From NCBI GenBank assembly GCA_015233145.1, contig JADFYI010000002.1:44495-108494 (forward strand): a DNA stretch of 64,000 bases, read 5' to 3'. The translations under genes and the position numbers were made by a program. How positions within the stretch are numbered: position 1 is the stretch's first letter; every line of letters starts with the position of its first letter. The notes below the pieces were generated by a model that worked only from the letters and a program-made list of their open reading frames with translations, made no database searches and had not been told where the DNA came from. The DNA is from Candidatus Omnitrophota bacterium. Lineage in GTDB: Bacteria > Omnitrophota > Gorgyraeia > Zapsychrales > Fredricksoniimonadaceae. Below, piece by piece: positions 1 to 64,000 of this stretch.

Positions 1-243
1 CTCCGTTCGGCCACAAGCAAGAAGCCCAGAAGTCTTGAAATATAAAAGAACCCTTTCTAATACACCGTAAGCTAAGAGCAAGGCTATGTTGTGTTTCAAT
101 TTCACGATCTCATAAGGTGGTGGAATTAAATGCCCGTGGTGTGGGCTAAAAACAGTGCCGTTCTTATGTCTAAATACGCCCGTCCATTCATCTTTAATTT
201 CTTGAGCAAATTTTTGATCTGTAATCGTAATTCCACTTGCCAT
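1..243 (-). CDS. hypothetical protein, first 81 codons only (gene runs off the left edge of the window)
   Basis: Hand translation of the reverse strand from ATG at 243..241 gives MASGITITDQKFAQEIKDEWTGVFRHKNGTVFSPHHGHLIPPPYEIVKLKHNIALLLAYGVLERVLLYFKTSGLLACGRTE with no stop before position 1. It is absent from the ORF track because it is truncated. No family recognised. Confidence 0.4.
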   Translation of the reverse strand, partial: MASGITITDQKFAQEIKDEWTGVFRHKNGTVFSPHHGHLIPPPYEIVKLKHNIALLLAYGVLERVLLYFKTSGLLACGRTE

Positions 244-363
244 AATCCCCGTCTAATTAATCAAAGAATTAGTTTGTCCAAGCTCCACCCTTCTGCCATG
301 CTATTCGATAAGTTCTGGATCGCTCTATGTAGACTCCTTATGACCAATCAATACATCACTTAC

Positions 364-1146
364 TTATTCTTCCCAGACAATGTCCGCTGGATTTGCTAGA
401 ACGATCTTTTCTTCTTTCGGGAACTTGACTTTATAAAACGAAATCAAGAACAAACCAATAGTCGAAACAGCATTAACAACAAAATGCGAAAACATGGGAT
501 CCTTAATCACGTAATCCTTCTTTGTCTTACCATGCAAATCCGTTTTCTGACTCCTCAAATCTTCAATGCTTTTATTAATGGAAAGTAACGAGCTCCCCAT
601 CGTCTTAATTTCGGACGGCATATCTGATTCTGGATAAAATTGAAATGCCTTAAGAATCTTCTGAGTTAAATCATAAAGAGTCTCTCGATCGCTAACCTGT
701 AAAGTTATTCTCCTGTCGCTAAGAATTTCCTTTACAATGCTTTCCAAGCTTGAATTAGCTAAACCAATGGCCACATCTGGATGATCGTTTATCTGTTTAA
801 ATGCCTTCTCAAATGCTGCACTTGCTGTCTGAAAGTTAACTTTCAATTCATTTCTGAAAACCGGAATAGATGAGATAAAGCCTGGGGTTTCAAGCCCCAA
901 ATCGATAGCTATTTTTAACAAAGTTTCCCCATTCATATTGTGCAAGGTAGGCAGCAAATCAATTTCACCAGAGTCTCTTCTCGCAATAGAAAAGTTTTCT
1001 GAATAATTGTTATAACTCTCATCAACGATATGCCACTTCTTTATATAAAGCTGAACTTTCTTGTACGATGAAAACGCCTCCCAAGTAGCCTTGTCCACTC
1101 TATCAGCTAATTCCATTAAATATTTAGGAGAAATTTGGTTATCCAT
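364..1146 (-). CDS. HEPN-type abortive-infection family protein (Abi_C-like C-terminal domain) with an SSB-like C-terminal tip
   Basis: 260-aa ORF with ATG start. The C-terminal third (SINKSIEDLRSQKTDLHGKTKKDYVIKDPMFSHFVVNAVSTIGLFLISFY) fits my memory of the Pfam Abi_C / AbiJ-type HEPN pattern: R-x6-H-G followed by a hydrophobic helix. The gene is clearly more AT-rich than the rest of the window. The family call is from pattern recall, not a search. Confidence 0.55.
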   Translation of the reverse strand: MDNQISPKYLMELADRVDKATWEAFSSYKKVQLYIKKWHIVDESYNNYSENFSIARRDSGEIDLLPTLHNMNGETLLKIAIDLGLETPGFISSIPVFRNELKVNFQTASAAFEKAFKQINDHPDVAIGLANSSLESIVKEILSDRRITLQVSDRETLYDLTQKILKAFQFYPESDMPSEIKTMGSSLLSINKSIEDLRSQKTDLHGKTKKDYVIKDPMFSHFVVNAVSTIGLFLISFYKVKFPKEEKIVLANPADIVWEE

Positions 1147-1375
1147 GACCCACTCTACTACATTTGTATTCGCGACGCCACGAGTCCATCTTTAAAACCT
1201 TCCACTTACCATAATCCCTGTTATAAAAATCTTATACCGGAATAAGACATCCGATTTCTCCAATTCTATACATTTTTCATAAATAAGCAAATGGAGAATC
1301 TGAAGTTCCAAATGATTGAGACGTGAAATTTTAGGTTTCTACGAAGTGATTTGGCAGAAGGTTTTGGACACGAGT

Positions 1376-1432
1376 ACCAAAAAGATACGGTGACACACAT
1401 TTATTTCCATGTCACTCAATGTGTGCCACCGT
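1376..1432 (-). terminator. rho-independent terminator downstream of the DUF4142 gene
   Basis: Inverted repeat acggtgacacacatt (1387..1401) / aatgtgtgccaccgt (1418..1432), 14 of 15 complementary, 16-nt loop. On the minus strand it is followed by ATCTTTTTGG. Confidence 0.6.
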
Positions 1433-1454
1433 AATTTGCAAAGCCTTTTGCCTT

Positions 1455-1982
1455 TTACAGCTTCGTTTGAAGATCTCTGGCCTTATCCAAATGCATCTGG
1501 ACACTACTTTTCGTAGATGACAACTGCGCCTTCAAATCAGGGCTTTGCGCATCTTTCGAAAGCTGATCAATGAGATCCAAGGTTTCCATGTGACCTTTGA
1601 TCATATCAGCTAAGTAACCTCTCTCATAGTCCGTGCCGTTCTTGGTCATCAATAGGGCGCGATCCTTGACTCCTTTGGCGCGTGATACTGTACCGGTTGT
1701 GCCAGGCACGTTAATGTTGAGCTTTGCAGCCAAATCCATGTACTTATTCAGATCAGCGGTGTGCTCACTCTGAATCATTTTCGCGTATGCCTCAACATCA
1801 ACGCTGATTTTCTTGGACTGCGCCTGCTGGGCGGCGGCAATTTCATTTCGGTCTGTCGCCATCATTAAACCCATAATTTCCCCATCGCTCCTTCTCTCTT
1901 GACAGAACCCCGTCCCAGCAATCATCACAGAAATCAATCCAACAGCAAACACAATCACACTTAATTTTGTTACGATTCTCAT
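1455..1982 (-). CDS. DUF4142-like periplasmic protein (ferritin-like four-helix family)
   Basis: AAGGAG lies 6 nt upstream of the ATG. N-terminal signal/anchor is KLSVIVFAVGLISVMIAG. The body pattern DRNEIAAAQQAQSKK..VEAYAKMIQSEHTADL..LAAKL..DYERGYLADMIKGHMETLDL resembles DUF4142 proteins as I remember them. Confidence 0.65.
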   Translation of the reverse strand: MRIVTKLSVIVFAVGLISVMIAGTGFCQERRSDGEIMGLMMATDRNEIAAAQQAQSKKISVDVEAYAKMIQSEHTADLNKYMDLAAKLNINVPGTTGTVSRAKGVKDRALLMTKNGTDYERGYLADMIKGHMETLDLIDQLSKDAQSPDLKAQLSSTKSSVQMHLDKARDLQTKL

Positions 1983-2030
1983 AGCTTTCTCCTTTGGTTA
2001 AAGACACATTCATTCAAAAAACAACCTAAA

Positions 2031-2075
2031 CTTAGTCGATCGTTAAGGTTTATTCTATCAAAAGAAAAAAGAAGA
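2031..2075. repeat. copy 1 of a 45-nt upstream element (47-92 nt upstream of the DUF4142 start on the minus strand)
   Basis: cttagtcgatcgttaaggtttattctatcaaaagaaaaaagaaga. It matches 2817..2860 at 41 of 45 aligned columns (3 substitutions, 1 indel). Confidence 0.85.
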
Positions 2076-2112
2076 ACTGTCCCTCGTAAAGTTCGCACCT
2101 ATTTCTTTGATC

Positions 2113-2745
2113 CTAATCATGAAAATGCGTCCAATGAGAGTCGATCTGGCTTGGAAAAACATAGCAGATGGGAATAATCGTATAAAGAATGAGACTTAAA
2201 GCGGGGTTATACAAAGCTAAAAGAATCGCGCATAAATAGAAGACAAAACCTATCAAAATTCGCCTTTTGCCTTTGGCAATAACGTCGGCCTCAAGCTCGC
2301 CCCCTACTAAACGGTGCTTGTCGGTCGCATACGCCCACTGAAAATAAAGCGTAAGACTGATGGCGTTTATATTGATGCCATAAATCATAACAGCGAGCGG
2401 ATTGTGGGGGTAATCTCCCATCAAATCAGTGGTAAAAGGCACCAGCACAACGACCATAAGAAAAAGAAGATTCATCCACAAATACCAACGATCGGTCTTT
2501 TTGACGAAATGCGAATAGCCATGATGGGCAACCCAAAAGACGCTTAAGACGAGAAAACTCACCAAATAAATCAAGAATTTTGGCCAGAGACCAAATAAAG
2601 TTTGCGGAAGATCCCCTTCATGACCGATAGGAATCTTAAGGTCCAAAACAAGGAGCGTCATGGCGAACGCAAAAATGCCATCGCTAAGCGACTCTAGCCG
2701 AAATTTTCCAAGTCCCGCTGTCTTTTCTTCACGATCTGAAAGCAT
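2113..2745 (-). CDS. TMEM175/DUF1211-family potassium channel
   Basis: N-terminal helix RLESLSDGIFAFAMTLLVLDLKIP matches the signature R-x-E-x-x-S-D-G-x-F-A-x-x-x-T-L-L-V-L of DUF1211/TMEM175. About six hydrophobic helices in 210 aa. Confidence 0.75.
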   Translation of the reverse strand: MLSDREEKTAGLGKFRLESLSDGIFAFAMTLLVLDLKIPIGHEGDLPQTLFGLWPKFLIYLVSFLVLSVFWVAHHGYSHFVKKTDRWYLWMNLLFLMVVVLVPFTTDLMGDYPHNPLAVMIYGININAISLTLYFQWAYATDKHRLVGGELEADVIAKGKRRILIGFVFYLCAILLALYNPALSLILYTIIPICYVFPSQIDSHWTHFHD

Positions 2746-2816
2746 CCGCCGCCGTCTTTCCTGTTCATTCTAAAGAAAACGAGTGTCACTAGGGGTTAGA
2801 ACACCTGTTTCTTACA

Positions 2817-2860
2817 CTTAGTCGATCGTGAGGGTTTATTCTGTCAAAAGAAAAAGAAGA
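2817..2860. repeat. copy 2 of the 45-nt upstream element (72-115 nt upstream of the TMEM175-like start on the minus strand)
   Basis: cttagtcgatcgtgagggtttattctgtcaaaagaaaaagaaga. On the minus strand this copy contains TTGACA (the other copy has TTGATA). Confidence 0.85.
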
Positions 2861-2908
2861 GTGGGCGTGAAGAAAAATTCGTGTCAGACACTATTTTTTA
2901 ATGCTTAT

Positions 2909-3415
2909 TTACAACTTTCGACTGTCGTAAGCCCAATGAAGGATGGCTTGGCGCTGTTTCTTTCGGCAGTCCAGGTCATTTTTTTTGCAATATCTTTTCA
3001 CTTGGGCTATGTGCCTTTGGATGGCTTTCCAACGCTTAATCTGGCGGTCATCCTCATCAATGAGGCGCCTCCCCATATAATACCGGCAATACCACTGAAA
3101 CCACCCGCGCGGATCTATGGGATGAATCCATGCTTTTTTCATCCATACCGACAAAGGCAGGCTCGCATTAACCCCGAAACAATTTAGGTCAGCGTCATGT
3201 TTATGAGGGCACAGTTTGGCATTTTTAAACCAGGACGCCGGAAATTCCTTTTGGCAGTCGGTCATGTATTTTCCGCCAAACACCCCAAGCTCAAGCATTT
3301 GTTGAGGCGTCAGCTCCGGCTTAAACCGCGGGTCAAAATTTTGCCCTTCAGGCTCTATGCATTCGTAGCAATAACCCTTTTGCATCTTGTCATTAACAAT
3401 GATTTTCTTTTTCAT
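2909..3415 (-). CDS. conserved-looking hypothetical protein (Trp/Cys-rich, 168 aa)
   Basis: ATG start 13 nt downstream of the radical SAM stop. Distinctive motifs are GVFGGKYMTDC, DPRGWFQWYCRYYMGRR and QAILHWAYD. I recall similar proteins annotated only as hypothetical and cannot name a family. Confidence 0.6.
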   Translation of the reverse strand: MKKKIIVNDKMQKGYCYECIEPEGQNFDPRFKPELTPQQMLELGVFGGKYMTDCQKEFPASWFKNAKLCPHKHDADLNCFGVNASLPLSVWMKKAWIHPIDPRGWFQWYCRYYMGRRLIDEDDRQIKRWKAIQRHIAQVKRYCKKNDLDCRKKQRQAILHWAYDSRKL

Positions 3416-3428
3416 AAAAAAACTTTCT

Positions 3429-4304
3429 TTATAGCCCTCGCATGATTTCCGGCCTTAAAACGATCTCCCCTTCTATGGCCGCACGCAAAGCATTTAACAA
3501 ATTCACTTTATCTTTCGGAAACACGCCTTCCAGCGCCAGATGATTGGAAGCATGATTTGATCGAAATATGGTTTTCTTAAGGTCAAGACCTTGAATAATT
3601 TCGTAAGCCTCTTGTAAGAGTTCCATGGAATTTAATTCTCGAAAATCGCCGCGTTCGGCCTCTTTTGCGAGTGCCGTCTCTGGAATAATCATCAAAGACA
3701 GAAACGACAGGTATCTTGGCTGCATCCTGTTTAAAGCTTTGATTGTTTCTTTAACGTGCTCTCTGGAATATTTCTTCCCTCCCAGGCCCAGTAAAACGAT
3801 GACAGAAGATTTGATCTGTGCGCGATCTAATCTCTGGATAGCATCAACCATCTCATCGACCCGAGATTTTTTTCCACATCGATCCAGTATCATTTGACTG
3901 CCGCTTTCGAGCCCCATGTAAATAAGGCTTAACTGATGTTCACGCAGCTCTCTTAAATCATGATCATTTTTTTGTGTGATGTTACACCCATTGGCATAAC
4001 TTGAAACGCGGGAAAGCCCTGGAAAAGCCTGTTGCAACGCTTCCAGAATGGGCACAAGTTTATTATTGCTTAGAACCAGAGCATCGCCATCCATTAAAAA
4101 AACACGACGCGTGTCCGGGTGCCTGGCCGCAAACCGGTTAATATCCTCTTTGATCTCTTTGGGGTCTTTGGCGCGAAAAGGTTTATTTTTATAAGCACCG
4201 CAGAAATTGCAATTGTCTGACGAACAGCCCAGCGTAACCTGCAAAAGAAAACTATCCGCCTCCGACGGAGGCCTTATCACCGGCTCTATAATGGGCATCA
4301 ACAT
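3429..4304 (-). CDS. radical SAM protein with non-canonical C-x4-C-x2-C cluster motif
   Basis: RPPSEADSFLLQVTLGCSSDNCNFCGAY carries the Cys triad, with spacing x4/x2 rather than x3/x2. The downstream motifs FLMDGDAL and IYMGLESGS are typical of the radical SAM TIM barrel. An alternative ATG lies at 4298. Confidence 0.8.
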   Translation of the reverse strand: MLMPIIEPVIRPPSEADSFLLQVTLGCSSDNCNFCGAYKNKPFRAKDPKEIKEDINRFAARHPDTRRVFLMDGDALVLSNNKLVPILEALQQAFPGLSRVSSYANGCNITQKNDHDLRELREHQLSLIYMGLESGSQMILDRCGKKSRVDEMVDAIQRLDRAQIKSSVIVLLGLGGKKYSREHVKETIKALNRMQPRYLSFLSLMIIPETALAKEAERGDFRELNSMELLQEAYEIIQGLDLKKTIFRSNHASNHLALEGVFPKDKVNLLNALRAAIEGEIVLRPEIMRGL

Positions 4305-4362
4305 TGCCTTTTTAACATTTTTCGTATTGGGCCTAGAAGTGGGGATTGTTCCATCTCGGTTA

Positions 4363-4614
4363 TCACTGTAATTCTTGAAGTTCCCAAACGCTTTTGGAAG
4401 TGGCTTTGGCTTTTTTTAATACACCTTTGGCGCGTAATTGCGTGGCCGCCCAAAAGATATCCTCTTGCCAGGTAAAATGCAGATTTCCGCTTCTGATGAG
4501 ATCATCCTGATGGTGTTCCCAGATATAATTGCGTATTTTACTGATTTGCGCAGAACCGTTTAATTCCTTGAGAGCCTCAACGATCCATTCGCACAAATCT
4601 TTTCTTGTTTTCAT
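4363..4614 (-). CDS. small stand-alone winged-helix protein (Mrr_N-like)
   Basis: 83 aa. The pattern IVEALKELNGSAQISKIRNYI ... FTWQEDIFWAATQLRAKGVLKK....SVWEL resembles the N-terminal winged-helix domain of Mrr-type restriction proteins (W/Y-x-x-x-x-x-W-A-x-x-x-L-x-x-x-G). Confidence 0.45.
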   Translation of the reverse strand: MKTRKDLCEWIVEALKELNGSAQISKIRNYIWEHHQDDLIRSGNLHFTWQEDIFWAATQLRAKGVLKKAKATSKSVWELQELQ

Positions 4615-4637
4615 ATAATTTTTTCTAAGAAAGATTC

Positions 4638-5384
4638 TTAATTAACGTTTAAGACTTTGTTAACCTTGTCCACCAGATCCAGTGATGAGCAGGGTTTGTG
4701 CAAAAACTCGATATCCAGCAAACTGCTGAGGCGAGGTTCAACGATCTGGTCTTGGGAGGTCAGAATGATGATCGGCAAATCCGGAAACTTGGAATTAAAC
4801 TTTATCTTGTAAACAACTTCATAGCCGTTCACTTCCGGCATCATGATATCCAGAATCAAAAGGTCGGGCCGCGCTTCTTCAATCGAGGCCATGGCCTCTT
4901 TCCCGTTATTCGCCAAACGCACGTCATAACCCGCCTTTATAAGGATTTCAGACGACAGCTTCTGCGAAATCGGGTCATCATCGGCAATAAGGATGGTGTT
5001 AACATTAACCTTGAGATGGCCCTGGGCCATACAGGCATTCTTGGCCCGTTCTTCCCCTAAAAACCATTGGGCCTCTTCAAGTTCCTTTTGTGTGCCTTGC
5101 AACTGTGACCTTAATTGTTCAAGCTGTGACTGCAAGTCACAAGCGCGCTCAATGGAATCTTTCAGGGAAATATCTAATTGATCTTTCCTGGCCCGTTCTT
5201 CGCCTAGATACCATTGCGATTCGTCAAACTGCTGTTTTACTTTATTGAAACTATTTTGAAGAAACTCGATATGCTGGTTTTTGTCGCGCAGTTCATTTTC
5301 AAGTGATTGGATCCTTGCCTGCGCTTCCCCCAAAAGCCACTGGGAATCCTGAAGCTTTTTTTCGACAGATTGGCCTTCCTCCAT
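4638..5384 (-). CDS. response regulator: N-terminal repeat-containing coiled coil plus C-terminal receiver domain, no output domain
   Basis: Receiver motifs are ILIADDD, DLLILDIMMPEVNG, IIILTS and HKP. The N-terminal 125 aa are Q/E/L-rich with three copies of [SA]-Q-W-[LYF]-L-G-E-[AE]-[QR]-A-[RK]. Confidence 0.85.
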   Translation of the reverse strand: MEEGQSVEKKLQDSQWLLGEAQARIQSLENELRDKNQHIEFLQNSFNKVKQQFDESQWYLGEERARKDQLDISLKDSIERACDLQSQLEQLRSQLQGTQKELEEAQWFLGEERAKNACMAQGHLKVNVNTILIADDDPISQKLSSEILIKAGYDVRLANNGKEAMASIEEARPDLLILDIMMPEVNGYEVVYKIKFNSKFPDLPIIILTSQDQIVEPRLSSLLDIEFLHKPCSSLDLVDKVNKVLNVN

Positions 5385-5460
5385 ATCCCCCCCCTTATGA
5401 ATAAAGCCTGAAAACCAAAAAAAATTATTTCTATTATTTTATACTAAATTTGCACCCGGA

Positions 5461-5967
5461 CTACTTCTTTTTCTTTTTCGAAACCGGTTTTTTCTTGCTT
5501 AGCGCTTTTTTGACAAGAGAAACCTTTTTCTTTTTTTGAGCAAATGGCTTATTAATGACAACAGGAGTTTTTCCCAAGGCCTGAGGAATGTCTTTCGGCC
5601 TGTTATCAACGCTTGGCGTTGAGGTTAAACGGCCGCCAGCCTTGCGTCGGGAGAAACATTCCTGGCAATACACAGGCCGGTCGCCGGTGGGTTTAAAAGG
5701 GACCGAACAATCTTTCTTGCAATCTGCGCAAATGGCCGTGTGCATGACCCTTCCATTAAAACGATTGTTTTGCGGGGCTCCCCCTTGAACATGCGTTAGA
5801 ACGGGCGGCACAGGAAGCGGCTTTACGCCAGGCTTTACGTCAACCAAAGGACGGTTAATTAAAGTGTCCAGTTTTTTATCAAGTAACGTCAGTTGGGCTT
5901 GAAGTTGTTCCTGTATTTTAATAATTAAAACAAGCAATTCCTGTTCATTTTGCGTCTCTTTTTTCAT
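5461..5967 (-). CDS. CxxC-x17-CxxC zinc-ribbon protein with coiled-coil N-terminus and poly-Lys tail
   Basis: CADC-KKDCSVPFKPTGDRPVY-CQEC is exactly CxxC-x17-CxxC. The C-terminus is KKKKVSLVKKALSKKKPVSKKKKK. The start is trimmed from the TTG at 6009 to ATG 5967, which has AAGGAGG 4 nt upstream. Confidence 0.7.
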   Translation of the reverse strand: MKKETQNEQELLVLIIKIQEQLQAQLTLLDKKLDTLINRPLVDVKPGVKPLPVPPVLTHVQGGAPQNNRFNGRVMHTAICADCKKDCSVPFKPTGDRPVYCQECFSRRKAGGRLTSTPSVDNRPKDIPQALGKTPVVINKPFAQKKKKVSLVKKALSKKKPVSKKKKK

Positions 5968-5999
5968 ACTCCTCCTTAATTCTTTTGATTCATTCCTTT

Positions 6000-6824
6000 T
6001 TATTTCCAAATCACCCGGGCAGGATTCCTTAACGGTATCCGGCTATAACGGTACTTGGGATGCCCAATCATCATAACAGCACCAGCCGCAGCGCGCGAAG
6101 ACATACCTGTAAATTTTCTCACATCATCAGACATATTGATGGCCATATTCAAATACCCGGCCCAGCAGGCGCCAAGCCCGAGGCCAAAAGCCGCGAGTTC
6201 AAGATATGTGGCCGCAATCGTGCATGACTGCGGAACCATGGGATCGTCTTTAAGGCCGTAAGCCATCACAATGCACGGTGCCCCTCGGCAAATCCTGTCT
6301 TCGCCCTTTTTCCAGGCCTCGAGTGAAATATTAAAACGAAGCGCCTCTGCAATGGGGGATTTTGCCTCTAAAAGTTGTTCCATCCACGTTGAGACACGGC
6401 CTGCCAGGTCATGGACTTTTTCTTTCCCCATAACCACCATCCAGTTGACTGGCTGGCGGTTAATGCCCGAAGGCGCATACCTGGCGATATCCAAAAGCTT
6501 TTCTATGGATTCTTTGGCCACTGGCGCATCTTTATAGGTTCGAATAGAGCGCCGGGCCTTCAAGAGCAGTTGAACCTGTTCGGCGTTCGGCAATTGAGAA
6601 TGGTTGAACGGCACGGTATCTGACACGCTCATGGTCGAAAGTTTTATCGACCCTGGCGGGCAGAATGAAAAACAGTGGCCGCAGTTAATGCACCTTTCCC
6701 CGCCGCCTGGCAAAAATTCCGGTATGTGATCGTTTTTATTCATTTTTAAAATCTGGATCGGGCAAACTTCTACACAGCGCCCGTCGCCTTTACATGTTTT
6801 TTTGTCAACGTCAAGAGTGATCAT
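6000..6824 (-). CDS. ferredoxin-domain-fused nitroreductase family protein
   Basis: Two 4Fe-4S-type Cys motifs (CKGDGRCVEVCP, CINCGHCFSFCP) are followed by nitroreductase-fold motifs RRSIRTYKD and RYAPSGINRQP. Confidence 0.85.
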   Translation of the reverse strand: MITLDVDKKTCKGDGRCVEVCPIQILKMNKNDHIPEFLPGGGERCINCGHCFSFCPPGSIKLSTMSVSDTVPFNHSQLPNAEQVQLLLKARRSIRTYKDAPVAKESIEKLLDIARYAPSGINRQPVNWMVVMGKEKVHDLAGRVSTWMEQLLEAKSPIAEALRFNISLEAWKKGEDRICRGAPCIVMAYGLKDDPMVPQSCTIAATYLELAAFGLGLGACWAGYLNMAINMSDDVRKFTGMSSRAAAGAVMMIGHPKYRYSRIPLRNPARVIWK

Positions 6825-6852
6825 TTCCGTGTCCTCTTAAAATTAAAATAAC

Positions 6853-6895
6853 GTCTAAAAAATGAATTTCGGGGACAAAAAACATCCCCGAAATT
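6853..6895 (-). terminator. rho-independent terminator after the 36-aa peptide gene
   Basis: Perfect 11-bp stem aatttcgggga (6865..6875) / tccccgaaatt (6885..6895) with a 9-nt loop, followed on the minus strand by CATTTTTTAG. Confidence 0.6.
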
Positions 6896-6929
6896 TTAAA
6901 TAAAAAATTCAGAATTATTAGAAATGCCC

Positions 6930-7040
6930 TTATTTCTTACACATTGTGCAACATTTGTTGTGCAGGCATTTGAAAAATGTCAGAACAAACCCGTTAATAA
7001 TAATCAACGCAGCAATCTCTAAAAATAATTTCTTTCCCAT
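6930..7040 (-). CDS. 36-aa membrane peptide with Cys-rich basic tail (not in ORF track)
   Basis: Hand translation gives MGKKLFLEIAALIIINGFVLTFFKCLHNKCCTMCKK. AAGGAGG lies 5 nt upstream of the ATG (7040..7038), and the gene has its own terminator hairpin downstream. Confidence 0.55.
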   Translation of the reverse strand: MGKKLFLEIAALIIINGFVLTFFKCLHNKCCTMCKK

Positions 7041-7158
7041 ATTCCCCTCCTTGTTTAAACGTGCGGCCTTGAAAACTTGATTTTATTTTACACTAAATTC
7101 AGAAAAATGGAATGATCTCAAGGAAGATTCGTTGGCTTTTTTCATCTTTTAAGGGCTT

Positions 7159-7674
7159 TTAGCCTTTTTCCCAGGGTGTCAGGCGCGGGATCCAGCGAGA
7201 AACGTGTTTTGTATAATTAATATAATCGTTCCCAAAGCGTTTGACGAGCCCCGGCTCTTCAAAAAATATAAAATAAATGGTATTGATAACCCAGAAGGCC
7301 ATAAACCAAACAAACATCGGCCATGAGCCGGAAAGAATGACTTCCCCTAAAATCATGACAAGGGCCGAAAGGAGCATGGGATTTCTTACATAACAGTAAG
7401 GGCCCTTGACCACAAAACGTTTGGGCGGCGCCCAGGGCGCAGGCGTTCCATCCCCTACCGTAAGAAAGAGCGTCATTGTTCTTATCATAAAAAAAAGGCT
7501 GGCCAGGATCAAAAACAATCCTCCTGCCAACGGAATCAGAGCTAATGGAAAACTCCAACCCCCCAGAAAATTCCAGGAACCTGTGACGTAAAGAATGATC
7601 GCAGGAATATAAATCAGGGCTGTTCCCGGCAAAATCACAATGGCTTTGAGAAGTTCAGTTGTTTTATGAGTCAT
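7159..7674 (-). CDS. isoprenylcysteine carboxyl / phospholipid methyltransferase-family membrane protein
   Basis: Multi-TM protein whose C-terminal motif [21 protein letters not shown] is typical of ICMT/PEMT-family methyltransferases. Confidence 0.7.
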
Positions 7675-8359
7675 GCGTTAACCCGTTAATAACCGCAATC
7701 AAAAGGGTCGTTATCCCCAATAAATAAATTGCGCCCGCGGGTTCTACTTTTATTCCCTGCATAAAAAGCGCTGCCAAATCAGCAAAAGGATTGTTACGCA
7801 TCTGGCCGATCGATGAATGGATCGTATTCTGCAAAAGATCATTGATGAGAAAAATACTGATTAACAAAGGAAATACCAGAAAAAATGAAAACCCTGCCAG
7901 CACGGCTGCGATTTTCTGCTTTTTCATCCATAACCCCAGGCCGATAAAAATCAACAGGCCGTAAGCCACAACGCCAGAAGCCAGGCCTATGGGGATTAAG
8001 ACATAAGCAGGCCTGGATTGAAACACCCGCGTGCCCTCATCGCTTGTCATGATTTCTTGTAAAGAACGAACATCAATGGAAAATTTTCCGTCTCTTATTT
8101 GATGCAGCCCTGATTTTTCAGTACTCACCAGTTGAGAAAATACTCCAGCCCCTGAAAATGATTGTGCGCCCATCATGGGAAACTGAAACCTGGCAAACGG
8201 AAAAAAGAATGACACGCTCGCAATAAAAAGGAAAAGAAAGCTCGCCTGCCTCAAGATGTATTCAACAGAAAATTGGTTAGTCTTAATATCTTTACGGCAC
8301 CAGCGGCACAATTTCGCGTCGTCCTGAATTTCTTCTGCGCAAAAAGGACATTTTTTCAT
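7664..8359 (-). CDS. membrane protein with N-terminal zinc ribbon
   Basis: [23 protein letters not shown] (CxxC...CxxC) is followed by about five hydrophobic helices. The ORF track starts at ATG 8416 inside the ssb 3' end. I prefer ATG 8359, 19 nt after the ssb stop, but the start is uncertain. Confidence 0.55.
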
Positions 8360-8378
8360 AGGCTGTTCTTTATAAGAT

Positions 8379-8795
8379 TTATTCTTCCCAGGCAATATCC
8401 TGCGGAGAAACCGCATCTAACGCGGCCTGGGCAGGATCGGCATCAGAACTCTTTGAAGCATTGCCACTATCGGTCTTTCTGGGCATAAAATGGATATTGT
8501 TTGCTGAAATCCTGACACGGCTCTGGGTTTTGCCGTCTTTTTCCCAACGGTCCTGCTTGAGGCGGCCTTCCACAATAATGCCGCTTCCTTTTTTAAGATA
8601 TTTGGCGCAGTTCTCGGCAATGACGCCCCAAACCTCAACGTCAAAATACGACACTTCTGTCACTTTCTCACCGTTTTTGGTATACACGCGGTTATTGGCA
8701 ATGGAAAGGCTGCAAACTGACTTTCCCGATGGTATTGCCTTTAACTCCGGATCTCTTGTCAAATTTCCCATGATGTTAACACTATTTAAGCTCAT
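8379..8795 (-). CDS. ssb: single-stranded DNA-binding protein
   Basis: OB-fold motifs [56 protein letters not shown]. Low-complexity linker and unusual tip ...[17 protein letters not shown] upstream. Confidence 0.9.
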
Positions 8796-8816
8796 TGTTA
8801 TCCTTTCGTTTTAGAT

Positions 8817-8978
8817 TCAAGCATTTTCGACTTTCCAGTCACAATTAGGACACCGCACAGCATTTTCGCCGGCAGGCTTGGCTTCATCCATACGATACCA
8901 TAATCCGCAATGGGGGCACTCACGACGGTTTAAGAGGTCGTCACCGCCAGAAAAGTTATTATTTTGAGAAGTAGTCAT
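8817..8978 (-). CDS. 53-aa zinc-ribbon protein (not in ORF track)
   Basis: Hand translation gives MTTSQNNNFSGGDDLLNRRECPHCGLWYRMDEAKPAGENAVRCPNCDWKVENA (CPHC...CPNC). It starts 16 nt after the cupin stop and ends 21 nt before the ssb start. There is no clear SD, so translational coupling is assumed. Confidence 0.45.
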   Translation of the reverse strand: MTTSQNNNFSGGDDLLNRRECPHCGLWYRMDEAKPAGENAVRCPNCDWKVENA

Positions 8979-8994
8979 ATGACACCGCAATATA

Positions 8995-9273
8995 TTACTG
9001 CCCGAATTGATAATGTTTTTTTACAGCCTTTTTAACCTGCCAGGTGCAGCTCAGGCCCTGGGGAAATGTCACAAAGTCGCCCTTGCCAAAGGACACTGTT
9101 TCATAGGGGGTCTTCACTGTGACTTCACCTTCCAGGAAATAACACATTTCTTGCTCATCATACTGCCAGTCAAAGGTGGAAATTTCCTTGGTCCAAACAG
9201 GCCAGGAAAAAACATTTAAATCTTTCAATTTTTCTTGCGTTGGTTTCTCAACAAGAATTTTTAAATTCTTCAT
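8995..9273 (-). CDS. cupin-fold protein (Cupin_3 / DUF861-like)
   Basis: 92 aa. WPVWTKEISTFDWQYDEQEMCYFLEGEVTV...GDFVTFPQGLSCTWQV matches the small EutQ/DUF861 cupin pattern. Confidence 0.75.
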   Translation of the reverse strand: MKNLKILVEKPTQEKLKDLNVFSWPVWTKEISTFDWQYDEQEMCYFLEGEVTVKTPYETVSFGKGDFVTFPQGLSCTWQVKKAVKKHYQFGQ

Positions 9274-9295
9274 ACAATTCCCCTCTTTTAAGAAA

Positions 9296-9499
9296 TTACT
9301 TCTTCAAACAGCCGCAACATGCAACTTTTAGCATCCAAACCCCCAGCGCGAGCGAAATGACTGCCGCAATAACGCTTGCCTTCAAAGGGATATACGTGTG
9401 CCCGATTGTGACATGCACCATCATGATGACACGAAGCGCATGCAGGATTCCGATCAAAACAAAAATGACTCCCCCGACTTTTAAAGCAAGTTTTTCCAT
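9296..9499 (-). CDS. small two-helix membrane protein with CCGC tail
   Basis: The start is trimmed from the TTG at 9517 to ATG 9499, preceded by GAGGAGGAGAGCG. The product MEKLALKVGGVIFVLIGILHAL...ends LKVACCGCLKK. Confidence 0.5.
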   Translation of the reverse strand: MEKLALKVGGVIFVLIGILHALRVIMMVHVTIGHTYIPLKASVIAAVISLALGVWMLKVACCGCLKK

Positions 9500-9532
9500 C
9501 GCTCTCCTCCTCTTCAATAAAAGAATTATTTC

Positions 9533-12052
9533 TTAAAATTTAACAACCTTGTAGAAAATACTTTTTGCAACCTCAGCCGTGACGATATAAAGGGCAATGA
9601 TCCCTCCGAGAATAACAAAAAACAATGGCGACAACCGGGTAAAACCCAACAAACCAGCCAAGGGCGTAAAGGGAAGCGCCATCGTGACGCAGACAATGGA
9701 TAATGTTGCTATCAATAAATATTTTCCCGGCCTGCTTTGAAAAAACGGCCGGGTTGTCCGAATAACAAGTACGATCAAAGCCGCTGAAATAACTGATTCT
9801 AAAAACCAACCCGTCCTGAATTGATCCTGAGTCGCATGTAAGAAAAATATGAGTACGCCAAAGGTGAGATAATCAAAAACAGAGCTGATAATGCCGAATA
9901 CGAGCATAAACTTCATGATAAATTTGATGTTCCATCGCCGAGGCCTGTCAACACTCTGGGCATCCACATTATCGGTCGCAATCGTCATCTCCGGAAAGTC
10001 GGTCATAAAGTTTGTTAATAAAACCTGTTTCGGCAATAACGGCAGAAAAGGCAAAAATAACGAAGCTCCGGCCATGCTGAACATGTTTCCAAAATTGGCA
10101 CTCGTGGCCATAAAAACATATTTGTGGGTATTGGCAAAGGTGACGCGCCCTTCCTTCACCCCCTGGACAAGGACATTGAGGTCGTTTTCAAGTAATACAA
10201 TTTCTGCGGCTTCTTTGGCAACGTCCACAGCGCTATTCACGGAAATCCCCACATCTGCGGCATGAAGGGCTGAGGCATCATTAATCCCATCGCCCATATA
10301 ACCAACCACATGCCCTGCTTTTTTAAGGGCAATGATAATGCGTTCCTTCTGGTTAGGTTCAATCTCAGAAAAAATATCCACTGAGGCAGCCTGATGGAGC
10401 AATGCCTCATCGCTCATGTGACGCAAATCAGCTCCACTGAGCACACAAGGAGCCGCCAGGCCAATCTCCCGGCCAATGGTGGCTGCCACGGCATGATTGT
10501 CACCGGTAATAACTTTTAAAGACACACCTAACTGGCGCAGTGACGCAATCGTTTCTTTGATATTGGGCTTTAAAGGATCTTCGAAAACAAGGAGCCCTGA
10601 AAAAATCATGCCTGATTCATCTGTTTTATTTATTTTGTCAGTCGAGACTTTTTTATAAGCAACACCCAGAACACGAAAACCATCCTTGCTGAATTCATCC
10701 AAGCGCTTCTGAATTTGATCCTTGCTTGCCGCGATATCTGATATTTTTCCATCCCCCATGTCAACCGACGAGCAGGAATCCATAACATTGGATAAGGCAC
10801 CTTTCATAACCATGAGATGCTCATCGGCCTTGGAGACAAGAATGCTCAGTTTCTTACGGGTAAAATCATAAGGAATTTCATCCGATTTTTGATAACCCGA
10901 CAGGTCAATATGCCGAAAAGCCCGGATGGACTCATCAATCGGATTATTAAAGCCTGTTTCATAATAAGCATTCAAATAGGCGTAAAAAAGGACTTTGTCG
11001 TCGGGCTTCCCTGTCGTGTCGAGCGCAGAGCGCAGTGTGAGCGTTCCTTGCGTCAGCGTCCCGGTTTTATCGGAACACAAGACGTCCATACTGCCAAAAT
11101 TTTCAATAGCTGTCAGGCGTTTAACAATGACTTTCTGGGCAGCCATGCGTTTGGCCCCCTGGGCCAGGTTGACGCTGATAATGGCAGGCAGCAATTGCGG
11201 CGTCAAACCCACAGCAAGCGCCAGAGAAAAAAGAAATGTATCCAAAATCGGCCGGGCCAAATAAACATTAATCGCAAAAATCACGATAACCAAAATCAAG
11301 GTCACTTCCATTAAAAAATAGCCGAACTGCTTGATGCCATGTTCAAATTCATTTTCCAAAGGCTTTAACTTCAGGCGTTGTGACACTTCTCCAAATTTTG
11401 TAGCCTTTCCCGTGGCCACAACAACAGCCTTGCCGCTGCCGCTCACCACATGAGTTCCCATCCATAAAACATTGGTTCTGGCAGATAAAACAGTGTCTTC
11501 CGGTAAAAGAGCGGCTGTTTTTTCAGCCGGATAAGTTTCTCCTGTCAGGGCGGCTTCATCCACAAACAGGTCTCTGGATTCCAGGATCCGGCAATCGGCC
11601 GGGATAACATCCCCGGCGTTTAAAATAACAATATCTCCCGGCACTACTTTTTCGATAAAAATTTCTATCGGCTGACCATCCCTCTGAACCTGCGCCTTTA
11701 TTTTTACGATAGAAAGCAACTTCTCAACAGCTCCTTCAGCACTCGCCTCCTGCAAAAAACCTAAAATGCCGCTGATTAACACAATGGTAAGGATGATGAA
11801 AGCATTGGTTTGATCATGCACCACAAAAGACAACCCGACTGCAGCCAAAAGGATCAGCGTGAGAGGATTTTTAAATTGGGCAATAAAAAGTGTTGCCGCA
11901 TTATTTTGCTTTTTAGGCTTTAAAAGATTACCCCCGTAACGCAGGGCACGCGCCGTTGCTTCCTCAGCTTTCAAACCCTCAACCCCTGATTCAAGCTGAG
12001 CCAAAAGCTTGTCTAAAGGAACGCTCCAAAAATTTAAATCAGCGTGATTCAT
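9533..12052 (-). CDS. mgtA: P-type ATPase, probably magnesium-importing (MgtA type)
   Basis: Motifs CSDKTGTLT, TGDN and GDGINDA. The 839-aa length and N-terminal FIAQFKNPLTLILL segment resemble type IIIB MgtA. The start overlaps the ppk2 stop by 4 nt. Substrate is inferred. Confidence 0.8.
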   Translation of the reverse strand: MNHADLNFWSVPLDKLLAQLESGVEGLKAEEATARALRYGGNLLKPKKQNNAATLFIAQFKNPLTLILLAAVGLSFVVHDQTNAFIILTIVLISGILGFLQEASAEGAVEKLLSIVKIKAQVQRDGQPIEIFIEKVVPGDIVILNAGDVIPADCRILESRDLFVDEAALTGETYPAEKTAALLPEDTVLSARTNVLWMGTHVVSGSGKAVVVATGKATKFGEVSQRLKLKPLENEFEHGIKQFGYFLMEVTLILVIVIFAINVYLARPILDTFLFSLALAVGLTPQLLPAIISVNLAQGAKRMAAQKVIVKRLTAIENFGSMDVLCSDKTGTLTQGTLTLRSALDTTGKPDDKVLFYAYLNAYYETGFNNPIDESIRAFRHIDLSGYQKSDEIPYDFTRKKLSILVSKADEHLMVMKGALSNVMDSCSSVDMGDGKISDIAASKDQIQKRLDEFSKDGFRVLGVAYKKVSTDKINKTDESGMIFSGLLVFEDPLKPNIKETIASLRQLGVSLKVITGDNHAVAATIGREIGLAAPCVLSGADLRHMSDEALLHQAASVDIFSEIEPNQKERIIIALKKAGHVVGYMGDGINDASALHAADVGISVNSAVDVAKEAAEIVLLENDLNVLVQGVKEGRVTFANTHKYVFMATSANFGNMFSMAGASLFLPFLPLLPKQVLLTNFMTDFPEMTIATDNVDAQSVDRPRRWNIKFIMKFMLVFGIISSVFDYLTFGVLIFFLHATQDQFRTGWFLESVISAALIVLVIRTTRPFFQSRPGKYLLIATLSIVCVTMALPFTPLAGLLGFTRLSPLFFVILGGIIALYIVTAEVAKSIFYKVVKF

Positions 12053-12891
12053 TGAATAACAACCTTTTTAAGATTTTGTTTTTGAACGGGATACTTCATG
12101 GGAAGTTTTTGAAGCTGATTGACAATAATGGCCAGAACCAAAAGGTTCCGGTACCATTTCCGGTTCGACGGAATAATATACCAGGGCGCCCATGACGCGT
12201 TGGTATTCCCCAGGGCATCCTCGTAGGCATTCATGTATTTAGGCCAAAGTTTCCGTTCCGCCAGGTCGTTAGCGCTGAATTTCCAGTTTTTATGCGGGTC
12301 TTTAATGCGCGCTTCCAGGCGCTCTTTTTGTTCTTTTTTGGAAATATGAAGAAAAAATTTAAGAATCAAGGTTCCTTCTGCGGCCAGCATCTCTTCAAAC
12401 TCTCTGATTTCGCGAAAACGCCTTTTCCAAACATCATGAGAGATCATTTTGTGAACCCTTGTAATCAACACATCTTCATAATGGCTTCGGTTAAAAATAA
12501 CAACTTCCCCTTTGGCGGGAACCTTCTGATGCACGCGCCAGAGAAAATCATGGTCAAGCTCTTCCTGGGAAGGGGCTTTAAAAGAAGCCACCTTGACACC
12601 TTCGGGGTTTACTCCTTTAAAAACATGCTGAATAACACCGTCTTTACCCGCCGTGTCCATGGCCTGCACAACAATAAGCACCTTGCGTTTATGTTCTGCA
12701 TAAAGCAGGCCCTGCAGATCCCAGAGTTCTTTATGAAGTTTCAAAGAAAATCCGGCCTCTTCTTCCTTGGTAATACCGAGAATGCTTTTACCATCAGGAT
12801 CCCATTCTGCAAGGTCTATCCCGGAATCTTTCCTGACCAGATACTTTTTATCAGCAGTTTCTTTAAACGCCTTGACTGTTATTCGTTCCAT
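12049..12891 (-). CDS. ppk2: polyphosphate kinase 2 family protein
   Basis: VLIVVQAMDTAGKDGVIQHVF (PPK2 Walker A), FNRSHYEDVL and WYIIPSNRKW motifs. 280 aa, single-domain PPK2 size. Confidence 0.85.
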   Translation of the reverse strand: MERITVKAFKETADKKYLVRKDSGIDLAEWDPDGKSILGITKEEEAGFSLKLHKELWDLQGLLYAEHKRKVLIVVQAMDTAGKDGVIQHVFKGVNPEGVKVASFKAPSQEELDHDFLWRVHQKVPAKGEVVIFNRSHYEDVLITRVHKMISHDVWKRRFREIREFEEMLAAEGTLILKFFLHISKKEQKERLEARIKDPHKNWKFSANDLAERKLWPKYMNAYEDALGNTNASWAPWYIIPSNRKWYRNLLVLAIIVNQLQKLPMKYPVQKQNLKKVVIQ

Positions 12892-12912
12892 GACTTTCCC
12901 TTCATCAAATAG

Positions 12913-13173
12913 TTAATCGCGAAAAATAAAAAGTGCGGCAGTGAGCCCCAGGCCAATGAGCCAGGTGGCTATGGGATTTGAAACAAAAAAAGGATAAACC
13001 ATGAGCGTAATGCTGATGATAAGCGCTTTAGGCTCTTTTGTTTTTCGTGCCCGCATAAAGGCTGAAAATCCAATCAAACCAAAAACCATGCCGGCAATCA
13101 TGGCCGGGATATTAAATGAGTCTTGACTCAGGCCTAAACCTGACACAACAGAATTTATATCTTCCGTGGGCAT
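12913..13173 (-). CDS. hypothetical small membrane protein
   Basis: 86-aa ORF with three hydrophobic segments, tightly packed in the operon. No family recognised. Confidence 0.45.
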   Translation of the reverse strand: MPTEDINSVVSGLGLSQDSFNIPAMIAGMVFGLIGFSAFMRARKTKEPKALIISITLMVYPFFVSNPIATWLIGLGLTAALFIFRD

Positions 13174-13191
13174 GGCAAACGACTTTCCTTT

Positions 13192-13470
13192 TTATTCTTT
13201 ATCTTTTCCCCAACGCCACTTTAACCCGCCTTCGACCTTACTTTGAAAAACATAACAAAAAAGAATGGAAAGGACAAGGATCTGAATAGAAAATGTCACA
13301 ACTGCGTCCAGCGGCAGCATGGTCCTTCTTGGAGTTAGAATACCGTCCATAAAAGCACAAACTCCGGTTAAAAAAAGCAGCACTAAAATGGCCAGCCAGC
13401 CTTGCCAGGTGATTGGCAGGCCGATTCCCCAGCCACAAGATTTTGGCTTAAACCAGTATTTTTCCATCAA
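13192..13470 (-). CDS. hypothetical small membrane protein
   Basis: 92-aa ORF. N-terminal YWFKPKSCGWGIGLPITWQGW motif followed by two TM helices. No family named. Confidence 0.45.
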   Translation of the reverse strand: MMEKYWFKPKSCGWGIGLPITWQGWLAILVLLFLTGVCAFMDGILTPRRTMLPLDAVVTFSIQILVLSILFCYVFQSKVEGGLKWRWGKDKE

Positions 13471-13489
13471 GCGCCTCCTTTATTTCTTT

Positions 13490-16051
13490 TCAACCCTTCC
13501 CTGAAAGAAGCGGCAATAAAACCGTAAATGTCGTGCCTTTTCCGGGTTGGGAAGAAACTCTTATTTCTCCACCATGCTTTTTCACAAGTTCATAGCTGAT
13601 ACTAAGCCCCAGCCCGGTTCCCTTTCCTGCCGGCTTGGTCGTAAAAAACGGATCAAAAATCTTTTTTAAATTTTCCTCGGGAATCCCGCACCCTGAATCA
13701 GTAACCTCAATATAAACATACCCATCCTTGTCATAGGTCCTGACCCTGATCATGCCTTTGTCAGCAATGGCCTGCGCTGCATTGACCAGAAGGTTTAAAA
13801 AAACCTGCCCCATCTTCTGGGCATTGCAGCACACCTGCGGCGTATTCCCGTAGTCTTTTCGCAGATCAATCCTGTACTTGAAATCATTATAGGCAATGCC
13901 AAGGGCAATTTCCAAAACATCTTCAATCTTGACCAATTCTTCCGTCCACCTGGTATCCTCATGCGAAAAAGTTCTCAAGTCTGAAACAATTTTCTCAATA
14001 CGGCTCATGCCATCCCGCGACTCCCGGAGCAATGTCTCACTATCACTAACAATACTTTTAAAATGAACGGATTTTTCAAGCTCCTTGATCCGGGCCATCA
14101 CCGCATCCGACTCATCCCGGGCCCCTTTTTCCAAAGCCGCTTTCAGCTCGTCTGTTAACGCAAACATTTTTAAATATTTTTTAATATAATTTTCAAGCAT
14201 TTCAAGATTGCTGGACACAAAACCTGCGGGATTATTGATCTCATGGGCCACCCCCGCCGCCAGCTGGCCGATAGAAGCCATTTTTTCCGATTGAACAAGC
14301 CTGTCCTGGGCATTTTGCAGCTCTTCATAAGCCTTCATCAACTGCCCTTGAACTGATTTTTGTTCCGTCATATCTCTGATAATGCCAACGATCTGGGCGT
14401 TACCATTATTATCCGCATAGAGAGCCTTTTTAGTCACAATGGTCATGGTATGGCCCGCGGCATCTGTAAAGGATTCTTCATTCACATTTTCTTTTCCGCT
14501 AAGGAAAACCTCCTCATCTTTTTTCCAGAAAACATCAGCCTCTGCCTTGGGGAAGAAATCATAATCCGACTTTCCCATGATCTCTTCGGGCTTTCGCCTC
14601 ATAAAGTCACAAAAAGCCTTGTTGAACAAAACCCAGCGATGCTCGCGGTCTTTAACAAATATGGGGTCAGCGACTGAGTCGATGATCCTGGACAAATATT
14701 CCTTTGAGGCCTGTAAAGCTTCCTGCGCAAGCTTCTGATCGGTAATATCCCTGGCAATGCCCACAATCCCTATCATTTCTCCGCGGTCGTTGCGAATAGG
14801 GGTTTTGATTGTTTCTGTCCAGCGGGACATCCCTTCTTTGCCGGCCAAAGGCTCAACAATGACTTTTTGATGGCCGCAGGCCAGGACATCCTGATCATCA
14901 TTGATAAATTTACTGGCCTGGTCCTGGGGCCAGATATCAAAATCCGTTTTCCCCGCGATATCATCCGTGGACACTTTGCAAAGAAGAGAAAAGGGCTTGT
15001 TAATGGCAATATATCTGCCATGGTTATCCTTGAGCCATGCCAGGTCAGGAATATTATCCAAAAGAGCCCTTCTCTGATTGTCCGAATGGCGGACTGCCTC
15101 TTCCATAAATTCTTTGATCTTGTCGGATGTTTTGTGCCTCAAGTCTGAACGGTTGAGCAAGACCGAAAGAAAATAAATATAAACACTCATGACAGAAAGG
15201 TTGGCTATCGCCACCAGCGACACGCCAAATTCATTGCTGAACAGCTGCATTTTTTGGGAGTATATTTTAAAAAATCCAATAAAAATCGGGGCTGTCATTG
15301 CAACAGGCAAAAAACGGCGCAATATCATACCGCCTGTAAGGTCAGCGGTGACATGGGCCATTAGTCCGCTATCAGCCCGGCAAAATAAAATCCCTAATGT
15401 CACCAATAAAAATAACAATGTGGTATGAAGGGCCATGGCCGTACTGAAATGGTGTCCGATATAAAGAGGAGGCGCGCCGTAACAATAGCCAACGAGAGAC
15501 AAAAGCGCAATAAACCCCACAGCCAGGGCCAATATCTGCAAAAAATAAGAAAATTTCGTTTTCCCGGATCTTAAGAATAACAGCGCTGTGCCGATCAAAA
15601 TAAAATTGATCGATGTATTGAAGGCCATCCTGCCCAGGTAAGGCGTTAAAACAGCGCCGGCATGCTCTTGAAACAATGCCTGGTCAATGCCCAGGTTACA
15701 CTGAAAGGCATATTCACAAAATGTGCCAAGGCTGATTAATAAAAGCGGCAAGACACACGATAGTGCCGTGATACGCGCAAATCTCTTGTCAACCCGCTTG
15801 GCTTGAAGGCTCCACAAGGCCCCGGCGATCAAGATAAAACAGACCGCTGTATTGGCCTTCATGGTCACCAGGCCAGGAAAAACACTTTTTAAAGCCGGAA
15901 CATCCCATGCCCATCCCCCAAGGACTGCGCAGCCAGTAAAAAATGTAAGAACACTTATAACTTCTGACGCTGATTGAGCAAGGGCAACGCACGGGCCGAC
16001 TGGCAGCGCTTCTGTTATGGCTTGTTGAGTCCCAGTGTCTTTTTTTTCCAT
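13490..16051 (-). CDS. sensor histidine kinase (multi-TM N-terminal domain, two PAS domains, HisKA-like and HATPase_c)
   Basis: About 8 N-terminal TM helices. Two PAS-like segments ([10 protein letters not shown]...; [13 protein letters not shown]...). H-box [12 protein letters not shown]-box [11 protein letters not shown]-boxes DSGCGIP and GTGLGLS. No adjacent cognate regulator. Confidence 0.9.
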
Positions 16052-16140
16052 AATCCTTCCTCTTAAAGATAATGCCTGGAGGGGTAAAAAAGCTTAATTG
16101 ACTTCTTTTATCATAACCGCCATTCTCAAAAATAAACGTT

Positions 16141-17469
16141 TTATTTTACAACGTGGATTGTGCGGCTGATCGTACTCGTATAATTTCCCTGCTCATCGCT
16201 GATAATGCCGTAAATCCTGTAAATTCCAGGTGTTATTGGAGCTGTCAGGATGGCTTTATTATCGTGAATGTCGAATGTTAAAGAAATGCGCTGGTTAGGA
16301 TTCTCAACAAGACTGGAATCGAATTCTGTTGAGGCAATATAAGCATAAGAAATGCCGCGGGCTCCACCGCTGGCATCAAGCGCAACCTCAACATCTTCAC
16401 CAGGATGAATATTATTTTCCTTGCTCAGGGACATGCTTTTGAGAAAAGGATAGGATGCCTTGCTGCTTGTGGCGGTATATAAATCTTTTATTTTCAAAAA
16501 AGACAATTTCCGTGTATCTCCAAAATTCAAATTCCACCACGTCAATGAAACCTGGGTCGTCTCCCCAAGAAAAAAGGCAAAACCACCCAGGTTATATCCT
16601 TTTTTTTCAAAAATAGCCGCAGTCTCCCAGCTGTAAAAATCTGCTTTTTCCTGGTCATTTAACTCCAGCGGACGGTCATTAACATCCTTGGCAAGCGCCC
16701 ATGGTCCTGGAGGCCCAAATTCAGTAAAAATAATGGGAATCTTTTGTTGAGAAAGTATCTGGGCATGGGTTTGCCGAACAGCTCCGTAAACATTAATCCC
16801 GAGAATATCCAGGCTCGGAACATATTGGGCAATATAATCAAAATCTGTCAGGTAGGCTGAGGTATAGATAACAGGATGGTTCGGGTCTATGCGATGAACC
16901 TCCTTAATAAGTTTTTCTAAAAATTGGACAAAAGCAATCCGCTCTTTCTCATCCTGGGTCCAATAAATCGTCTCATTGCCGATATTCCACGCCAAAACAG
17001 CCGGGTGGTTACGATATTTTTTGATATAAGTTAAGACTTCCTGCCGGACTTTGTCCCTGTAAGAATGGTCGGTGGCATAACTGCAGGTCCCATCAGGATG
17101 AACAGGATTTAACCAAAACCCGACATCCACGAGCAATCCATAAGACTTGGCTTGGTCCAGATAATCTTTTGTCGCCTGGCTAATACCCCATGTGCGCACG
17201 GCATTAGCACCCATATTTTTAGCAAGCTTCAGAAAATCCGTCTTTTTGTCATCGCTCAAGGCATGGCCGACGCCAACCCCCTTGATATAAAATTCCTGGC
17301 CGTTGACGGTCAAGGCCCAATGCCCTTGATCCCCTGTGACTTTAACAACGTTGCCTTCTACATTTTTTGCAAAAGAATAAGTGGTTGAAATAAAAAGAAT
17401 CAGGGCTGTTAAAAGGGCACATTTAAAGCCTGCGCCGTTTTGCAACAATAAAAATTGTTTCATAGGCAT
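16141..17469 (-). CDS. secreted TIM-barrel glycoside hydrolase (clan GH-A-like) with C-terminal Ig-like domain
   Basis: Signal/anchor sequence, GANAVRTWG, and WNIGNE (acid/base N-E motif typical of clan GH-A). Family and substrate undetermined. The 5' end overlaps the methyltransferase gene by 41-47 nt. Confidence 0.6.
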   Translation of the reverse strand: MPMKQFLLLQNGAGFKCALLTALILFISTTYSFAKNVEGNVVKVTGDQGHWALTVNGQEFYIKGVGVGHALSDDKKTDFLKLAKNMGANAVRTWGISQATKDYLDQAKSYGLLVDVGFWLNPVHPDGTCSYATDHSYRDKVRQEVLTYIKKYRNHPAVLAWNIGNETIYWTQDEKERIAFVQFLEKLIKEVHRIDPNHPVIYTSAYLTDFDYIAQYVPSLDILGINVYGAVRQTHAQILSQQKIPIIFTEFGPPGPWALAKDVNDRPLELNDQEKADFYSWETAAIFEKKGYNLGGFAFFLGETTQVSLTWWNLNFGDTRKLSFLKIKDLYTATSSKASYPFLKSMSLSKENNIHPGEDVEVALDASGGARGISYAYIASTEFDSSLVENPNQRISLTFDIHDNKAILTAPITPGIYRIYGIISDEQGNYTSTISRTIHVVK

Positions 17470-18307
17470 TCCAACCCAATAAGATTTTTAACAATAAAAA
17501 GAATGCAAACCTGACATCATCCCTCCACTTGCGAATTCCTGTTGTCGTATAGGCAGGGTCCAAAGAATCTTCGAGAAGAGAGAAATTCTTTCGGGATAAA
17601 AATTGTTTCAAGCTCTGCACCGTGAAATAAGATAAATGAATCTCATCCATGGTCTGATCAAGCCGTATCCTGGAAATCCCGTAAACGCCGAATTTTTTGT
17701 TTCGGTCCAGCGATAAGATAGAAAATATTCGTTTGACCGGACGTTTGATCAAGGCCCTTAGCGAGAAAATCTCATTGGGGACTGCAATGACAATAATCCC
17801 GTCTTCTTTAAGAAGATGAAAACATTTGTCAATCACTCCCGATGGAGATTCGACATGCTCAAGGACATGGAAAAGTGTAATAACATCAAAGCGTTCATTA
17901 TGAAAATCAAGCTCTTCCAGCCCGCCTTTCCTCAAATTCAGCTGGTATTTCTCACTGGCCAGTTTCACTGCGGAATCAGACACCTCTGTGCCCTGGACGT
18001 TAAAATGAACGCGCGCGTGAAATAAAAATTGGCCAATGCCTGTTCCGACATCCAAAAGAGAACCTTTTTTTTTATGCTTTTCTATCTTTTTAAGGCGCCG
18101 TTGCCAAAGGATGTCACGGCCATGCTCCTGGCGGAGCCAGGAGTCATATTTGTCATCCCGCGAATAAAATCCGCTGATTTCAGCTGAAGTGGGCCTGGGG
18201 CTATGAAAAATATACCCGCACGATGGACAGCGGCAAACATTGTTTCGACTGTCCACAGAAACGACCTTGTCACTACCGCATAAATCACATGCCGTTAAAT
18301 AATTCAT
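17423..18307 (-). CDS. class I SAM-dependent methyltransferase with N-terminal zinc ribbon
   Basis: CDLCGS...CRCPSCG zinc ribbon. SAM motif I is LLDVGTGIGQF. The FDVITLFHVLEHV pattern is typical of the Methyltransf_11/23 type. Confidence 0.8.
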   Translation of the reverse strand: MNYLTACDLCGSDKVVSVDSRNNVCRCPSCGYIFHSPRPTSAEISGFYSRDDKYDSWLRQEHGRDILWQRRLKKIEKHKKKGSLLDVGTGIGQFLFHARVHFNVQGTEVSDSAVKLASEKYQLNLRKGGLEELDFHNERFDVITLFHVLEHVESPSGVIDKCFHLLKEDGIIVIAVPNEIFSLRALIKRPVKRIFSILSLDRNKKFGVYGISRIRLDQTMDEIHLSYFTVQSLKQFLSRKNFSLLEDSLDPAYTTTGIRKWRDDVRFAFFLLLKILLGWNAYETIFIVAKRRRL

Positions 18308-18371
18308 ACCATGCTCTCTAAAACCATTAATTGTATTTTTGGCACTTCTTTACTAAACATATTAAAGTGTT

Positions 18372-18399
18372 TTGCATTTTCGGTAAAGTCCTGTATGAT
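18372..18399 (+). promoter_or_regulatory. sigma70-like promoter for the 58-aa zinc-ribbon gene
   Basis: TTGCAT (18372..18377), a 16-nt spacer, then TATGAT (18394..18399), about 78 nt upstream of the ATG. Confidence 0.5.
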
Positions 18400-18476
18400 A
18401 AAACAAATAAACGATCTGGCAAAACGGCTGTTCAAGTGAACTCGCCCGGCCAGATCAAAATCGTAAGGATAAGAAT

Positions 18477-18653
18477 ATGGGTTTTCATCAAGGTGGTGGC
18501 AGGGGCGGATACGACAGCAGTCGTCCGAGAGAGTTTCACAAGGCAGTTTGCGCAGAATGCAAAAAGGAATGTGAAGTTCCTTTCAAGCCGAGCAATGATC
18601 GCCCGGTTTATTGCAAGGATTGCTTCTCAAAACGCAAGGATGGCGGCCGCTAA
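18477..18653 (+). CDS. 58-aa CxxC-x17-CxxC zinc-ribbon protein with Gly/Arg-rich N-terminus (not in ORF track)
   Basis: Hand translation gives MGFHQGGGRGGYDSSRPREFHKAVCAECKKECEVPFKPSNDRPVYCKDCFSKRKDGGR. AAGGA lies 7 nt upstream, and the gene has its own promoter and a perfect terminator. The motif is near-identical to that in ORF 5461..5967. The 108-aa track ORF 18331..18657 is in another frame. Confidence 0.78.
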   Translation: MGFHQGGGRGGYDSSRPREFHKAVCAECKKECEVPFKPSNDRPVYCKDCFSKRKDGGR

Positions 18654-18683
18654 TTAAGCGGCTGTGTCGTTTTTCAATAAAAA

Positions 18684-18720
18684 ATCTGGAGATGCATTGC
18701 ATCTCCAGATTTTTTATTTT
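18684..18720. terminator. bidirectional rho-independent terminator
   Basis: Perfect 13-bp palindrome atctggagatgca / tgcatctccagat (18684..18710), flanked by AAAAAA upstream and TTTTTTATTTT downstream. It sits between convergent genes. Confidence 0.8.
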
Positions 18721-19223
18721 CACGGATAAACCACAATCTTATCCCCTGTGATCTTGGCATTGGGGACAATGACTCTTTTGTTATCCTCGGCAATAATCAC
18801 GGTATTAAAAATCTGGATTTCGTGGACAATGCCAACAGCGCCGCCAGCTTCAATCTTGTCACCCACATGAAACGGCTGGAATAAAATAAGCATAACACCC
18901 GATGCGAAATTTGCCAGAGACCCCTGAAGAGCAAAGCCTACAGCCAGAGACGCGGCACCCACAACAGCAATAAACGAACTTGTTTCCACACCCAGCTTAT
19001 TTAATGCCGCAATGATCACAAACGTCATGATGCCGTAAAATCCAAGATGCCGGGCAAAGGACGCCAGTGTTTTATCAATCTTGGCCCTGACCATGGCTTC
19101 TTCAATCAATTTAACGACAACTTTGGCAATCAATCGGCCGATAATAAAAATTACAATCGCGCCAATGACGTTCATGCCATACTGGATAACATACTCATAA
19201 ACCTTATTAATCACTTCCTGCAT
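18720..19223 (-). CDS. short MscS-family mechanosensitive channel (TM1-3 plus beta domain only)
   Basis: AASLAVGFALQGSLANFASGVMLILFQPFHVGDKIEAGGAVGIVHEIQIFNTVI aligns by eye to E. coli MscS TM3/beta domain. The start is trimmed to ATG 19223, with GGAGG 5 nt upstream. The ORF ends where the MscS alpha/beta domain would begin. Confidence 0.75.
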   Translation of the reverse strand: MQEVINKVYEYVIQYGMNVIGAIVIFIIGRLIAKVVVKLIEEAMVRAKIDKTLASFARHLGFYGIMTFVIIAALNKLGVETSSFIAVVGAASLAVGFALQGSLANFASGVMLILFQPFHVGDKIEAGGAVGIVHEIQIFNTVIIAEDNKRVIVPNAKITGDKIVVYP

Positions 19224-19241
19224 CTGAGCCTCCTTATTTTT

Positions 19242-19310
19242 CAAGAATTCTTGGAAAATAACTCCTAAAGCTACCTGGGGTTCCAACAGAACCCCGGAGC
19301 TTTAGGAGTT
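19242..19310. repeat. structured intergenic element, copy 1 (EcoRI-centred palindrome plus two-tier hairpin)
   Basis: caagaattcttg gaaaataa then hairpin aactcctaaagct-acc(t)ggggtt-ccaacag-aaccccgg-agctttaggagtt. Homologous to 34180..34244. Confidence 0.85.
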
Positions 19311-19330
19311 TTAAAAGCATTTCAACTGAC

Positions 19331-19684
19331 TTACCTCGCATAATCATCCTCAAGGCGCACAATATCTTTCTCCGTAAGCTCATCGCCACAGGCCACTTCA
19401 ATAAACACCAAAGGTTTTTTGCCGAGATTGGATATGCGGTGAATAACGTGCACCGGGATATCAACAATAGAACCCTTGGCCACAGTCACTGTCAGTTCAT
19501 TGACCGTCACCATGCCCTGACCTGAAACAATAATCCATTTTTCAGACCTGTGGCCGTGTTTTTGAAGGCTCAATCTCTGGCCAGGATTGACTTCAACGCG
19601 TTTCACCCAAACGCCTGCCTCTTGAAAAATCTTGTGATACGTACCCCACGGCCTTGCTGTAATCCCTTCTTTTGCTTTTGTCAT
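19331..19684 (-). CDS. cupin-domain protein related to the C-terminal domain of type II mannose-6-phosphate isomerase
   Basis: RPWGTYHKI...VKRVEVNPGQRLSLQKHGHRSEKWIIVSGQG motif. The start is trimmed to ATG 19684 (AAGGA 7 nt upstream), which removes the overlap with the patatin gene. Confidence 0.75.
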   Translation of the reverse strand: MTKAKEGITARPWGTYHKIFQEAGVWVKRVEVNPGQRLSLQKHGHRSEKWIIVSGQGMVTVNELTVTVAKGSIVDIPVHVIHRISNLGKKPLVFIEVACGDELTEKDIVRLEDDYAR

Positions 19685-19697
19685 AATAAATCCTTGA

Positions 19698-21788
19698 TTA
19701 AGATTTCTTCTTGATGATGTCCTTGATTCTTTCAATATGCTTTTTGGCCGCCGCTTCCCCACGCGCGATCAAAACATCGGCATTGTAGAGCTCAAACCAG
19801 TTTAACCCTGACAAGTCCGGATGAATCACAATATCCGCCTGCCGGGCGCTTTGATCGGCAATGACGGCTTCGGAGGCTTCCAGTGTTCGCACAATAATAT
19901 CAGAAATATTAGGAAAAAACGTCTTGTTAATCCAGAACTTAAAACGCGTTTCAATAAAAATCCAGGGATCAGCCAGAAACGGAATTTCCAAAGATTTCTT
20001 AAGTTCGTTTTGGGTTTTCTGATATCCGTTAATCACGTCCTGTGCAGATTGAAGGACATTAACGGCAATAATTCTTTTTACGTCATCGCCCACAAGAACG
20101 TTCACCGGCAGCGGGTTCATGACGCCGCCGTCGATAATAAGCTGGTCTTCGGTCACAATCGGCTGAAAAACACCGGGGATGGAAATACTTTTCCTCACGG
20201 CATCCACCAAAGACCCTTCTTCAATAACCAAATCCTTGCGGTGCAAAAGGTCATAGGCCACAATTTTTAAAGGGATCCGAGTGTCCCTGAAAGTTTTTTC
20301 TCCGTATTTGCTGCGCAGCCACGCCATAATGGCCTTGCCGCTGATAAGCCCGGATAACGGAAAAACAAGGTCGATCAATTTAACCAGGTTGGATTTCTTT
20401 TTAAACTCCAGCGCCATTTTCTCAAGATCCGAAGATTTATAGCCAGCAGCCCAAAGCCCGCCGATTAAAGCGCCCATGGAACTGCCAACAATCACGTCGA
20501 TAGGAATCCCCTCTTCTTCAAGGACTTTAATAACCCCAATATGCGAAAGGCCAAATGCAGCGCCTCCTCCCAAGACCAAGCCAACAGAGACCCCGGATAT
20601 CCTTCTTGAAATCCGCGTAATCATTTTGGAATACTGGCTTAACGAACTGATCGCCCAAAAACTGATCACAGGCGTATCCATATGCATGGCCAGGTCTTTC
20701 GTTTGAATATGCGGCAGGAACGCCAGGACATCATAATCAAGAATACTTTTAACCGTTTCTTCCGACATGCTGCGGTGAGAACTGACGCCGCCGATAACAA
20801 CACTCACCTTCTCCTCATTAAACGTTTCCCGAAGGTTTTCTTCCAGCCGGTCCAAAACCGCGCGCCCGACATCAAGCACCTCGCGTTTTCTGGCCATGAC
20901 AAGGTAAATTAAATCAGACTGGGACAGGGTTTTCATCACAATATCGTCCATGTCGCTGGGGAGATCCACGATAATGTAACGATACTGGTCAATAAAACTC
21001 GCGACAAACTGGCTGATATGGCCGACAAGCTGTTTGTCCTGAGAGTCAAAAACCACATTCAAAAGGTCTATGCCAAGGTCTGTCTTTAAAATGATTTCAG
21101 GAATGGCTTCCGTATCATGAACAATTTCCGCGAGATTGCGCGGCTCTGTTTTCCATTTAGGACGGACCTCGTCAAGATCGGAAAATATCTGATGCTGGGG
21201 CGGTTTATCAGAACGGATACTCACCCACACAACCCTGTCTTTTGTTTCATTGTAAAGACTGAGGGCTAAATTCAAAGCATACGTCGACCCGCCAGACCCG
21301 GCCACAGGGCTATAAATGGAAATGATCGAACTTTTCCTGACAAGGTCGGTCTTGGTGACCTTGCTTCGAATGCGCTGGGAAAGAATCTTGCTGAATTTAA
21401 TGCCAAGGTCAGGATTTTTCTTAAGAATGACTTTAAACTGCGGGACAGGAATCCTTAAAATCACAGAGTCATTGATGGCTTCAAAAGTTTCAGAATGCGC
21501 CTCACCTGTTAAGGCTGAAATAATCCCGAAAAACATTCCACGATGAATAAATTCAACGCCGTCTTTTCTTCCGTCGGAGTCAAGGCTGTAGGACTCAAGC
21601 CTTCCTGAGGCAAGGAAATAAACAAAATCCGGCTGGTTGCCGCGCCGGGAAACAAGGTCGCCTTTTTTATAATGCACCAGTTCGCTTTTTCTGGCAATCG
21701 ACTGGATGTGAAACCAATGCAGGGAAGAAAAAACAGGGATCCTTTTGACAATAGAGCAGCGTTGAAGAAAAGAAGCCATCTCAATCAT
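19698..21788 (-). CDS. cyclic-nucleotide-binding domain / degenerate ParA-MinD-like domain / patatin-like phospholipase fusion
   Basis: The N-terminal CAP_ED-like region runs from YKKGDLVSRRGNQPDFVYFLASGRL to FFG. The middle region has SIYSPVAGSGGSTYALNLALSL (a degenerate K-G-G-x-G-K-T) and YIIVDLP. The patatin region has GLVLGGGAAFG (oxyanion), GSSMG (G-x-S-x-G) and IDGG (catalytic Asp). Confidence 0.85.
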   Translation of the reverse strand: MIEMASFLQRCSIVKRIPVFSSLHWFHIQSIARKSELVHYKKGDLVSRRGNQPDFVYFLASGRLESYSLDSDGRKDGVEFIHRGMFFGIISALTGEAHSETFEAINDSVILRIPVPQFKVILKKNPDLGIKFSKILSQRIRSKVTKTDLVRKSSIISIYSPVAGSGGSTYALNLALSLYNETKDRVVWVSIRSDKPPQHQIFSDLDEVRPKWKTEPRNLAEIVHDTEAIPEIILKTDLGIDLLNVVFDSQDKQLVGHISQFVASFIDQYRYIIVDLPSDMDDIVMKTLSQSDLIYLVMARKREVLDVGRAVLDRLEENLRETFNEEKVSVVIGGVSSHRSMSEETVKSILDYDVLAFLPHIQTKDLAMHMDTPVISFWAISSLSQYSKMITRISRRISGVSVGLVLGGGAAFGLSHIGVIKVLEEEGIPIDVIVGSSMGALIGGLWAAGYKSSDLEKMALEFKKKSNLVKLIDLVFPLSGLISGKAIMAWLRSKYGEKTFRDTRIPLKIVAYDLLHRKDLVIEEGSLVDAVRKSISIPGVFQPIVTEDQLIIDGGVMNPLPVNVLVGDDVKRIIAVNVLQSAQDVINGYQKTQNELKKSLEIPFLADPWIFIETRFKFWINKTFFPNISDIIVRTLEASEAVIADQSARQADIVIHPDLSGLNWFELYNADVLIARGEAAAKKHIERIKDIIKKKS

Positions 21789-21793
21789 AAGCG

Positions 21794-22654
21794 CTAATCC
21801 TTGCGGGGAAGCAATACCTTGTTAACAAGCCAGGCATACATTTTAAAAGGGACATTACGCACAAATTTATACCGCAAATACGAGCGAAACCCGATAATAT
21901 TACGAAAAGGCATATTTCTTGCCTCTACCAATCGCTCTAAAACTTTGGCCACTTCCTCGGGGTCTCTCTTATTTTTTCTGACATGATCATCGAGAAGTTT
22001 CCTCAAATGCCGGCTGATCCGGTAATAAGGGCTTTGAGGATCATGAAAATATTTTGCATACCTGGCATTGTCTTCGAAAATTTTTGTCCGGTAAGAACCT
22101 GGTTCCACAACCGCCACATCAATCCCCAAAGGCTTCAGTTCCATATAAAGGCACTCTGAAAAGCCTTCCAGCGCCCATTTGCTGGAAGCATACGCGCTGA
22201 AAGCCGGTGTCCCGGAAAAAGAGGCCAGGCTTGTAACGTTAATCACCTTGCCTGTCTTTTGCCCGCGCATCAAGGGCAAAACAGCCCTGGTCACAGCCAA
22301 AACGCCAAAAAAATTAACATCAAATTGCGCGCGATAATCATCGTCGGAAAGGTCTTCAAAGAATCCGCCGATGCCAAACCCGGCATTGTTAATCAGGACA
22401 TCAATCTTTTTTTCTTGGGCTGAAATGTGCTGAACCGCGGCAAGGATAGTTTCAGGTTTTGTCACATCCAAAGGGATAATTTTTAGGTTATTGTCCCCGC
22501 CGCGCTTCTTGACTTCAGTTAAAAGGGGTTTTGACTTGGAGACATCCCGCATGGTGGCATAAACCTGATGGCCTTTGGCGGCCAGACGCGCCGCAGTCAG
22601 CATACCAAAACCGCTCGAACAGCCGGTAATGAGGATGGTTTTCTTTAAAGACAT
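21794..22654 (-). CDS. short-chain dehydrogenase/reductase
   Basis: TGCSSGFG cofactor motif, NNAG, and catalytic S...YASSK. Confidence 0.85.
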   Translation of the reverse strand: MSLKKTILITGCSSGFGMLTAARLAAKGHQVYATMRDVSKSKPLLTEVKKRGGDNNLKIIPLDVTKPETILAAVQHISAQEKKIDVLINNAGFGIGGFFEDLSDDDYRAQFDVNFFGVLAVTRAVLPLMRGQKTGKVINVTSLASFSGTPAFSAYASSKWALEGFSECLYMELKPLGIDVAVVEPGSYRTKIFEDNARYAKYFHDPQSPYYRISRHLRKLLDDHVRKNKRDPEEVAKVLERLVEARNMPFRNIIGFRSYLRYKFVRNVPFKMYAWLVNKVLLPRKD

Positions 22655-23718
22655 TATTTAAGGGTCTTCTGTATCAGTAATGCGTCGGCCAGGACCAATG
22701 CAGTCATGGCTTCAACAACAGGGACAATGCGCGGGGTCAGGCACGGGTCGTGGCGGCCCTTGATTTCAATCTGGGACAGTGTCCCTTCGGCATTGGCGGC
22801 CATTTGCTTTTTACTGATGGATGACGTGGGCTTGACAGCCAGGCGAAAAACTATGGGTTCGCCTGTGGATATGCCGCCAGTAATTCCGCCGGAAAAATTA
22901 TTCTTGGTCCTCGGGGTGCCCTGGTCTAAAACAATCTCATCGTTACTTTCCGAACCCTTCATGGTCGCGGCCATAAAGCCGATCCCGAATTCAATGCCTT
23001 TAACAGCACCGATCGACAAAAGCGCATGGGAAAGGCTGGCTTCGAGTTTGTCAAAAACCGGGTCGCCAAGCCCTGCAGGGCAGTTGTCCACAACCGCCTC
23101 TATAATCCCGCCCACGGAATCCCCGGCCTCTTTGGCGGCAGTGATGAGTTTTATCATGTCTTCGGCTTTTTCAAGGTCAGGAGCACGGACAATATTTTTT
23201 TCAATAACGCTTTTATCAATGGTCTCAGCGTAAATCCCGCCAATGGCCAAAGTATAGGCTGTCACCTGGATATTCTGCGCTAAAAGAATTTTCTTGGCCA
23301 CAGCGCCGGCAGCCACACGCGCCGCTGTTTCACGGCCTGAAGAACGCCCGCCTCCCCTGTAATCGCGGATGCCATATTTCTGGGTATAAGTAAAATCTGC
23401 GTGGCCTGGTCTGAAAATGTCTTTGATTTCCGAGTAATCGGCTGAACGCTGGTCAGCGTTACGGATCAAAAGCGCAATCGGCGTGCCCGTGGTTTTTCCT
23501 TCAAAAACACCGGACAAAATTTCTACCACGTCACCTTCTTTTCGCGCGGTTGTGACTTCACTTTGCCCGGGCTTTCTGCGGTCCAGGTCTTTTTGGATAT
23601 CCTCCAAAGACAACTCCAAAAGCGGAGGGACGCCGTCAATAACACAGCCAATCGCCACACCATGGCTTTCACCGAAAGTCGTGACCTTAAAAATCTGACC
23701 GAAGCTGTTTCCCGCCAT
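22654..23718 (-). CDS. aroC: chorismate synthase
   Basis: MAGNSFGQIFKVTTFGESHG, RPGHADFTY and GRHDPC motifs over the full 354 aa. Confidence 0.95.
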   Translation of the reverse strand: MAGNSFGQIFKVTTFGESHGVAIGCVIDGVPPLLELSLEDIQKDLDRRKPGQSEVTTARKEGDVVEILSGVFEGKTTGTPIALLIRNADQRSADYSEIKDIFRPGHADFTYTQKYGIRDYRGGGRSSGRETAARVAAGAVAKKILLAQNIQVTAYTLAIGGIYAETIDKSVIEKNIVRAPDLEKAEDMIKLITAAKEAGDSVGGIIEAVVDNCPAGLGDPVFDKLEASLSHALLSIGAVKGIEFGIGFMAATMKGSESNDEIVLDQGTPRTKNNFSGGITGGISTGEPIVFRLAVKPTSSISKKQMAANAEGTLSQIEIKGRHDPCLTPRIVPVVEAMTALVLADALLIQKTLK

Positions 23719-23728
23719 AAGGATCCTT

Positions 23729-24340
23729 TTATTTTAACCAGGGTGTTTCTTTTACCAGCTTCTCCTCAAATGCTGAAATCTTATCTGTAAACTGAAGGGT
23801 CCAACCAACCTGGTCGAGCCCTTTGAGCAGACATTCCCTGTTAAAAGCATCGATTTCAAAGGGATATGTTTCCCCTCCGGCTTTCACAACCTTATTTTCA
23901 AGGTCAGCCGCCACATGAGCGCCTTTATTCTTTAAGACATATTGAAAAAGCTCTTCAACTTCTTCGACCTTTAATCGCACCAGGAGAATGCCGTTTTTAA
24001 TGCAATTATTATAGAAAATATCGGCAAAACTCGGCGCAATAATACAACGAAACCCGAAATCATATAACGCCCAGGGCGCATGTTCGCGCGAAGAGCCGCA
24101 GCCAAAATTATCCCGGGCCAGTAAAACCTGGGCCTTGTTGTAAGGCTCCTGATTAAGGATAAAATCTTTGTTTTCCTGAGTGCCCTCGTAATCGGTATAA
24201 CGCCATTCATGAAAAAGATGTTTCCCAAACCCTGTGCGTTCAATTTTTCTTAAGAACTGCTTGGGGATAATGGCATCTGTATCAACATTGGAACGATCCA
24301 AAGGCACGGCTACGGATGTTAAAACTGTAAACGGTTCCAT
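23729..24340 (-). CDS. leuD: 3-isopropylmalate dehydratase small subunit
   Basis: [26 protein letters not shown]. Immediately downstream of leuC. Confidence 0.92.
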
Positions 24341-24355
24341 AAAACACCCTTCTTA

Positions 24356-25762
24356 TTATTTCTTTACAAACTCTCTGATGTCTGTAATCTTGCCGGTAAT
24401 AGCAGCCAAAGCCGCCATCTCGGGGCTCACCAGGTGCGTACGGCCGCCAGGCCCCTGACGGCCTTCAAAATTCCGGTTTGATGTGGCAGCGCAGCGCTGT
24501 CCCGGCTTTAACTGATCATCGTTCATGGCCAGGCACATGGAACATCCGGCATGGCGCCATTCAAATCCTGCTGCTGTAAAAACTTTATCGAGGCCTTCTT
24601 TTTCAGCCTGGCGCTTGACCCTCCCGGAACCAGGAACAACAAGGGCCTCTACCCCTGAAGAAACTTTCTTCCCCTTAACAATCTGGGCTGCGGCGCGTAA
24701 ATCTTCAATGCGGCCGTTGGTGCAGGAACCAATAAAAACAACATCAATTTTGATATCCGTTATTTTCATCCCAGGCTTCAGATCCATGTAACGAAGCGCA
24801 TTTTTGGCTGCGGTCTGGGCCTGTGGATCTTTAAAGCTCTTGGGGTCTGGCACTGTTTTATCAACAGAAACCACCTGTCCAGGGCTTGTGCCCCAGGTAA
24901 CCTGCGGGCCAATATCTTCAGCCTTGATGTTAATCACTTTATCAAATTTGGCACCCTTATCGCTCGAGAGAGTTTTCCAGTAGCTGACGGCCTTAACCCA
25001 ATGGTCTCCTTTGGGAGAATAATCGCGGCCCTGAAGATAGGTAAACGTGGTATCGTCAGGCGCTATCATCCCGGCGCGCGCGCCAGCTTCAATAGACATA
25101 TTACAAACCGTCATGCGGCCTTCCATGGACATTTCTTGAATGGTGCTTCCGCCATACTCGATAACATACCCGGTTGCGCCGGCTGTTCCTATGAGGCCAA
25201 TAACGTAAAGGATCACATCCTTGGGCGAAACGCCAATACCTAAAACCCCATCAATATTAATAAGCATTGTGGGAGATTTCTTCTGCTGTAATGTTTGCGT
25301 AGCCAAAACATGTTCGACTTCAGAGGTGCCGATGCCAAATGCTAATGCGCCGAAAGCGCCATGCGTTGCAGTATGAGAGTCGCCGCAAACAATCACCATC
25401 CCGGGCTGGGTAATGCCCAATTCCGGGCCAATGATATGGACAACACCCTGGTCGTCATCTGTAAAATCAAAGCATTTAATGCCAAACTCATCGCAATTCT
25501 TCTTTAATTGGTTGATCTGCGTTAACGATGTTCCGCTGGCCAAAGAAAGATCTTTGCTTTTGGTGGGCACGTTATGGTCCATGGTGGCAAAAACCTTTTG
25601 AGGCGCGCGAACCTTGCGGCCAGACACACGCAGGGCCTCAAACGCCTGAGGGCTTGTGACTTCATGGACCAGCTGGCGGTCAACATAGATAAGAGAGGCC
25701 GTATTCTGGCCTTCATGGACAAGATGCGCGTCCCATATTTTCTGGTACATTGTTTTTGACAT
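24356..25762 (-). CDS. leuC: 3-isopropylmalate dehydratase large subunit
   Basis: [38 protein letters not shown]. The track start at 25795 is a TTG extension, so I use ATG 25762. Confidence 0.95.
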
Positions 25763-25879
25763 AGCATACCCCAGCCATCTTTTAAACCCTTTCAATAATT
25801 CAGAAGGCCTTCTATAAAAAGCCTTAAAAATCTCCGTGTATTATAACTCTTATCTCCAAAGGGGCAAGGGACAATCAAA

Positions 25880-28567
25880 TTATACTAATTTCCTTAAGAC
25901 CGTTTGTAAGATGCCGCCGTTACGGTAATAATCAATCTCCACAGGCGTATCCAAACGGACAATGACCCTGAATTCCCTGGCTTCTCCTTCTTTGGACTGT
26001 GCCGTAACCAAAACTTCCTGGCGGGGGCTTAAATGTTCATTTAATCCCGTAATATCAAACTCTTCATCACCTTTAAGCCCTAGTGTTTGGGCATTCTCCC
26101 CTGGCTTAAACTGGAGCGGCATAATGCCCATGCCCGCAAGGTTGCTGCGATGAATGCGTTCAAAACTTTCTGCAATGACAACACGGATTCCCAATAATGC
26201 CGGGCCTTTGGCGGCCCAGTCGCGGCTTGAGCCTGTGCCGTACTCCTTGCCTGCCAGGGCAATCAAAGGCGTGCCATCGGCCTTATATTTGACCGAACCA
26301 TCAAAAATGCTCATGACTTCCCGGGTCTTAAAATACGTTGTCCACGACCCCTCTGTGCCAGGAGCCAGCAAATTACGCAAACGGATATTGGCAAAAGTCC
26401 CCCGCGCCATCACACGGTCATTGCCGCGGCGCGCGCCATAGCTGTTAAAATCCAACGGAGCAACGCCAAGCCCTACGAGATACTTCCCTGCCGGACTTTT
26501 AGCGGAAATGTTTCCAGCCGGAGAAATATGGTCGGTTGTGATGGAATCTCCCACCATAATAAGCGCCCTGGCGCCTTTGATATCTTCAATCGCTTTCTGG
26601 CCCTGGGCTGTTTTCTCAAAATACGGAGGTTCCTGAATATAAGTGCTTTTTTTATTCCAGGGGTAAAGCTCACTCTTTAAAGACTTAACCTTGCCCCAAT
26701 TTTTGTTTCCCTTGACCGCGGTCTTATACTTTCCGCTAAAAACACGGGCTGTTACATATTTTCTGATGAGCTGGTTAATTTCTGCCTGAGACGGCCAGAT
26801 GTCTTTTAAATACACATCATTGCCGTCATTATCTTTCCCCAGGGATTCATTAAATAAATCAACTTTTACTGTTCCGGCAATGGCATAGGCCACAACCAGC
26901 ATCGGGGATGCCAGATAATTGGCCTTCACATGCGGGTTAATGCGGCCTTCAAAATTACGGTTACCGGAGGTGACACTCGCGGCAATAAGATTCCCTTCCT
27001 CAATGGCCGCAGACACGGCTTCGGGCAACGAACCGCTGTTGCCAATACATGTGGCACACCCGTAACCCACGTTATAAAACCCCAAGGCTTCAAGCGCGCG
27101 CATCAGCCCCGCTTTTTCCAAATACTCATCCACCACCTGAGAACCAGGTGTGAGCGATGTTTTGACAAAACTTTTGACCCGTAACCCTTTTTGAACAGCT
27201 CTTTGAGCCAAAAGCCCGGCACCTATGAGCACTGAGGGGTTTGAAGTATTGGTACAGCTTGTAATCGCCGCAAGCACCACACTGCCATGCCCGATATGAT
27301 TTTTCGAGCCTTTCACAGAGATTTTTTTGTCAACATCCGCTTCAGACAGGCCAAAACCTTTATGCCCGACGGGTGATGTCAATGCCGCTTTAAAACTGTT
27401 TTTAAGATCAACCATTTTCACCCGGTCCTGCGGCCGTTTAGGGCCGGCCAGGCTTGGCTCAATGGTGGTTAAATCCAATACGAGCGTGTCTGTGAATTCC
27501 GGCTCTGTTTGGGCATAGGGATCAAAAAGGCCAAGGGCTTTAAAATAGGCTTCCACTATTTTGGCTTCTTTGACGCGAGCGGTTGTGGCGTAATAATTGA
27601 TTGTTTCCTCATCAATCGGGAAAAGCCCCATGGTTGCCCCATACTCCGGCCCCATGTTGGAAATTGTGGCGCGGTCAGCCAGCGTCAGATGCTTGAGGCC
27701 AGGGCCAAAAAATTCTACAAATTTGTCCACCACGCCGCGTTTGCGGAGCATTTCCACAACAGTCAAAACAAGATCCGTGGCCGTGACGCCTTCATTGAGG
27801 GCGCCGGTTAATTTTACGCCGATTACCTCCGGCATGACCATGGACAAAGGCTCACCAAGCATCACAGATTCCGCCTCAATCCCTCCCACACCCCAACCCA
27901 CGATGCCAAGGCCGTTGATCATGGTGGTATGGCTGTCAGTGCCCACAAGGCTGTCAGGATAAAGAATAACCTCCCGGCCGTCTTTCTTTTTGAGGACACC
28001 CCCGGCTAAATATTCAAGATTGACCTGATGGATAATCCCTGTGGCCGGCGGAATAACACAAAAATTCTTAAACGTGTTTTGTCCCCATTTTAGAAATTCA
28101 TAGCGTTCATTATTGCGCTTGAATTCCAAAAACACGTTTTTATCAAAAGCCTGCCTGCAGCCAAAGGCATCCACCTGAAGCGAATGGTCAATCACCAGGT
28201 CGCACTTAACCTGGGGGTTAATTTTTTTAACATCCCCTTTCAGGCGTTTCATGGCTTCACGCATAGCGGCCAGGTCTACAACACACGGCACCCCTGTAAA
28301 ATCCTGCAAAATGACACGGCCAGGCTTAAATGCGATTTCTTTGAGTTCATTTCTGGGTTTCCAGCCTGCCAAAGTTTTAATGTCGTCTAAGGTGACCTGA
28401 TAATTGTCGTAATTGCGAAGCGCGCTTTCCAGAAGAATACGGATCGAAAACGGGAGCTTTGAGATGTCGGTTAAAAGAAGGCCAGACAACTTATTGATAT
28501 CGTAAATCTTGTACGTCTTCCCTGCGATTTTTAACGACTTGGTAAATTTTTCTTTATTAAATTCCAT
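25880..28567 (-). CDS. acnA: aconitate hydratase A
   Basis: 895 aa. Aconitase family motifs [34 protein letters not shown] and the swivel domain [16 protein letters not shown]. Confidence 0.93.
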
Positions 28568-28601
28568 AAAAACCTCTGATTAAAAGTTTGATTCTGTTGC
28601 A

Positions 28602-28680
28602 GAGACATCGGGACATGTCAGTCGCTCGGACAGTCCCTGCCTGCCGGCAGGCTCACTTGGTGACATATTCCCGATGGCTC
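28602..28680. repeat. palindromic terminal-inverted-repeat element, short copy
   Basis: gagacatcgggacatgtca...tgacatattcccgatggctc with central palindrome gcctgccggcaggc. It shares a 17-nt core (agtcgctcggacagtcc) and an 11-nt block (cttggtgacat) with the reverse complement of 54988..55124. Confidence 0.85.
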
Positions 28681-28887
28681 ACAACAGGCTTCAAGCTGCC
28701 AATAACCAAATTGCATGAATTATAGGGAAACACCTGCCTTGCGTCAATAAAGTTGAAAGTATTTGTTGAAAAACATCTATTCCCTGTTTAGGATGACATA
28801 AAGTATAAATTGATTTAGGGAATGTGCATTGTCCTTTTCAGACGTTAAAAGGTTTTGGCAAAAGTTCCCTGAAATAAAAATTTTATT

Positions 28888-30330
28888 ATGAAAATTGCCA
28901 TATTAAATCCTTCATTCGGTGAAAACTTTGTACGCGTAGCGCGTTGGGCTGCCAAATCCCGCGGACGCGTGCAGCGCCATCCCGATTATCTTCTCACGGC
29001 CGCCCAAATTCTTATCAACGCCGGCCATGATGTTATTTTTGTCGAGGCTGCGGCAAGGAACCTGACACCCGAAGAAAGCTTTCGGATTGTGAAAAATTTT
29101 AGGGCTGAACTTCTGGTGATCCACGCCACAACCCCGTCTATTTATGCGGATATTGACCAGGCCCGTGTTATTAAAGACCAAAACCATTGCAAAGTGGCTT
29201 TTGTCGGCCAGCACACCACAGCTGAGCCGGACAACACTTTTGAAATCGCGCAAGGTGTCGTGGATTATATTTTACGCGGCGAGTATGACGACACTTTAAA
29301 AGATATTGCTTCCGGTATGCCTCCCAAAGACATTGCAGGCCTTTGCTGGCATGACGGAACAAAGGTTATTCATAATCCCAACCGTCCTGCGGTCAATGTT
29401 AATGACCTGCCCTTTCCTGCCTGGCAGCTTATTCAGCCTGAATGGTATCCGGACGCCGGGAAAAAATATCCGTTTCTCACGTTATTCACCGGACGAGGAT
29501 GTAACAATGCCTGCACGTTTTGCAGAGACCCGCAGCTCATGTATGGTTACAACTTGCGAACCCGCGACTCAAAACTTGTTGTGGATGAAATGGAATATGA
29601 CCTTAAGCTTTTCCCGCAAATCCGCGAAATCATGTTTGAGACCGACACTTTTACGGCAGACCCCCAGCATGTGCGTGCGGTCTGCCATGAAATCATAAAA
29701 CGCGGGCTTCATAAGAAAATATCATGGTCGTGCAATGTCAGGATCAATATTGACCTGGAACTTCTTCCTTTAATGAAAGAAGCCCACTGCCGCATGCTCA
29801 TGGTGGGTTACGAATTCGGCACCAACGAAGCCTTGCGCGCGGTGCGTAAAGGTGGGGTCAATGTTGAAATGGGACAACGATTCTCCCAGCGAGCGCATGA
29901 ATTAGGTTTTACTTTGCACGGATGTTTTATGATTGGCGCGCCCGGCGAAACCCGCGCCAGCGCCCGTGCGACCATTGATTATGCTAAGGGCATGCCCTTA
30001 GATACGATTCAATTCACAGGAATTGCCACTTACCCAGGAACCCATCTTTATAAATGGGCCAAAGAAAATGGATACCTTCTGGCCAAAGACTGGAAAGATT
30101 GGCTTACAGCGGAAGGCGAACAAAAAACCCTGCTCTCTTACCCGCAGCTTTCCAATAAAGAAATTGATGAACTGATTGATGTGGGATTAAAAGAATTTTA
30201 TCTGCGCCCGAAACAAATGTGGAGAATGCTGATTTCTATCCGTTCCATCGGCGATTTCCTAAGGAAACTTTACGGATTAGGCGCTTTTCTGGATTACTTC
30301 TGGAAAAAAATCTTCAGGAAAAAAGCTTAA
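28888..30330 (+). CDS. B12-binding-domain radical SAM protein (class B type)
   Basis: N-terminal Rossmann-like B12-binding region, then FTGRGCNNACTFCRDP (C-x3-C-x2-C). 480 aa, similar in layout to HpnJ-like class B enzymes. Substrate unknown. Confidence 0.85.
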   Translation: MKIAILNPSFGENFVRVARWAAKSRGRVQRHPDYLLTAAQILINAGHDVIFVEAAARNLTPEESFRIVKNFRAELLVIHATTPSIYADIDQARVIKDQNHCKVAFVGQHTTAEPDNTFEIAQGVVDYILRGEYDDTLKDIASGMPPKDIAGLCWHDGTKVIHNPNRPAVNVNDLPFPAWQLIQPEWYPDAGKKYPFLTLFTGRGCNNACTFCRDPQLMYGYNLRTRDSKLVVDEMEYDLKLFPQIREIMFETDTFTADPQHVRAVCHEIIKRGLHKKISWSCNVRINIDLELLPLMKEAHCRMLMVGYEFGTNEALRAVRKGGVNVEMGQRFSQRAHELGFTLHGCFMIGAPGETRASARATIDYAKGMPLDTIQFTGIATYPGTHLYKWAKENGYLLAKDWKDWLTAEGEQKTLLSYPQLSNKEIDELIDVGLKEFYLRPKQMWRMLISIRSIGDFLRKLYGLGAFLDYFWKKIFRKKA

Positions 30331-30752
30331 GCCCCGTCGCTCACACACGCGTACCATAAAACAAAAAATAACGGATGTGCCGGCATGGTGCTGATGCCGT
30401 TGTCCATAAAGGCCCCCGTTACCTGGCGCTTGGTTTTTTCAGGGCAAACCAAATCCCCTTTCGTGCCGTCCGGGCAGGAAGCTTTTCCCCAGAAAGAACA
30501 ATAAAAAGGCACGGCAATGGCCTCGTAAAGCATTGTTCCTGGAACCACTTTGGCAGGGTCAATTTCCGCGCGGATTTCTCCTCCACCCACAATAACGCCG
30601 TTCGAATGAATTGTTTTAACAGATAATGAATCGTAAGATCCCGAGGGCGAAGGATAATAGCTGGTTAAAACATACTGGCGGGTTTGGGCAAAAACAAAAG
30701 ATGATGAAAGAAATAATGAAATAAGGCAAATAATAAGCGTCATGGACTTCAT
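30327..30752 (-). CDS. hypothetical secreted Cys-containing protein
   Basis: The start is trimmed from the TTG at 30827 to ATG 30752 (GGGAGA 7 nt upstream). Signal peptide MKSMTLIICLISLFLSSSFVFAQ. The mature part has YYPSPSGSY and 5 Cys. No family recognised. Confidence 0.5.
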   Translation of the reverse strand: MKSMTLIICLISLFLSSSFVFAQTRQYVLTSYYPSPSGSYDSLSVKTIHSNGVIVGGGEIRAEIDPAKVVPGTMLYEAIAVPFYCSFWGKASCPDGTKGDLVCPEKTKRQVTGAFMDNGISTMPAHPLFFVLWYACVSDGA

Positions 30753-30825
30753 GGCAAAATCTCCCGTAATAAAATTTCTGATTAAAGTATACCCTTGAGC
30801 CATGCAGGCTTCAAACAATTCTTCC

Positions 30826-30866
30826 AAAAGAAAAGGGGCACATCAAACGTGCCCCTTTTCTTTTTC
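30826..30866 (-). terminator. rho-independent terminator after the sigma/anti-sigma operon
   Basis: Perfect stem aaaaggggcac (30831..30841) / gtgcccctttt (30849..30859) with a 7-nt loop. T-rich on both sides. Confidence 0.7.
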
Positions 30867-30896
30867 TATGACAAAAACCCGGTACGCGTGTGAGGC

Positions 30897-33035
30897 TTAT
30901 TTAAACTGCATGCCTCCCGAGTTTGAAACATCCAAGGCCTGGGCTGTTTCCACAAGCCTGATAAATTCTTCGCGGTACCCGAATTTATCATCGCCTTTAG
31001 CCGCCTTACCCATCTGAAGAACCTGGTCATAAGTGGACGTGCCTTTAAACTCTGAATGCCGTAACAGCATCCCCATCTCTGCCACAGACGCGGCAAAGGC
31101 AAAATCACCCTGGGGTGCATCCTTGATTTCAGTCTTGTTTAAAACCTTGGTGATGAGCTTGCTGGTGTCTTCCTTGGGCTCCTTATAACGGAGCTTCAAG
31201 GTCAGCATTTCATCGCTTTTGACGGTCTCGGCTTTCTGATACTTCAAGGCATCAACGTCAGCTGTCTTTTCTGCTGATCCCGCAGGAATGATTTCATAAA
31301 GGGCTGTGACCGTATGGCCCGCGCCTATTTCGCCGGCATCTTTCTTGTCGTCGTTGAAATCTTCCTTGTTGAGCTTGCGGTTTTCATAACCGATCAGGCG
31401 GTAGGCCTTGACAGCCGAGGGATTGAATTCCACCTGGATTTTGACATCCTTGGCAATGGTAAAAAGTGTGGAGCCCAGTTCGGTCATAAACACTTTTTTG
31501 GCTTCCTGAAGGCTGTCAAAATAATAATAAGAGCCGTTGCCTTTGTCTGCAATCTGCTCAAGACGGCCATCTTTTAAATTGCCGTCGCTCCCCACGCCGA
31601 TAACCGTGAGGAATATGCCTTCATTGCGTTTTTCCTCAATCAGGCGTGTCATTTCCGAAGTGCTGGAGACTCCCACATTAAAATCACCGTCTGTGGCTAA
31701 AATAACGCGGTTGTTGCCATTGGGAATAAAATTCTCTTTGGCAATCGCATAAGCCTTCTTGATCCCAGCCCCGCCCGCGGTTGAGCCGCCAGCCATGAGG
31801 CTCTGGATCGCAGAAATAATGACTTCCTTCTCAGTCCCGGGCGTGGATTCCAACGCCACCCGCTCTGCCCCGGCGTAAACAACGATCGCCACTTTATCCT
31901 GGTCTCTTAACTGGCGCACCATCATGGTAAAGGCCTGTTGAATCAGCGGCAATTTATCCGGCGACTGCATGGAGCCGGAAACATCCAGAAGAAATGTCAG
32001 ATTGCTGGGAGGAAGTTTGCTCACATCCGGAGTTTTTCCCTTAAGCCCGATTAAAATCAAGCGATGGTCGGCATTCCAGGGGCAAACCGCAGCCTTGGTG
32101 GTCACGCTAAAAGGCTCATCGCCTTCAGGCTTGGGATAATCATAGGAAAAATAATTAATCATTTCCTCAATCCGTATCGCATCCTTGGGCGGAAGCTGAT
32201 TGGATGTTAAATACCGGCGAAGATTGGTATAGGAGCCTGTATCCACATCAATCGAAAATGTGGAAAGCGGGTTCTGGGCAGATTCCAAGAACCGCGACTC
32301 TTCTATAGAAGCGTACTCTTCAGTATTAGCCTCTCCGACTTGCACTAGAGGAACAGAAGGAGAATTTATTGCTACTGCATTAGTATAGTAAGGTTCATAC
32401 TGCAGTGTATTTCCTAAACTTTTCGTACCATCTCTAAGAGACACCGCTGCGTTCGGCATCCTTGACGTATATTGCTCACCTATATCATCCGTTGCGCTCT
32501 TCATCCTTGATCCGGAAAAAGCATCAAAAACTCTGGCTGCCTCAGCCATAACAGACCCGTTATTAACATAAATCTTCTTAGCTTTTTCTGCATCAAGAGC
32601 AACAGACCGTTGCTCAACTTTAGCCGGTGATAAAGCCCCTGTCATGACAGGTGACACTGGCACATTCACCATGACAGTGGGATGTAAAGGATTCCCTCGT
32701 GTGAGGGAATGCCCTGCAAAGAAATAATTGTTGGCTGCTAAAACCACAATCAATACGGACGCGGCCACAGTGGCATACTGCATGGTTCTTTTGGTCTGGG
32801 GTTTCATACTCTTTTCCTCCCGTTGGATAGTTGCCAGGATCTTATGATCCAGGTCGGGAGAGGGTTGTTCGGTAACATTAATCCGCATATGTGAGGATAG
32901 GCGGCGAAGCTCGGCCAGATATTCCCTGGCCTCTGCATTCTCTTTCAAAAGAAGCTCAACTGAGGCAATGTCTTTGGGGGCAAGCTCATTGTCAGCGTAA
33001 GCGCTCACTAGTATTTTCCATTGATGGTCGCTCAT
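30897..33035 (-). CDS. anti-sigma factor fused to a periplasmic von Willebrand factor A domain protein (YfbK-like)
   Basis: The N-terminus YADNELAPKDIASVELLLKENAEAREYLAELRRL is anti-sigma-like, and the start overlaps the sigma gene by 4 nt. One TM helix. VWA MIDAS motif LLDVSGSM, and a C-terminal region resembling YfbK/DUF3520. Confidence 0.8.
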   Translation of the reverse strand: MSDHQWKILVSAYADNELAPKDIASVELLLKENAEAREYLAELRRLSSHMRINVTEQPSPDLDHKILATIQREEKSMKPQTKRTMQYATVAASVLIVVLAANNYFFAGHSLTRGNPLHPTVMVNVPVSPVMTGALSPAKVEQRSVALDAEKAKKIYVNNGSVMAEAARVFDAFSGSRMKSATDDIGEQYTSRMPNAAVSLRDGTKSLGNTLQYEPYYTNAVAINSPSVPLVQVGEANTEEYASIEESRFLESAQNPLSTFSIDVDTGSYTNLRRYLTSNQLPPKDAIRIEEMINYFSYDYPKPEGDEPFSVTTKAAVCPWNADHRLILIGLKGKTPDVSKLPPSNLTFLLDVSGSMQSPDKLPLIQQAFTMMVRQLRDQDKVAIVVYAGAERVALESTPGTEKEVIISAIQSLMAGGSTAGGAGIKKAYAIAKENFIPNGNNRVILATDGDFNVGVSSTSEMTRLIEEKRNEGIFLTVIGVGSDGNLKDGRLEQIADKGNGSYYYFDSLQEAKKVFMTELGSTLFTIAKDVKIQVEFNPSAVKAYRLIGYENRKLNKEDFNDDKKDAGEIGAGHTVTALYEIIPAGSAEKTADVDALKYQKAETVKSDEMLTLKLRYKEPKEDTSKLITKVLNKTEIKDAPQGDFAFAASVAEMGMLLRHSEFKGTSTYDQVLQMGKAAKGDDKFGYREEFIRLVETAQALDVSNSGGMQFK

Positions 33036-33607
33036 ATCTGGCCTCCTTTAATAAACTGGGCCAATTCAACGCGCAGGGTTTCCCTGGCGCGGAATATCAA
33101 AATTTTTGTTTTTTCTAAAGAACACCCTAAAATTTCGCTGATCTCGGCATAGTTTTTTTCGTGATACTCCCTAAGGATAATGGCTTCTCTTTGCTCTTCG
33201 GGTAAAGCGCTGATCGCTTTTTGAACTAACGCGGCTTCTTCTTTCTTTTTCATAAGCTCTGGCGTTAACTCGGCAGTATCTGCAGGTTCCCAGGCTTCAT
33301 ACTCATTACCATTTTGACTTTTGGACCAGAATGAAACCTGGAATTTCTGGCTTCTTAACCGTGAAATGCTCGCATTACGCGCCACAGTAAAAAGCCACGT
33401 TGAAAGCCTGGCACTGCCATCAGCCGTGTATTTCTTGGAAAAAAGCTGTAAAAAAACATCGCTTGTCACATCTTCCGCATCAGCCCTGTTTCCCAAAAAC
33501 CGCAAGGCAAAATTAAACACTTCGGTTTTTCGCCTCTGGAAAATGTCTTTAAAGGCGTCGTGGCTTCCTTCATAATACATCTGTAGCAGTTCTTCGTCTG
33601 TCCTCAT
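33032..33607 (-). CDS. ECF-type RNA polymerase sigma-70 factor
   Basis: Region 2 (RADAEDVTSDVFLQLF) and region 4 HTH (EQREAIILREYHEKNYAEISEILGCSLEKTKILIFRARETLR). Confidence 0.9.
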   Translation of the reverse strand: MRTDEELLQMYYEGSHDAFKDIFQRRKTEVFNFALRFLGNRADAEDVTSDVFLQLFSKKYTADGSARLSTWLFTVARNASISRLRSQKFQVSFWSKSQNGNEYEAWEPADTAELTPELMKKKEEAALVQKAISALPEEQREAIILREYHEKNYAEISEILGCSLEKTKILIFRARETLRVELAQFIKGGQI

Positions 33608-33679
33608 GGTCTTCTCTTAAAGGTTTTTAGCCTTTGTCCGCCCCCTCTCACAAGGGCCTTCTTCCCTCTCCCCACTAGT

Positions 33680-33707
33680 TAAACGCATGAAGGGGAAAAA
33701 AGTTACA
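33680..33707 (-). promoter_or_regulatory. candidate ECF-type autoregulatory promoter
   Basis: On the minus strand: TGTAAC, 16 nt, CGTTTA, about 70 nt upstream of the sigma gene start. It resembles the GAAC-N16-CGT ECF pattern. Speculative. Confidence 0.25.
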
Positions 33708-33782
33708 ACAAATCTTTTTTAATTTACCATGAAACCCCTGAGGAAAACATCCTGAACATAAATTATTTTGCTTCATTTCCCT

Positions 33783-33811
33783 TTGACAACCGCCCGTCAG
33801 TCTGTTATATT
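33783..33811 (+). promoter_or_regulatory. sigma70-type promoter of the ferredoxin gene
   Basis: TTGACA (33783..33788), exactly a 17-nt spacer, then TATATT (33806..33811). AGGAGG lies 7 nt before the ATG at 33848. Confidence 0.65.
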
Positions 33812-33847
33812 TCACACATCTTTAACCTTTTATCAGGAGGAGTTTAA

Positions 33848-34123
33848 ATGCCACATGTTGTTTGCGAACCCTGCGTCAATTGCCGTAACACTTTTTGTTG
33901 CGTTGTATGCCCCGTGGAAGCTTTCCGCGAGGATTCCAATATGCTCGTTATCGATCCCGACGTATGTATCGATTGCGGCGCTTGCACCTCGGAATGTCCG
34001 GTACAAGCGATTTATCCTGACGGCGACGTACCTGCCAAGTGGCAGCAGTACGTAGCGCTCAACAAGGAAAAAGCGCCAAAACTCCCAATGATCAACACGA
34101 AAAAGGAACCGCTCAAGAAATAA
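33848..34123 (+). CDS. ferredoxin (Azotobacter-type 7Fe / 2x[4Fe-4S] family)
   Basis: CEPCVNCRNTFCCVVCPVEAF and CIDCGACTSECPVQAI Cys motifs. 91 aa. Confidence 0.9.
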   Translation: MPHVVCEPCVNCRNTFCCVVCPVEAFREDSNMLVIDPDVCIDCGACTSECPVQAIYPDGDVPAKWQQYVALNKEKAPKLPMINTKKEPLKK

Positions 34124-34146
34124 TAAAGCGGTAGAGATCAAGGAAA

Positions 34147-34179
34147 AAGGCGCTGCTAAAACAGCGCCTTTTATTTTTT
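34147..34179 (+). terminator. rho-independent terminator of the ferredoxin gene
   Basis: Stem aaggcgctg / cagcgcctt with a 6-nt loop, followed by TTATTTTTT. Confidence 0.8.
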
Positions 34180-34244
34180 AAGAATTCTTGAAAAATAACT
34201 CCTAAGCCCACCTGACGGCCAACAGCCGTCGGGGGCTTAGGAGT
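34180..34244. repeat. structured intergenic element, copy 2
   Basis: aagaattcttg aaaaataa then hairpin actcctaagccc-acc(t)gacggc-caaca-gccgtcgg-gggcttaggagt. Same architecture as 19242..19310, with compensatory stem substitutions. Confidence 0.85.
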
Positions 34245-34276
34245 AAGAAAAGTTTCTAACATTATGGAAGGAATCT

Positions 34277-36007
34277 ATGAAGAAAAATAATCCGCACCCC
34301 CCAAAATCCATGACCGGCGCCCAGGCGCTTATCCAGTGCCTCGAAGCCCATGGCGTGGAATATATTTTTGGTTTACCTGGCGGATCAGCGATCCCCATGT
34401 TTGATGCTCTTTATGAATCCAAAATAAAGACCATCCTTGTCCGCCACGAACAGGGCGCAACCCATATGGCTGACGGCTATGCCCGCGCCACTGGCAAGGT
34501 TGGTGTGGCCATTGTGACATCAGGCCCTGGCGCCACCAACACCGTGACCGGCATTATGACAGCCATGATGGATTCCATCCCTGTGGTTGTCTTTACAGGC
34601 CAAACCATTACCCCCATGCTCGGGAAAGATGCCTTTCAGGAATCTGATATTTTCGGCATCACCATGCCTGTGGTGAAACACAATTATCTTGTGAAGGACA
34701 TTAATTCCATTCCGCGCATTGTCAAAGAAGCTTTTCATATCGCTTCCACCGGACGGCCAGGCCCTGTGCTTGTGGATCTTCCCAAAGACATTATTGCCGG
34801 GCCTTTTACCGGTTCCTTAGACCAGGAAATGGATATCCCCGGCTATACCCTGCCGGGAAAACCAAATAAAGCAGACATCCTTAAACTTGCCAAAATGTTT
34901 AAAGCGTCTAAAAAACCTTTGCTTTTGGTGGGCCATGGCGCTTCCATTTCCGGGGCTGACAAGGCTGTGAAAGCGCTGGCTGAAAAAATGCGCTGCCCGG
35001 TTACAATGACCCTTTTGGGCAAGGGCGCCTTTCCTGAAACACACGAGCTTTCTTTAGGAATGCTGGGAATGCATGGCACGGTTTATGCCAATAAGGCGCT
35101 CACCACATGCGATCTTATCTGTTCCATCGGCTCGCGCTGGGATGACCGCATTAACGGCAACAACGATGAATTCTGTATCGGCGCCAAAAAGATTCATATT
35201 GATATTGATCCAGCGGAAATCAATAAAATTGTCCGTCCAGATCTTGCGATTATTGCAGATGCCAGGGCTGTTGTTGAGGAGCTGATCAAGAATGTCGGCC
35301 CTCTGGACACTGCGGACTGGTTAAAGGAACTTGAGTATTACAAAAATGAGTTTCCCTTGCACTTTTCCGATGCCCAAGGCCTGACAGCCCAGCGCGTTAT
35401 TCATGACATTTATGAGGTGACACAAGGCAAGGCCATTGTGACAACAGACGTGGGCCAGCATCAAATGTGGGCGTCCCAGTTTTACAAGACAGACCTCAGC
35501 CGCAACTGGCTTTCTTCAGGCGGCGCCGGAACCATGGGCTACGGATTTCCTGCCGCGATCGGCGCCCAGTTTGGCCGCCCCGGACAACTTGTGGTGGCCA
35601 TTGTCGGCGACGGAGGGTTTCAGATGACACTTTGCGAACTGGCCACAGCCGCGGTTAATAACCAGCCCGTCAAAGTGGTTGTCATTGATAACAAATACTT
35701 GGGCATGGTGCGCCAGTGGCAGGAACTCTTTTTTGACAACCGCCTTTCCGGCGTTGACTTAAAAGGAAACCCTGATTTTGTCAAACTGGCAGAAGCCTAT
35801 GGCATCAAGGGCTTTCATATCAATCATGTGAACGATTGCCGTAAAGTTTTGGAGCAGGCCATGGCGCATCAAGGGCCGGCCCTTATTCATGCCGAGGTTA
35901 TTAAGGAAGGCAATGTGTTTCCCATGATCCCGGCTGGAAAATCGGCGTATCATATCATCACTGAGCCGCCCAAGAAACAGCTTGAAAAACCAACGGGGTC
36001 CACTTAA
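34277..36007 (+). CDS. ilvB: acetolactate synthase large subunit (biosynthetic type)
   Basis: TPP enzyme motifs [32 protein letters not shown] and GDGGFQM. Followed by the regulatory subunit. Confidence 0.93.
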
Positions 36008-36041
36008 AAACTCACATTAACATTGAACAGGAATATTTTTT

Positions 36042-36539
36042 ATGAAACCTGCTGACACACACACATTAAGTATTTTGGTGGCCAACAAACCCGGAGTCCT
36101 TGTGCGCGTGGCGCTGACCTTTGCCCGCCGCGGATATAACATTGATTCTCTGGTTGTCTCCCCATCGCACAACCCGAAGTTTTCGCGTATTACCGTAACG
36201 GCCAAGGGTGACCCGGCAGCGCTGGAACCTGTCATCAAGCAATTGAATAAGCTGATTGATGTGATTCACGCCAGCGAACATGATTTGTCTGTGGCTGTGG
36301 ACATGGAAATGTCGTTATTAAAAGTCAAGGCAACGCCGGCTTCCAAAACGATCATTGCCAAGCACATGAAGGAATATCACGCCAAACTGATTGATGAAAC
36401 GGATAATGTCATGATTATCGCGCAGATGGGGGTCACTTCTGAACTCGACGCGTTTGAGGGGCTGATGAACAAATACGGGCTTATTGAAATGGTCCGTTCC
36501 GGCAAACTCCTCATGACCAAAGGCAAAGAGACAACATAA
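36042..36539 (+). CDS. ilvN: acetolactate synthase small (regulatory) subunit
   Basis: ACT domain HTLSILVANKPGVLVRVALTFARRGYNIDSLVV. 165 aa. Confidence 0.9.
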   Translation: MKPADTHTLSILVANKPGVLVRVALTFARRGYNIDSLVVSPSHNPKFSRITVTAKGDPAALEPVIKQLNKLIDVIHASEHDLSVAVDMEMSLLKVKATPASKTIIAKHMKEYHAKLIDETDNVMIIAQMGVTSELDAFEGLMNKYGLIEMVRSGKLLMTKGKETT

Positions 36540-36544
36540 ATAAA

Positions 36545-39500
36545 CTAATCAAAAATTAAAGCGTTATTATTGACGGGCTTGATGTCCAGGATCACGGGCA
36601 CAAGCCCGTCGATATGAATATTATCAAAATCCTGCTGGCTCACTGGTAAAACCACTCCTTTGCCATCCCGCTTAATTTCCATATCCAGAGTTGACTGCGA
36701 AAGGCTGATACCGCCGTACACGTCTTTGGTTAAGGCGGCTGCATCAGTGTTGTTTTTTTCTTGAAGAACAACTCCCTGGGAGGGGGCCTCCCCCAGCGGA
36801 GACCTCAACTGAAGAGGATTCCTGTCTTTTTCAGCCGGCAACTGGTGCTGTGTCACAGACACAAAAAGCGCATTCTTGATAAACCAGGCTGCTGCCTGCT
36901 TTAAGAAAGAGTCCCTGACTGCCTGCTTTAAATCCTCAGCTGACAAAGGCGGTTTTGAAAATAACGACTCCACAATATCCCGCCCTTCCTGCGTCTCAAT
37001 GTCAAAACCCATGCCTAAAAGAAGTGGCTCAAACTTTTGTGACCATTCATTATTCTGATAGGACTGGCCTGGGTTTCTTTTTTCAAATAATATTTTTTCT
37101 TGAAACAATTCAAATGCCCGCATTAAAGCCTGCATCCTGGAATGCTTTTCCGGGCCGACGGCCAAACGGATATTCTCAACAATCCCTATCATCCTTCTTA
37201 AAAAACTTAACAACCCCTGTCGACGGATATTTACGCCCGTATTGAGCAATACCGAGGCCTCCTTAGACGCTTCAGTTTCTCTTAAAAGAACCTGGGCTTT
37301 GGCAAGGGTATATTTCTGATAATAATCATCCCAGGTGTCCAAAAAGCTTACTGAAAAATAAAATCTATCTGAAACGCGAACCCAGGCAGACTCTGCCCAC
37401 TGGGCCGGAAGCGGGCCGTTGATTGTTTGAAGGACATCTTCATAAACAGAATATAAAGAACCCGCTGATGTCATGATTCGCGCACCCCCGGGGATTTCTT
37501 CACGGGTTTTAATCTCAAAGGACACGCCGACTTTTTCCGGAAGCCCAATGACAGTGCCCTTGACAGGATCCATAAACCTGGGGGCATCCTTCTCGTAATG
37601 CTCATCAGCCAGCAATGAAAATACAATTTCCCGGTCTTCTTCAGACTGGGGGTCAATCCACATTTCTTCAAAAATATTGCTATCAAAAGGAGGCTCAAGA
37701 AATGGCTTATGCAATTTTTGGGCAGAAACCGACCTCCTCAGCCATTTTAAAGCTTCAAAATAACTTTCAAACCTCTTGGGATTTTCATTGTCGATAATAT
37801 CAGACAGGATGCTTAACCTTTCAATGATCCGGACAAGGGATGTATACGGGACTTTTTTTCCGGTGTACAACTCAACGGTTTTTCCATAATCTTTAACGAC
37901 AGCACTTAACTCATCAAGCTGTGCTGATACATATTGTTGCCTGAAAAAATCTTCCGTAACTTTTTCTTTACCAAGATAAACCTTTATCCCCCAGTAAGAC
38001 CCTGCCAGGGATCCCCGTGACAGCGTTAATTCCTGTAAATATCTGAAAAAGTCAAAAAAACGCAGATCATGCTGATAATAAGGCGTTGCTTGACTTTGAG
38101 CTGCTGACCGCCTCATCCGGGAGCGATAAACATGCACGGAGTCTTCCTTGGGAGATATTTTTTCGAGCGATCCATCGTTTGTAAAAGACCAGAATGATTC
38201 CTCATCTTTTTCGCTCTTTTCCCTGGGGGCAACCATCACAGTTCCATCAGGCAAAGATTCCACAACAGACTTTGGAGCTGCCAATAATGTTTGAAGAGGC
38301 CGCCAGCCGTTATCCTTATCCCCCATCCTTGTTATAAAATCACCCTGAGAAGATGTTAACAAAAGAGACCTCTCTCGAGGGTCAAGGAAAACAGCCTCCG
38401 TAAGGTTTTCTTTTGTTAAACCATAGCGGCTCCCATACTTTTCAAGAACAACCTGTGCAGCACTTTTTAGCGAGGCAGAATTCTCGAAGAATGCCCTTTG
38501 GGGTTCAGTCAACACTGTTTGAGCCATGTCCATCTTGTCATAATTTTGAAGAAACTCTTTCTGTGTCTCTGATGAACCTGCCCTTTGGATGACTCCCTTT
38601 TGGGCATAATCATTCACAGTTCCCCCGGAAAAATACTTGCGCGGAATAAGCTCCTGGGTCAATTGATCCAGGTCTTCTTTGATCATGTTAAACACACCCT
38701 TTTGAAACGCGATAATATACTGGTCATAAATTTCTTTATTGTTGGCCGGATTTTGGTCCACTCCCCTAATTTTTCCCTTATCCGCATAAATTTTAGAAAG
38801 GATGGATTCTTTCAGTGTTTGTTTATACCAGGTCGCCAAAAGCATCCCGCTGTAAACCTGGCGGAGCGGGGCAAAATTTCTGCCTTCGTTAACCTCTTTT
38901 TCAATGGCCGGAATAAGAACCTGTCGCATAACCTTTTCTGAAATCTCCGAGGCCTCTTGTGAAGCAACCGGGTTGCCATCAGAAACATTTTTTTGTGTGG
39001 CCAGGTAATCTTTATCCAAAAGAACTTTCAGATGATTCGAAAGCACATAGACATTGTTCCCTTTTTCATAAATCACGGCCTTATCCGGGACAATCCAAAC
39101 TTTATGGAAAGTGTCTGTGGGGATATCTGTTGTCCCGAATTTCTGATAAGCAGTCTGGTAAACCTCTTTCCAGAATTTTTTTCCAAGGTCTGTGTCAGGA
39201 TGGATTAACGACGCGGAAATCTGTTTTAAGAGATAATCCTGCGCCAAAAGGTCCCTGCCCATTTCTGTAAGGCCAAAGTTATCAGGGATAATGCGCTCCT
39301 TCTCGTAAGGAGAAAGGTTGACCCACTGGTCAGTATCAGGGACAGCGAGCGCGGTCAGAAAATATTTGATAAGTTTGGGATATTCCGATTCTTTTTGCTC
39401 TTCTGTCAAAGGCTCATCCCCGCGGTAGATCAAAAAGTCAAATTTAAAAGGATTCGTGGGATCAATCCGCATTCCCTTCATAAATGCAGGGTTAAAAACT

Positions 39501-39634
39501 TGTGTCAGGCTTGTCATGCCCCCTGGCTGCGGCATAAGCCCAATAGCGCTAAGAGGTTCTGAAAACACCAATGACGGAATAATTGAGGTGAAAATAAAGA
39601 AAAAAAGTATTATTAAGGCTGTTATTTTTCTCAC
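36545..39634 (-). CDS. large secreted hypothetical protein (1029 aa)
   Basis: GTG start with GGAG 7 nt upstream. Signal peptide KITALIILFFFIFTSIIPSLVFS. No catalytic motif recognised. The N-terminal segment (LMPQPG...FNPAFMKGMRIDPTNPFKFDFLIY) and C-terminal segment (GGISLSQSTLDMEIKRDGKGVVLPV...IDGLVPVILDIKPV) look like conserved modules I have seen only in unannotated proteins. Confidence 0.75.
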   Translation of the reverse strand: MRKITALIILFFFIFTSIIPSLVFSEPLSAIGLMPQPGGMTSLTQVFNPAFMKGMRIDPTNPFKFDFLIYRGDEPLTEEQKESEYPKLIKYFLTALAVPDTDQWVNLSPYEKERIIPDNFGLTEMGRDLLAQDYLLKQISASLIHPDTDLGKKFWKEVYQTAYQKFGTTDIPTDTFHKVWIVPDKAVIYEKGNNVYVLSNHLKVLLDKDYLATQKNVSDGNPVASQEASEISEKVMRQVLIPAIEKEVNEGRNFAPLRQVYSGMLLATWYKQTLKESILSKIYADKGKIRGVDQNPANNKEIYDQYIIAFQKGVFNMIKEDLDQLTQELIPRKYFSGGTVNDYAQKGVIQRAGSSETQKEFLQNYDKMDMAQTVLTEPQRAFFENSASLKSAAQVVLEKYGSRYGLTKENLTEAVFLDPRERSLLLTSSQGDFITRMGDKDNGWRPLQTLLAAPKSVVESLPDGTVMVAPREKSEKDEESFWSFTNDGSLEKISPKEDSVHVYRSRMRRSAAQSQATPYYQHDLRFFDFFRYLQELTLSRGSLAGSYWGIKVYLGKEKVTEDFFRQQYVSAQLDELSAVVKDYGKTVELYTGKKVPYTSLVRIIERLSILSDIIDNENPKRFESYFEALKWLRRSVSAQKLHKPFLEPPFDSNIFEEMWIDPQSEEDREIVFSLLADEHYEKDAPRFMDPVKGTVIGLPEKVGVSFEIKTREEIPGGARIMTSAGSLYSVYEDVLQTINGPLPAQWAESAWVRVSDRFYFSVSFLDTWDDYYQKYTLAKAQVLLRETEASKEASVLLNTGVNIRRQGLLSFLRRMIGIVENIRLAVGPEKHSRMQALMRAFELFQEKILFEKRNPGQSYQNNEWSQKFEPLLLGMGFDIETQEGRDIVESLFSKPPLSAEDLKQAVRDSFLKQAAAWFIKNALFVSVTQHQLPAEKDRNPLQLRSPLGEAPSQGVVLQEKNNTDAAALTKDVYGGISLSQSTLDMEIKRDGKGVVLPVSQQDFDNIHIDGLVPVILDIKPVNNNALIFD

Positions 39635-39773
39635 TTTACCGCTCCATGACCGGGCTTTTTATAATAACAATGACAACCCACCACTATAAATATGTATTAT
39701 CTATAAAGAAGAAACAATAGTATTACCTGATTTAAAGGAAGCGTTCCCTTGGGAACAAAGAGCTTTTGGGAAG

Positions 39774-39808
39774 GAAATAAAAAAAGAGCCCCCTGTTAAG
39801 GGAGCTCT
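39774..39808 (-). terminator. rho-independent terminator of the SOD gene
   Basis: Stem agagccccc (39785..39793) / gggagctct (39800..39808), 8 of 9 complementary, followed on the minus strand by TTTTTTTATTTCC. Confidence 0.65.
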
Positions 39809-39848
39809 CTATGGCTTTAAAGTTCATTTTATTAATAACAAAACACGA

Positions 39849-40505
39849 TCAAGCGCAACCGCAACCGCAGGAAGACCCTGCCCCTTTGAAACACTTTTTT
39901 GCGGCCAGGTACAACTCATTGACACGCGGCCAATTCACAACATTATAAAATGCTTCAATATACTCAGGCCTGCGGTTTTGATATTTCAAGTAATAGGCAT
40001 GCTCCCAGACATCAATTAAAAAGACCGGCTTCTTGCCAAGAGACAATGGTGAATCCTGATTGGAAGTCTTCATGATTTCAAGCTTGCCTTCTTTATTCAG
40101 AACAAGCCAGGCCCATCCGGAACCAAACTGTGTTGTGGCGGCATCGGAAAACTTGGTCTTAAATTCAGCAAAAGAACCAAATGCCGCCTTGATCGCTTCT
40201 GCCACAGCGTCTTTGGGCTCACCGCCGGATTTTGGCGCGATCACTTCCCAAAAAAGGCTATGGTTTACCGCTCCTCCGCCATTATTGCGTACAGCCATAC
40301 GAACATCTTCCGGAACCTTATCCAGATTGGATAAAATTTCCTCGCCGGTCAGATTTTGAAGTTCACTCTTGCCTGCGATCGCGGCATTGAAACGGTCAAC
40401 GTAAGTCTTGTGGTGCTTGCTGTGATGCGTTTCCATGGTTTTGGCATCAATGAAAGGTTCTAAAGCATCGTAGGCATATTTGAGTGTCGGAAATTCGTAT
40501 GGCAT
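39849..40505 (-). CDS. Fe/Mn superoxide dismutase with Cys-rich C-terminal extension
   Basis: [21 protein letters not shown] and [15 protein letters not shown] motifs. The extra tail is ...[18 protein letters not shown]. Metal specificity not determined. Confidence 0.92.
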
Positions 40506-40584
40506 AATATCTCCTTGTTTAATTTTCCTTAAAATTTTTTACAAAGGTATGTCGTTTTCTTTCTAAAAACCTTACGCCAGAGCC

Positions 40585-40986
40585 TTAAAGCCCCTTCTCA
40601 AACTTTTTGCGCCACTCTTTGGGAAGAGCAGTCTTTTGATTGGTTTTCTTATTAACAGCAACACTCACTGTTTTTGCCGAGCCGACAATCCGGCCATCCG
40701 GGCGTTTTAAGGCAAAAAGAAAAACGACTGAGGTTTCACCGATCTTCTCAATGGAAACATCAATATCAACCATGTCCCCCACCACAAGCACAGCCTTATA
40801 ATCCGCCTCGGCATGAATCAGAGGAAAAGTAACTTCGGGATGGTTTAAAATTTCAGAAACAGATACACCCAAGGACTCCAAAAAATGCTCCTTGGCCTCA
40901 TGCACCAAAAAAAACTTGCTTCCAAAAAAAAGGCGGCCTGCGCAGTCGGTGTGATGAATATAAATCCGTACACGATGGGTAAACAT
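40585..40986 (-). CDS. hotdog-fold acyl-CoA thioesterase (4HBT/YbgC-like); candidate DHNA-CoA thioesterase
   Basis: 133 aa. VRIYIHHTDCAGRLFFGSKFFLVHEA is the typical 4HBT N-terminus with catalytic Asp. The menaquinone role is inferred only from proximity to men genes. Confidence 0.7.
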   Translation of the reverse strand: MFTHRVRIYIHHTDCAGRLFFGSKFFLVHEAKEHFLESLGVSVSEILNHPEVTFPLIHAEADYKAVLVVGDMVDIDVSIEKIGETSVVFLFALKRPDGRIVGSAKTVSVAVNKKTNQKTALPKEWRKKFEKGL

Positions 40987-40995
40987 GTCTTTTCC

Positions 40996-42771
40996 TCAAT
41001 TCATATCAAGATTGATGTCTGTACAACTTCCTGCAAAACAATCTTCTTGCTTTTCCCCGCGGATTTGAATGGTATTTACCGGAAGCACTTTCCAGCCAAT
41101 TTTCTGGGGCGATGTTATTAAATGAAAAAGCCCGTTTCTGACCAAAGATGAAATATTATAAAAATCATGAAACAAGGCCGTGACATAAGGGCCCGGGAAA
41201 AACTGTTTTTTCTGAAAGATAGTGGCCCTTAAAACAGCCAGTTCCGCGAGGGAAACACTTGATGGGATAGGATGATCAAAATGAGACGCAGGAAGCGTAA
41301 TAAAATCCTTCTGGGATGACTCTTTCCAACTGCGTTCGGTGCGAAAATTCAAGACATACGCATAGAAAGTGTCCATGGCCTCCTTAAACTCACCGGTCTC
41401 TTCATGCAAATACGTCAAAAGGAGAAGAACCGCGGCCCCGTCTTCCAGAAAACCACCCGAAGATTTCTTTCCACTAAGAGATGTGCGCGCCAATGACACG
41501 CCATCAAAATGCCTTTCCAATAAACAAGAAGCAATCTTTCGGGCATGTGCCAGAAAATGGTCTTCGGATAAATAACGGTAAGCATGAATAAACGCAACCC
41601 CTAAAAGCGCGTTCCAGGACGTCACAATTTTTTCATCACAAAAAGGCGGCTCCTTAAGCCGCCTTTGAAAAAGAAGCTTCTGCTCAATCAGCGGGATAGC
41701 GGTTCCATCAAGCCTGATCAAATGATTTTTGCCTTCAAAATTCCCCTTCTCTGTCACAAAATAAACACGCTTCAACAGGCTTAATTCTTCTTCAGTCAGT
41801 ATCCTGGATAATTCGTCATACGCCCAAAGGTAATAACCGCCCTCCTCATGGTTTATATCCGCATCAAAGGCCGAACAAAAAAGCCCATCACGCTCAAAGG
41901 TGTCTTCCAGGGACTTCACAATTTTAAACGCTGTTTCTTTATACTCCTTTTTCCCCAGCACTTTAAAAGCCAGGGCATAAATCCACAGCATCATGGCCTG
42001 GTCATAAAGCATTTTTTCAAAATGCGGAATAAGCCATTCACGGTCAACGCAATACCGGAAAAACCCTCCCTCCAAATGGTCATGAAGCCCGCGGAGCATC
42101 ATGACATCCAGCGTCTTTTCGAGGATAAGCCGGATACGCTGGTCATTGGAAGAATAATAAAGGAGATATAACAGCGTCGAACTTGGCGGAAATTTGTTTT
42201 CCTGGCCAAATCCGCCATAAACCTGGTCAAAGGCCTCATAACACATCTTAATAATTTCCTCTTCCGCACTCACAGGGGGCTGGCTTTCACTTAAAATGAA
42301 TGGCGAAAGCTTATGGCCGGCGGAGCGGTAAAAATCATAAATTTTCTCAAGAATTTCCAGGAACCCCGGCATGCGGGCCTGCGGCTCAACCGGGGCATAT
42401 GTCAAAGCATAAAGCGGATTAAGGTTCGGAGTCAAAAATGCGTTTAGGGGCCAGCCGCCCTGCACATTTAACGAAAGGATAAAACGCATCAAAAACTGGT
42501 CGATGTCAGGGCGTTCCTCCCGGTCCACTTTGACTGATATAAAGTTTTTATTTAAAAAGTCGGCAATGTCTTTATTGGAAAAGGCTTCTGCGGCCATGAC
42601 ATGACACCAATGGCAGGTGGAATAGCCCACAGAAAAAAAGAGCGGCTTGCCTTTCTTTTTGGCATATTCAAGAGTCGCCTCTCCCCACTCCTGCCACCAA
42701 ATGGGATTCTCCTTATGTTGACGAAGATAAGGAGATGTGGATAAATCCAGATTATTGCGTTCAAAATTCAT
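40996..42771 (-). CDS. thioredoxin-domain protein of the YyaL/DUF255 family
   Basis: SPYLRQHKENPIWWQEWGEA...KPLFFSVGYSTCHWCHVMAAEAF...VKVDREERPDID. The track start at 42795 is a TTG extension, so I use ATG 42771. Confidence 0.85.
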   Translation of the reverse strand: MNFERNNLDLSTSPYLRQHKENPIWWQEWGEATLEYAKKKGKPLFFSVGYSTCHWCHVMAAEAFSNKDIADFLNKNFISVKVDREERPDIDQFLMRFILSLNVQGGWPLNAFLTPNLNPLYALTYAPVEPQARMPGFLEILEKIYDFYRSAGHKLSPFILSESQPPVSAEEEIIKMCYEAFDQVYGGFGQENKFPPSSTLLYLLYYSSNDQRIRLILEKTLDVMMLRGLHDHLEGGFFRYCVDREWLIPHFEKMLYDQAMMLWIYALAFKVLGKKEYKETAFKIVKSLEDTFERDGLFCSAFDADINHEEGGYYLWAYDELSRILTEEELSLLKRVYFVTEKGNFEGKNHLIRLDGTAIPLIEQKLLFQRRLKEPPFCDEKIVTSWNALLGVAFIHAYRYLSEDHFLAHARKIASCLLERHFDGVSLARTSLSGKKSSGGFLEDGAAVLLLLTYLHEETGEFKEAMDTFYAYVLNFRTERSWKESSQKDFITLPASHFDHPIPSSVSLAELAVLRATIFQKKQFFPGPYVTALFHDFYNISSLVRNGLFHLITSPQKIGWKVLPVNTIQIRGEKQEDCFAGSCTDINLDMN

Positions 42772-42837
42772 TCTGTAACAGCCTCTTAGGATCAAGAGTT
42801 AATGATTGATTATTATAACGGCATCTCCCTAAAAAAA

Positions 42838-43557
42838 TCAATTTTCTTTGCCTGCATCATCCTTGAACAAAAGCCCCCTCCCCTCAGGAATCACCATGGC
42901 ACCTGCGCCCACAAGCGCACGAAAAAAAATACTTACCCCTGACACATGATAAAGGGGCGCTGAAAGAGCGCTCTGGACAGAAGAATGACAAGAAGCCACG
43001 ACCTGTGAATCTTCGGCTTGAGAATAAAGATTATGATAGGACAGAGATGTGCGGCTGGGGCGGCCCGAAGGATCCTGGCTCATAATCACGGCCGCTTCAA
43101 AATCAGGGTCCATGGTAATTTCTTCCATCTCATTACCAAAAAAACCCGTGGAAAATTGATAATTAATCATGTCGTCAATCAAAAGAATTTTAAAGCCCTT
43201 TTTGGGGGATTTTGGAAGAAAAGACGCCTTCTTTGATCCTGAGGCTGGGATAAAAACAAACTTTAGCCCGGATGTTTCCAAAGATTGAACAACAAAATCC
43301 TCTGGCGAAGAAGGATCAAGAAGAACGGCAGTGACACCCCCCCGCCACAATGACAAAAGGAGGATCACGAGGGGAAGAGAATTTTCAGAAATAATCATGA
43401 CCCGGGAACCCTTAAGGATATTGATTTCCTTAAGGTGACGGGAGGTGCTTATGACATACGCGTTTAAAAGATCCCAGGAAAAAACCCTTTGCCCGGAAAT
43501 CAGGGCATCTTGACGGGAATAAAGGCTGGCGTTACGGGATAAGGGACATAGGATCAT
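42838..43557 (-). pseudogene. truncated, motif-degenerate acyl-CoA synthetase fragment (MenE-like N-terminal half)
   Basis: 239 aa against about 450-480 for o-succinylbenzoate-CoA ligase. The position of the AMP-binding P-loop T-S-G-[ST]-T-G-x-P-K reads SQDPSGRPS. The ORF ends shortly after LYHVSGVSIF, and the downstream DNA is occupied by the YyaL gene. It could still be an expressed degenerate domain. Confidence 0.5.
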
Positions 43558-43565
43558 GGGAAAAA

Positions 43566-44657
43566 TTAAACAGCCTTAAGTTTTTCATGAAAATCCGAAG
43601 ACAACAACTCTACATCCAAGGCAAGCTTTCGCTTGAGGATTCGGCCGTTCTCAACCAGGGGCCTGAGTAAAAGCCCTTTTTGAAACCATTCTTCGGTTCC
43701 AAGGTTTGCCGGCTCACCGGTCACGACGGCCAGATTGGCAAGCAAGGTAAGCCCGATCTCTGACTCAAAAGCAGAGCTGATCACAACTCTCCGCCCTTCT
43801 TCCCTGGCCCGTTCTGAAAGGGCAACGGTTGCTGTGATAGCACCCCGGACAGAAGGCCTCATGACAAAATAATCAACCCCGTGAATGAGATTTAATTCGT
43901 CAAAGGGCCTTTTTAAAATTGATTCATCCACGGCAACGGCAAGGTCTGTGCGACGGTGAAACTCTTCCCATTTCTCGGTAAGGACACAGGGTTCTTCAAT
44001 ATAATCGATCTGGTTTTTTCCGATATTTTGCGCAAAAAGCACTGCCTCATCCATGCGCCAGGCCGCATTCGCGTCAAGCCTTAAACGGCTGCCCAAACCA
44101 ATGCGGCGCTTCACTTCCTCCACTTTCTGGACATCAAGAGGGATGTTGCGGTTCCCGACTTTTAATTTAAAAAGCGAATATCCCTGGGTCAGAAGGCGGC
44201 TGGCGCGCTCTGTCACTTCGTGAAGAGACCCTTGTAAAAGGCCAGCCACCAAAAGGTCAACAGAACTACCGGGTTTTAAAAACTCACAAACGCTCACCCC
44301 CCTGGCCCGGGCTGCCAAGTCAAGGACTGCTGATTCCACAGCGAAACGGGCTGAAGCGCAAATAACATCCCGCTCCATAAAAGAGGCCAGCCAGTCCAAA
44401 ACGCCGTCTTTATCCTGGGGGATCAAGCGCCCTTTAAGTTCTTCTGAAATCCTGGTCAGCTGATGAACCGATTTTCTTAAAGTTTCCGCACTCACGCCAG
44501 GCAAGGGTGATGCCTCGCCGAATCCCACCTGTCCTTCATGGGTGATCAACTGGATAATAACGCCTTCACGTTTATCAATCCTTTCATGGCCGCGCACAAA
44601 AAAAGGCTGTTTCAGGGCAATGTCAAAAGGATACAGATGAACGCTGTCAATCTTCAT
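43566..44657 (-). CDS. menC: o-succinylbenzoate synthase (enolase superfamily)
   Basis: Enolase-superfamily motifs FKLKVG, LRLDANAAW, IEEP and VDES, in men-gene context. ATG 44657 forms an ATGA overlap with the menA stop, whereas the track start at 44666 is TTG. Confidence 0.78.
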   Translation of the reverse strand: MKIDSVHLYPFDIALKQPFFVRGHERIDKREGVIIQLITHEGQVGFGEASPLPGVSAETLRKSVHQLTRISEELKGRLIPQDKDGVLDWLASFMERDVICASARFAVESAVLDLAARARGVSVCEFLKPGSSVDLLVAGLLQGSLHEVTERASRLLTQGYSLFKLKVGNRNIPLDVQKVEEVKRRIGLGSRLRLDANAAWRMDEAVLFAQNIGKNQIDYIEEPCVLTEKWEEFHRRTDLAVAVDESILKRPFDELNLIHGVDYFVMRPSVRGAITATVALSERAREEGRRVVISSAFESEIGLTLLANLAVVTGEPANLGTEEWFQKGLLLRPLVENGRILKRKLALDVELLSSDFHEKLKAV

Positions 44658-45535
44658 AAAATCCAACCTATGGAGAAAAGAATGCAGAACAAGGAAAGAA
44701 CAATGCCTGTTAATGCCAGGGTTTGATTAAGCCTCTGGGAGCTATCAGAAGTAAACACCGTGCGGATGAGCGGAACACAAAGGAAAATAATACCCGATGC
44801 GATCATTATCCAGGGCGAATGGCCCGTTATCAGATAAACAAGCAAAGGGACTGCGCATGCAGCTAAAAGGCATGTTAAATATTCTATTCTGGTAAAATTT
44901 GCGCCAAACCTTACTGCAAGCGTCATTTTTCCGGCTGTCTTATCCGTCGCAATGTCACGGAGGTTATTGACTATCAAAATAGCTGTTGAAAAAAGCCCGC
45001 ACGCAAAGCCCATCAAAACCACAGCCGCATTGCATCCCAAGGACTGCACGTAATAAGTCCCTCCCACAGCCACAGGCCCGAAAAAAATAAGGACAAAAAT
45101 ATCGCCGAGCCCAAGATGAGATAATGGCTTGGGGCCCGCCGTGTAAAAAATTCCTGAAAGAATGGACGTCATGCCGATAATTAAAACCGGCCACCCGCCG
45201 CGCGCCAATAAAAAGGCGGCAAAAAATCCAGCCAAAGAAAAACAAAGAATAAAACCCCACTTCACGTGTTGAGGCAGGATAAGGCCCAATAAAGTCACGC
45301 TTAAAGGGCCTCTGCGTTCTTTTGTGTCAACGCCGCTTTTCAAATCAAAATAATCATTGGAAAGGTTGGTGCCTATCTGGATAAAAAGAGCACAAATGAG
45401 CGCAAGAACCGCGGATGGCCAATGCACGGCCCCATCGCCATAAGCCATGGCCGTCCCTAAAAATACCGGAGCCACAGATGCCGTGAGTGTATGCGGACGT
45501 ATGGCGCGCCACCACAAAGAAAGGATTTTAAGCAT
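44654..45535 (-). CDS. menA: 1,4-dihydroxy-2-naphthoate polyprenyltransferase (UbiA family)
   Basis: WWRAIRPHTLTASVAPVFLG, NDYFDLKSGVD (N-D-x-x-D). About 8 TM helices, 293 aa. Confidence 0.87.
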   Translation of the reverse strand: MLKILSLWWRAIRPHTLTASVAPVFLGTAMAYGDGAVHWPSAVLALICALFIQIGTNLSNDYFDLKSGVDTKERRGPLSVTLLGLILPQHVKWGFILCFSLAGFFAAFLLARGGWPVLIIGMTSILSGIFYTAGPKPLSHLGLGDIFVLIFFGPVAVGGTYYVQSLGCNAAVVLMGFACGLFSTAILIVNNLRDIATDKTAGKMTLAVRFGANFTRIEYLTCLLAACAVPLLVYLITGHSPWIMIASGIIFLCVPLIRTVFTSDSSQRLNQTLALTGIVLSLFCILFSIGWIL

Positions 45536-46344
45536 CAGTTCCCCATGTTTTCGTAGACGGCAATGGAAATGGTATTCCCGCGCTCTTTAAGCGCGAGATA
45601 AATCCGATAGTAATATCCCAAAAGAAAGGGAAGCAAAACCATTCCCACGGCATTCAAAGCTACACTCATGACCGGCTTAGGAACCCCCATGAGTGAAAAT
45701 CCGACGAAAAAAGGAAGCGCTACAGCCAAAAGGATGACAAACGCTAGCATTAACGCCCCGGTCACACCCCAGAAAGCGCCATGGATTAACTCAAAACTTT
45801 TTCGCAGTGCCGCAACTGGAGCAAGGTGTGTTTCAATGATAACAAAAGGGAACATGGAAAAAACAATGGTGATATAAACAGCAAAAACTATTGCGAATAA
45901 AGAAAAAACAAGGATAAAAAATGCCAGCCCCAAAGACGCGTGCTCAGCGCGCAAAGAGAGCGCATCCACAATCTTAAAAAGGATGGCCTGCGGCAAAACC
46001 GCGAGGATGGCGGCCCCTAGAAAGAACCAGAACTTCCTTAACGACAGCGATAAAAAATCAGCAAATGACGCTTGCGCTGTTTTTTGTTCCGCGGTGTTCA
46101 TGATGGCAATGATTAATGCGGTTGTAAAAACAATACTGACACCCACGGACAATAACCAAAGCAAAACAAGAATCGTGTTTAACTGGTCTGAATTTACCAA
46201 AGACGCAACCTGGAAAATAATACCAGGAAGAGAGGCTGTGACAACCAAAAGGAGAAACAGCTGAAACCGGCTTGCATAAAGCTTGATCGACCAGCTGACA
46301 GCGTCAGGCAAAGAAACAGGCAATGGTTTTTGAGAAGAAGGCAT
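45535..46344 (-). CDS. hypothetical polytopic membrane protein
   Basis: 269-aa ORF with about 6 hydrophobic helices. Its stop overlaps the menA start by 1 nt. No family recognised. Confidence 0.55.
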   Translation of the reverse strand: MPSSQKPLPVSLPDAVSWSIKLYASRFQLFLLLVVTASLPGIIFQVASLVNSDQLNTILVLLWLLSVGVSIVFTTALIIAIMNTAEQKTAQASFADFLSLSLRKFWFFLGAAILAVLPQAILFKIVDALSLRAEHASLGLAFFILVFSLFAIVFAVYITIVFSMFPFVIIETHLAPVAALRKSFELIHGAFWGVTGALMLAFVILLAVALPFFVGFSLMGVPKPVMSVALNAVGMVLLPFLLGYYYRIYLALKERGNTISIAVYENMGN

Positions 46345-46373
46345 GTTTTTTCCTTTTAAGGCTGTTTAAGGAA

Positions 46374-46724
46374 TTATTCCATGTTGCCTTTAAGATGATC
46401 CTTGATATGAATAACCTGCCCGGCATAACGAGGGATAAGATGCACATGGGCATGCATGACAATTTGCCCGGCGGCCTTTCCGCAATTAATCCAGATATTA
46501 AACCCATCAGGTTCATATTCTTTCTGGATACGGTTTTTCATGGCAACAATCATGGCCTTGACGGCGTTGGATTCCTCCAAAGTCGCTTCAAAAATTTGCT
46601 CAAAGTGGCGCTTCGGGATAATCAAGGCATGGCCCTTGGAAATTGGTTTTATATCATACACAGCATAAACAAGCTCATTTTCAATGATCCTGGGGAGATT
46701 TTTACAAAAGACGCACTCAGACAT
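46374..46724 (-). CDS. HIT-family nucleotide hydrolase/transferase
   Basis: Histidine triad MHAHVHLIPR and an N-terminal CVFC. GGAGGA SD upstream. Confidence 0.9.
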   Translation of the reverse strand: MSECVFCKNLPRIIENELVYAVYDIKPISKGHALIIPKRHFEQIFEATLEESNAVKAMIVAMKNRIQKEYEPDGFNIWINCGKAAGQIVMHAHVHLIPRYAGQVIHIKDHLKGNME

Positions 46725-46741
46725 GGCGTATCCTCCAAAAA

Positions 46742-47056
46742 TTACACTTCGATATAAACCGTATCACCCTCGATTTTGACCGGAAAAGTTTTGATGTCCC
46801 CGTAAAAGAAATCTTTATCACTTTTTCCGTTACGGATATCAAATTTTGCTCCGTGAGAAGGGCACGTCACGATAAAATCTGACACTTTTCCGCCTGAGAG
46901 CGGCGCATTGGCATGCGGGCATTCATCATTAACAGCAAAAAATTGCCCTGCCCAGCGAAACAAGGCCACAGGCTTTCTGCGGCCAGGGACATTGAGCGAT
47001 ATCCCCTGCCCGTCAACAATATCTGAAGTTTTAAAAACAGGATGCCACACAGGCAT
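46742..47056 (-). CDS. Rieske [2Fe-2S] domain protein (NirD-like small subunit type)
   Basis: CPHANAPL ... CPSHGAKF (C-x-H / C-x-x-H). 104 aa. Confidence 0.85.
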   Translation of the reverse strand: MPVWHPVFKTSDIVDGQGISLNVPGRRKPVALFRWAGQFFAVNDECPHANAPLSGGKVSDFIVTCPSHGAKFDIRNGKSDKDFFYGDIKTFPVKIEGDTVYIEV

Positions 47057-47325
47057 TATCCTTTCAGACTTCTTTCAATTTCTTCAACATCCTTGCGCGC
47101 CTTTTCAATATCTTCAAGGCCGAAAATTTCACAATAAATTTGAACCGCCAAATCACGGTCGCCTTCCAGAAGAGTTTCCCGAACATCCCACATGGTGGGG
47201 CGGGAATGCTCCTTAAGTTCCTGGAGGTATTGTTTTCTGGCCTTTCGAACCATGCATACTAAATAAACCTGAACACCTAAAATAGCCGTGAGAACGACAC
47301 TGATAAAAATCATTAACCACAACAT
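47056..47325 (-). CDS. hypothetical membrane-anchored protein
   Basis: 89-aa ORF with one N-terminal TM helix then a charged helical region. 1-nt overlap with the Rieske gene start. Confidence 0.45.
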   Translation of the reverse strand: MLWLMIFISVVLTAILGVQVYLVCMVRKARKQYLQELKEHSRPTMWDVRETLLEGDRDLAVQIYCEIFGLEDIEKARKDVEEIERSLKG

Positions 47326-47348
47326 ATTTAAACTCCTTTAAGAAACAA

Positions 47349-47552
47349 CTACTCTTTTTCAACTTCAAAACCCTGAACAACGTCCTTGACTTCAAGTTCA
47401 GCCTTGGCAATTTTTTCCTTGCAGATCTTCACAAGGGAAACAGCCTCCCTGACCTTGGCAGAAAGCTCATCAATATCAATCTCGTCATTTTCAATATCTT
47501 TAATAATCTCCTCAAGCTTTTCCATGGCTTTGGAATATTTCATCTCTGTCAC
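47349..47552 (-). CDS. xseB: exodeoxyribonuclease VII small subunit
   Basis: 67 aa. YSKAMEKLEEIIKDIEN.EIDIDELSAKVREAVSLVKICKEKI is the typical XseB helical hairpin. Directly downstream of xseA. Confidence 0.85.
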   Translation of the reverse strand: MTEMKYSKAMEKLEEIIKDIENDEIDIDELSAKVREAVSLVKICKEKIAKAELEVKDVVQGFEVEKE

Positions 47553-47578
47553 GTAACGCCTCCTTATTCCCTTAGAGC

Positions 47579-48880
47579 TTAACTTGCAGTACTTCTCACT
47601 TTTCCATCTATAAATTCCGTTGAAAGAAGATCGCCCCGTGCAACGCTTTTGGCCAGATGAACCACCTTGCCGTCAGCCCCGCGTGTCACTGAAAAACCCC
47701 GCTTGAACAATTTAACGGGAGACGACAACTCCACCATCTTTTCCAGAGCATTTATTTTATTCCTTGTATCAACAAACCGCAAACAAATTGTCTTTTTCAA
47801 ACTTTCCGAAAAACAGTCAAGGTCTTTTCTTTGAACATTAATCCGCGAAGAGGTATTACGCAGCCGTTCCACGACCCGCACCTGGTCTTCCCGACGGCTT
47901 TTTAAAAGCTCGTGCGTGCGGCTGGCCAAAATAACGGTACTGGTCTTGAGCGTTGCCTTATCATTAGAAAATTTTTCATGAACCAAGTCTGTAAGGCGCG
48001 TGTAAGACTCAATCAAGTTATCCAAAAAGAGCGATACCCGCAGTGAAAGAAACTGGGCCACAGCAGTTGGTGTTTTGGCATAAGTGTGCGCCGCAAGATC
48101 CGTGACACTGGTATTTATTTCATGGCCAATGCCTGTTAACACCGGATAACGGGAATCTGCCACAGCCAGGGCGATGAGTTTTGAATCAAAAGCGCTCAAT
48201 TCGGCAATTGAGCCTCCCCCGCGGGTAATCACAAGGACATCAAGGCCTTCCATGCTGTTTAATGTTTTTAAAGCGGCAACCACCGAGGCTTCACAATTTT
48301 TACCCTGCATCACCGCATTGATAAAGAAAACTTTAAACGCAAAGCCACTGTGCTGAAGTTCATGGATGAAATCATTATAAGCCGCAGAATCAAATGCTGT
48401 CACAAGGCCGACGCGAAGCGGCACCAGCGGCATATCATGAGCTTTGTTTTTCGCAAAAACACCGGCCTTGGCAAGTTCTGCAATCAGCTTTTGGCGATCC
48501 TGGGCAATTTTCCCGAGTGTATAAACAGGGTCAATGTTATCGACAATAAAACGGAGCGTGCCGTAAGGAGGATAAAACTCAACGCGCCCGGAAAGCTTGA
48601 CCTCAATACCATCCTTGAGTTCAAAGGCATTCTCGCCCTTTTTAAGGATGGCTTCAATTTTAGGCCGCATCCCTGCCCAGATAGCGACGCCGATTTTGGC
48701 TTTGATATCTTTGGCCCCGTCGTCTTTTTCAACAAGGTCAAAAAAAAGATGGGCTTTGGATTTATAGCGGTCAAGGTTTTGAATTTCGCCGCAAACCCAC
48801 AGGGAACGTGGAAATCCAGCGGAAACAACGTCCTTGATAAGGCTATTGAGCTCACATATCGTGAAATATTCCTGAGACAT
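47579..48880 (-). CDS. xseA: exodeoxyribonuclease VII large subunit
   Basis: N-terminal OB fold (LWVCGEIQNLDRYKSKAHLFFDL), catalytic core (VITRGGGSIAEL, PVLTGIGHEIN) and a C-terminal coiled coil. Confidence 0.9.
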   Translation of the reverse strand: MSQEYFTICELNSLIKDVVSAGFPRSLWVCGEIQNLDRYKSKAHLFFDLVEKDDGAKDIKAKIGVAIWAGMRPKIEAILKKGENAFELKDGIEVKLSGRVEFYPPYGTLRFIVDNIDPVYTLGKIAQDRQKLIAELAKAGVFAKNKAHDMPLVPLRVGLVTAFDSAAYNDFIHELQHSGFAFKVFFINAVMQGKNCEASVVAALKTLNSMEGLDVLVITRGGGSIAELSAFDSKLIALAVADSRYPVLTGIGHEINTSVTDLAAHTYAKTPTAVAQFLSLRVSLFLDNLIESYTRLTDLVHEKFSNDKATLKTSTVILASRTHELLKSRREDQVRVVERLRNTSSRINVQRKDLDCFSESLKKTICLRFVDTRNKINALEKMVELSSPVKLFKRGFSVTRGADGKVVHLAKSVARGDLLSTEFIDGKVRSTAS

Positions 48881-48903
48881 AGATATTCAAAAAAACCTTC
48901 AAA

Positions 48904-49329
48904 TCAGCTTTTTTCCAGAAGGCGGCGCAACGAACTTTGCGCGGCATCTATTTTAGGACGAAGCCCGTTAAACATAACCTGAAGGCTTTCTTTCTGCTGA
49001 TGAAGAATTTCCGCGTTTTCTTTTGTTTTCTTATCAATGCTGGATGAATAAAAAGCTTCAAATTCTTTCATTTCCCGAAAAAGGGCATTAAATTGGTCGA
49101 CAGCATGCGCGTATTCGGTTAATTCTCTCGGAAATTTCAAAGAGGCAAATGTCCGGGCTTCATGACAGGCATTGTTTTCAAAGGGCTCCGTAATAAACTG
49201 CCTTTGCTCAACAACAAAATACCTCTCCAGGTTCAGGTTGATTTCATGCCAAAGCGCGACAAGAAAATTCTTTCTCGGCTTTTGCCTGAAAAAAGGCTTT
49301 AAAAAAGGCATCCTGTCAGTGACTAACAT
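48904..49329 (-). CDS. hypothetical protein
   Basis: ORF of 141 aa from ATG 49329, which has GGGAGA 4 nt upstream. The track start at 49380 overlaps the PEBP gene more deeply. No family recognised. Confidence 0.45.
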   Translation of the reverse strand: MLVTDRMPFLKPFFRQKPRKNFLVALWHEINLNLERYFVVEQRQFITEPFENNACHEARTFASLKFPRELTEYAHAVDQFNALFREMKEFEAFYSSSIDKKTKENAEILHQQKESLQVMFNGLRPKIDAAQSSLRRLLEKS

Positions 49330-49876
49330 TTTTCTCCCATCCGATATTCTGATATGTGCCCACAAGCTCTGCCTTGGCAATAACCTTTCCTGCGATAGAC
49401 TTTTCCAGAGAGCTCTTTGTGGCGCCCTCGGTCACATCATCCAGATAATTCTTTAAGGCATAAAGCGTAAAAACATACTGATGCACCCGCTCATCCACAG
49501 GGCACGGCCCTCCGTAATAAAAGTTCCCGAAATCGTTTAATGCCTCGGTGCCTGGGGGATTGTTTTCGTGGATATCCGCAGTGTCTGGCTTGATATTATA
49601 AACCACCCAATGCACCCATTCCCCGGAAATGCCATGAGGGTCATGCACAGTCAATGCCAAAGACTTTGTGCCAGGCGGAATATTCTTGATTGTCAGCGGC
49701 GGATTAATATCCGACCCGCGGCAGGTGTACTTGACAGGTATAACGCCATTATTCGCAAAAACAGGGCTCGTCAACTCAAAAGAAGCAGCCGGCGATACCG
49801 CAGGCTTTTCTTCCTGAGCCAACACTTGCGTCAGGAAAAATAGAAAAAAAATAAGAGAAAAGGCAGTTATTCGCAT
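49316..49876 (-). CDS. YbhB/YbcL-family phosphatidylethanolamine-binding protein (PEBP), secreted
   Basis: Signal peptide plus TCRGSDINPPL, ALTVHDPHG, WVHWVVYNI and YGGPCP...H.YVFTLYAL motifs. Confidence 0.87.
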   Translation of the reverse strand: MRITAFSLIFFLFFLTQVLAQEEKPAVSPAASFELTSPVFANNGVIPVKYTCRGSDINPPLTIKNIPPGTKSLALTVHDPHGISGEWVHWVVYNIKPDTADIHENNPPGTEALNDFGNFYYGGPCPVDERVHQYVFTLYALKNYLDDVTEGATKSSLEKSIAGKVIAKAELVGTYQNIGWEKNVSH

Positions 49877-49918
49877 AGAAAGATTATACCTTCCACCTCG
49901 GAAAATCTGAAGGTAAAA

Positions 49919-50680
49919 TCAGGAAATCTCAATTCCAACCGGACAATGGTCTGATCCTAAAACATCTTTTAAAATGAAAGCTTTCTTAAGATGGGGCAAA
50001 AAGTCTTTATCAACAAAAAAATAATCAATGCGCCAGCCGATATCTCTGGCCCTGGCGCCGGTCTTGTAATCCCACCAGGAATAATGCCCGCCCTCTTTGT
50101 AAAAGTGGCGGAACGTGTCCATAAAACCGGCATTAACAAACTGTGTGACCCAGGCGCGCTCTTCAGGCAAAAAACCTGTGTTCTTCACATTTTCTTTAGG
50201 CCGCGCAAGATCAATCTCTTCATGCGCCGTATTCACGTCCCCGCAAACGATAACATGGCGGCCGGATTTCTTTAACTTTAAAGCCTTTTTTAAGAAGGCG
50301 TCATAAAAAGACAATTTAAAAGGAACGCGTTTGTTCCCCGCGCTGCCGTTGGGAAAATAGATATTAAACAGCACAAAATCCTCATAATCCGCCATGATGA
50401 TCCGGCCTTCTGTATCAAATTCCCTGAGGCCAAAACCATACTCAACGCTCAAAGGTTTTTTCTTAGAATAAAGGGCAACTCCGCTATAGCCTTTTTTCTC
50501 AGCCGAGCACCAGAAAGATTCATAACCCGAAATGTTTAGAAGAGATTCATCCAGCTGATCTTTCTCAGCCTTCGTTTCCTGAAGGCAAAGGATATCCGGA
50601 GATTCCTTCTTGAACCAGTCCAGAAAACCTTTTTTATGGACAGCGCGGATACCGTTGACATTCCAACTGATAAGTTTCAT
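49919..50680 (-). CDS. xth: exodeoxyribonuclease III
   Basis: MKLISWNVNGIRA, LCLQETK, GDVNTAHEEIDL, SDHCPV. Confidence 0.93.
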   Translation of the reverse strand: MKLISWNVNGIRAVHKKGFLDWFKKESPDILCLQETKAEKDQLDESLLNISGYESFWCSAEKKGYSGVALYSKKKPLSVEYGFGLREFDTEGRIIMADYEDFVLFNIYFPNGSAGNKRVPFKLSFYDAFLKKALKLKKSGRHVIVCGDVNTAHEEIDLARPKENVKNTGFLPEERAWVTQFVNAGFMDTFRHFYKEGGHYSWWDYKTGARARDIGWRIDYFFVDKDFLPHLKKAFILKDVLGSDHCPVGIEIS

Positions 50681-51171
50681 AACTTCTCCAAAAGTTTCAT
50701 GATTCCTAAAAGCGGCGAGGAAATATCCATGCTCTTTATCTCATCTAAAGAAAACCATCCGGAATTATCATGTTCGTCGGAAATTTTCACTTCTCCTGAC
50801 AAATATTTCACAAAAAATATCTTATAATGGATCCGGTCTTTTTCCCGTTCCCAGAAAAAATCCCTGAAAAGCTCCTGGGGCCCAACAGACAATGCCGTTT
50901 CCTCAAGAAATTCCCTTCTTAAGGCGTCATCTGGATTTTCGCCCCTGTCAACCTTTCCACCGGGGAATTCCCACTTCCCTGGCCAGGATTTAGATCGGGA
51001 AGAACGCTTAAGAAGGAGAAAACGGTTATCCGGGCGTTTGAGAATGCCGCGTAAAACTAAGACAACAGGAATAGCCAAGGAATTTTCCTTCAAAACTAAA
51101 GAAATCAGATTTACTTTTTTTTGTTGAGTCTTGCAAAACCGCCTAAAACCCGCTCCAAAAGCTGGCTCCAC
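50677..51171 (-). CDS. NUDIX hydrolase (MutT-like)
   Basis: Nudix box GKWEFPGGKVDRGENPDDALRREFLEETAL. The track start is a GTG that overlaps the PilZ gene by 61 nt. A TTG at 51093 (MKENSLAIPVVLVLRG...) is an alternative, so the start is uncertain. Confidence 0.78.
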   Translation of the reverse strand: MEPAFGAGFRRFCKTQQKKVNLISLVLKENSLAIPVVLVLRGILKRPDNRFLLLKRSSRSKSWPGKWEFPGGKVDRGENPDDALRREFLEETALSVGPQELFRDFFWEREKDRIHYKIFFVKYLSGEVKISDEHDNSGWFSLDEIKSMDISSPLLGIMKLLEKL

Positions 51172-51575
51172 ATGACCTTGTAGGTTTCATCAAAATAGAC
51201 TGTTTCATCAATTTGCGAACCATCAACTTTTCTGACGATAACACCTGTGGCATATTGATGCGGGGTATTCGGGACTGCGGAAATAAGGCGTGACCAGCGG
51301 ACTTCTCCCTCCATATAAATAAGATCCGGGCATTTCGGGAGATGAAGCTCAATCCAAAGTTTATCACCATTCTTAAGCTCTTTGGGCGACTCAAAACACA
51401 AGCCATTAACAGAAATATTTTTGGAAAATCCAATGTATTTGTGCTCCTGGTGGGAAGCAGCCTCGGAATCAAGCTTAAAATCAACCTCTGTACGGAATTC
51501 GTAGGGAACGCTAAAAGAAATCCTGACATCTGTCTCAAAACGGGGAAATTTTCTCTGGACCTGGTCAACGGACAT
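51111..51575 (-). CDS. PilZ domain protein (c-di-GMP receptor type)
   Basis: RKFPR (R-x-x-x-R) and NISVNG ([DN]-x-S-x-x-G). ATG 51575 has AGGAGA 6 nt upstream, and ATG 51590 is an alternative. Confidence 0.78.
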   Translation of the reverse strand: MSVDQVQRKFPRFETDVRISFSVPYEFRTEVDFKLDSEAASHQEHKYIGFSKNISVNGLCFESPKELKNGDKLWIELHLPKCPDLIYMEGEVRWSRLISAVPNTPHQYATGVIVRKVDGSQIDETVYFDETYKVMWSQLLERVLGGFARLNKKK

Positions 51576-51659
51576 GCCCATTCTCCTCATATTTCCACAA
51601 AAAGTCTCGGCAACACATCTTCTCTATTATCCTGAATTATTTGAAAAAGGCGAGAAAAA

Positions 51660-52250
51660 TTATGCACCGTTCAAAATACTGACAACCCATTTTGAAAAGT
51701 TATTGATCTGGTCCAAAACTTTTTTATCAAGCCCTGTAGAATACTTTCCTGCCGAATAATGAATCACGCCCAGGGCATTAACATCCTTGCCGGGAAGGAT
51801 ATTAACGGGCATGGGAAAACATATCATCCCCATATATTGGGCATAAATGCCCAAAGCCTGAAGGCAAAGGTCAGCGCCGCCTTCGGTGTTCCCTGCCGAA
51901 GTAAAAGCCGCAAATTTTTTGCCAACCAGTTTTCCCTGAAACCATAACCCGCCGGTTTGGTCCATAAAAGCTTTCATGGGACTAGAAACATTGCCAAAAT
52001 AAGTGGGCGACCCCATCAGGATCATATCTGCATCTAAAAGGACTTCTGGCCTGGCCAGAGGAACCAGAAGCATGGCTTCCAAAAGCTTCCGGGAAGCCTC
52101 AGGCACATCAGGCTTCATGACCCAGGCCGGGTCTGGCACACGATAAAGCCCAACTTCCTGGCCTAAGGCTTTAAACGCCTCTTCAAAACTTTTGGCCACA
52201 GAATAGCTGTTTCCGGAAAGAGAATGAAAGACAATTGCTATTTTTTTCAT
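51660..52250 (-). CDS. flavodoxin-like fold protein (NAD(P)H:quinone oxidoreductase/WrbA-like)
   Basis: MKKIAIVFHSLSGNSYSVAKSF is the typical flavodoxin-like N-terminus, followed by GSPTYFGNVS. The start is trimmed to ATG 52250. Confidence 0.72.
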   Translation of the reverse strand: MKKIAIVFHSLSGNSYSVAKSFEEAFKALGQEVGLYRVPDPAWVMKPDVPEASRKLLEAMLLVPLARPEVLLDADMILMGSPTYFGNVSSPMKAFMDQTGGLWFQGKLVGKKFAAFTSAGNTEGGADLCLQALGIYAQYMGMICFPMPVNILPGKDVNALGVIHYSAGKYSTGLDKKVLDQINNFSKWVVSILNGA

Positions 52251-52290
52251 AGTTAGCGTAATATATTCCCGACTACTCTCCCTGTCAAGT

Positions 52291-53730
52291 TCAAAGCATG
52301 GCAATTGCTGTTAAAACAAGGGTTACCGCATAGGGAAACGACATCCAGAACATGCGGCCATACGATAAATTAATCCGCCGGGCAATGGTGCTTGTTAAAA
52401 GGAAAAGAAATGCGGCCTGGCCGTTGGGCGTGATAATGGAAAATATATTTGTTCCTGCGTTAATCACAATCGCCAGGCAGTCAAACTGAAGTTTATCAAT
52501 AAGCCCTGACCCCAGGGCATGATGGGCCTGGTGGATATAAACATTCGCGACAAACACATTATCACTGACGGATGACAGAACCCCGCTGGCCAGGAAAAAA
52601 GCATAGAGCTGTCCCCTGCTTTGAAACTGCAAAACCGCCTGGGTCAAAGGCGCAAAAAGGCCTAAATTCTCAATCATGGCCACAATCACAAAAAATACAG
52701 CCAAAAGCGCGGTAAAAGGCAGGGACTCTTCAAAAGCCTTGCCCAGTTGATGTTCCTGGGTCTGGCCTGTTAAAATGGGCAGGCCTATGAGAAGCCCCAG
52801 GCCCACAATGCCCACAGGCGCAATCTGGAATGCCAACGCAAGAACAAGGCAGGCAAATGCCCCAGCCATAATAATCAATCTCAATTTATCAAGTGACGTT
52901 TCATTTAAAAACGCATCTTGGGAATTTTTTTCTAAGAAAACAGCCACCCGATCCGGCAACTGATAGCCAAAACCAAATGCCTTCATACGAAAATGCTCAA
53001 GACAAAAACATGTGAGCACCCCGGCAATCTGGACAGGAATAGAAAAGTGCGCCATTTTGACAAAAAATTCCTGAAACCCCCAGCCCGCATAATGCGCAAT
53101 CAAAAGGTTCTGGGGCTCGCCAATCATGGTAGCCACCCCTCCGATGGTTGTGCCTATGGCCGCATGCATGAGAAGATTTCTTAGAAAACCGTTAAATTCT
53201 TCGCTGTCCTGGGGAAGCTCGCTTTTCACATTAAGGAAAATCTCCTTAACTGAAAGACAAACAGACATGATAACCGCCATCACGGTCAAGGCATCCAGCC
53301 AGGCTGATAAAAATGCGCCCATGACCAGAAATACCAGGCTTAAAGCCACTTTACTTTTGACACAAGAAAATATCCTCATAAAGATCCAGATCAACAGCGG
53401 CTTCATGAAGAATATCGACGGGACAAGAAAAATGAGAAGTAAAATGACATCAATGTTGGCTGTGATTTCCTTCATCACAAGAATGGGCGGCACCATGTTA
53501 AGGACAAAAACTTCCAAGGCCACAAGGCCGCCAGGAAAAAGCGGATAGGAACTTAAAGAAAATCCGAGAATAAATAAAAATTCAATTAAAACCAGCCACC
53601 CTGTCCAAAATGGCCCAACCGTGAAATAAGCCAGGGGATTGAATAATAAAATACCGGCAATAAAAATCTTATACCAACGCGGCGCCTCGCCCATGAACAA
53701 CTGGCTGATATTATTGAAAAATTTATTCAT
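52291..53730 (-). CDS. nhaB: Na+/H+ antiporter NhaB
   Basis: Aligns by eye to E. coli NhaB from the N-terminus: PRWYKIFIAG..FNPL, YPLFPGGLVALE, SAWLDALTVMAV. The start is trimmed to ATG 53730. Confidence 0.85.
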   Translation of the reverse strand: MNKFFNNISQLFMGEAPRWYKIFIAGILLFNPLAYFTVGPFWTGWLVLIEFLFILGFSLSSYPLFPGGLVALEVFVLNMVPPILVMKEITANIDVILLLIFLVPSIFFMKPLLIWIFMRIFSCVKSKVALSLVFLVMGAFLSAWLDALTVMAVIMSVCLSVKEIFLNVKSELPQDSEEFNGFLRNLLMHAAIGTTIGGVATMIGEPQNLLIAHYAGWGFQEFFVKMAHFSIPVQIAGVLTCFCLEHFRMKAFGFGYQLPDRVAVFLEKNSQDAFLNETSLDKLRLIIMAGAFACLVLALAFQIAPVGIVGLGLLIGLPILTGQTQEHQLGKAFEESLPFTALLAVFFVIVAMIENLGLFAPLTQAVLQFQSRGQLYAFFLASGVLSSVSDNVFVANVYIHQAHHALGSGLIDKLQFDCLAIVINAGTNIFSIITPNGQAAFLFLLTSTIARRINLSYGRMFWMSFPYAVTLVLTAIAML

Positions 53731-53932
53731 AACTTTACTCTTCAATTTTGTCCTGAAGAAAACGGCAGAGCCGAAAGAATGTTTCGATGCGAATCGTGAA
53801 GGCATTGCAACCCAATTATCTTATTAGAAAAATGCCGTAACGTTGAGCAGCGAAACATTCTGCAGGATCTGCCAGTACGCGTAATCTGTTATCGGGCTCG
53901 ATGAATCGAGCCCCTACGCCTAAAATCTAAAT

Positions 53933-54346
53933 TTATTGAACATGCGTTGCAGCGATGTCGAGCTTGGCAACACCCATTTCGGTCAAGAGGTCAAGGATAT
54001 CCACAATATCCTTAAAGCGGGTTAACTGATCAGCCCTGAGATAAACGCTAAGCTCTTCGTTCTCCCGGTGCATGGCCACAATTTTTTCCCGAAGCTCTTT
54101 ATGCGTCATAAGCTTGTCATCCAGATACACCATACCTTCGGTCGTAATCGTAATCACGGCCTGCTTGGTTTGGCCAACATCACGGGGTTCGGCAGTCTTG
54201 GCCTTGGGAAGTTTGACCTTTATGTTGGATTGATAGATCAAGGGGGTGGCCACCATAAAAATAACCAGCAGCACCAAAATAACGTCGGTAAACGGCGTTA
54301 TATTGATGTCAGCAAAGAAACGCTGCTTACGGGAATGCCTCTTCAT
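53933..54346 (-). CDS. exbD: ExbD/TolR-family biopolymer transport protein
   Basis: ADINITPFTDVILVLLVIFMV is the signature TM segment. 137 aa. A TolR assignment cannot be excluded, and no tonB/tolA is adjacent. Confidence 0.82.
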   Translation of the reverse strand: MKRHSRKQRFFADINITPFTDVILVLLVIFMVATPLIYQSNIKVKLPKAKTAEPRDVGQTKQAVITITTEGMVYLDDKLMTHKELREKIVAMHRENEELSVYLRADQLTRFKDIVDILDLLTEMGVAKLDIAATHVQ

Positions 54347-54957
54347 GACTTCACCGTCAAAAGATCTAAGGTTTCTGAGGCAGAGATTTCCATGTCTTTA
54401 ATCACGTCCTCAATCTTTTTAATAAAATAATTATAAGCAATAACCGCAGGAACAGCAACGCACAAGCCCACCGCTGTACAAATCAGGGCTTCGGCAATGC
54501 CGTTAATAACAACCCCGACACCTCCCGTGCCTTTTTCAGCAATATCCTGAAACGCCTTAATGATACCCAAAACCGTACCAAAAAGGCCAATATAAACCGC
54601 GGTGCTTCCAATAGTGCCCACAATACTGATTCGGCGTTCGAGGCGCATGGTTTCAATGGTAATCTGGCGGTCCATGGTGCTTTCAATCATGGCAGGAGCC
54701 TGTCCCCTTTTCATAAATCCCGTTAAAATAACCCTGGCACAGGAATTATCAATCTTTCTACAAAAATCCAAAACCTTCTGGGCATTGCCTTTCTTGAATT
54801 CATCATTCACATAGGCCATAAGCTTGTCACGCGATACTTTGCGGCTGGTGTAATAAAAAAGAGACCTTTCAAAAATAACAGCCAGAGACACGATCGACAG
54901 CATCAAAAGCACATAAACAGTTACCCCGCCGACAGCCAGTAATTGCCAAAACGACAT
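54343..54957 (-). CDS. exbB: ExbB/TolQ/MotA-family proton channel
   Basis: Three TM helices and the motif GLFGTVLGIIKAF...GIAEALICTAVGL. 4-nt overlap with the exbD-like gene. Confidence 0.82.
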   Translation of the reverse strand: MSFWQLLAVGGVTVYVLLMLSIVSLAVIFERSLFYYTSRKVSRDKLMAYVNDEFKKGNAQKVLDFCRKIDNSCARVILTGFMKRGQAPAMIESTMDRQITIETMRLERRISIVGTIGSTAVYIGLFGTVLGIIKAFQDIAEKGTGGVGVVINGIAEALICTAVGLCVAVPAVIAYNYFIKKIEDVIKDMEISASETLDLLTVKS

Positions 54958-54987
54958 AATATTTCTCCTGTTAATTTCTCATTTTTT

Positions 54988-55124
54988 TATCGAGCCGTCG
55001 GGGACATGTCACCAAGCGAGTTCCGCAGTGAGCCGCTTCATAGAAAATTCAAAAACTACGATTCTAAACTTGGCGGCGAAACGAGGACTGTCCGAGCGAC
55101 TCACATGCCCCCGATGGCTCGATA
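54988..55124. repeat. palindromic terminal-inverted-repeat element, long copy (137 nt)
   Basis: Termini are tatcgagccgtcggggacatgtca and its inverted partner tcacatgcccccgatggctcgata (about 24 nt, 3 mismatches). The interior holds 55 extra nt relative to 28602..28680. Opposite orientation to the short copy. Confidence 0.85.
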
Positions 55125-55197
55125 ATTAGCAAAAATTTCTTAAGAAACGCTCTTCTCCTATATTACAGATGAGTATTTTCCCGTCAATGAGAATCAG

Positions 55198-55237
55198 CAA
55201 AAATATAAACCCCCTGACAACTTTCGCTGTCAGGGGG
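55198..55237 (-). terminator. rho-independent terminator of hppA
   Basis: Perfect 10-bp stem ccccctgaca (55210..55219) / tgtcaggggg (55228..55237), followed on the minus strand by TTTATATTTTTGC. Confidence 0.75.
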
Positions 55238-55265
55238 CATTTTCGATACAAGACTTTTTTATGTC

Positions 55266-57677
55266 TTACGCCTTCTTCTCCACGGCTTCCCCTATAATCT
55301 GCATGCTTGTAAAAGACTTGATAACAAAAAAGACAGAGACGGAGAAGAAAATGACCGTCAACATGAAATTCACCTGACGGCTTAACTGAAGCGCGATTTC
55401 AATTGCCAAAAGGCCAAACAGTGTGGTGAACTTGATGACCGGGTTTAAAGCAACAGAAGAAGTGTCCTTGAAAGGATCGCCAACCGTATCGCCCACAACA
55501 GAAGCCTCATGAAGCGGCGTGCCTTTTTCACGTAAATTAACCTCAACAACCTTCTTGGCATTATCCCAGGCGCCGCCGGCATTGGCCATAAAAATGGCCT
55601 GATACAAGCCGAAAATGGCAATGGAAATCAAATAGCCAATGAAGAAGTACGGATTAAAACAGGCAAACGCCAGTGTCGCAAAAAGGATGGCCATAAACAG
55701 GTTGATCATCCCCTTTTGGGCAAACATGGTGCAGATAGCCACAACTTTCTGGCTGTCTTCGGTGGAAGCCTTATCAGAGCCTTCAAGTTTAATGTTCTTC
55801 TTGATAAACTCAACCGTATGATACGCGCCAGCCACAACCGCAAGCGTGGAGGCCCCTGTAAACCAATAAATCATGGCCCCGCCCGCAATCATGCCCAACA
55901 GAAACGGCGGATAAAGGATGGACAACAGGTGCTGATTCACCGTTAACCCCTGCGTCAAAATAACAATGATCGAAAAGATCATTGTGGTGGCACCTACGAC
56001 GGCGGTGCCGATCAAGACCGGTTTGGAAGTGGCCTTAAAGGTGTTTCCCGCGCCGTCATTGGATTCGAGAAAATGCTTTGCCTTTTCAAAGTCAGGAGTA
56101 AAGCCAAAGTCTTTGTTAATTTCTTCTTTGGAAACCTTCTCAATAAGTGACAACTCATAAATTGACTGGGCGTTATCTGCAACAGGCCCGTAAGAGTCAA
56201 CCGCGATTGTCACCGGCCCCATCCCCAGGAAACCGAAAGCCACCAAACCAAACGCGAAAATGGCCGGTGCCAGCATCAAATGTTCCAGCCCCAACCCACT
56301 GACTTTATAAGCAATGCCCATAAGGCCCATGATGGTGAGCCCCATCCAATAAGCGCTGTAATTACCTGTCACAAAACCAGCGAGGATATTCAAAGAAGCC
56401 CCGCCCTTTTTCGATGATTCAACAATATTCTTTACAAAGGCGGATTCCGGGGATGTGAACACTTTCACAAGTTCAGGAATAAGCGCGCCGGCAATGGTTC
56501 CGCAGGAAATGATCGAAGCCAGCTTCCACCACATCGAACCGTCCCCCATGGTTGGGATAAGGAAATAGGACGCTGCGAATGTAAAGGCAATGGAAACAAA
56601 CGACGTAATCCAAACAAGCGATGTCAACGGGTCTTCGAAATTCATTTCTTTGACTTCTGAATAGCGAGATTTGGCCAGAATACCATTAACCCAATACGAT
56701 AACGCGCTCGCAATGATCATAAGCAAGCGCATCACAAAAATCCAGACCAGAAGCTGGACCTGGACAATCGGATCCTTGACAGCTAACAAAATAAAGGAAA
56801 TCAAGGCAACGCCGGTAACGCCGTAAGTCTCAAAACCATCAGCCGTTGGCCCCACAGAATCGCCTGCATTATCCCCTGTGCAGTCTGCAATAACCCCAGG
56901 ATTGCGGGCGTCATCTTCCTTGATATTAAAGACAATCTTCATAAGGTCAGAGCCGATATCCGCGATCTTGGTAAAAATACCTCCCGCGATACGAAGAACC
57001 GACGCACCCAATGATTCGCCGATAGCAAACCCGATAAAACACGGGCCGGCATAGGAGGGATCAATAAAAAGAAGGATGCAGAGCATGACCAAAAGCTCAG
57101 TAGAAATAAGAAGCATACCGATGGACATCCCTGCCTGAGCTGGGATGGAATACACAGGATACGGAGATCCCTTTAACGCGGCAAAGGCTGAGCGGGAATT
57201 GGCCATGGTATTAATTCTCATGCCAAACCAGGCCACACCATAGCTGCCAGCGATACCAATCAAAGAACAAATCAGAATCATAACAACTTTGGCCGGTGCC
57301 AAATGACGCAGCCCGCCAAAATAAGCCACCATGGCAACCGCAATAATCGCTTCAAGAATAAGAAGGAATTTGCCCTGGGTCACAAGATATGTCTTACAAG
57401 TCGCGTAAATAAGCTCAGAAATGTCCTTCATGGCCTTATGTACCGGCATATTCATAATATCCCTGAACTGGACAATGCCGAACACGAATCCAAACACGCA
57501 AATAATCATCCCATAAAGGAGAAGCGAGTGGCCGTTAATGCCAAGAAACGACACTGAGGAGAGATTCGGAACAATCAAATCCGATTCTCCGGCCCAGGCC
57601 GCAACCACTCCTGCCAACAAAAGGAAAAACGGCGTAAGCAGTACTGGTTTAAACAAACTTCTTAAATAACGACCCAT
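55266..57677 (-). CDS. hppA: membrane-integral pyrophosphate-energised cation pump
   Basis: 803 aa, about 16 TM helices. Motifs GDNAGD, GGAWDNAKK and DTVGDPFKDT. GNTFKATSK carries Lys at the A/K position that distinguishes K+-independent from K+-dependent enzymes (established rule), so the K+-independent H+ type is inferred. The sequence is otherwise rather divergent. Confidence 0.92.
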   Translation of the reverse strand: MGRYLRSLFKPVLLTPFFLLLAGVVAAWAGESDLIVPNLSSVSFLGINGHSLLLYGMIICVFGFVFGIVQFRDIMNMPVHKAMKDISELIYATCKTYLVTQGKFLLILEAIIAVAMVAYFGGLRHLAPAKVVMILICSLIGIAGSYGVAWFGMRINTMANSRSAFAALKGSPYPVYSIPAQAGMSIGMLLISTELLVMLCILLFIDPSYAGPCFIGFAIGESLGASVLRIAGGIFTKIADIGSDLMKIVFNIKEDDARNPGVIADCTGDNAGDSVGPTADGFETYGVTGVALISFILLAVKDPIVQVQLLVWIFVMRLLMIIASALSYWVNGILAKSRYSEVKEMNFEDPLTSLVWITSFVSIAFTFAASYFLIPTMGDGSMWWKLASIISCGTIAGALIPELVKVFTSPESAFVKNIVESSKKGGASLNILAGFVTGNYSAYWMGLTIMGLMGIAYKVSGLGLEHLMLAPAIFAFGLVAFGFLGMGPVTIAVDSYGPVADNAQSIYELSLIEKVSKEEINKDFGFTPDFEKAKHFLESNDGAGNTFKATSKPVLIGTAVVGATTMIFSIIVILTQGLTVNQHLLSILYPPFLLGMIAGGAMIYWFTGASTLAVVAGAYHTVEFIKKNIKLEGSDKASTEDSQKVVAICTMFAQKGMINLFMAILFATLAFACFNPYFFIGYLISIAIFGLYQAIFMANAGGAWDNAKKVVEVNLREKGTPLHEASVVGDTVGDPFKDTSSVALNPVIKFTTLFGLLAIEIALQLSRQVNFMLTVIFFSVSVFFVIKSFTSMQIIGEAVEKKA

Positions 57678-57830
57678 AGAAACCCTCCTTGTTATAAAAG
57701 TAAAGAAACCTGCTATTGAATATGAATCGTCAGAATATAGCTCTAATTTCAGACTTCGTCTATAAAATTAAAAGAAATCTTCTATTCATTAAACTTGACT
57801 TTACCTCACAGTTTGTTACCTTAGTTAATC

Positions 57831-59810
57831 ATGGACAAGCCTACTTCTCTTATAAAAAAAGCCAAAGATGTCGTTATCGGGCAGGCACGCAACCTTTATG
57901 ACGTTAACATCTTTCACAGCCTTTCCTTAATTGCTTTCTTTGCCTGGGTGGGCCTTGGCGCTGACGGGTTATCATCCTCCTGTTACGGCCCGGCAGAAGC
58001 CTATATCACACTCAAAAGCCATACGCCTCTGGCCTTGATTGTAGGATTAGCCACTGTTGTCACCATTTTTATCATCAGCACCAGCTATTCACAGATTATC
58101 GAACTCTTTCCCAGCGGCGGCGGCGGATATCTTGTGGCCAGCAAGCTTCTTTCTCCTGGCGCCGGCATGGTCGCGGGATGCGCGCTTCTCATTGATTACA
58201 TCTTAACGATCACGGTTTCTGTGGCAAGCGGCAGTGACGCGATCTTCAGCCTCCTGCCCCTGGAATGGCAGGGCATGAAGATGTCTTTTGCCATTTTTAT
58301 CCTTATTCTTTTAACCATCATGAATCTGCGAGGGGTTAAGGACTCCATCGTTCCTTTGGTCCCTATTTTTATTCTTTTCCTTGTGACCCATGCCTTTATT
58401 ATTATTTATGGCCTTACTGTCCATATCACCGACTTCCCCGCTGTAGCGGCAAGCTTTAAAGCCGACTCCGCAGCCACTATTAACCAGTTGGGGTTTATGG
58501 GCGCGCTGCTTCTTATTTTGAAATCCTACAGTATGGGTGCTGGTACCTATACAGGTATTGAGGCTGTCAGCAATGGTGTTTCGATTTTACGCGAACCCCG
58601 CGTCAAAACAGCCAAAGCCACCATGCGTTATATGTCTGTTTCTTTGGCTGTTGTTGTCATGGGGCTTATGCTCACCTATCTTCTCTTTAATGTCCACCCT
58701 GTGGAAGGCAAAACCCTTAATGCTGTTCTTTTGGAACGGGCAACTTTCGGCTGGCCAGCTTCAACAGTCAGTATTTTTATTTTTGCCACTCTTTTTGCAG
58801 AAGCCGCGTTACTTTTTGTGGCTGCGCAGACAGGATTTTTAGGCGGCCCTAAAGTGTTGGCCAACATGGCCCACGACCGCTGGTTCCCTTCCCGTTTTTC
58901 AGCCATGAGCGACCGGCTGGTCACGCAAAACGGCATTCTGATCATGGGCATGGGGGCACTCGCCATTATGCTTCTTTCCGGAGGTTCTGTTCAGCTTCTG
59001 GTCGTCCTTTACAGTATCAATGTGTTTATCACCTTTGTCCTTTCTCAACTCGGCATGGTTCGTCACTGGTGGAATGAACGCCGCAAACGCCACTCCTGGA
59101 AAAGAAAAATATTTGTGAACGGCACGGGCCTCATCCTCTGTTTATTTATCCTGATCTCCATGGTCGTTATCAAATTTAATGACGGCGGCTGGGTCACCCT
59201 CACGGTAACCGGAGCCCTCATCCTCATGTCTTTGGGAACCCGCAAGCATTACAAAAACACAGCCGTCCTTCTCAGACGCCTTAATGCCCTTGTGGTTGCG
59301 GTCGAACAGGAAATGAAGCTTCCGGCACCTTCTTTAACCCCGGCATTTGATCCCAAAGGAAAAACAGCCATTGTGTTTGTCAGCGGCTACAACGGCATGG
59401 GCTTGCACACGCTCATGAACATTGTCAGATTTTTTGGCAACACTTTCCGAAATTTTGTTTTTATTCAAGTGGGGCTCATTGACTCAGGGAATTTTAAAGG
59501 CGTTGAGGAAATCGACCGCCTGGAAACAAAATGCTCAACAGACGTGGAACGCTATGCCGCTTACATGCGCCGCCAGGGTTGTTATGCAGAAGGCCTGTGG
59601 GCTGTGGGCGTTGATGTGATTGAAGAATCTGAAAAACTCGCGCTTGAAGCAGCCAAACGCTTTCCAAGCCCGGTCTTTTTCGGCGGTCAACTTGTATTTC
59701 CCAATGATTCACTCACAAACCGCCTTTTTCATAACTACACTGTTTTTTCTTTGCAAAAGACACTTTACAAACATGGCCTGCTTTTTGTTATCTTGCCGAT
59801 CAAGGTTTAA
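57831..59810 (+). CDS. APC-superfamily permease with about 200-aa C-terminal cytoplasmic domain
   Basis: 12 hydrophobic helices. N-terminal SLIAFFAWVGLGADGLSSSCYGPAEAY is typical of this APC subgroup. Substrate unknown. Confidence 0.78.
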   Translation: MDKPTSLIKKAKDVVIGQARNLYDVNIFHSLSLIAFFAWVGLGADGLSSSCYGPAEAYITLKSHTPLALIVGLATVVTIFIISTSYSQIIELFPSGGGGYLVASKLLSPGAGMVAGCALLIDYILTITVSVASGSDAIFSLLPLEWQGMKMSFAIFILILLTIMNLRGVKDSIVPLVPIFILFLVTHAFIIIYGLTVHITDFPAVAASFKADSAATINQLGFMGALLLILKSYSMGAGTYTGIEAVSNGVSILREPRVKTAKATMRYMSVSLAVVVMGLMLTYLLFNVHPVEGKTLNAVLLERATFGWPASTVSIFIFATLFAEAALLFVAAQTGFLGGPKVLANMAHDRWFPSRFSAMSDRLVTQNGILIMGMGALAIMLLSGGSVQLLVVLYSINVFITFVLSQLGMVRHWWNERRKRHSWKRKIFVNGTGLILCLFILISMVVIKFNDGGWVTLTVTGALILMSLGTRKHYKNTAVLLRRLNALVVAVEQEMKLPAPSLTPAFDPKGKTAIVFVSGYNGMGLHTLMNIVRFFGNTFRNFVFIQVGLIDSGNFKGVEEIDRLETKCSTDVERYAAYMRRQGCYAEGLWAVGVDVIEESEKLALEAAKRFPSPVFFGGQLVFPNDSLTNRLFHNYTVFSLQKTLYKHGLLFVILPIKV

Positions 59811-59829
59811 ATCATAAGGAAAAATTCCC

Positions 59830-60957
59830 ATGATTATTGGTATCCTTAAAGAAACTTCCCCCAACGAAACACGGATCGCCCTGACGCCTAACGCTGTCAA
59901 AAGGCTCACTGCAAAAGGTATTCAGGTTTTGATTGAAAAGGGGCTGGGTAATTCCGTTAAAATTTCTGACGAAGCCTTTATTAAAGCCGGCACTGCTATT
60001 TCCCTGCGCCAGGAAATCCTTATAAAATCGGATATGCTTTTGCGTGTCAGGAAACCTTCTTTGGAAGAAGTTGCCTTAATGAAGTCTGGCACGGTGCACT
60101 TAAGTTTCCTGGATCCTTTTAACGAAAAAGACCTTATCACAGCCTTTGCATCCAAAGGCATTTCCGCGATCAGCCTTGAAATGATCCCGCGCACCACCCT
60201 TGCCCAAAAAATGGATGCTTTAAGTTCTCAGGCAAGCCTGGCTGGATATACAGCGGTCATCCTTGCGGCAGAACGCATGCAAAAAATACTCCCCATGATG
60301 ATGACGCCAGCCGGAACCATTCCGCCGGCACGTGTTTTTATCATCGGCGCTGGTGTTGCAGGCCTTCAGGCCATTGCCACAGCCAAACGCCTGGGAGCCC
60401 GCGTGGATGCCTTTGACACCCGTCCAGTGGTCAAAGAACAAGTCCAGTCTCTGGGAGCAAAATTTGTGGAGATTGACCTGGGCGAAACCGGACAAACCAA
60501 AGACGGCTACGCCAAAGCCCTTACTCCTGAACAACTCACAAAACAACGTGAAGGCATGGCCAAAGTCTCTGCTCAATCCGATATCGTGATTACCACAGCC
60601 CAGGTCTTTGGGCGTAAGGCGCCGGTCATTGTGACACGCGATATGATTTCCGGAATGAAACCCGGCAGTATTGTGGTGGACCTGGCTGTTGAAACCGGCG
60701 GAAATGTTGAAGGCGTTGAGCTGGGGAAAGAAATCGAAATCAACGGTGTTAAAATTATTGGCCTTGCCAATCTTCCAGGCAAGGCAGCGGTTGACGCCAG
60801 TGAAATGCTGGGGGCCAACTTTGTGAATTTCATTGAACACTTCTGGAATAAAGAAAAGAATTCTTTTGAACTCAAAATGGATGATGAGATCATGAAAGGC
60901 TGTCTCATTACTCACAATGGAAAAGTCGTTAACGAAAAACTCACAGCAAAAGCATAA
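59830..60957 (+). CDS. pntAA: NAD(P) transhydrogenase alpha subunit, part 1 (dI)
   Basis: MIIGILKETSPNETRIALTP, Rossmann motif IIGAGVAGLQAI, alanine-dehydrogenase-like fold. Confidence 0.92.
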   Translation: MIIGILKETSPNETRIALTPNAVKRLTAKGIQVLIEKGLGNSVKISDEAFIKAGTAISLRQEILIKSDMLLRVRKPSLEEVALMKSGTVHLSFLDPFNEKDLITAFASKGISAISLEMIPRTTLAQKMDALSSQASLAGYTAVILAAERMQKILPMMMTPAGTIPPARVFIIGAGVAGLQAIATAKRLGARVDAFDTRPVVKEQVQSLGAKFVEIDLGETGQTKDGYAKALTPEQLTKQREGMAKVSAQSDIVITTAQVFGRKAPVIVTRDMISGMKPGSIVVDLAVETGGNVEGVELGKEIEINGVKIIGLANLPGKAAVDASEMLGANFVNFIEHFWNKEKNSFELKMDDEIMKGCLITHNGKVVNEKLTAKA

Positions 60958-60968
60958 GGAATAGTGTT

Positions 60969-61298
60969 ATGCCGGAACAAATTATCCCTTTTATTTACCT
61001 TCTTTATGTCCTGGTCTTGTCGGTTTTCTTGGGTTTTGCGCTTATCAACCGCGTGCCGCCTCTTTTACATACGCCGCTCATGTCAGAAGCCAACGCCATT
61101 TGCGGGATCATTATTGTAGGGGCTCTGGTTGCCGCCGGATCGCTCGACGCCCACTCACCCTTCACGATTTTCCTGGGTGTTTCTGCCGTAGCCCTGGCGA
61201 CTTTTAATTTGGTCGGCGGATACCTTGTCACAGAACGCATGCTTAAAATGTTCAAGTCCAAATCATCATCCCAGGGTGCAAAAGGAGAAAAGAAATGA
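60969..61298 (+). CDS. pntAB: NAD(P) transhydrogenase alpha subunit, part 2 (membrane)
   Basis: 109 aa, 3 TM helices, PLMSEANAICGIIIVGA motif. Lies between pntAA and pntB with a 4-nt overlap. Confidence 0.88.
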   Translation: MPEQIIPFIYLLYVLVLSVFLGFALINRVPPLLHTPLMSEANAICGIIIVGALVAAGSLDAHSPFTIFLGVSAVALATFNLVGGYLVTERMLKMFKSKSSSQGAKGEKK

Positions 61299-62668
61299 AT
61301 CATATCTCCTTCATTAATCTTGCTTATATCGTCAGCTGCGCGCTTTTTGCCTTTGGCCTGAAATTTCTGGCCTCACCTGAAACAGCACGCAAAGGCAACT
61401 GGCTCTCTGCGCTTGGCATGTTGATTGCCGTGATAGCCACGCTCACCAGCCACGAGATCATTTCTTTTCAGTGGATCCTGATCGGCATGATTATCGGCTC
61501 CATTTTAGGGGCGCTTGTGGCCTTCAGGGCTGCCATGACCCAGATGCCGGAAATGATCGCGCTTCTCCACGGGTTTGGGGCGCTCGCCAGTGTGTTTGTG
61601 GACTGGAGCGCCTATCACAGCCACAGGCCTGATACTATTGTTGTGACGACCGCCCTTTACCTTTCGATTCTGATCGGCGGCGTGACCTTTACAGGGAGCG
61701 GCATTGCCTGGGGAAAATTAAGCGAACGGCTTTCCGGAAAACCCATCCTTTTTCCAGGACAAATGTGGATTAATATTGCAGCGCTTGCTTTTGTCCTTGC
61801 GCTGGCTGTTCCCTTCTTTATGCATCCGGCGTACTATCCGGTATTCCTGGCTATTCTTGGAATTTCTTTTCTTTTGGGAATCCTGACAGTCATTCCTATC
61901 GGCGGGGCTGATATGCCGGTCGTAATTTCTGTTTTAAACAGCTACTCCGGGCTTGTGGCCTGCACCACAGGATTTGTGATTAATAACGTGCTTCTGATTG
62001 TGGTCGGTTCCCTGGTCGGCGCCAACGGTATTATTTTAAGCTATATCATGTGCAAGGCCATGAACCGTTCCCTCGGCAATGTGCTTTTCGGCGCTTTTGC
62101 CGCTTCCAAAAAGAAAAAAGCTGTTGGAGAAAAGAAAGAAGCCAAATCCGCGTCCATTGAAGACGCCTATCTTGTTTTAGAAGCTGCGCACTCTGTTGTG
62201 GTTGTGCCTGGATACGGGCTGGCTGTGGCCCAGGCCCAGCATGCCATCCGGGAACTCGGCGAGTTATTGGAGAAAAACGGCGCTGAAGTGCGTTACGCGA
62301 TCCATCCTGTGGCTGGGCGCATGCCAGGGCACATGAACGTGCTTTTGGCTGAGGCCAATGTGCCTTACGACCAGCTTGTGGAAATGGAGAACATCAACCC
62401 CATCATGGACACGGTTGATGTGTGTATTGTGATCGGCGCCAATGACACCGTGAACCCTGCCGCGCTTCACGATAAAACATCCCCTATTTACGGGATGCCC
62501 ATTGTTGAAACCTTCCGGGCGCGTACGGTTTTTGTGATCAAGCGCTCCATGGCCTCAGGCTTCGCCGGGATTGAAAACGAACTTTTCTATTATGACAATA
62601 CCCGCATGATTTTTGGGGATGCCAAGGACGTGGCGCAGAAACTCGTGGCGGAATTTAAAGCGAAGTAG
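61295..62668 (+). CDS. pntB: NAD(P) transhydrogenase beta subunit
   Basis: Membrane dII followed by dIII with VPGYGLAVAQAQH, HPVAGRMPGHMNVLLAEA and GANDTVNPAA. Confidence 0.93.
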   Translation: MNHISFINLAYIVSCALFAFGLKFLASPETARKGNWLSALGMLIAVIATLTSHEIISFQWILIGMIIGSILGALVAFRAAMTQMPEMIALLHGFGALASVFVDWSAYHSHRPDTIVVTTALYLSILIGGVTFTGSGIAWGKLSERLSGKPILFPGQMWINIAALAFVLALAVPFFMHPAYYPVFLAILGISFLLGILTVIPIGGADMPVVISVLNSYSGLVACTTGFVINNVLLIVVGSLVGANGIILSYIMCKAMNRSLGNVLFGAFAASKKKKAVGEKKEAKSASIEDAYLVLEAAHSVVVVPGYGLAVAQAQHAIRELGELLEKNGAEVRYAIHPVAGRMPGHMNVLLAEANVPYDQLVEMENINPIMDTVDVCIVIGANDTVNPAALHDKTSPIYGMPIVETFRARTVFVIKRSMASGFAGIENELFYYDNTRMIFGDAKDVAQKLVAEFKAK

Positions 62669-63296
62669 CCATCCTCTCTTCCACGAGATGCATCTGAAGG
62701 TCCATCCATGTCTTAACAATCAGAAAAAGAGACACCAGGGCTGTATTGCCAAAAGACGTTTGAGAATACATTAAAACGCCGACGCCCAGAATAATCGTAA
62801 TATGCATCGGGATGATGCGGACATACGGCTGGTACATAAAAGCGGCGAACCGCATAACATTCTTTTTTCCTTCCCAGCTTTTATGATAAACCCACGAAAA
62901 CAAATGGGTTAAAAAAAAGATACAAACGCCGACAAAAACTTCCCTGCTCTCGGCATGGCGAAACATCTCTTCAAAAATTTGAAAATAACAGAAATGAAAA
63001 AAACCGTAATGCAAAACAAAAAAAGCGGCCCAGCATATCTTAAAAGCAATCCACGACCATCGATTCGGAGGCGATGACAAGGGAGCCCCTGAAAAGACGA
63101 GTATTGAACTTAGAATAGACAAGACCGTAAAAAGACCGATGATAACGCTCTGGCACCAGTAAATAAAAAAGATTGTCCCGGCATTCCAATGCTGCCAGAT
63201 CGCTAATAAAATCGTTAATAGATTGGAGACTAAAAGCCACAATGAAGAGGGGTCTTTGATAATGTGCTTAAAAAAACTCTGACCAGGCGGGTTCAT
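62655..63296 (-). CDS. hypothetical polytopic membrane protein (possibly DUF6498-like)
   Basis: The start is trimmed to ATG 63296, which removes the overlap with the PilZ gene. LLVSNLLTILLAIWQHWNAGTIFFIYWCQSVIIGLF is reminiscent of DUF6498, with low certainty. Its 3' end overlaps the pntB 3' end by 14 nt (convergent). Confidence 0.5.
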   Translation of the reverse strand: MNPPGQSFFKHIIKDPSSLWLLVSNLLTILLAIWQHWNAGTIFFIYWCQSVIIGLFTVLSILSSILVFSGAPLSSPPNRWSWIAFKICWAAFFVLHYGFFHFCYFQIFEEMFRHAESREVFVGVCIFFLTHLFSWVYHKSWEGKKNVMRFAAFMYQPYVRIIPMHITIILGVGVLMYSQTSFGNTALVSLFLIVKTWMDLQMHLVEERMATSL

Positions 63297-63312
63297 GTTT
63301 TTATAAACAAAT

Positions 63313-63693
63313 TTAACGTTTTTTGCTCTTTTTCTTGATATGTGTTTTTGCTGAACGGAGCTTGGGTTTTTCAGTAATATACCTGGCCGCAATATCAAAA
63401 GAATGAGCAGAAATTTCAGAAGACCGAACAACTACGGCGGCCCCATTAAAAATATCGATCATGCCTGACATCACAACCTCAAGTTCAATGACATCGTCTT
63501 TATGATAAGAAACCGGGCTGTTAAAAAGAAGGCCGCTCACGCTCATATTCCTGGTTGTGGAAAGGCTCCACTCGGAAGCAGCCTTTTGGGCCCCACGCTT
63601 GATCAGGCGGTGCTTGACCGCAATAACACGGGCCGCACGGATGCCTTCCCGGCGGTCAATGAAATCCTGCTCGCGCTTTGTCCTCACAGGCAT
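63313..63693 (-). CDS. PilZ domain protein
   Basis: RREGIR (R-x-x-x-R) and NMSVSG ([DN]-x-S-x-x-G). AGGAGG lies 7 nt upstream of the ATG. Basic C-terminal tail. Confidence 0.75.
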   Translation of the reverse strand: MPVRTKREQDFIDRREGIRAARVIAVKHRLIKRGAQKAASEWSLSTTRNMSVSGLLFNSPVSYHKDDVIELEVVMSGMIDIFNGAAVVVRSSEISAHSFDIAARYITEKPKLRSAKTHIKKKSKKR

Positions 63694-63704
63694 ATTTTTT
63701 CCTC

Positions 63705-64000
63705 CTAAAAAGAACCGGTCATTTTCTTAGTGTTAACCATTTTATCAAACTCAGGCTCGCTCACATACCCCAACTGAACCGCAGCAGCCTTGAGTGTGAC
63801 ATTCAGTGTGTAAGCAGTTTTCGCAACCTGGGCGGCCTTATCATAACCGATTTTCGGCGCAAGCGCGGTCACAAGCATCAATGATTGCTCCAGATGCTCT
63901 TCAATACGCGCGGCGTTGGGCTTGATTCCGATAACGCAATTTTTAGTAAAACTGTCCGCGGCATCCGAAAGAAGTTTGATGGACTGAAGGACATTGTAAA
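63705..64000 (-). CDS. fumC: class II fumarate hydratase, C-terminal 98 codons (gene continues beyond the right edge)
   Basis: Hand translation gives ...[77 protein letters not shown]. It aligns closely with the E. coli FumC C-terminus ([40 protein letters not shown]...). Confidence 0.88.
   Translation of the reverse strand, partial: [97 protein letters not shown]

Follow-up and report, generated by a model that had tools for sequence, protein, structure and literature searches.

We describe a small, previously undescribed family of intergenic elements, about 75-77 nt long and restricted to one lineage, each of which consists of two adjoining hairpins (H1 and H2). Two copies lie in the window, the 64,000-nt stretch of DNA analysed here, which comes from a Candidatus Omnitrophota MAG, and a third was found in a related Omnitrophota genome.

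Architecture of the element

Copy 1 occupies positions 19234-19308 and copy 2 positions 34171-34243, both on the plus strand. A previous model-made annotation, which had only the letters and their open reading frames (the sequence-only reading), began the element at 19242; its true starts are 19234 in copy 1 and 34171 in copy 2. H1 is a 28-nt A/T-rich palindrome with 12 pairs and an AAUU apex, its arms laid out as 11-6-11. It spans 19234..19261 in copy 1 (plus strand, TTATTTTTCAAGAATTCTTGGAAAATAA) and 34171..34198 in copy 2 (plus strand, TTATTTTTTAAGAATTCTTGAAAAATAA), and in each copy it contains one T:G pair (19241:19254 and 34179:34190, respectively) that is a wobble on the plus strand only. 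EcoRI-centred palindromes are found at 19242-19253 in copy 1 and at 34179-34190 in copy 2, and both copies read (C/T)AAGAATTCTTG, followed by (G/A)AAAATAA and then by the next hairpin. The sequence-only reading took the A-rich stretch GAAAATAA for a spacer. The stretch is present, but it is not a spacer: it pairs with TTATTTTT, directly left of the EcoRI palindrome, and forms the right arm of H1. As to the EcoRI site itself, we rejected a link to restriction-modification, since GAATTC is not avoided (17 sites observed, about 18 expected).

H2 is a 20-bp hairpin, about two helical turns long, closed by a pentaloop. Its 5' arm is broken by a bulged A and a bulged U that flank two C:G pairs. In copy 1 it lies at 19262..19308 (plus strand) and reads CTCCTAAAGCT-A-CC-T-GGGGTTC-CAACA-GAACCCC-GG-AGCTTTAGGAG, with 20 pairs and two 1-nt bulges; in copy 2 it lies at 34199..34243 (plus strand) and reads CTCCTAAGCCC-A-CC-T-GACGGC-CAACA-GCCGTC-GG-GGGCTTAGGAG. 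Every sequence feature listed earlier, namely the EcoRI-centred palindrome, the outer stem ACTCCTAA/TTAGGAGT, the ACCT...GG junction and the CAACA loop, was found where it had been described, although the sequence called a junction is better drawn as the single-base bulges A and U around two C:G pairs. The top of the outer stem is AGCT/AGCT in copy 1 and GCCC/GGGC in copy 2, and the inner stem is GGGGTTC/GAACCCC in copy 1 and GACGGC/GCCGTC in copy 2. Direct reading bore out the claim that these differing segments stay perfectly complementary within each copy.

The two copies have a 44-nt stretch in common at 89% identity, and they alone match the outer-stem pattern in the window, where 100 shuffles gave an expectation of 0.00. 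They are the two most stable 70-nt folds of the whole 64 kb, with RNA folding energies of -42.7 kcal/mol (copy 1) and -42.2 kcal/mol (copy 2), corresponding to z = -8.8 and -8.6; none of 200 shuffles was as stable. Because their variable stems differ completely, the copies are not recent duplicates, and mobility of the element, if real, would therefore be old or rare.

A third member in a related genome

We searched about 420 kb from roughly ten related Omnitrophota genomes, namely the regions in which their IlvB, cupin, patatin and MscS orthologues are encoded. A structural descriptor found a third member at positions 7351-7425 of L001, a JGI metagenome contig of a related Omnitrophota (JGI 3300042261, Ga0451520_0000006) whose IlvB is 86% identical to that of the window. 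Its H1 reads CATTTACCCAGGAATTCTTGGGTAAATG and its H2 reads CCCTAATGTCT-A-CC-T-GAGGCCC-TTACA-GGGCCTC-GG-AGAGATAAGGG. It lies between tRNA-Thr and tRNA-Tyr, both on the opposite strand, and touches the 5' end of tRNA-Tyr; gene remnants are found nearby. The sequence-only reading had proposed a covariance-model scan; run over the related loci with a model of all three members (R1), it recovered the known three at 86-98 bits and no further one in the ~420 kb. Regular expressions and structure descriptors, applied to the first ~335 kb of these loci, returned the same three members only. The density is thus 2 copies in 64 kb of the window, 1 in about 42 kb of the L001 genome and 0 in the other relatives sampled, or 3 in ~420 kb.

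Public collections were scanned with exact patterns fitted to two or three members, and these collections evidently do not include the window's MAG or the L001 contig: under these conditions a strict H2 pattern matched neither GTDB representative genomes nor JGI metagenomes (0 hits each), 16 metagenome matches to a less strict pattern for the H1/H2 junction were all coding-sequence noise, and three pattern scans of IMG/VR gave chance hairpins only. No match was found among PLSDB plasmids by blastn. Rfam 15 in gathering mode had 0 matches across the whole window, and in E-value mode at both loci the best was 28.6 bits against a threshold of 100 (SprD), alongside other generic hairpin matches. 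Candidate identities as attC core sites, dif-like sequence, tRNA-like folds and small ribozymes were rejected on sequence or architecture, and had no support from Rfam.

Covariation supports a conserved fold

Covariation was measured on an alignment of the three members. Standard pairs fill 97.9% of its paired cells, and 16 of the 32 pairs have changed on both sides. None of the covariation measures was attained in any of 500 column shuffles, and when partners were slid by 1-3 columns, pairing fell to 31-58% with at most 4 compensatory pairs. RNAalifold independently arrived at the identical 32 pairs and scored 15 of them as carrying compensatory changes.

The changes are unevenly placed. Conserved in all three members are the H1 apex CARGAATTCTTGR, the sequence C.CCUAA at the base of H2, the ACCUG...CGG segment including the bulged A and U, and the ACA(G) of the loop; the loop as a whole follows a YNACA consensus, and the CC:GG step between the bulges is fixed. 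Between these conserved parts, the helical segments have been replaced wholesale and still pair. Within the window genome only the H2 helices differ between copies. Between genomes the lower stem of H1 differs as well (UUAUUUUU/AAAAAUAA versus CAUUUACC/GGUAAAUG), and 6 of the 12 H1 pairs are compensatory.

The sequence-only reading had argued from the two window copies for selection on secondary structure, and had named further copies with non-compensatory changes as evidence that would speak against it. The third member, from another genome, keeps both hairpins, and its changes are compensatory, in favour of that argument. Altogether, these data are strong evidence, though from three sequences, that the fold of a single strand is under constraint. 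DNA palindromes can also keep their arms complementary, or homogenise them, through hairpin-templated repair without any selection on function.

Genomic context of the copies

Copy 1 is opposite in strand to its neighbours. Read along the minus strand, the order is a cNMP-binding patatin gene, a cupin gene, 22 nt, H2, H1, GGAGG, 5 nt and the ATG of an MscS-like gene, which confirms the earlier placement of the element between the cupin stop and the MscS-like start. The cupin gene (19331-19762, minus strand), downstream of the cNMP/patatin gene, has its stop codon at 19331-19333, and H2 lies 22 nt beyond the stop; on the minus strand H2 is followed by TTATTTTC. The start region of the MscS-like gene (167 aa) lies at 19221..19233 on the minus strand, with the ribosome-binding site GGAGG at 19233-19229 and the ATG at 19223. 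Since H1 abuts this ribosome-binding site, a separate promoter would not fit between H2 and the MscS-like gene, whose expression must therefore come from read-through or from within the element.

Copy 2 is on the same strand as its neighbours, in the order ferredoxin gene (33848-34123), terminator, H1, H2, 33 nt and ilvB-ilvN. The terminator, at 34145..34179 on the plus strand, is the canonical intrinsic terminator of the ferredoxin gene and not a member of the family; the left arm of H1 overlaps its T-tract. Between H2 and ilvB there are 33 nt if the gene starts at its first in-frame ATG (34277), and 66 nt if it starts at 34310, as the shorter NCBI protein (565 aa) implies. The window IlvB is 100% identical to MBF0485172.1, and the window MscS to MBF0485159.1.

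The neighbours of both copies are ordinary housekeeping genes, syntenic with those of relatives. A sigma-70 promoter scan found nothing common to the copies within or beside the element. A Pfam scan found no transposase (including Y1_Tnp, PF01797), recombinase, integrase or reverse transcriptase among the window ORFs, five ORFs between 22654 and 28567 lying outside the scan; by synteny with the relative L002, these five are housekeeping genes.

Presence and absence between genomes

Five relatives (L001, L002, L119, L120 and L139) have kept the ferredoxin terminator, and in all of them the spacer between the ferredoxin gene and ilvB is without the element; in two of the five, the ilvB ribosome-binding site follows within about 15 nt of the T-tract. 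Since these relatives keep the terminator and lack the element, we interpret copy 2 as a lineage-specific insertion just past the T-tract. At the copy 1 locus, orthologues of MscS are preceded by another gene at a distance of 10-38 nt, and orthologues of the cupin gene are followed by different genes. Because both sets of orthologues have other neighbours, copy 1 sits at a synteny breakpoint. The three sites are non-syntenic (a synteny breakpoint, a terminator tail and, in L001, a tRNA spacer), and comparison of the flanks of the three copies revealed no common sequence, no terminal inverted repeats and no target-site duplications. We also considered a conserved cis-regulator of ilvB or MscS, and rejected it because in relatives neither gene has the element beside it.

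Strand and orientation

Relative to the neighbouring genes, one copy is sense (copy 2) and two are antisense (copy 1 and the L001 member). All three copies are 'forward' on the C-rich strand, where the GC skew is negative. In the window the skew is negative in intergenic DNA and also at the third positions of codons, whichever strand the gene is on, which identifies it as a skew of the replication type; 54 of the 65 ORFs lie on the other strand. The strands also differ in how well they fold. All three imperfections found in H1 are G:U (or G:T) when the forward strand folds and would be A:C in the reverse; the forward strand also gives the better fold in every copy, as DNA as well as RNA. Each of these orientation and strand arguments is only suggestive (n = 3, p ~0.1-0.25); together they favour a role linked to one strand of the DNA, or to replication polarity, over one linked to transcription of the neighbours.

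Three aspects of the element had been overlooked in the sequence-only reading: that H1 is itself a hairpin, that the orthologous spacers of relatives are without the element, and that its orientation follows the GC skew and not transcription.

Comparison with known hairpin elements

The element works most like REP/BIME sequences, attC sites or hairpin elements of the IS200 type, but fails the defining tests of each. Like REP, BIME and REPIN sequences (associated with RAYT, of the Y1 HUH type), it is a short intergenic imperfect palindrome that folds as a single strand and occurs in either orientation to genes; those sequences, too, often lie just after genes, form mosaics of palindromic units, do without terminal inverted repeats and target-site duplications, and can terminate or stabilise mRNA. 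REPs, however, occur in tens to hundreds of near-identical copies, with a 5' GTAG head and inverted doublets, and flank RAYT genes, whereas our element has 3 copies in ~420 kb, and no RAYT gene was seen among the scanned ORFs of the window, a check that the sequence-only reading had proposed. Neither end of the element carries a GTAG head; GTAG does occur inside the reverse strand of two of the three copies, by way of the variable stem. Also unlike in REPs, the two hairpins of the element are unrelated to each other and do not make up an inverted doublet of one unit, and its copies differ by wholesale compensatory replacement of stems.

The likeness to attC sites lies in structure being kept over sequence: the base of the stem is conserved, the paired top varies, and extrahelical bases on one of the strands could mark that strand as the functional one. 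Extrahelical bases of this type are present, as the bulged A and U lie on the 5' arm in all three copies below variable top helices. As with attC, location between co-oriented genes near the next start, and orientation relative to replication, also come into play. The attC cores RYYYAAC/GTTRRRY are absent: the stem base reads (A)CTCCTAA(A/G)...(C/T)TTAGGAG, or CCCTAAT...ATAAGGG in L001, with no AAC/GTT core. The window contains neither intI nor attI nor a cassette array, and attC has no counterpart to the additional H1 hairpin.

The ends of IS200/IS605 elements and PATEs resemble the element in having no terminal inverted repeats or target-site duplications, in carrying a hairpin at each end, in a logic based on ssDNA and in a possible bias of orientation to replication. 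In IS200/IS605, however, the left-end and right-end hairpins are alike, being bound by the same TnpA, whereas H1 (A/T-rich, with a GAATTC apex) and H2 (bulged and G+C-rich) share no sequence. In the small sample of three left flanks (CCTCC, GCCTT and CTACC) no conserved 4-5-nt target is evident, and no tnpA or tnpB gene was found near the element. MITEs of the Correia/NEMIS, ERIC and BOX type are likewise small structured intergenic repeats that fold as RNA, alter transcript processing or termination, and vary in presence between strains; they are 100-150 bp or more in length, occur in many copies and have terminal inverted repeats and duplicated targets (TA or others), features that the element does not show. 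The two ends of the element, TTATTTTT... and ...TTAGGAG, do not form an inverted repeat.

What the element has in common with intrinsic terminators is a G+C-rich hairpin with a U-rich tract behind it, seen when copies 1 and 2 are read in reverse, and copy 1 directly follows an operon. Unlike terminators, the element has conserved bulges, a conserved loop and a second hairpin, and terminators are not sequence families common to unrelated loci. Since the tests for REP, attC, IS200/IS605 and MITE sequences all fail and Rfam holds no relative, we class the element as a small structured intergenic repeat. Such repeats are a known kind; the mosaic of two hairpins and the alternation of conserved with covarying segments are unusual.

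Possible functions

Starting from the observed fold, covariation, presence/absence pattern and orientation, we tentatively favour, at somewhat less than even confidence, a low-copy, non-autonomous hairpin element that is occasionally gained and whose folded single strand is read by a putative protein. Gain would occur by occasional transposition or recombination. The form recognised would be the folded single strand, either ssDNA exposed in replication or transfer, or RNA, and a putative trans-acting protein would read the conserved apex, bulges and loop. On this reading the helices need only pair, which would explain the alternation of conserved and covarying segments. As a side effect, transcription in the reverse orientation, which yields H2 and then UUAUUUU(C), should produce an intrinsic terminator or a barrier at the 3' end; at copy 1, the patatin-cupin transcript would then end just before the MscS-like gene. 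Against this reading stand the total of three known members, the lack of target-site duplications and terminal inverted repeats, the lack of a transposase, recombinase or reverse transcriptase among the scanned ORFs of the window, and the possibility that complementarity persists through hairpin-templated repair of DNA palindromes.

The element could instead serve the host as RNA punctuation: the reverse-transcribed H2, with or without the U-rich tail supplied by H1, would terminate transcripts intrinsically, block 3'-exonucleases or offer an RNase III-type processing site, and so separate the cupin from the MscS-like gene and tRNA-Thr from tRNA-Tyr. Both copy 1 and the L001 member do have co-oriented genes on either side, H2 coming first and H1 touching the start of the downstream gene; H2 is very stable and spans about two helical turns; and the other terminators of this genome are palindromes built of an A-tract, a hairpin and a T-tract. 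The reverse strand of copies 1 and 2 is a hairpin followed by UUAUUUU(C/U), with the tail UUAUUUUC in copy 1, co-directional with the patatin and cupin genes. The sequence-only reading had proposed such a terminator, and the proposal fits copy 1 but neither the orientation of copy 2, which is opposite to that required by its neighbours and beside an existing canonical terminator, nor the L001 member, whose tail AUUUACCC is poor and where terminating between two tRNA genes of the same operon would be counter-productive. A consensus terminator scan flagged none of the three copies, because the bulges break its stem rule. A generic hairpin would also leave the asymmetric bulges, the loop, the H1 apex sequence and the forward G:U bias unexplained, and the orthologous spacers of relatives do without the element, so that we consider a punctuation role somewhat unlikely as the explanation of the family. 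Another candidate is a structured RNA of about 77 nt made from the forward strand, either an sRNA gene or a protein-binding leader with the H1 apex, the A and U bulges and the YNACA loop as recognition points. Such alternation of conserved with covarying segments is what functional RNAs classically show, all wobbles are G:U on the forward strand, whose fold is the better one by 1.5-6 kcal/mol in each copy, and copy 2 is sense and lies 33-66 nt upstream of ilvB. We nevertheless regard this as distinctly unlikely, since at two of the three loci such an RNA would be antisense to both neighbours, with the inside of a coding region or a tRNA gene as its upstream flank; the copies have no common promoter or flank and no consistent forward-strand terminator past H2; five relatives are without the element upstream of ilvB; and Rfam holds no relative.

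Two further explanations dispense with recognition of a folded strand, and we hold both to be improbable, to a similar degree. In one, H1 is bound by protein as double-stranded DNA, its 11-6-11 bp layout being like a tyrosine-recombinase (Xer-type) core or a dimeric operator, and H2 is a mere neighbouring terminator. H1 is indeed a near-perfect 28-bp palindrome whose central 12-14 bp (CARGAATTCTTGR) are conserved in two genomes, and two of the copies occur at a synteny breakpoint (copy 1) and among gene remnants by tRNAs (L001). The outer arms of H1, however, differ between genomes and are complementary all the same, with half of the pairs compensatory, which binding to a duplex does not need; the GAATTC centre is symmetric, unlike directional recombinase cores; and by-eye comparison with the dif consensus showed no likeness. 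Moreover, H2 accompanies H1 in all three copies with conserved asymmetric features of its own, and no gene for a recombinase or regulator adjoins any copy. The other explanation holds that the copies are functionless relics, decaying from one ancestral palindromic insertion and complementary by hairpin-templated repair or by chance. Low copy number and the lack of a known partner enzyme or consistent context agree with this, as does the general ability of palindromes to homogenise their arms at the DNA level. Neutral decay, however, would strike bulges and loops first, and it is the unpaired and apical nucleotides that are conserved across two genomes with IlvB 86% identical, with the helices fully replaced.

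Implications

In the window itself, the patatin-cupin transcript probably ends at copy 1, a predicted terminator there, and an insertion, copy 2, has remodelled the leader of ilvB in this MAG. We give a low but real chance to a more far-reaching possibility, namely that the family represents a class of structured nucleic-acid site that is new and specific to an Omnitrophota clade. It would be either an ssDNA substrate for recombination or transposition, following a logic like that of attC in another architecture, or a protein-binding sRNA, with the GAAUUC apex, the A and U bulges and the YNACA loop as its recognition code.

Omnitrophota are uncultivated, and to our knowledge almost nothing is known of their non-coding and mobile DNA. 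If the whole genome turns out to contain just a few copies and no partner for them, the element is no more than a small curiosity. Its strong covariation in just three sequences, conserved unpaired nucleotides, variable presence between genomes and orientation along the GC skew make it a concrete start for finding a new hairpin-recognising enzyme, or a new RNA-protein pair, in Omnitrophota.

A second repeated structured element in the window

The window contains a second repeated structured element, unrelated to the two-hairpin family and present in two copies (28603-28684 on the plus strand and 54988-55119 on the minus strand). Both copies have the closing stem CATCGGG(G)ACATGT.A...TGACAT.T.CCCGA.GG and keep an inner GTCGCTCGGACAGTCC, while the middle varies in length. 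One lies in the divergent spacer between the aconitase and B12-radical-SAM genes, and the other precedes an ExbB/ExbD gene pair (MotA_ExbB, ExbD) by about 30 nt. The Rfam gathering scan of the window returned no match to the element, nor did an Rfam E-value scan of the copy designated B. It looks like a leader or a riboswitch-like motif.

Repeats near other genes and the surroundings of copy 1

A perfect palindrome (21+1+21 nt, AATAAAAAATCTGGAGATGCA-T-TGCATCTCCAGATTTTTTATT, 18676-18718) directly follows the stop codon of the MscS-like gene and looks like a bidirectional terminator. Since copy 1 of the two-hairpin family lies upstream of the gene and this hairpin downstream, the two bracket it as a single-gene unit. 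Adjoining it is an unannotated plus-strand ORF (18331-18657), which a 113-nt inverted match of 74% (5630-5742 versus 18537-18649) joins to a treble-clef zinc-finger gene on the minus strand (5461-6009). This match suggests a diverged paralogous fragment.

Elsewhere in the window, two successive genes on the minus strand, encoding a DUF4142 protein and a TMEM175-like K+ channel, are each preceded by one copy of a 43-nt direct repeat with 91% identity (TA.ACTTAGTCGATCGT.A.GGTTTATTCT.TCAAAAGAAAAA; 2027-2069 and 2813-2855). The repeat may be a promoter or operator common to both genes.

Two loci in the L001 genome

In the genome of L001, the related Omnitrophota metagenome contig, the cupin gene is followed not by the MscS-like gene but by a giant ORF of at least 3,247 aa with many beta-propeller/WD40 repeats (locus L122, 10758-20384). 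The third member of the two-hairpin family lies in a decayed zone (L001:6662-7270), which contains a C-terminal peroxiredoxin (AhpC/TSA) fragment and adjoins a tRNA-Thr/tRNA-Tyr pair. Judged by eye, the ORF RRHTRKRFASEDKIRIVLEG in this zone looks like an IS3-type OrfA remnant; it had no Pfam match.

The ferredoxin-ilvB region near copy 2

The gene order in related genomes is B12-radical-SAM, ferredoxin, ilvB. In the window, by comparison, the radical-SAM and ferredoxin genes are separated by three additional genes on the minus strand (30327-33607): one for an ECF-type sigma factor, one for a vWA/YfbK protein, and an ORF of 166 aa that had no Pfam match. This addition is a second local rearrangement near copy 2.

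In two relatives (L120:6753-6818 and L139:9937-10001; the corresponding ferredoxin terminator-ilvB stretch of the window is 34145-34310), the ilvB ribosome-binding site and start follow within about 15 nt of the T-tract of the ferredoxin terminator. This gap is too short for a promoter, and ilvB therefore appears to be expressed by read-through of the ferredoxin terminator, in an attenuator-like layout.

Follow-up and report, generated by a model that had tools for sequence, protein, structure and literature searches.

Two copies of a small hairpin repeat with an invariant asymmetric core and copy-specific stems in an Omnitrophota genome, and their relatives in other phyla

Introduction

Rickettsia palindromic elements (RPEs) are confined to Rickettsia and its relatives and are conserved along their length. 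Their description is reportedly due to Ogata et al. in 2000. The element analysed here, two copies of which (A and B) lie in the window, that is, the whole 64,000-nt stretch of Omnitrophota DNA under study, is closest to RPEs and REP elements. It resembles RPEs in being a short, palindromic, non-autonomous repeat of many copies, situated between genes and in frame within them (in linkers or within domains), with no associated transposase. However, its sequences and hosts are probably unrelated to those of RPEs, and the asymmetric core alone is conserved, with copy-specific arms and hosts in several phyla.

REP elements measure 20-40 nt, their stems are conserved, and they carry a 5' GTAG and are linked to a RAYT gene. 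As in REP, BIME and REPIN elements, the copies described here form extragenic hairpins after genes, often as pairs in either relative orientation, and are co-transcribed hairpins of the kind proposed to stabilise the upstream mRNA. In contrast with these elements, the stem is variable, no GTAG or RAYT is seen and copies also lie inside ORFs; the Pfam-scanned ORFs of the window and of the family hosts contain no Y1_Tnp domain. Membership of the REP/REPIN-RAYT class was rejected on the asymmetric core, the lack of GTAG and the unconserved stem.

TRIT is a conserved terminator-like hairpin of Mycobacterium; it is a palindrome, for the most part bidirectional, that occurs only in that genus and has its centre at approximately -8 from the stop codon (PMC3152330). 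Both TRIT and the present family are strongly conserved hairpins of many copies in an actinobacterial lineage, located at gene termini, without a classical U-tract and with a suggested binding factor, but the element described here is asymmetric, strand-biased, cross-phylum and also intragenic.

Classical MITEs and the Correia/NEMIS and ERIC repeats carry conserved terminal inverted repeats (TIRs) that match a parent IS, and direct target-site duplications (e.g., TA). The present element is similar to them in its size, inverted ends, lack of coding capacity, copy number and co-transcribed hairpins able to alter the expression of neighbours, whereas neither conserved TIRs nor direct duplications are seen here. 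Because the termini are unconserved and no direct target-site duplication is found, the defining features of TIR-MITEs and of REP/RAYT elements fail here.

Results

Copies A and B in the window

Copy A and copy B are located on opposite strands; a 17-mer is identical in both, and a second block and the long outer stem are likewise common to them. Their parts are as follows.

28602-28680, + strand: copy A, a short degenerate member; covariance-model match 28608-28674 (44.5 bits, E 1.2e-7)
28602-28619, + strand: copy A 5' arm
28620-28636, + strand: copy A 5' core block AGTCGCTCGGACAGTCC
28637-28651, + strand: copy A central hairpin/palindrome
28652-28662, + strand: copy A truncated 3' block CTCACTTGGTG, with GCGGAA missing
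28663-28680, + strand: copy A 3' arm
28596-28686, + strand: copy-specific extension of the copy A outer stem in the MFE fold, GUUG (28596-28599) pairing with CAAC (28683-28686)
54987-55125, - strand: copy B, a full family member; covariance-model match 55113-54998 (71.8 bits, E 1.2e-13)
55125-55121, - strand: copy B outer TTATC
55120-55102, - strand: copy B 5' arm
55101-55085, - strand: copy B 5' core block
55084-55027, - strand: copy B variable AT-rich hairpin region P3
55026-55010, - strand: copy B 3' core block GCGGAACTCGCTTGGTG
55009-54992, - strand: copy B 3' arm
54991-54987, - strand: copy B outer GATAA

In copy A, the order is gagacatcgggacatgtc, AGTCGCTCGGACAGTCC, ctgcctgccggcagg, ctcacttggtg and acatattcccgatggctc, and a perfect 14-nt palindrome, gcctgccggcaggc, is situated at 28639-28652. 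This copy is degenerate, having lost the GCGGAA of the family 3' block. In copy B, read as the reverse complement of 54988-55124, the 17-mer is found at 55101-55085, CTCGCTTGGTGACAT at 55020-55006, and the arms are homologous to those of copy A. The 17-mer AGTCGCTCGGACAGTCC and the block CTCRCTTGGTGACAT are common to both copies, and the arms of 18 and 19 nt are ~85% identical; the spacing between the two blocks is 64 nt in copy B versus 15 nt in copy A. Outside the common arms, each copy has its own extension (TTATC/GATAA in B, GUUG/CAAC in A). An earlier note, made from these letters alone, had described the 79-nt segment at 28602-28680 with its inverted termini and palindrome, together with a longer opposite-strand copy bearing the same 17-mer, block and arms. 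Both descriptions are confirmed, with the hairpin of copy B slightly longer than first given, since TTATC/GATAA lengthen its stem to 55125-54987.

At up to 3 mismatches, the 17-mer occurs 2 times in the window versus 0.05 expected, and no shuffle out of 100 contains two or more occurrences; the second block also occurs 2 times (0.08 expected). The covariance model of the family, run over the 64 kb with filters off, recovers only copy B (71.8 bits) and copy A (44.5 bits). Folding of both strands, a check proposed in the earlier note, yields hairpins far beyond those of shuffled controls for either strand of both copies (z -3.4 to -5.6). In copy B, CAGTGA (window 55024-55032, + strand, antisense to exbB) resembles the loop of an IRE. 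This likeness was judged to be chance, as the motif is copy-specific and not in the family consensus.

Anatomy of the unit

The core is almost invariant and asymmetric, CGCUCGGACAGUCCU ... UGCGGAACUCGCU, with an optional variable hairpin of 0 to ~65 nt in the middle. As RNA, the 5' block reads (N)NYCGCUCGGACAGUCCU and the 3' block UGCGGAACUCGCUYGG. A stem of 15-25 bp clamps the core, its sequence varying by copy with complementarity kept. Without its arms, the minimal unit measures 44 nt. Compensatory changes exist at 12 of the 12 modelled outer-stem pairs; among 68 distinct copies, 51-66 of the 68 cells are paired at each stem position, with all Watson-Crick types present. The pair A1:U14, which closes the stem onto the core, also covaries (AU 57, UA 2, CG 1, UG 1). 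The core words CGCUCGGACAGUCCU and UGCGGAACUCGCU are invariant or nearly so, even at positions that the search pattern left free. Four candidate registers of pairing inside the core were counted and the A1:U14 closing pair is the only one that covaries; the core is too invariant for its internal pairing registers to be told apart. Within a genus, the innermost 4-6 stem pairs are common, and the outer 8-18 are unique to each copy despite identical cores. The earlier note had drawn on terminal inverted repeats for its MITE/REP-like reading; these are not the defining part of the element, since across the family the termini vary by copy and the internal core alone is conserved.

The middle hairpin differs in length and sequence by lineage, yet folds in all cases. 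The core word CGGACAGTCC reappears in the stem of this hairpin in several subfamilies, and a hairpin built in this way suggests a fold-back duplication of the 5' block. Core-word hairpins (…GCTCGCACGGACAGTCC GCT GGACTGTCCG…) are seen in the human-gut contigs L117, L128, L141, L144 and L184, and also in L074 and L115. One subfamily carries a 1-nt deletion in the core (CGG-CAGTCC). Resemblances to the hammerhead and hairpin ribozymes, K-turn, CsrA site, attC, IRE and RNase P CR-I were considered by eye and dropped as non-matching.

Extent and hosts of the family

The earlier note had proposed a search for further copies, and many were found, an exact 17-mer scan with one genome per species giving 108 loci. 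The full architecture is present in 63 matches, with the 17-mer, GCGGAACTCGCTTGGTG at 12-67 nt further on, and complementary arms enclosing both. The hosts are Eggerthellaceae (Adlercreutzia, Gordonibacter, Enteroscipio, Parvibacter, Rubneribacter and Ellagibacter), Hallerella (Fibrobacterota), an Omnitrophota MAG and a Planctomycetales MAG; in Eggerthellaceae, a single draft genome contains up to 16 or more exact-core copies. The covariance model R1 adds approximately 10 further copies to those loci, frequently with a neighbouring copy 50-120 bp away in the same or the opposite orientation. In metagenomes, a looser pattern has at least 120 matches, and those listed include 48 real copies, among them low-GC environmental variants on contigs where the block ends differ, as in TTTCGCTCGG... 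and ...CGCTCGGAG. The viral contigs and plasmids searched contain no family copy.

Rfam 15, searched with the window, with both copies at E up to 10 and with 8 + 2 family loci, at gathering and permissive thresholds, assigns no family; its output for the copies and family loci consists of generic miRNA-hairpin noise only. Text searches for the core strings and for MITE/REP elements in Eggerthellaceae found no description of the repeat. The repeat family is apparently uncatalogued.

All three Hallerella copies (L011, L031 and L069) are located within ~90-135 nt of a contig end and are nested in unrelated inverted and direct repeats, e.g., GGGCAAGGTGGCGAAGGGTTGAGCGAACTCCG; the intergenic DNA of Hallerella is repeat-rich and breaks the assembly. 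In L014, a raiA RNA motif (Rfam RF03072, 148.5 bits, at 5271-5503) lies ~4 kb from a pair of copies and is probably unrelated to them.

Genomic setting of the window copies

Copy A is located between the divergent acnA and B12-binding radical-SAM genes, and copy B between the terminator of the H+-pyrophosphatase (PPase) gene and exbB-exbD, in agreement with the earlier statement that the two copies are intergenic and opposite in orientation. ExbB and the radical-SAM protein of this Candidatus Omnitrophota MAG match NCBI MAG proteins from a 186-kb contig at 100% identity. The surrounding features are as follows.

25880-28567, - strand: acnA (aconitase), flanking copy A
28888-30330, + strand: B12-binding radical SAM gene, flanking copy A; its own promoter-like site at 28766-28794 is downstream of the element
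28719-28747, - strand: sigma-70-like promoter of acnA, TTGACG-17-TATAAT (11/12 consensus match; conserved in the relative L232)
54343-54957, - strand: exbB, downstream of copy B, then exbD at 53933-54346
55160-55187, - strand: sigma-70-like promoter TTGACG-16-TAATAT upstream of copy B (consensus match only, 9/12)
55209-55238, - strand: intrinsic terminator of the PPase gene, upstream of copy B and separate from it

Copy B would be sense in the predicted exbB 5' leader, ~30 nt from the transcript start. Copy A, antisense and decayed, would lie in the predicted acnA 5' leader. The idea of a regulatory role raised in the earlier note retains its positional half, both copies being inside predicted 5' leaders; its link to iron is not supported.

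On the exbB side, three syntenic Omnitrophota loci (ExbB 68-70% identical) retain the PPase-exbB-exbD order, with a PPase-exbB spacer of 116-149 nt versus 308 nt in the window, and no element exists within ~29 kb at these loci. On the acnA side, L232 (radical-SAM protein 86% identical) retains the divergent aconitase/radical-SAM pair with a spacer of 112 nt versus 320 nt in the window. Its promoter block can be aligned to the window, including the -35 and -10 hexamers of acnA; its acnA leader is ~25 nt long and the element is absent. An empty-site allele of copy B was looked for in metagenomes, and none was found. Since the closest syntenic relatives, just 68-86% identical at the protein level, are without the element at both loci, both window copies are, on this comparison of sequences, lineage-specific insertions, with approximate boundaries, between the predicted promoter and the ribosome-binding site. 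A conserved leader RNA or riboswitch was rejected, since syntenic Omnitrophota have no element in the spacers PPase-exbB and acnA-radical SAM. If acnA or exbB were affected, this would be incidental to a strong hairpin having been placed in the leader, where a stem of 19-24 bp could plausibly affect the mRNA stability of the two genes.

Presence, in-frame residence and inversion at the DNA level

The element behaves as a selfish sequence at the DNA level, as is evident from its presence and absence, pairs, partial and nested copies, flips and in-frame residence. A copy is present in L014 and none in the related L060, and orthologous copies may differ by the entire middle hairpin (L087 versus L047). 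Furthermore, pairs, half or partial copies and nested remnants occur in the family.

Approximately one quarter of the Eggerthellaceae copies lie inside ORFs, as called at these high-GC loci by a home-made GC-frame caller, with 14 ORFs checked by Pfam. Pfam domains are situated on both sides of the element in mfd, CoA-enzyme activase, ABC-F, GATase and a CbiA/ParA-like protein. In Mfd, the element lies between the UvrB-interaction and RID domains. In the ABC-F ATPases of four genomes, it precedes the C-terminal domain. In the class-I glutamine amidotransferase (GATase) and the CbiA/ParA-like NTPase, the domains are split by the insert. In tsaB, L002 and L039 contain 147 extra in-frame nt, and the L070 orthologue is an empty site. 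The in-frame copies in this set of Adlercreutzia and Gordonibacter genes (mfd, ABC-F, GATase, CbiA/ParA-like NTPase, CoA-enzyme activase and tsaB) are the following.

L075:2399-2493, L038:6009-6103, L051:7285-7379 and L068:6764-6858: in-frame in-gene copies
L050:7018-7112, L080:7559-7632, L077:4409-4503 and L040:1985-2079: in-frame in-gene copies, same gene set
L064:2138-2333, L078:6057-6151, L004:2981-3075 and L002:3803-3898: in-frame in-gene copies, same gene set

Copies are able to sit in frame in genes because the unit is stop-free in all six frames, a property seen in just 2-12% of shuffles. In this respect the family behaves as RPEs do, as a palindromic repeat in frame in bona fide genes; both window copies are intergenic.

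At three orthologous sites, the core is flipped between Adlercreutzia sp. ZJ473 and ZJ176, with collinear flanks.

L075 vs L038: flipped site in mfd
L077:5545-5639 vs L040:783-877: flipped site downstream of the GATase operon
L051 vs L068: flipped site in ABC-F

L040 retains an 8-nt remnant, GAGCGACT, of the opposite orientation. In mfd, the 3' arm recurs just downstream as a native tandem coding motif, as if the 5' arm had been copied from the flank in inverted form.

A Pfam scan of all 60 window ORFs of at least 90 aa reveals no transposase, integrase, recombinase or Y1 domain, and the earlier statement that no transposase is present in the window stands. Across ~500 kb of flanks, no transposase, invertase or other candidate mobilising gene recurs near the copies. 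Generic ABC ATPases, the sole recurrent neighbours, were rejected as mobilisers, being hosts of in-frame copies. Target-site duplications, another check named in the earlier note, did not materialise: no direct repeats border copies A and B or the tsaB insertion, and the flanks of copies A and B continue the palindrome (GTTG/CAAC and TTATC/GATAA). No insertion junction at high identity, target-site signature or mobilising enzyme was found, so that the copying mechanism is one that we infer.

Orientation and position relative to genes

Between co-directional genes, 29 of 34 intergenic copies are on the sense strand; with orthologues merged, 25 are sense and 3 antisense (binomial p = 2.7e-5). 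The in-gene copies are divided about evenly, 7 to 6, which differs from the intergenic ratio (Fisher p = 0.018). The intergenic copies are located a median of ~30 nt past the upstream stop codon and roughly 150 nt ahead of the next start. Where two genes converge, both can have a sense copy of their own (L014). The same trend in orientation and position is seen in six metagenome contigs of low GC and in two low-GC loci of the genome scan (L091 and L092). The sense bias of intergenic copies just after stop codons suggests a constraint at the RNA level, and its combination with flips on short time-scales points to selection on transcript content.

Like TRIT and terminator hairpins, the family forms a G+C-rich hairpin near the stop codon, co-oriented with the gene, and the window copies are instead in 5' leaders. 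No U-tract or T-run follows the family stems on the 3' side, copy B being followed by an A-run, and a terminator scan near copy B flags only the separate PPase terminator; the elements are therefore not canonical intrinsic terminators. In the stems, A.C/C.A mismatches on the sense strand (50 cells) exceed G.U/U.G (24 cells), in a count that one subfamily dominates. This mismatch spectrum gives no sign of a stem kept for the sense RNA.

Discussion

Copies A and B belong to a widespread family of small hairpin repeats. In the most probable reading, these are non-autonomous, selfish at the DNA level and constrained at the RNA level when untranslated, with the window copies being insertions and not iron regulators. 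Of the MITE/REP-like non-autonomous element put forward in the earlier note, the non-autonomous, multi-copy and hairpin-forming character survives; the TIRs are not conserved, and there is no direct target-site duplication. In the proposed mechanism, the invariant core would be recognised by machinery that copies the element in trans. Fold-back (quasi-palindrome) template switching would create or lengthen the copy-specific arms by inverting one flank. The inserted element would then be co-transcribed, and copies that are not translated would be retained on the sense strand shortly past stop codons. This retention argues that the sense RNA core matters; most plausibly, it would act as a stable 3' stem-loop or as a platform for a protein, by which the upstream message is ended or protected. 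Ending or protecting the upstream mRNA has been proposed for REP and TRIT hairpins. The invariant core would thus be the functional module, and the clamping stem would be remade locally. Concerted evolution, that is, gene conversion between copies, could also produce identical cores with different arms without recent transposition.

A more ambitious version of this proposal is tentative and held with less than even confidence. The family may represent an undescribed class of mobile hairpin, in which a shared factor reads the core, the flank at the target is duplicated in inverted form to give the stem (by fold-back or hairpin-primed synthesis), and the element colonises 3' UTRs, leaders and protein domains across phyla and flips in place, its sense RNA maybe being functional.

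A structured non-coding RNA family (sRNA, protein-binding RNA or ribozyme), in which function explains the conservation and the copies are gene duplicates, is unlikely. The core invariant across four phyla, the full covariation of the closing stem, the variable middle hairpin in individual folds, typical of RNAs, and the strong sense-strand bias in untranslated regions are all as such a family would have them. Nevertheless, in-frame copies are found in six or more protein families, core orientation is reversed between sister species, and partial, nested and decayed copies exist (e.g., window copy A, a decayed one). Up to 16 or more near-identical copies with unrelated arms occur per genome, the 15-25 perfect stem pairs with an excess of A.C over G.U are not RNA-like, and there is no Rfam relative.

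Improbable to a further degree is a classical MITE, whose TIRs would be bound by a transposase encoded elsewhere and whose insertion would yield a direct target-site duplication. The size of 80-140 nt, the inverted ends, the multiple copies without coding capacity and the ~85% likeness of the 19-bp arms between the two copies of the window genome agree with it. However, the termini are unconserved across the family, even among identical cores in one genome, and no direct repeats accompany either window copy or the tsaB insertion. Moreover, there is no transposase in the 64-kb window, none recurs in ~500 kb of flanks, and no copies are found on plasmids or phage contigs.

A site-specific invertible switch, or mini-inverton, would have a recombinase flip the core between the inverted arms and thereby alter expression or the protein sequence in genes. 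The differing core orientation at the three orthologous sites of Adlercreutzia sp. ZJ473 and ZJ176 and the openness of the unit in six frames speak for such a switch, which is nonetheless very improbable: the inverted arms are copy-specific, so that a single recombinase could not recognise them, no invertase is nearby, and the observed flips are fixed differences between species and not heterogeneity within a population.

Least credible is the iron- or Fe-S-linked cis-regulatory element (leader RNA or operator) of acnA and exbB that the earlier note had kept in view. In its favour, each copy is placed between the start codon of acnA or exbB and a promoter-like site. Against it, the element is missing in syntenic relatives that retain these genes and the promoter of acnA, the copies are opposite in orientation relative to the two genes, the core of copy A is partly lost, and copies elsewhere come after or lie within unrelated genes (mfd, tsaB, GATase, ABC-F and helicases).

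The message for the window is modest: the predicted acnA and exbB leaders each hold an inserted hairpin that is not in close relatives. The notable features belong to the family, namely the asymmetric cross-phylum core, the copy-specific stems and the frequent in-frame residence in genes of gut bacteria. If truly uncatalogued, the family would be the second clear case, after the RPEs of Rickettsia, of palindromic selfish DNA in protein-coding genes. Its hosts include cultivable human-gut Actinobacteria (Adlercreutzia and Gordonibacter), which makes the proposals testable, and the conserved core, copy-specific stem, flips and sense bias together pose a tractable question about what recognises the core and where the stem originates. 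Meanwhile, such repeats break assemblies, inflate ORFs and mimic regulatory RNAs of leaders, and could pass for riboswitches or MITEs in genome scans.

Other features of the window and of L232

In the spacer between acnA and the radical-SAM gene, the bidirectional promoter block (window 28719-28794; L232:3685-3845) can be aligned and the remainder cannot. The aconitase of L232 (1019-3711) is called as two overlapping ORFs of 654 and 251 aa, as a frameshift or an assembly error might produce. A second aconitase-family pair (window 23729-25795; large subunit 24356-25795, small subunit 23729-24340) immediately follows acnA on its strand and looks to be of the isopropylmalate or homoaconitate isomerase type. 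No Pfam family matches the ORF of 1029 aa at window 36545-39634 (- strand) with E up to 1e-5. An ORF at the window edge (364-1146, - strand) contains an Abi_C (abortive infection C-terminal) domain.
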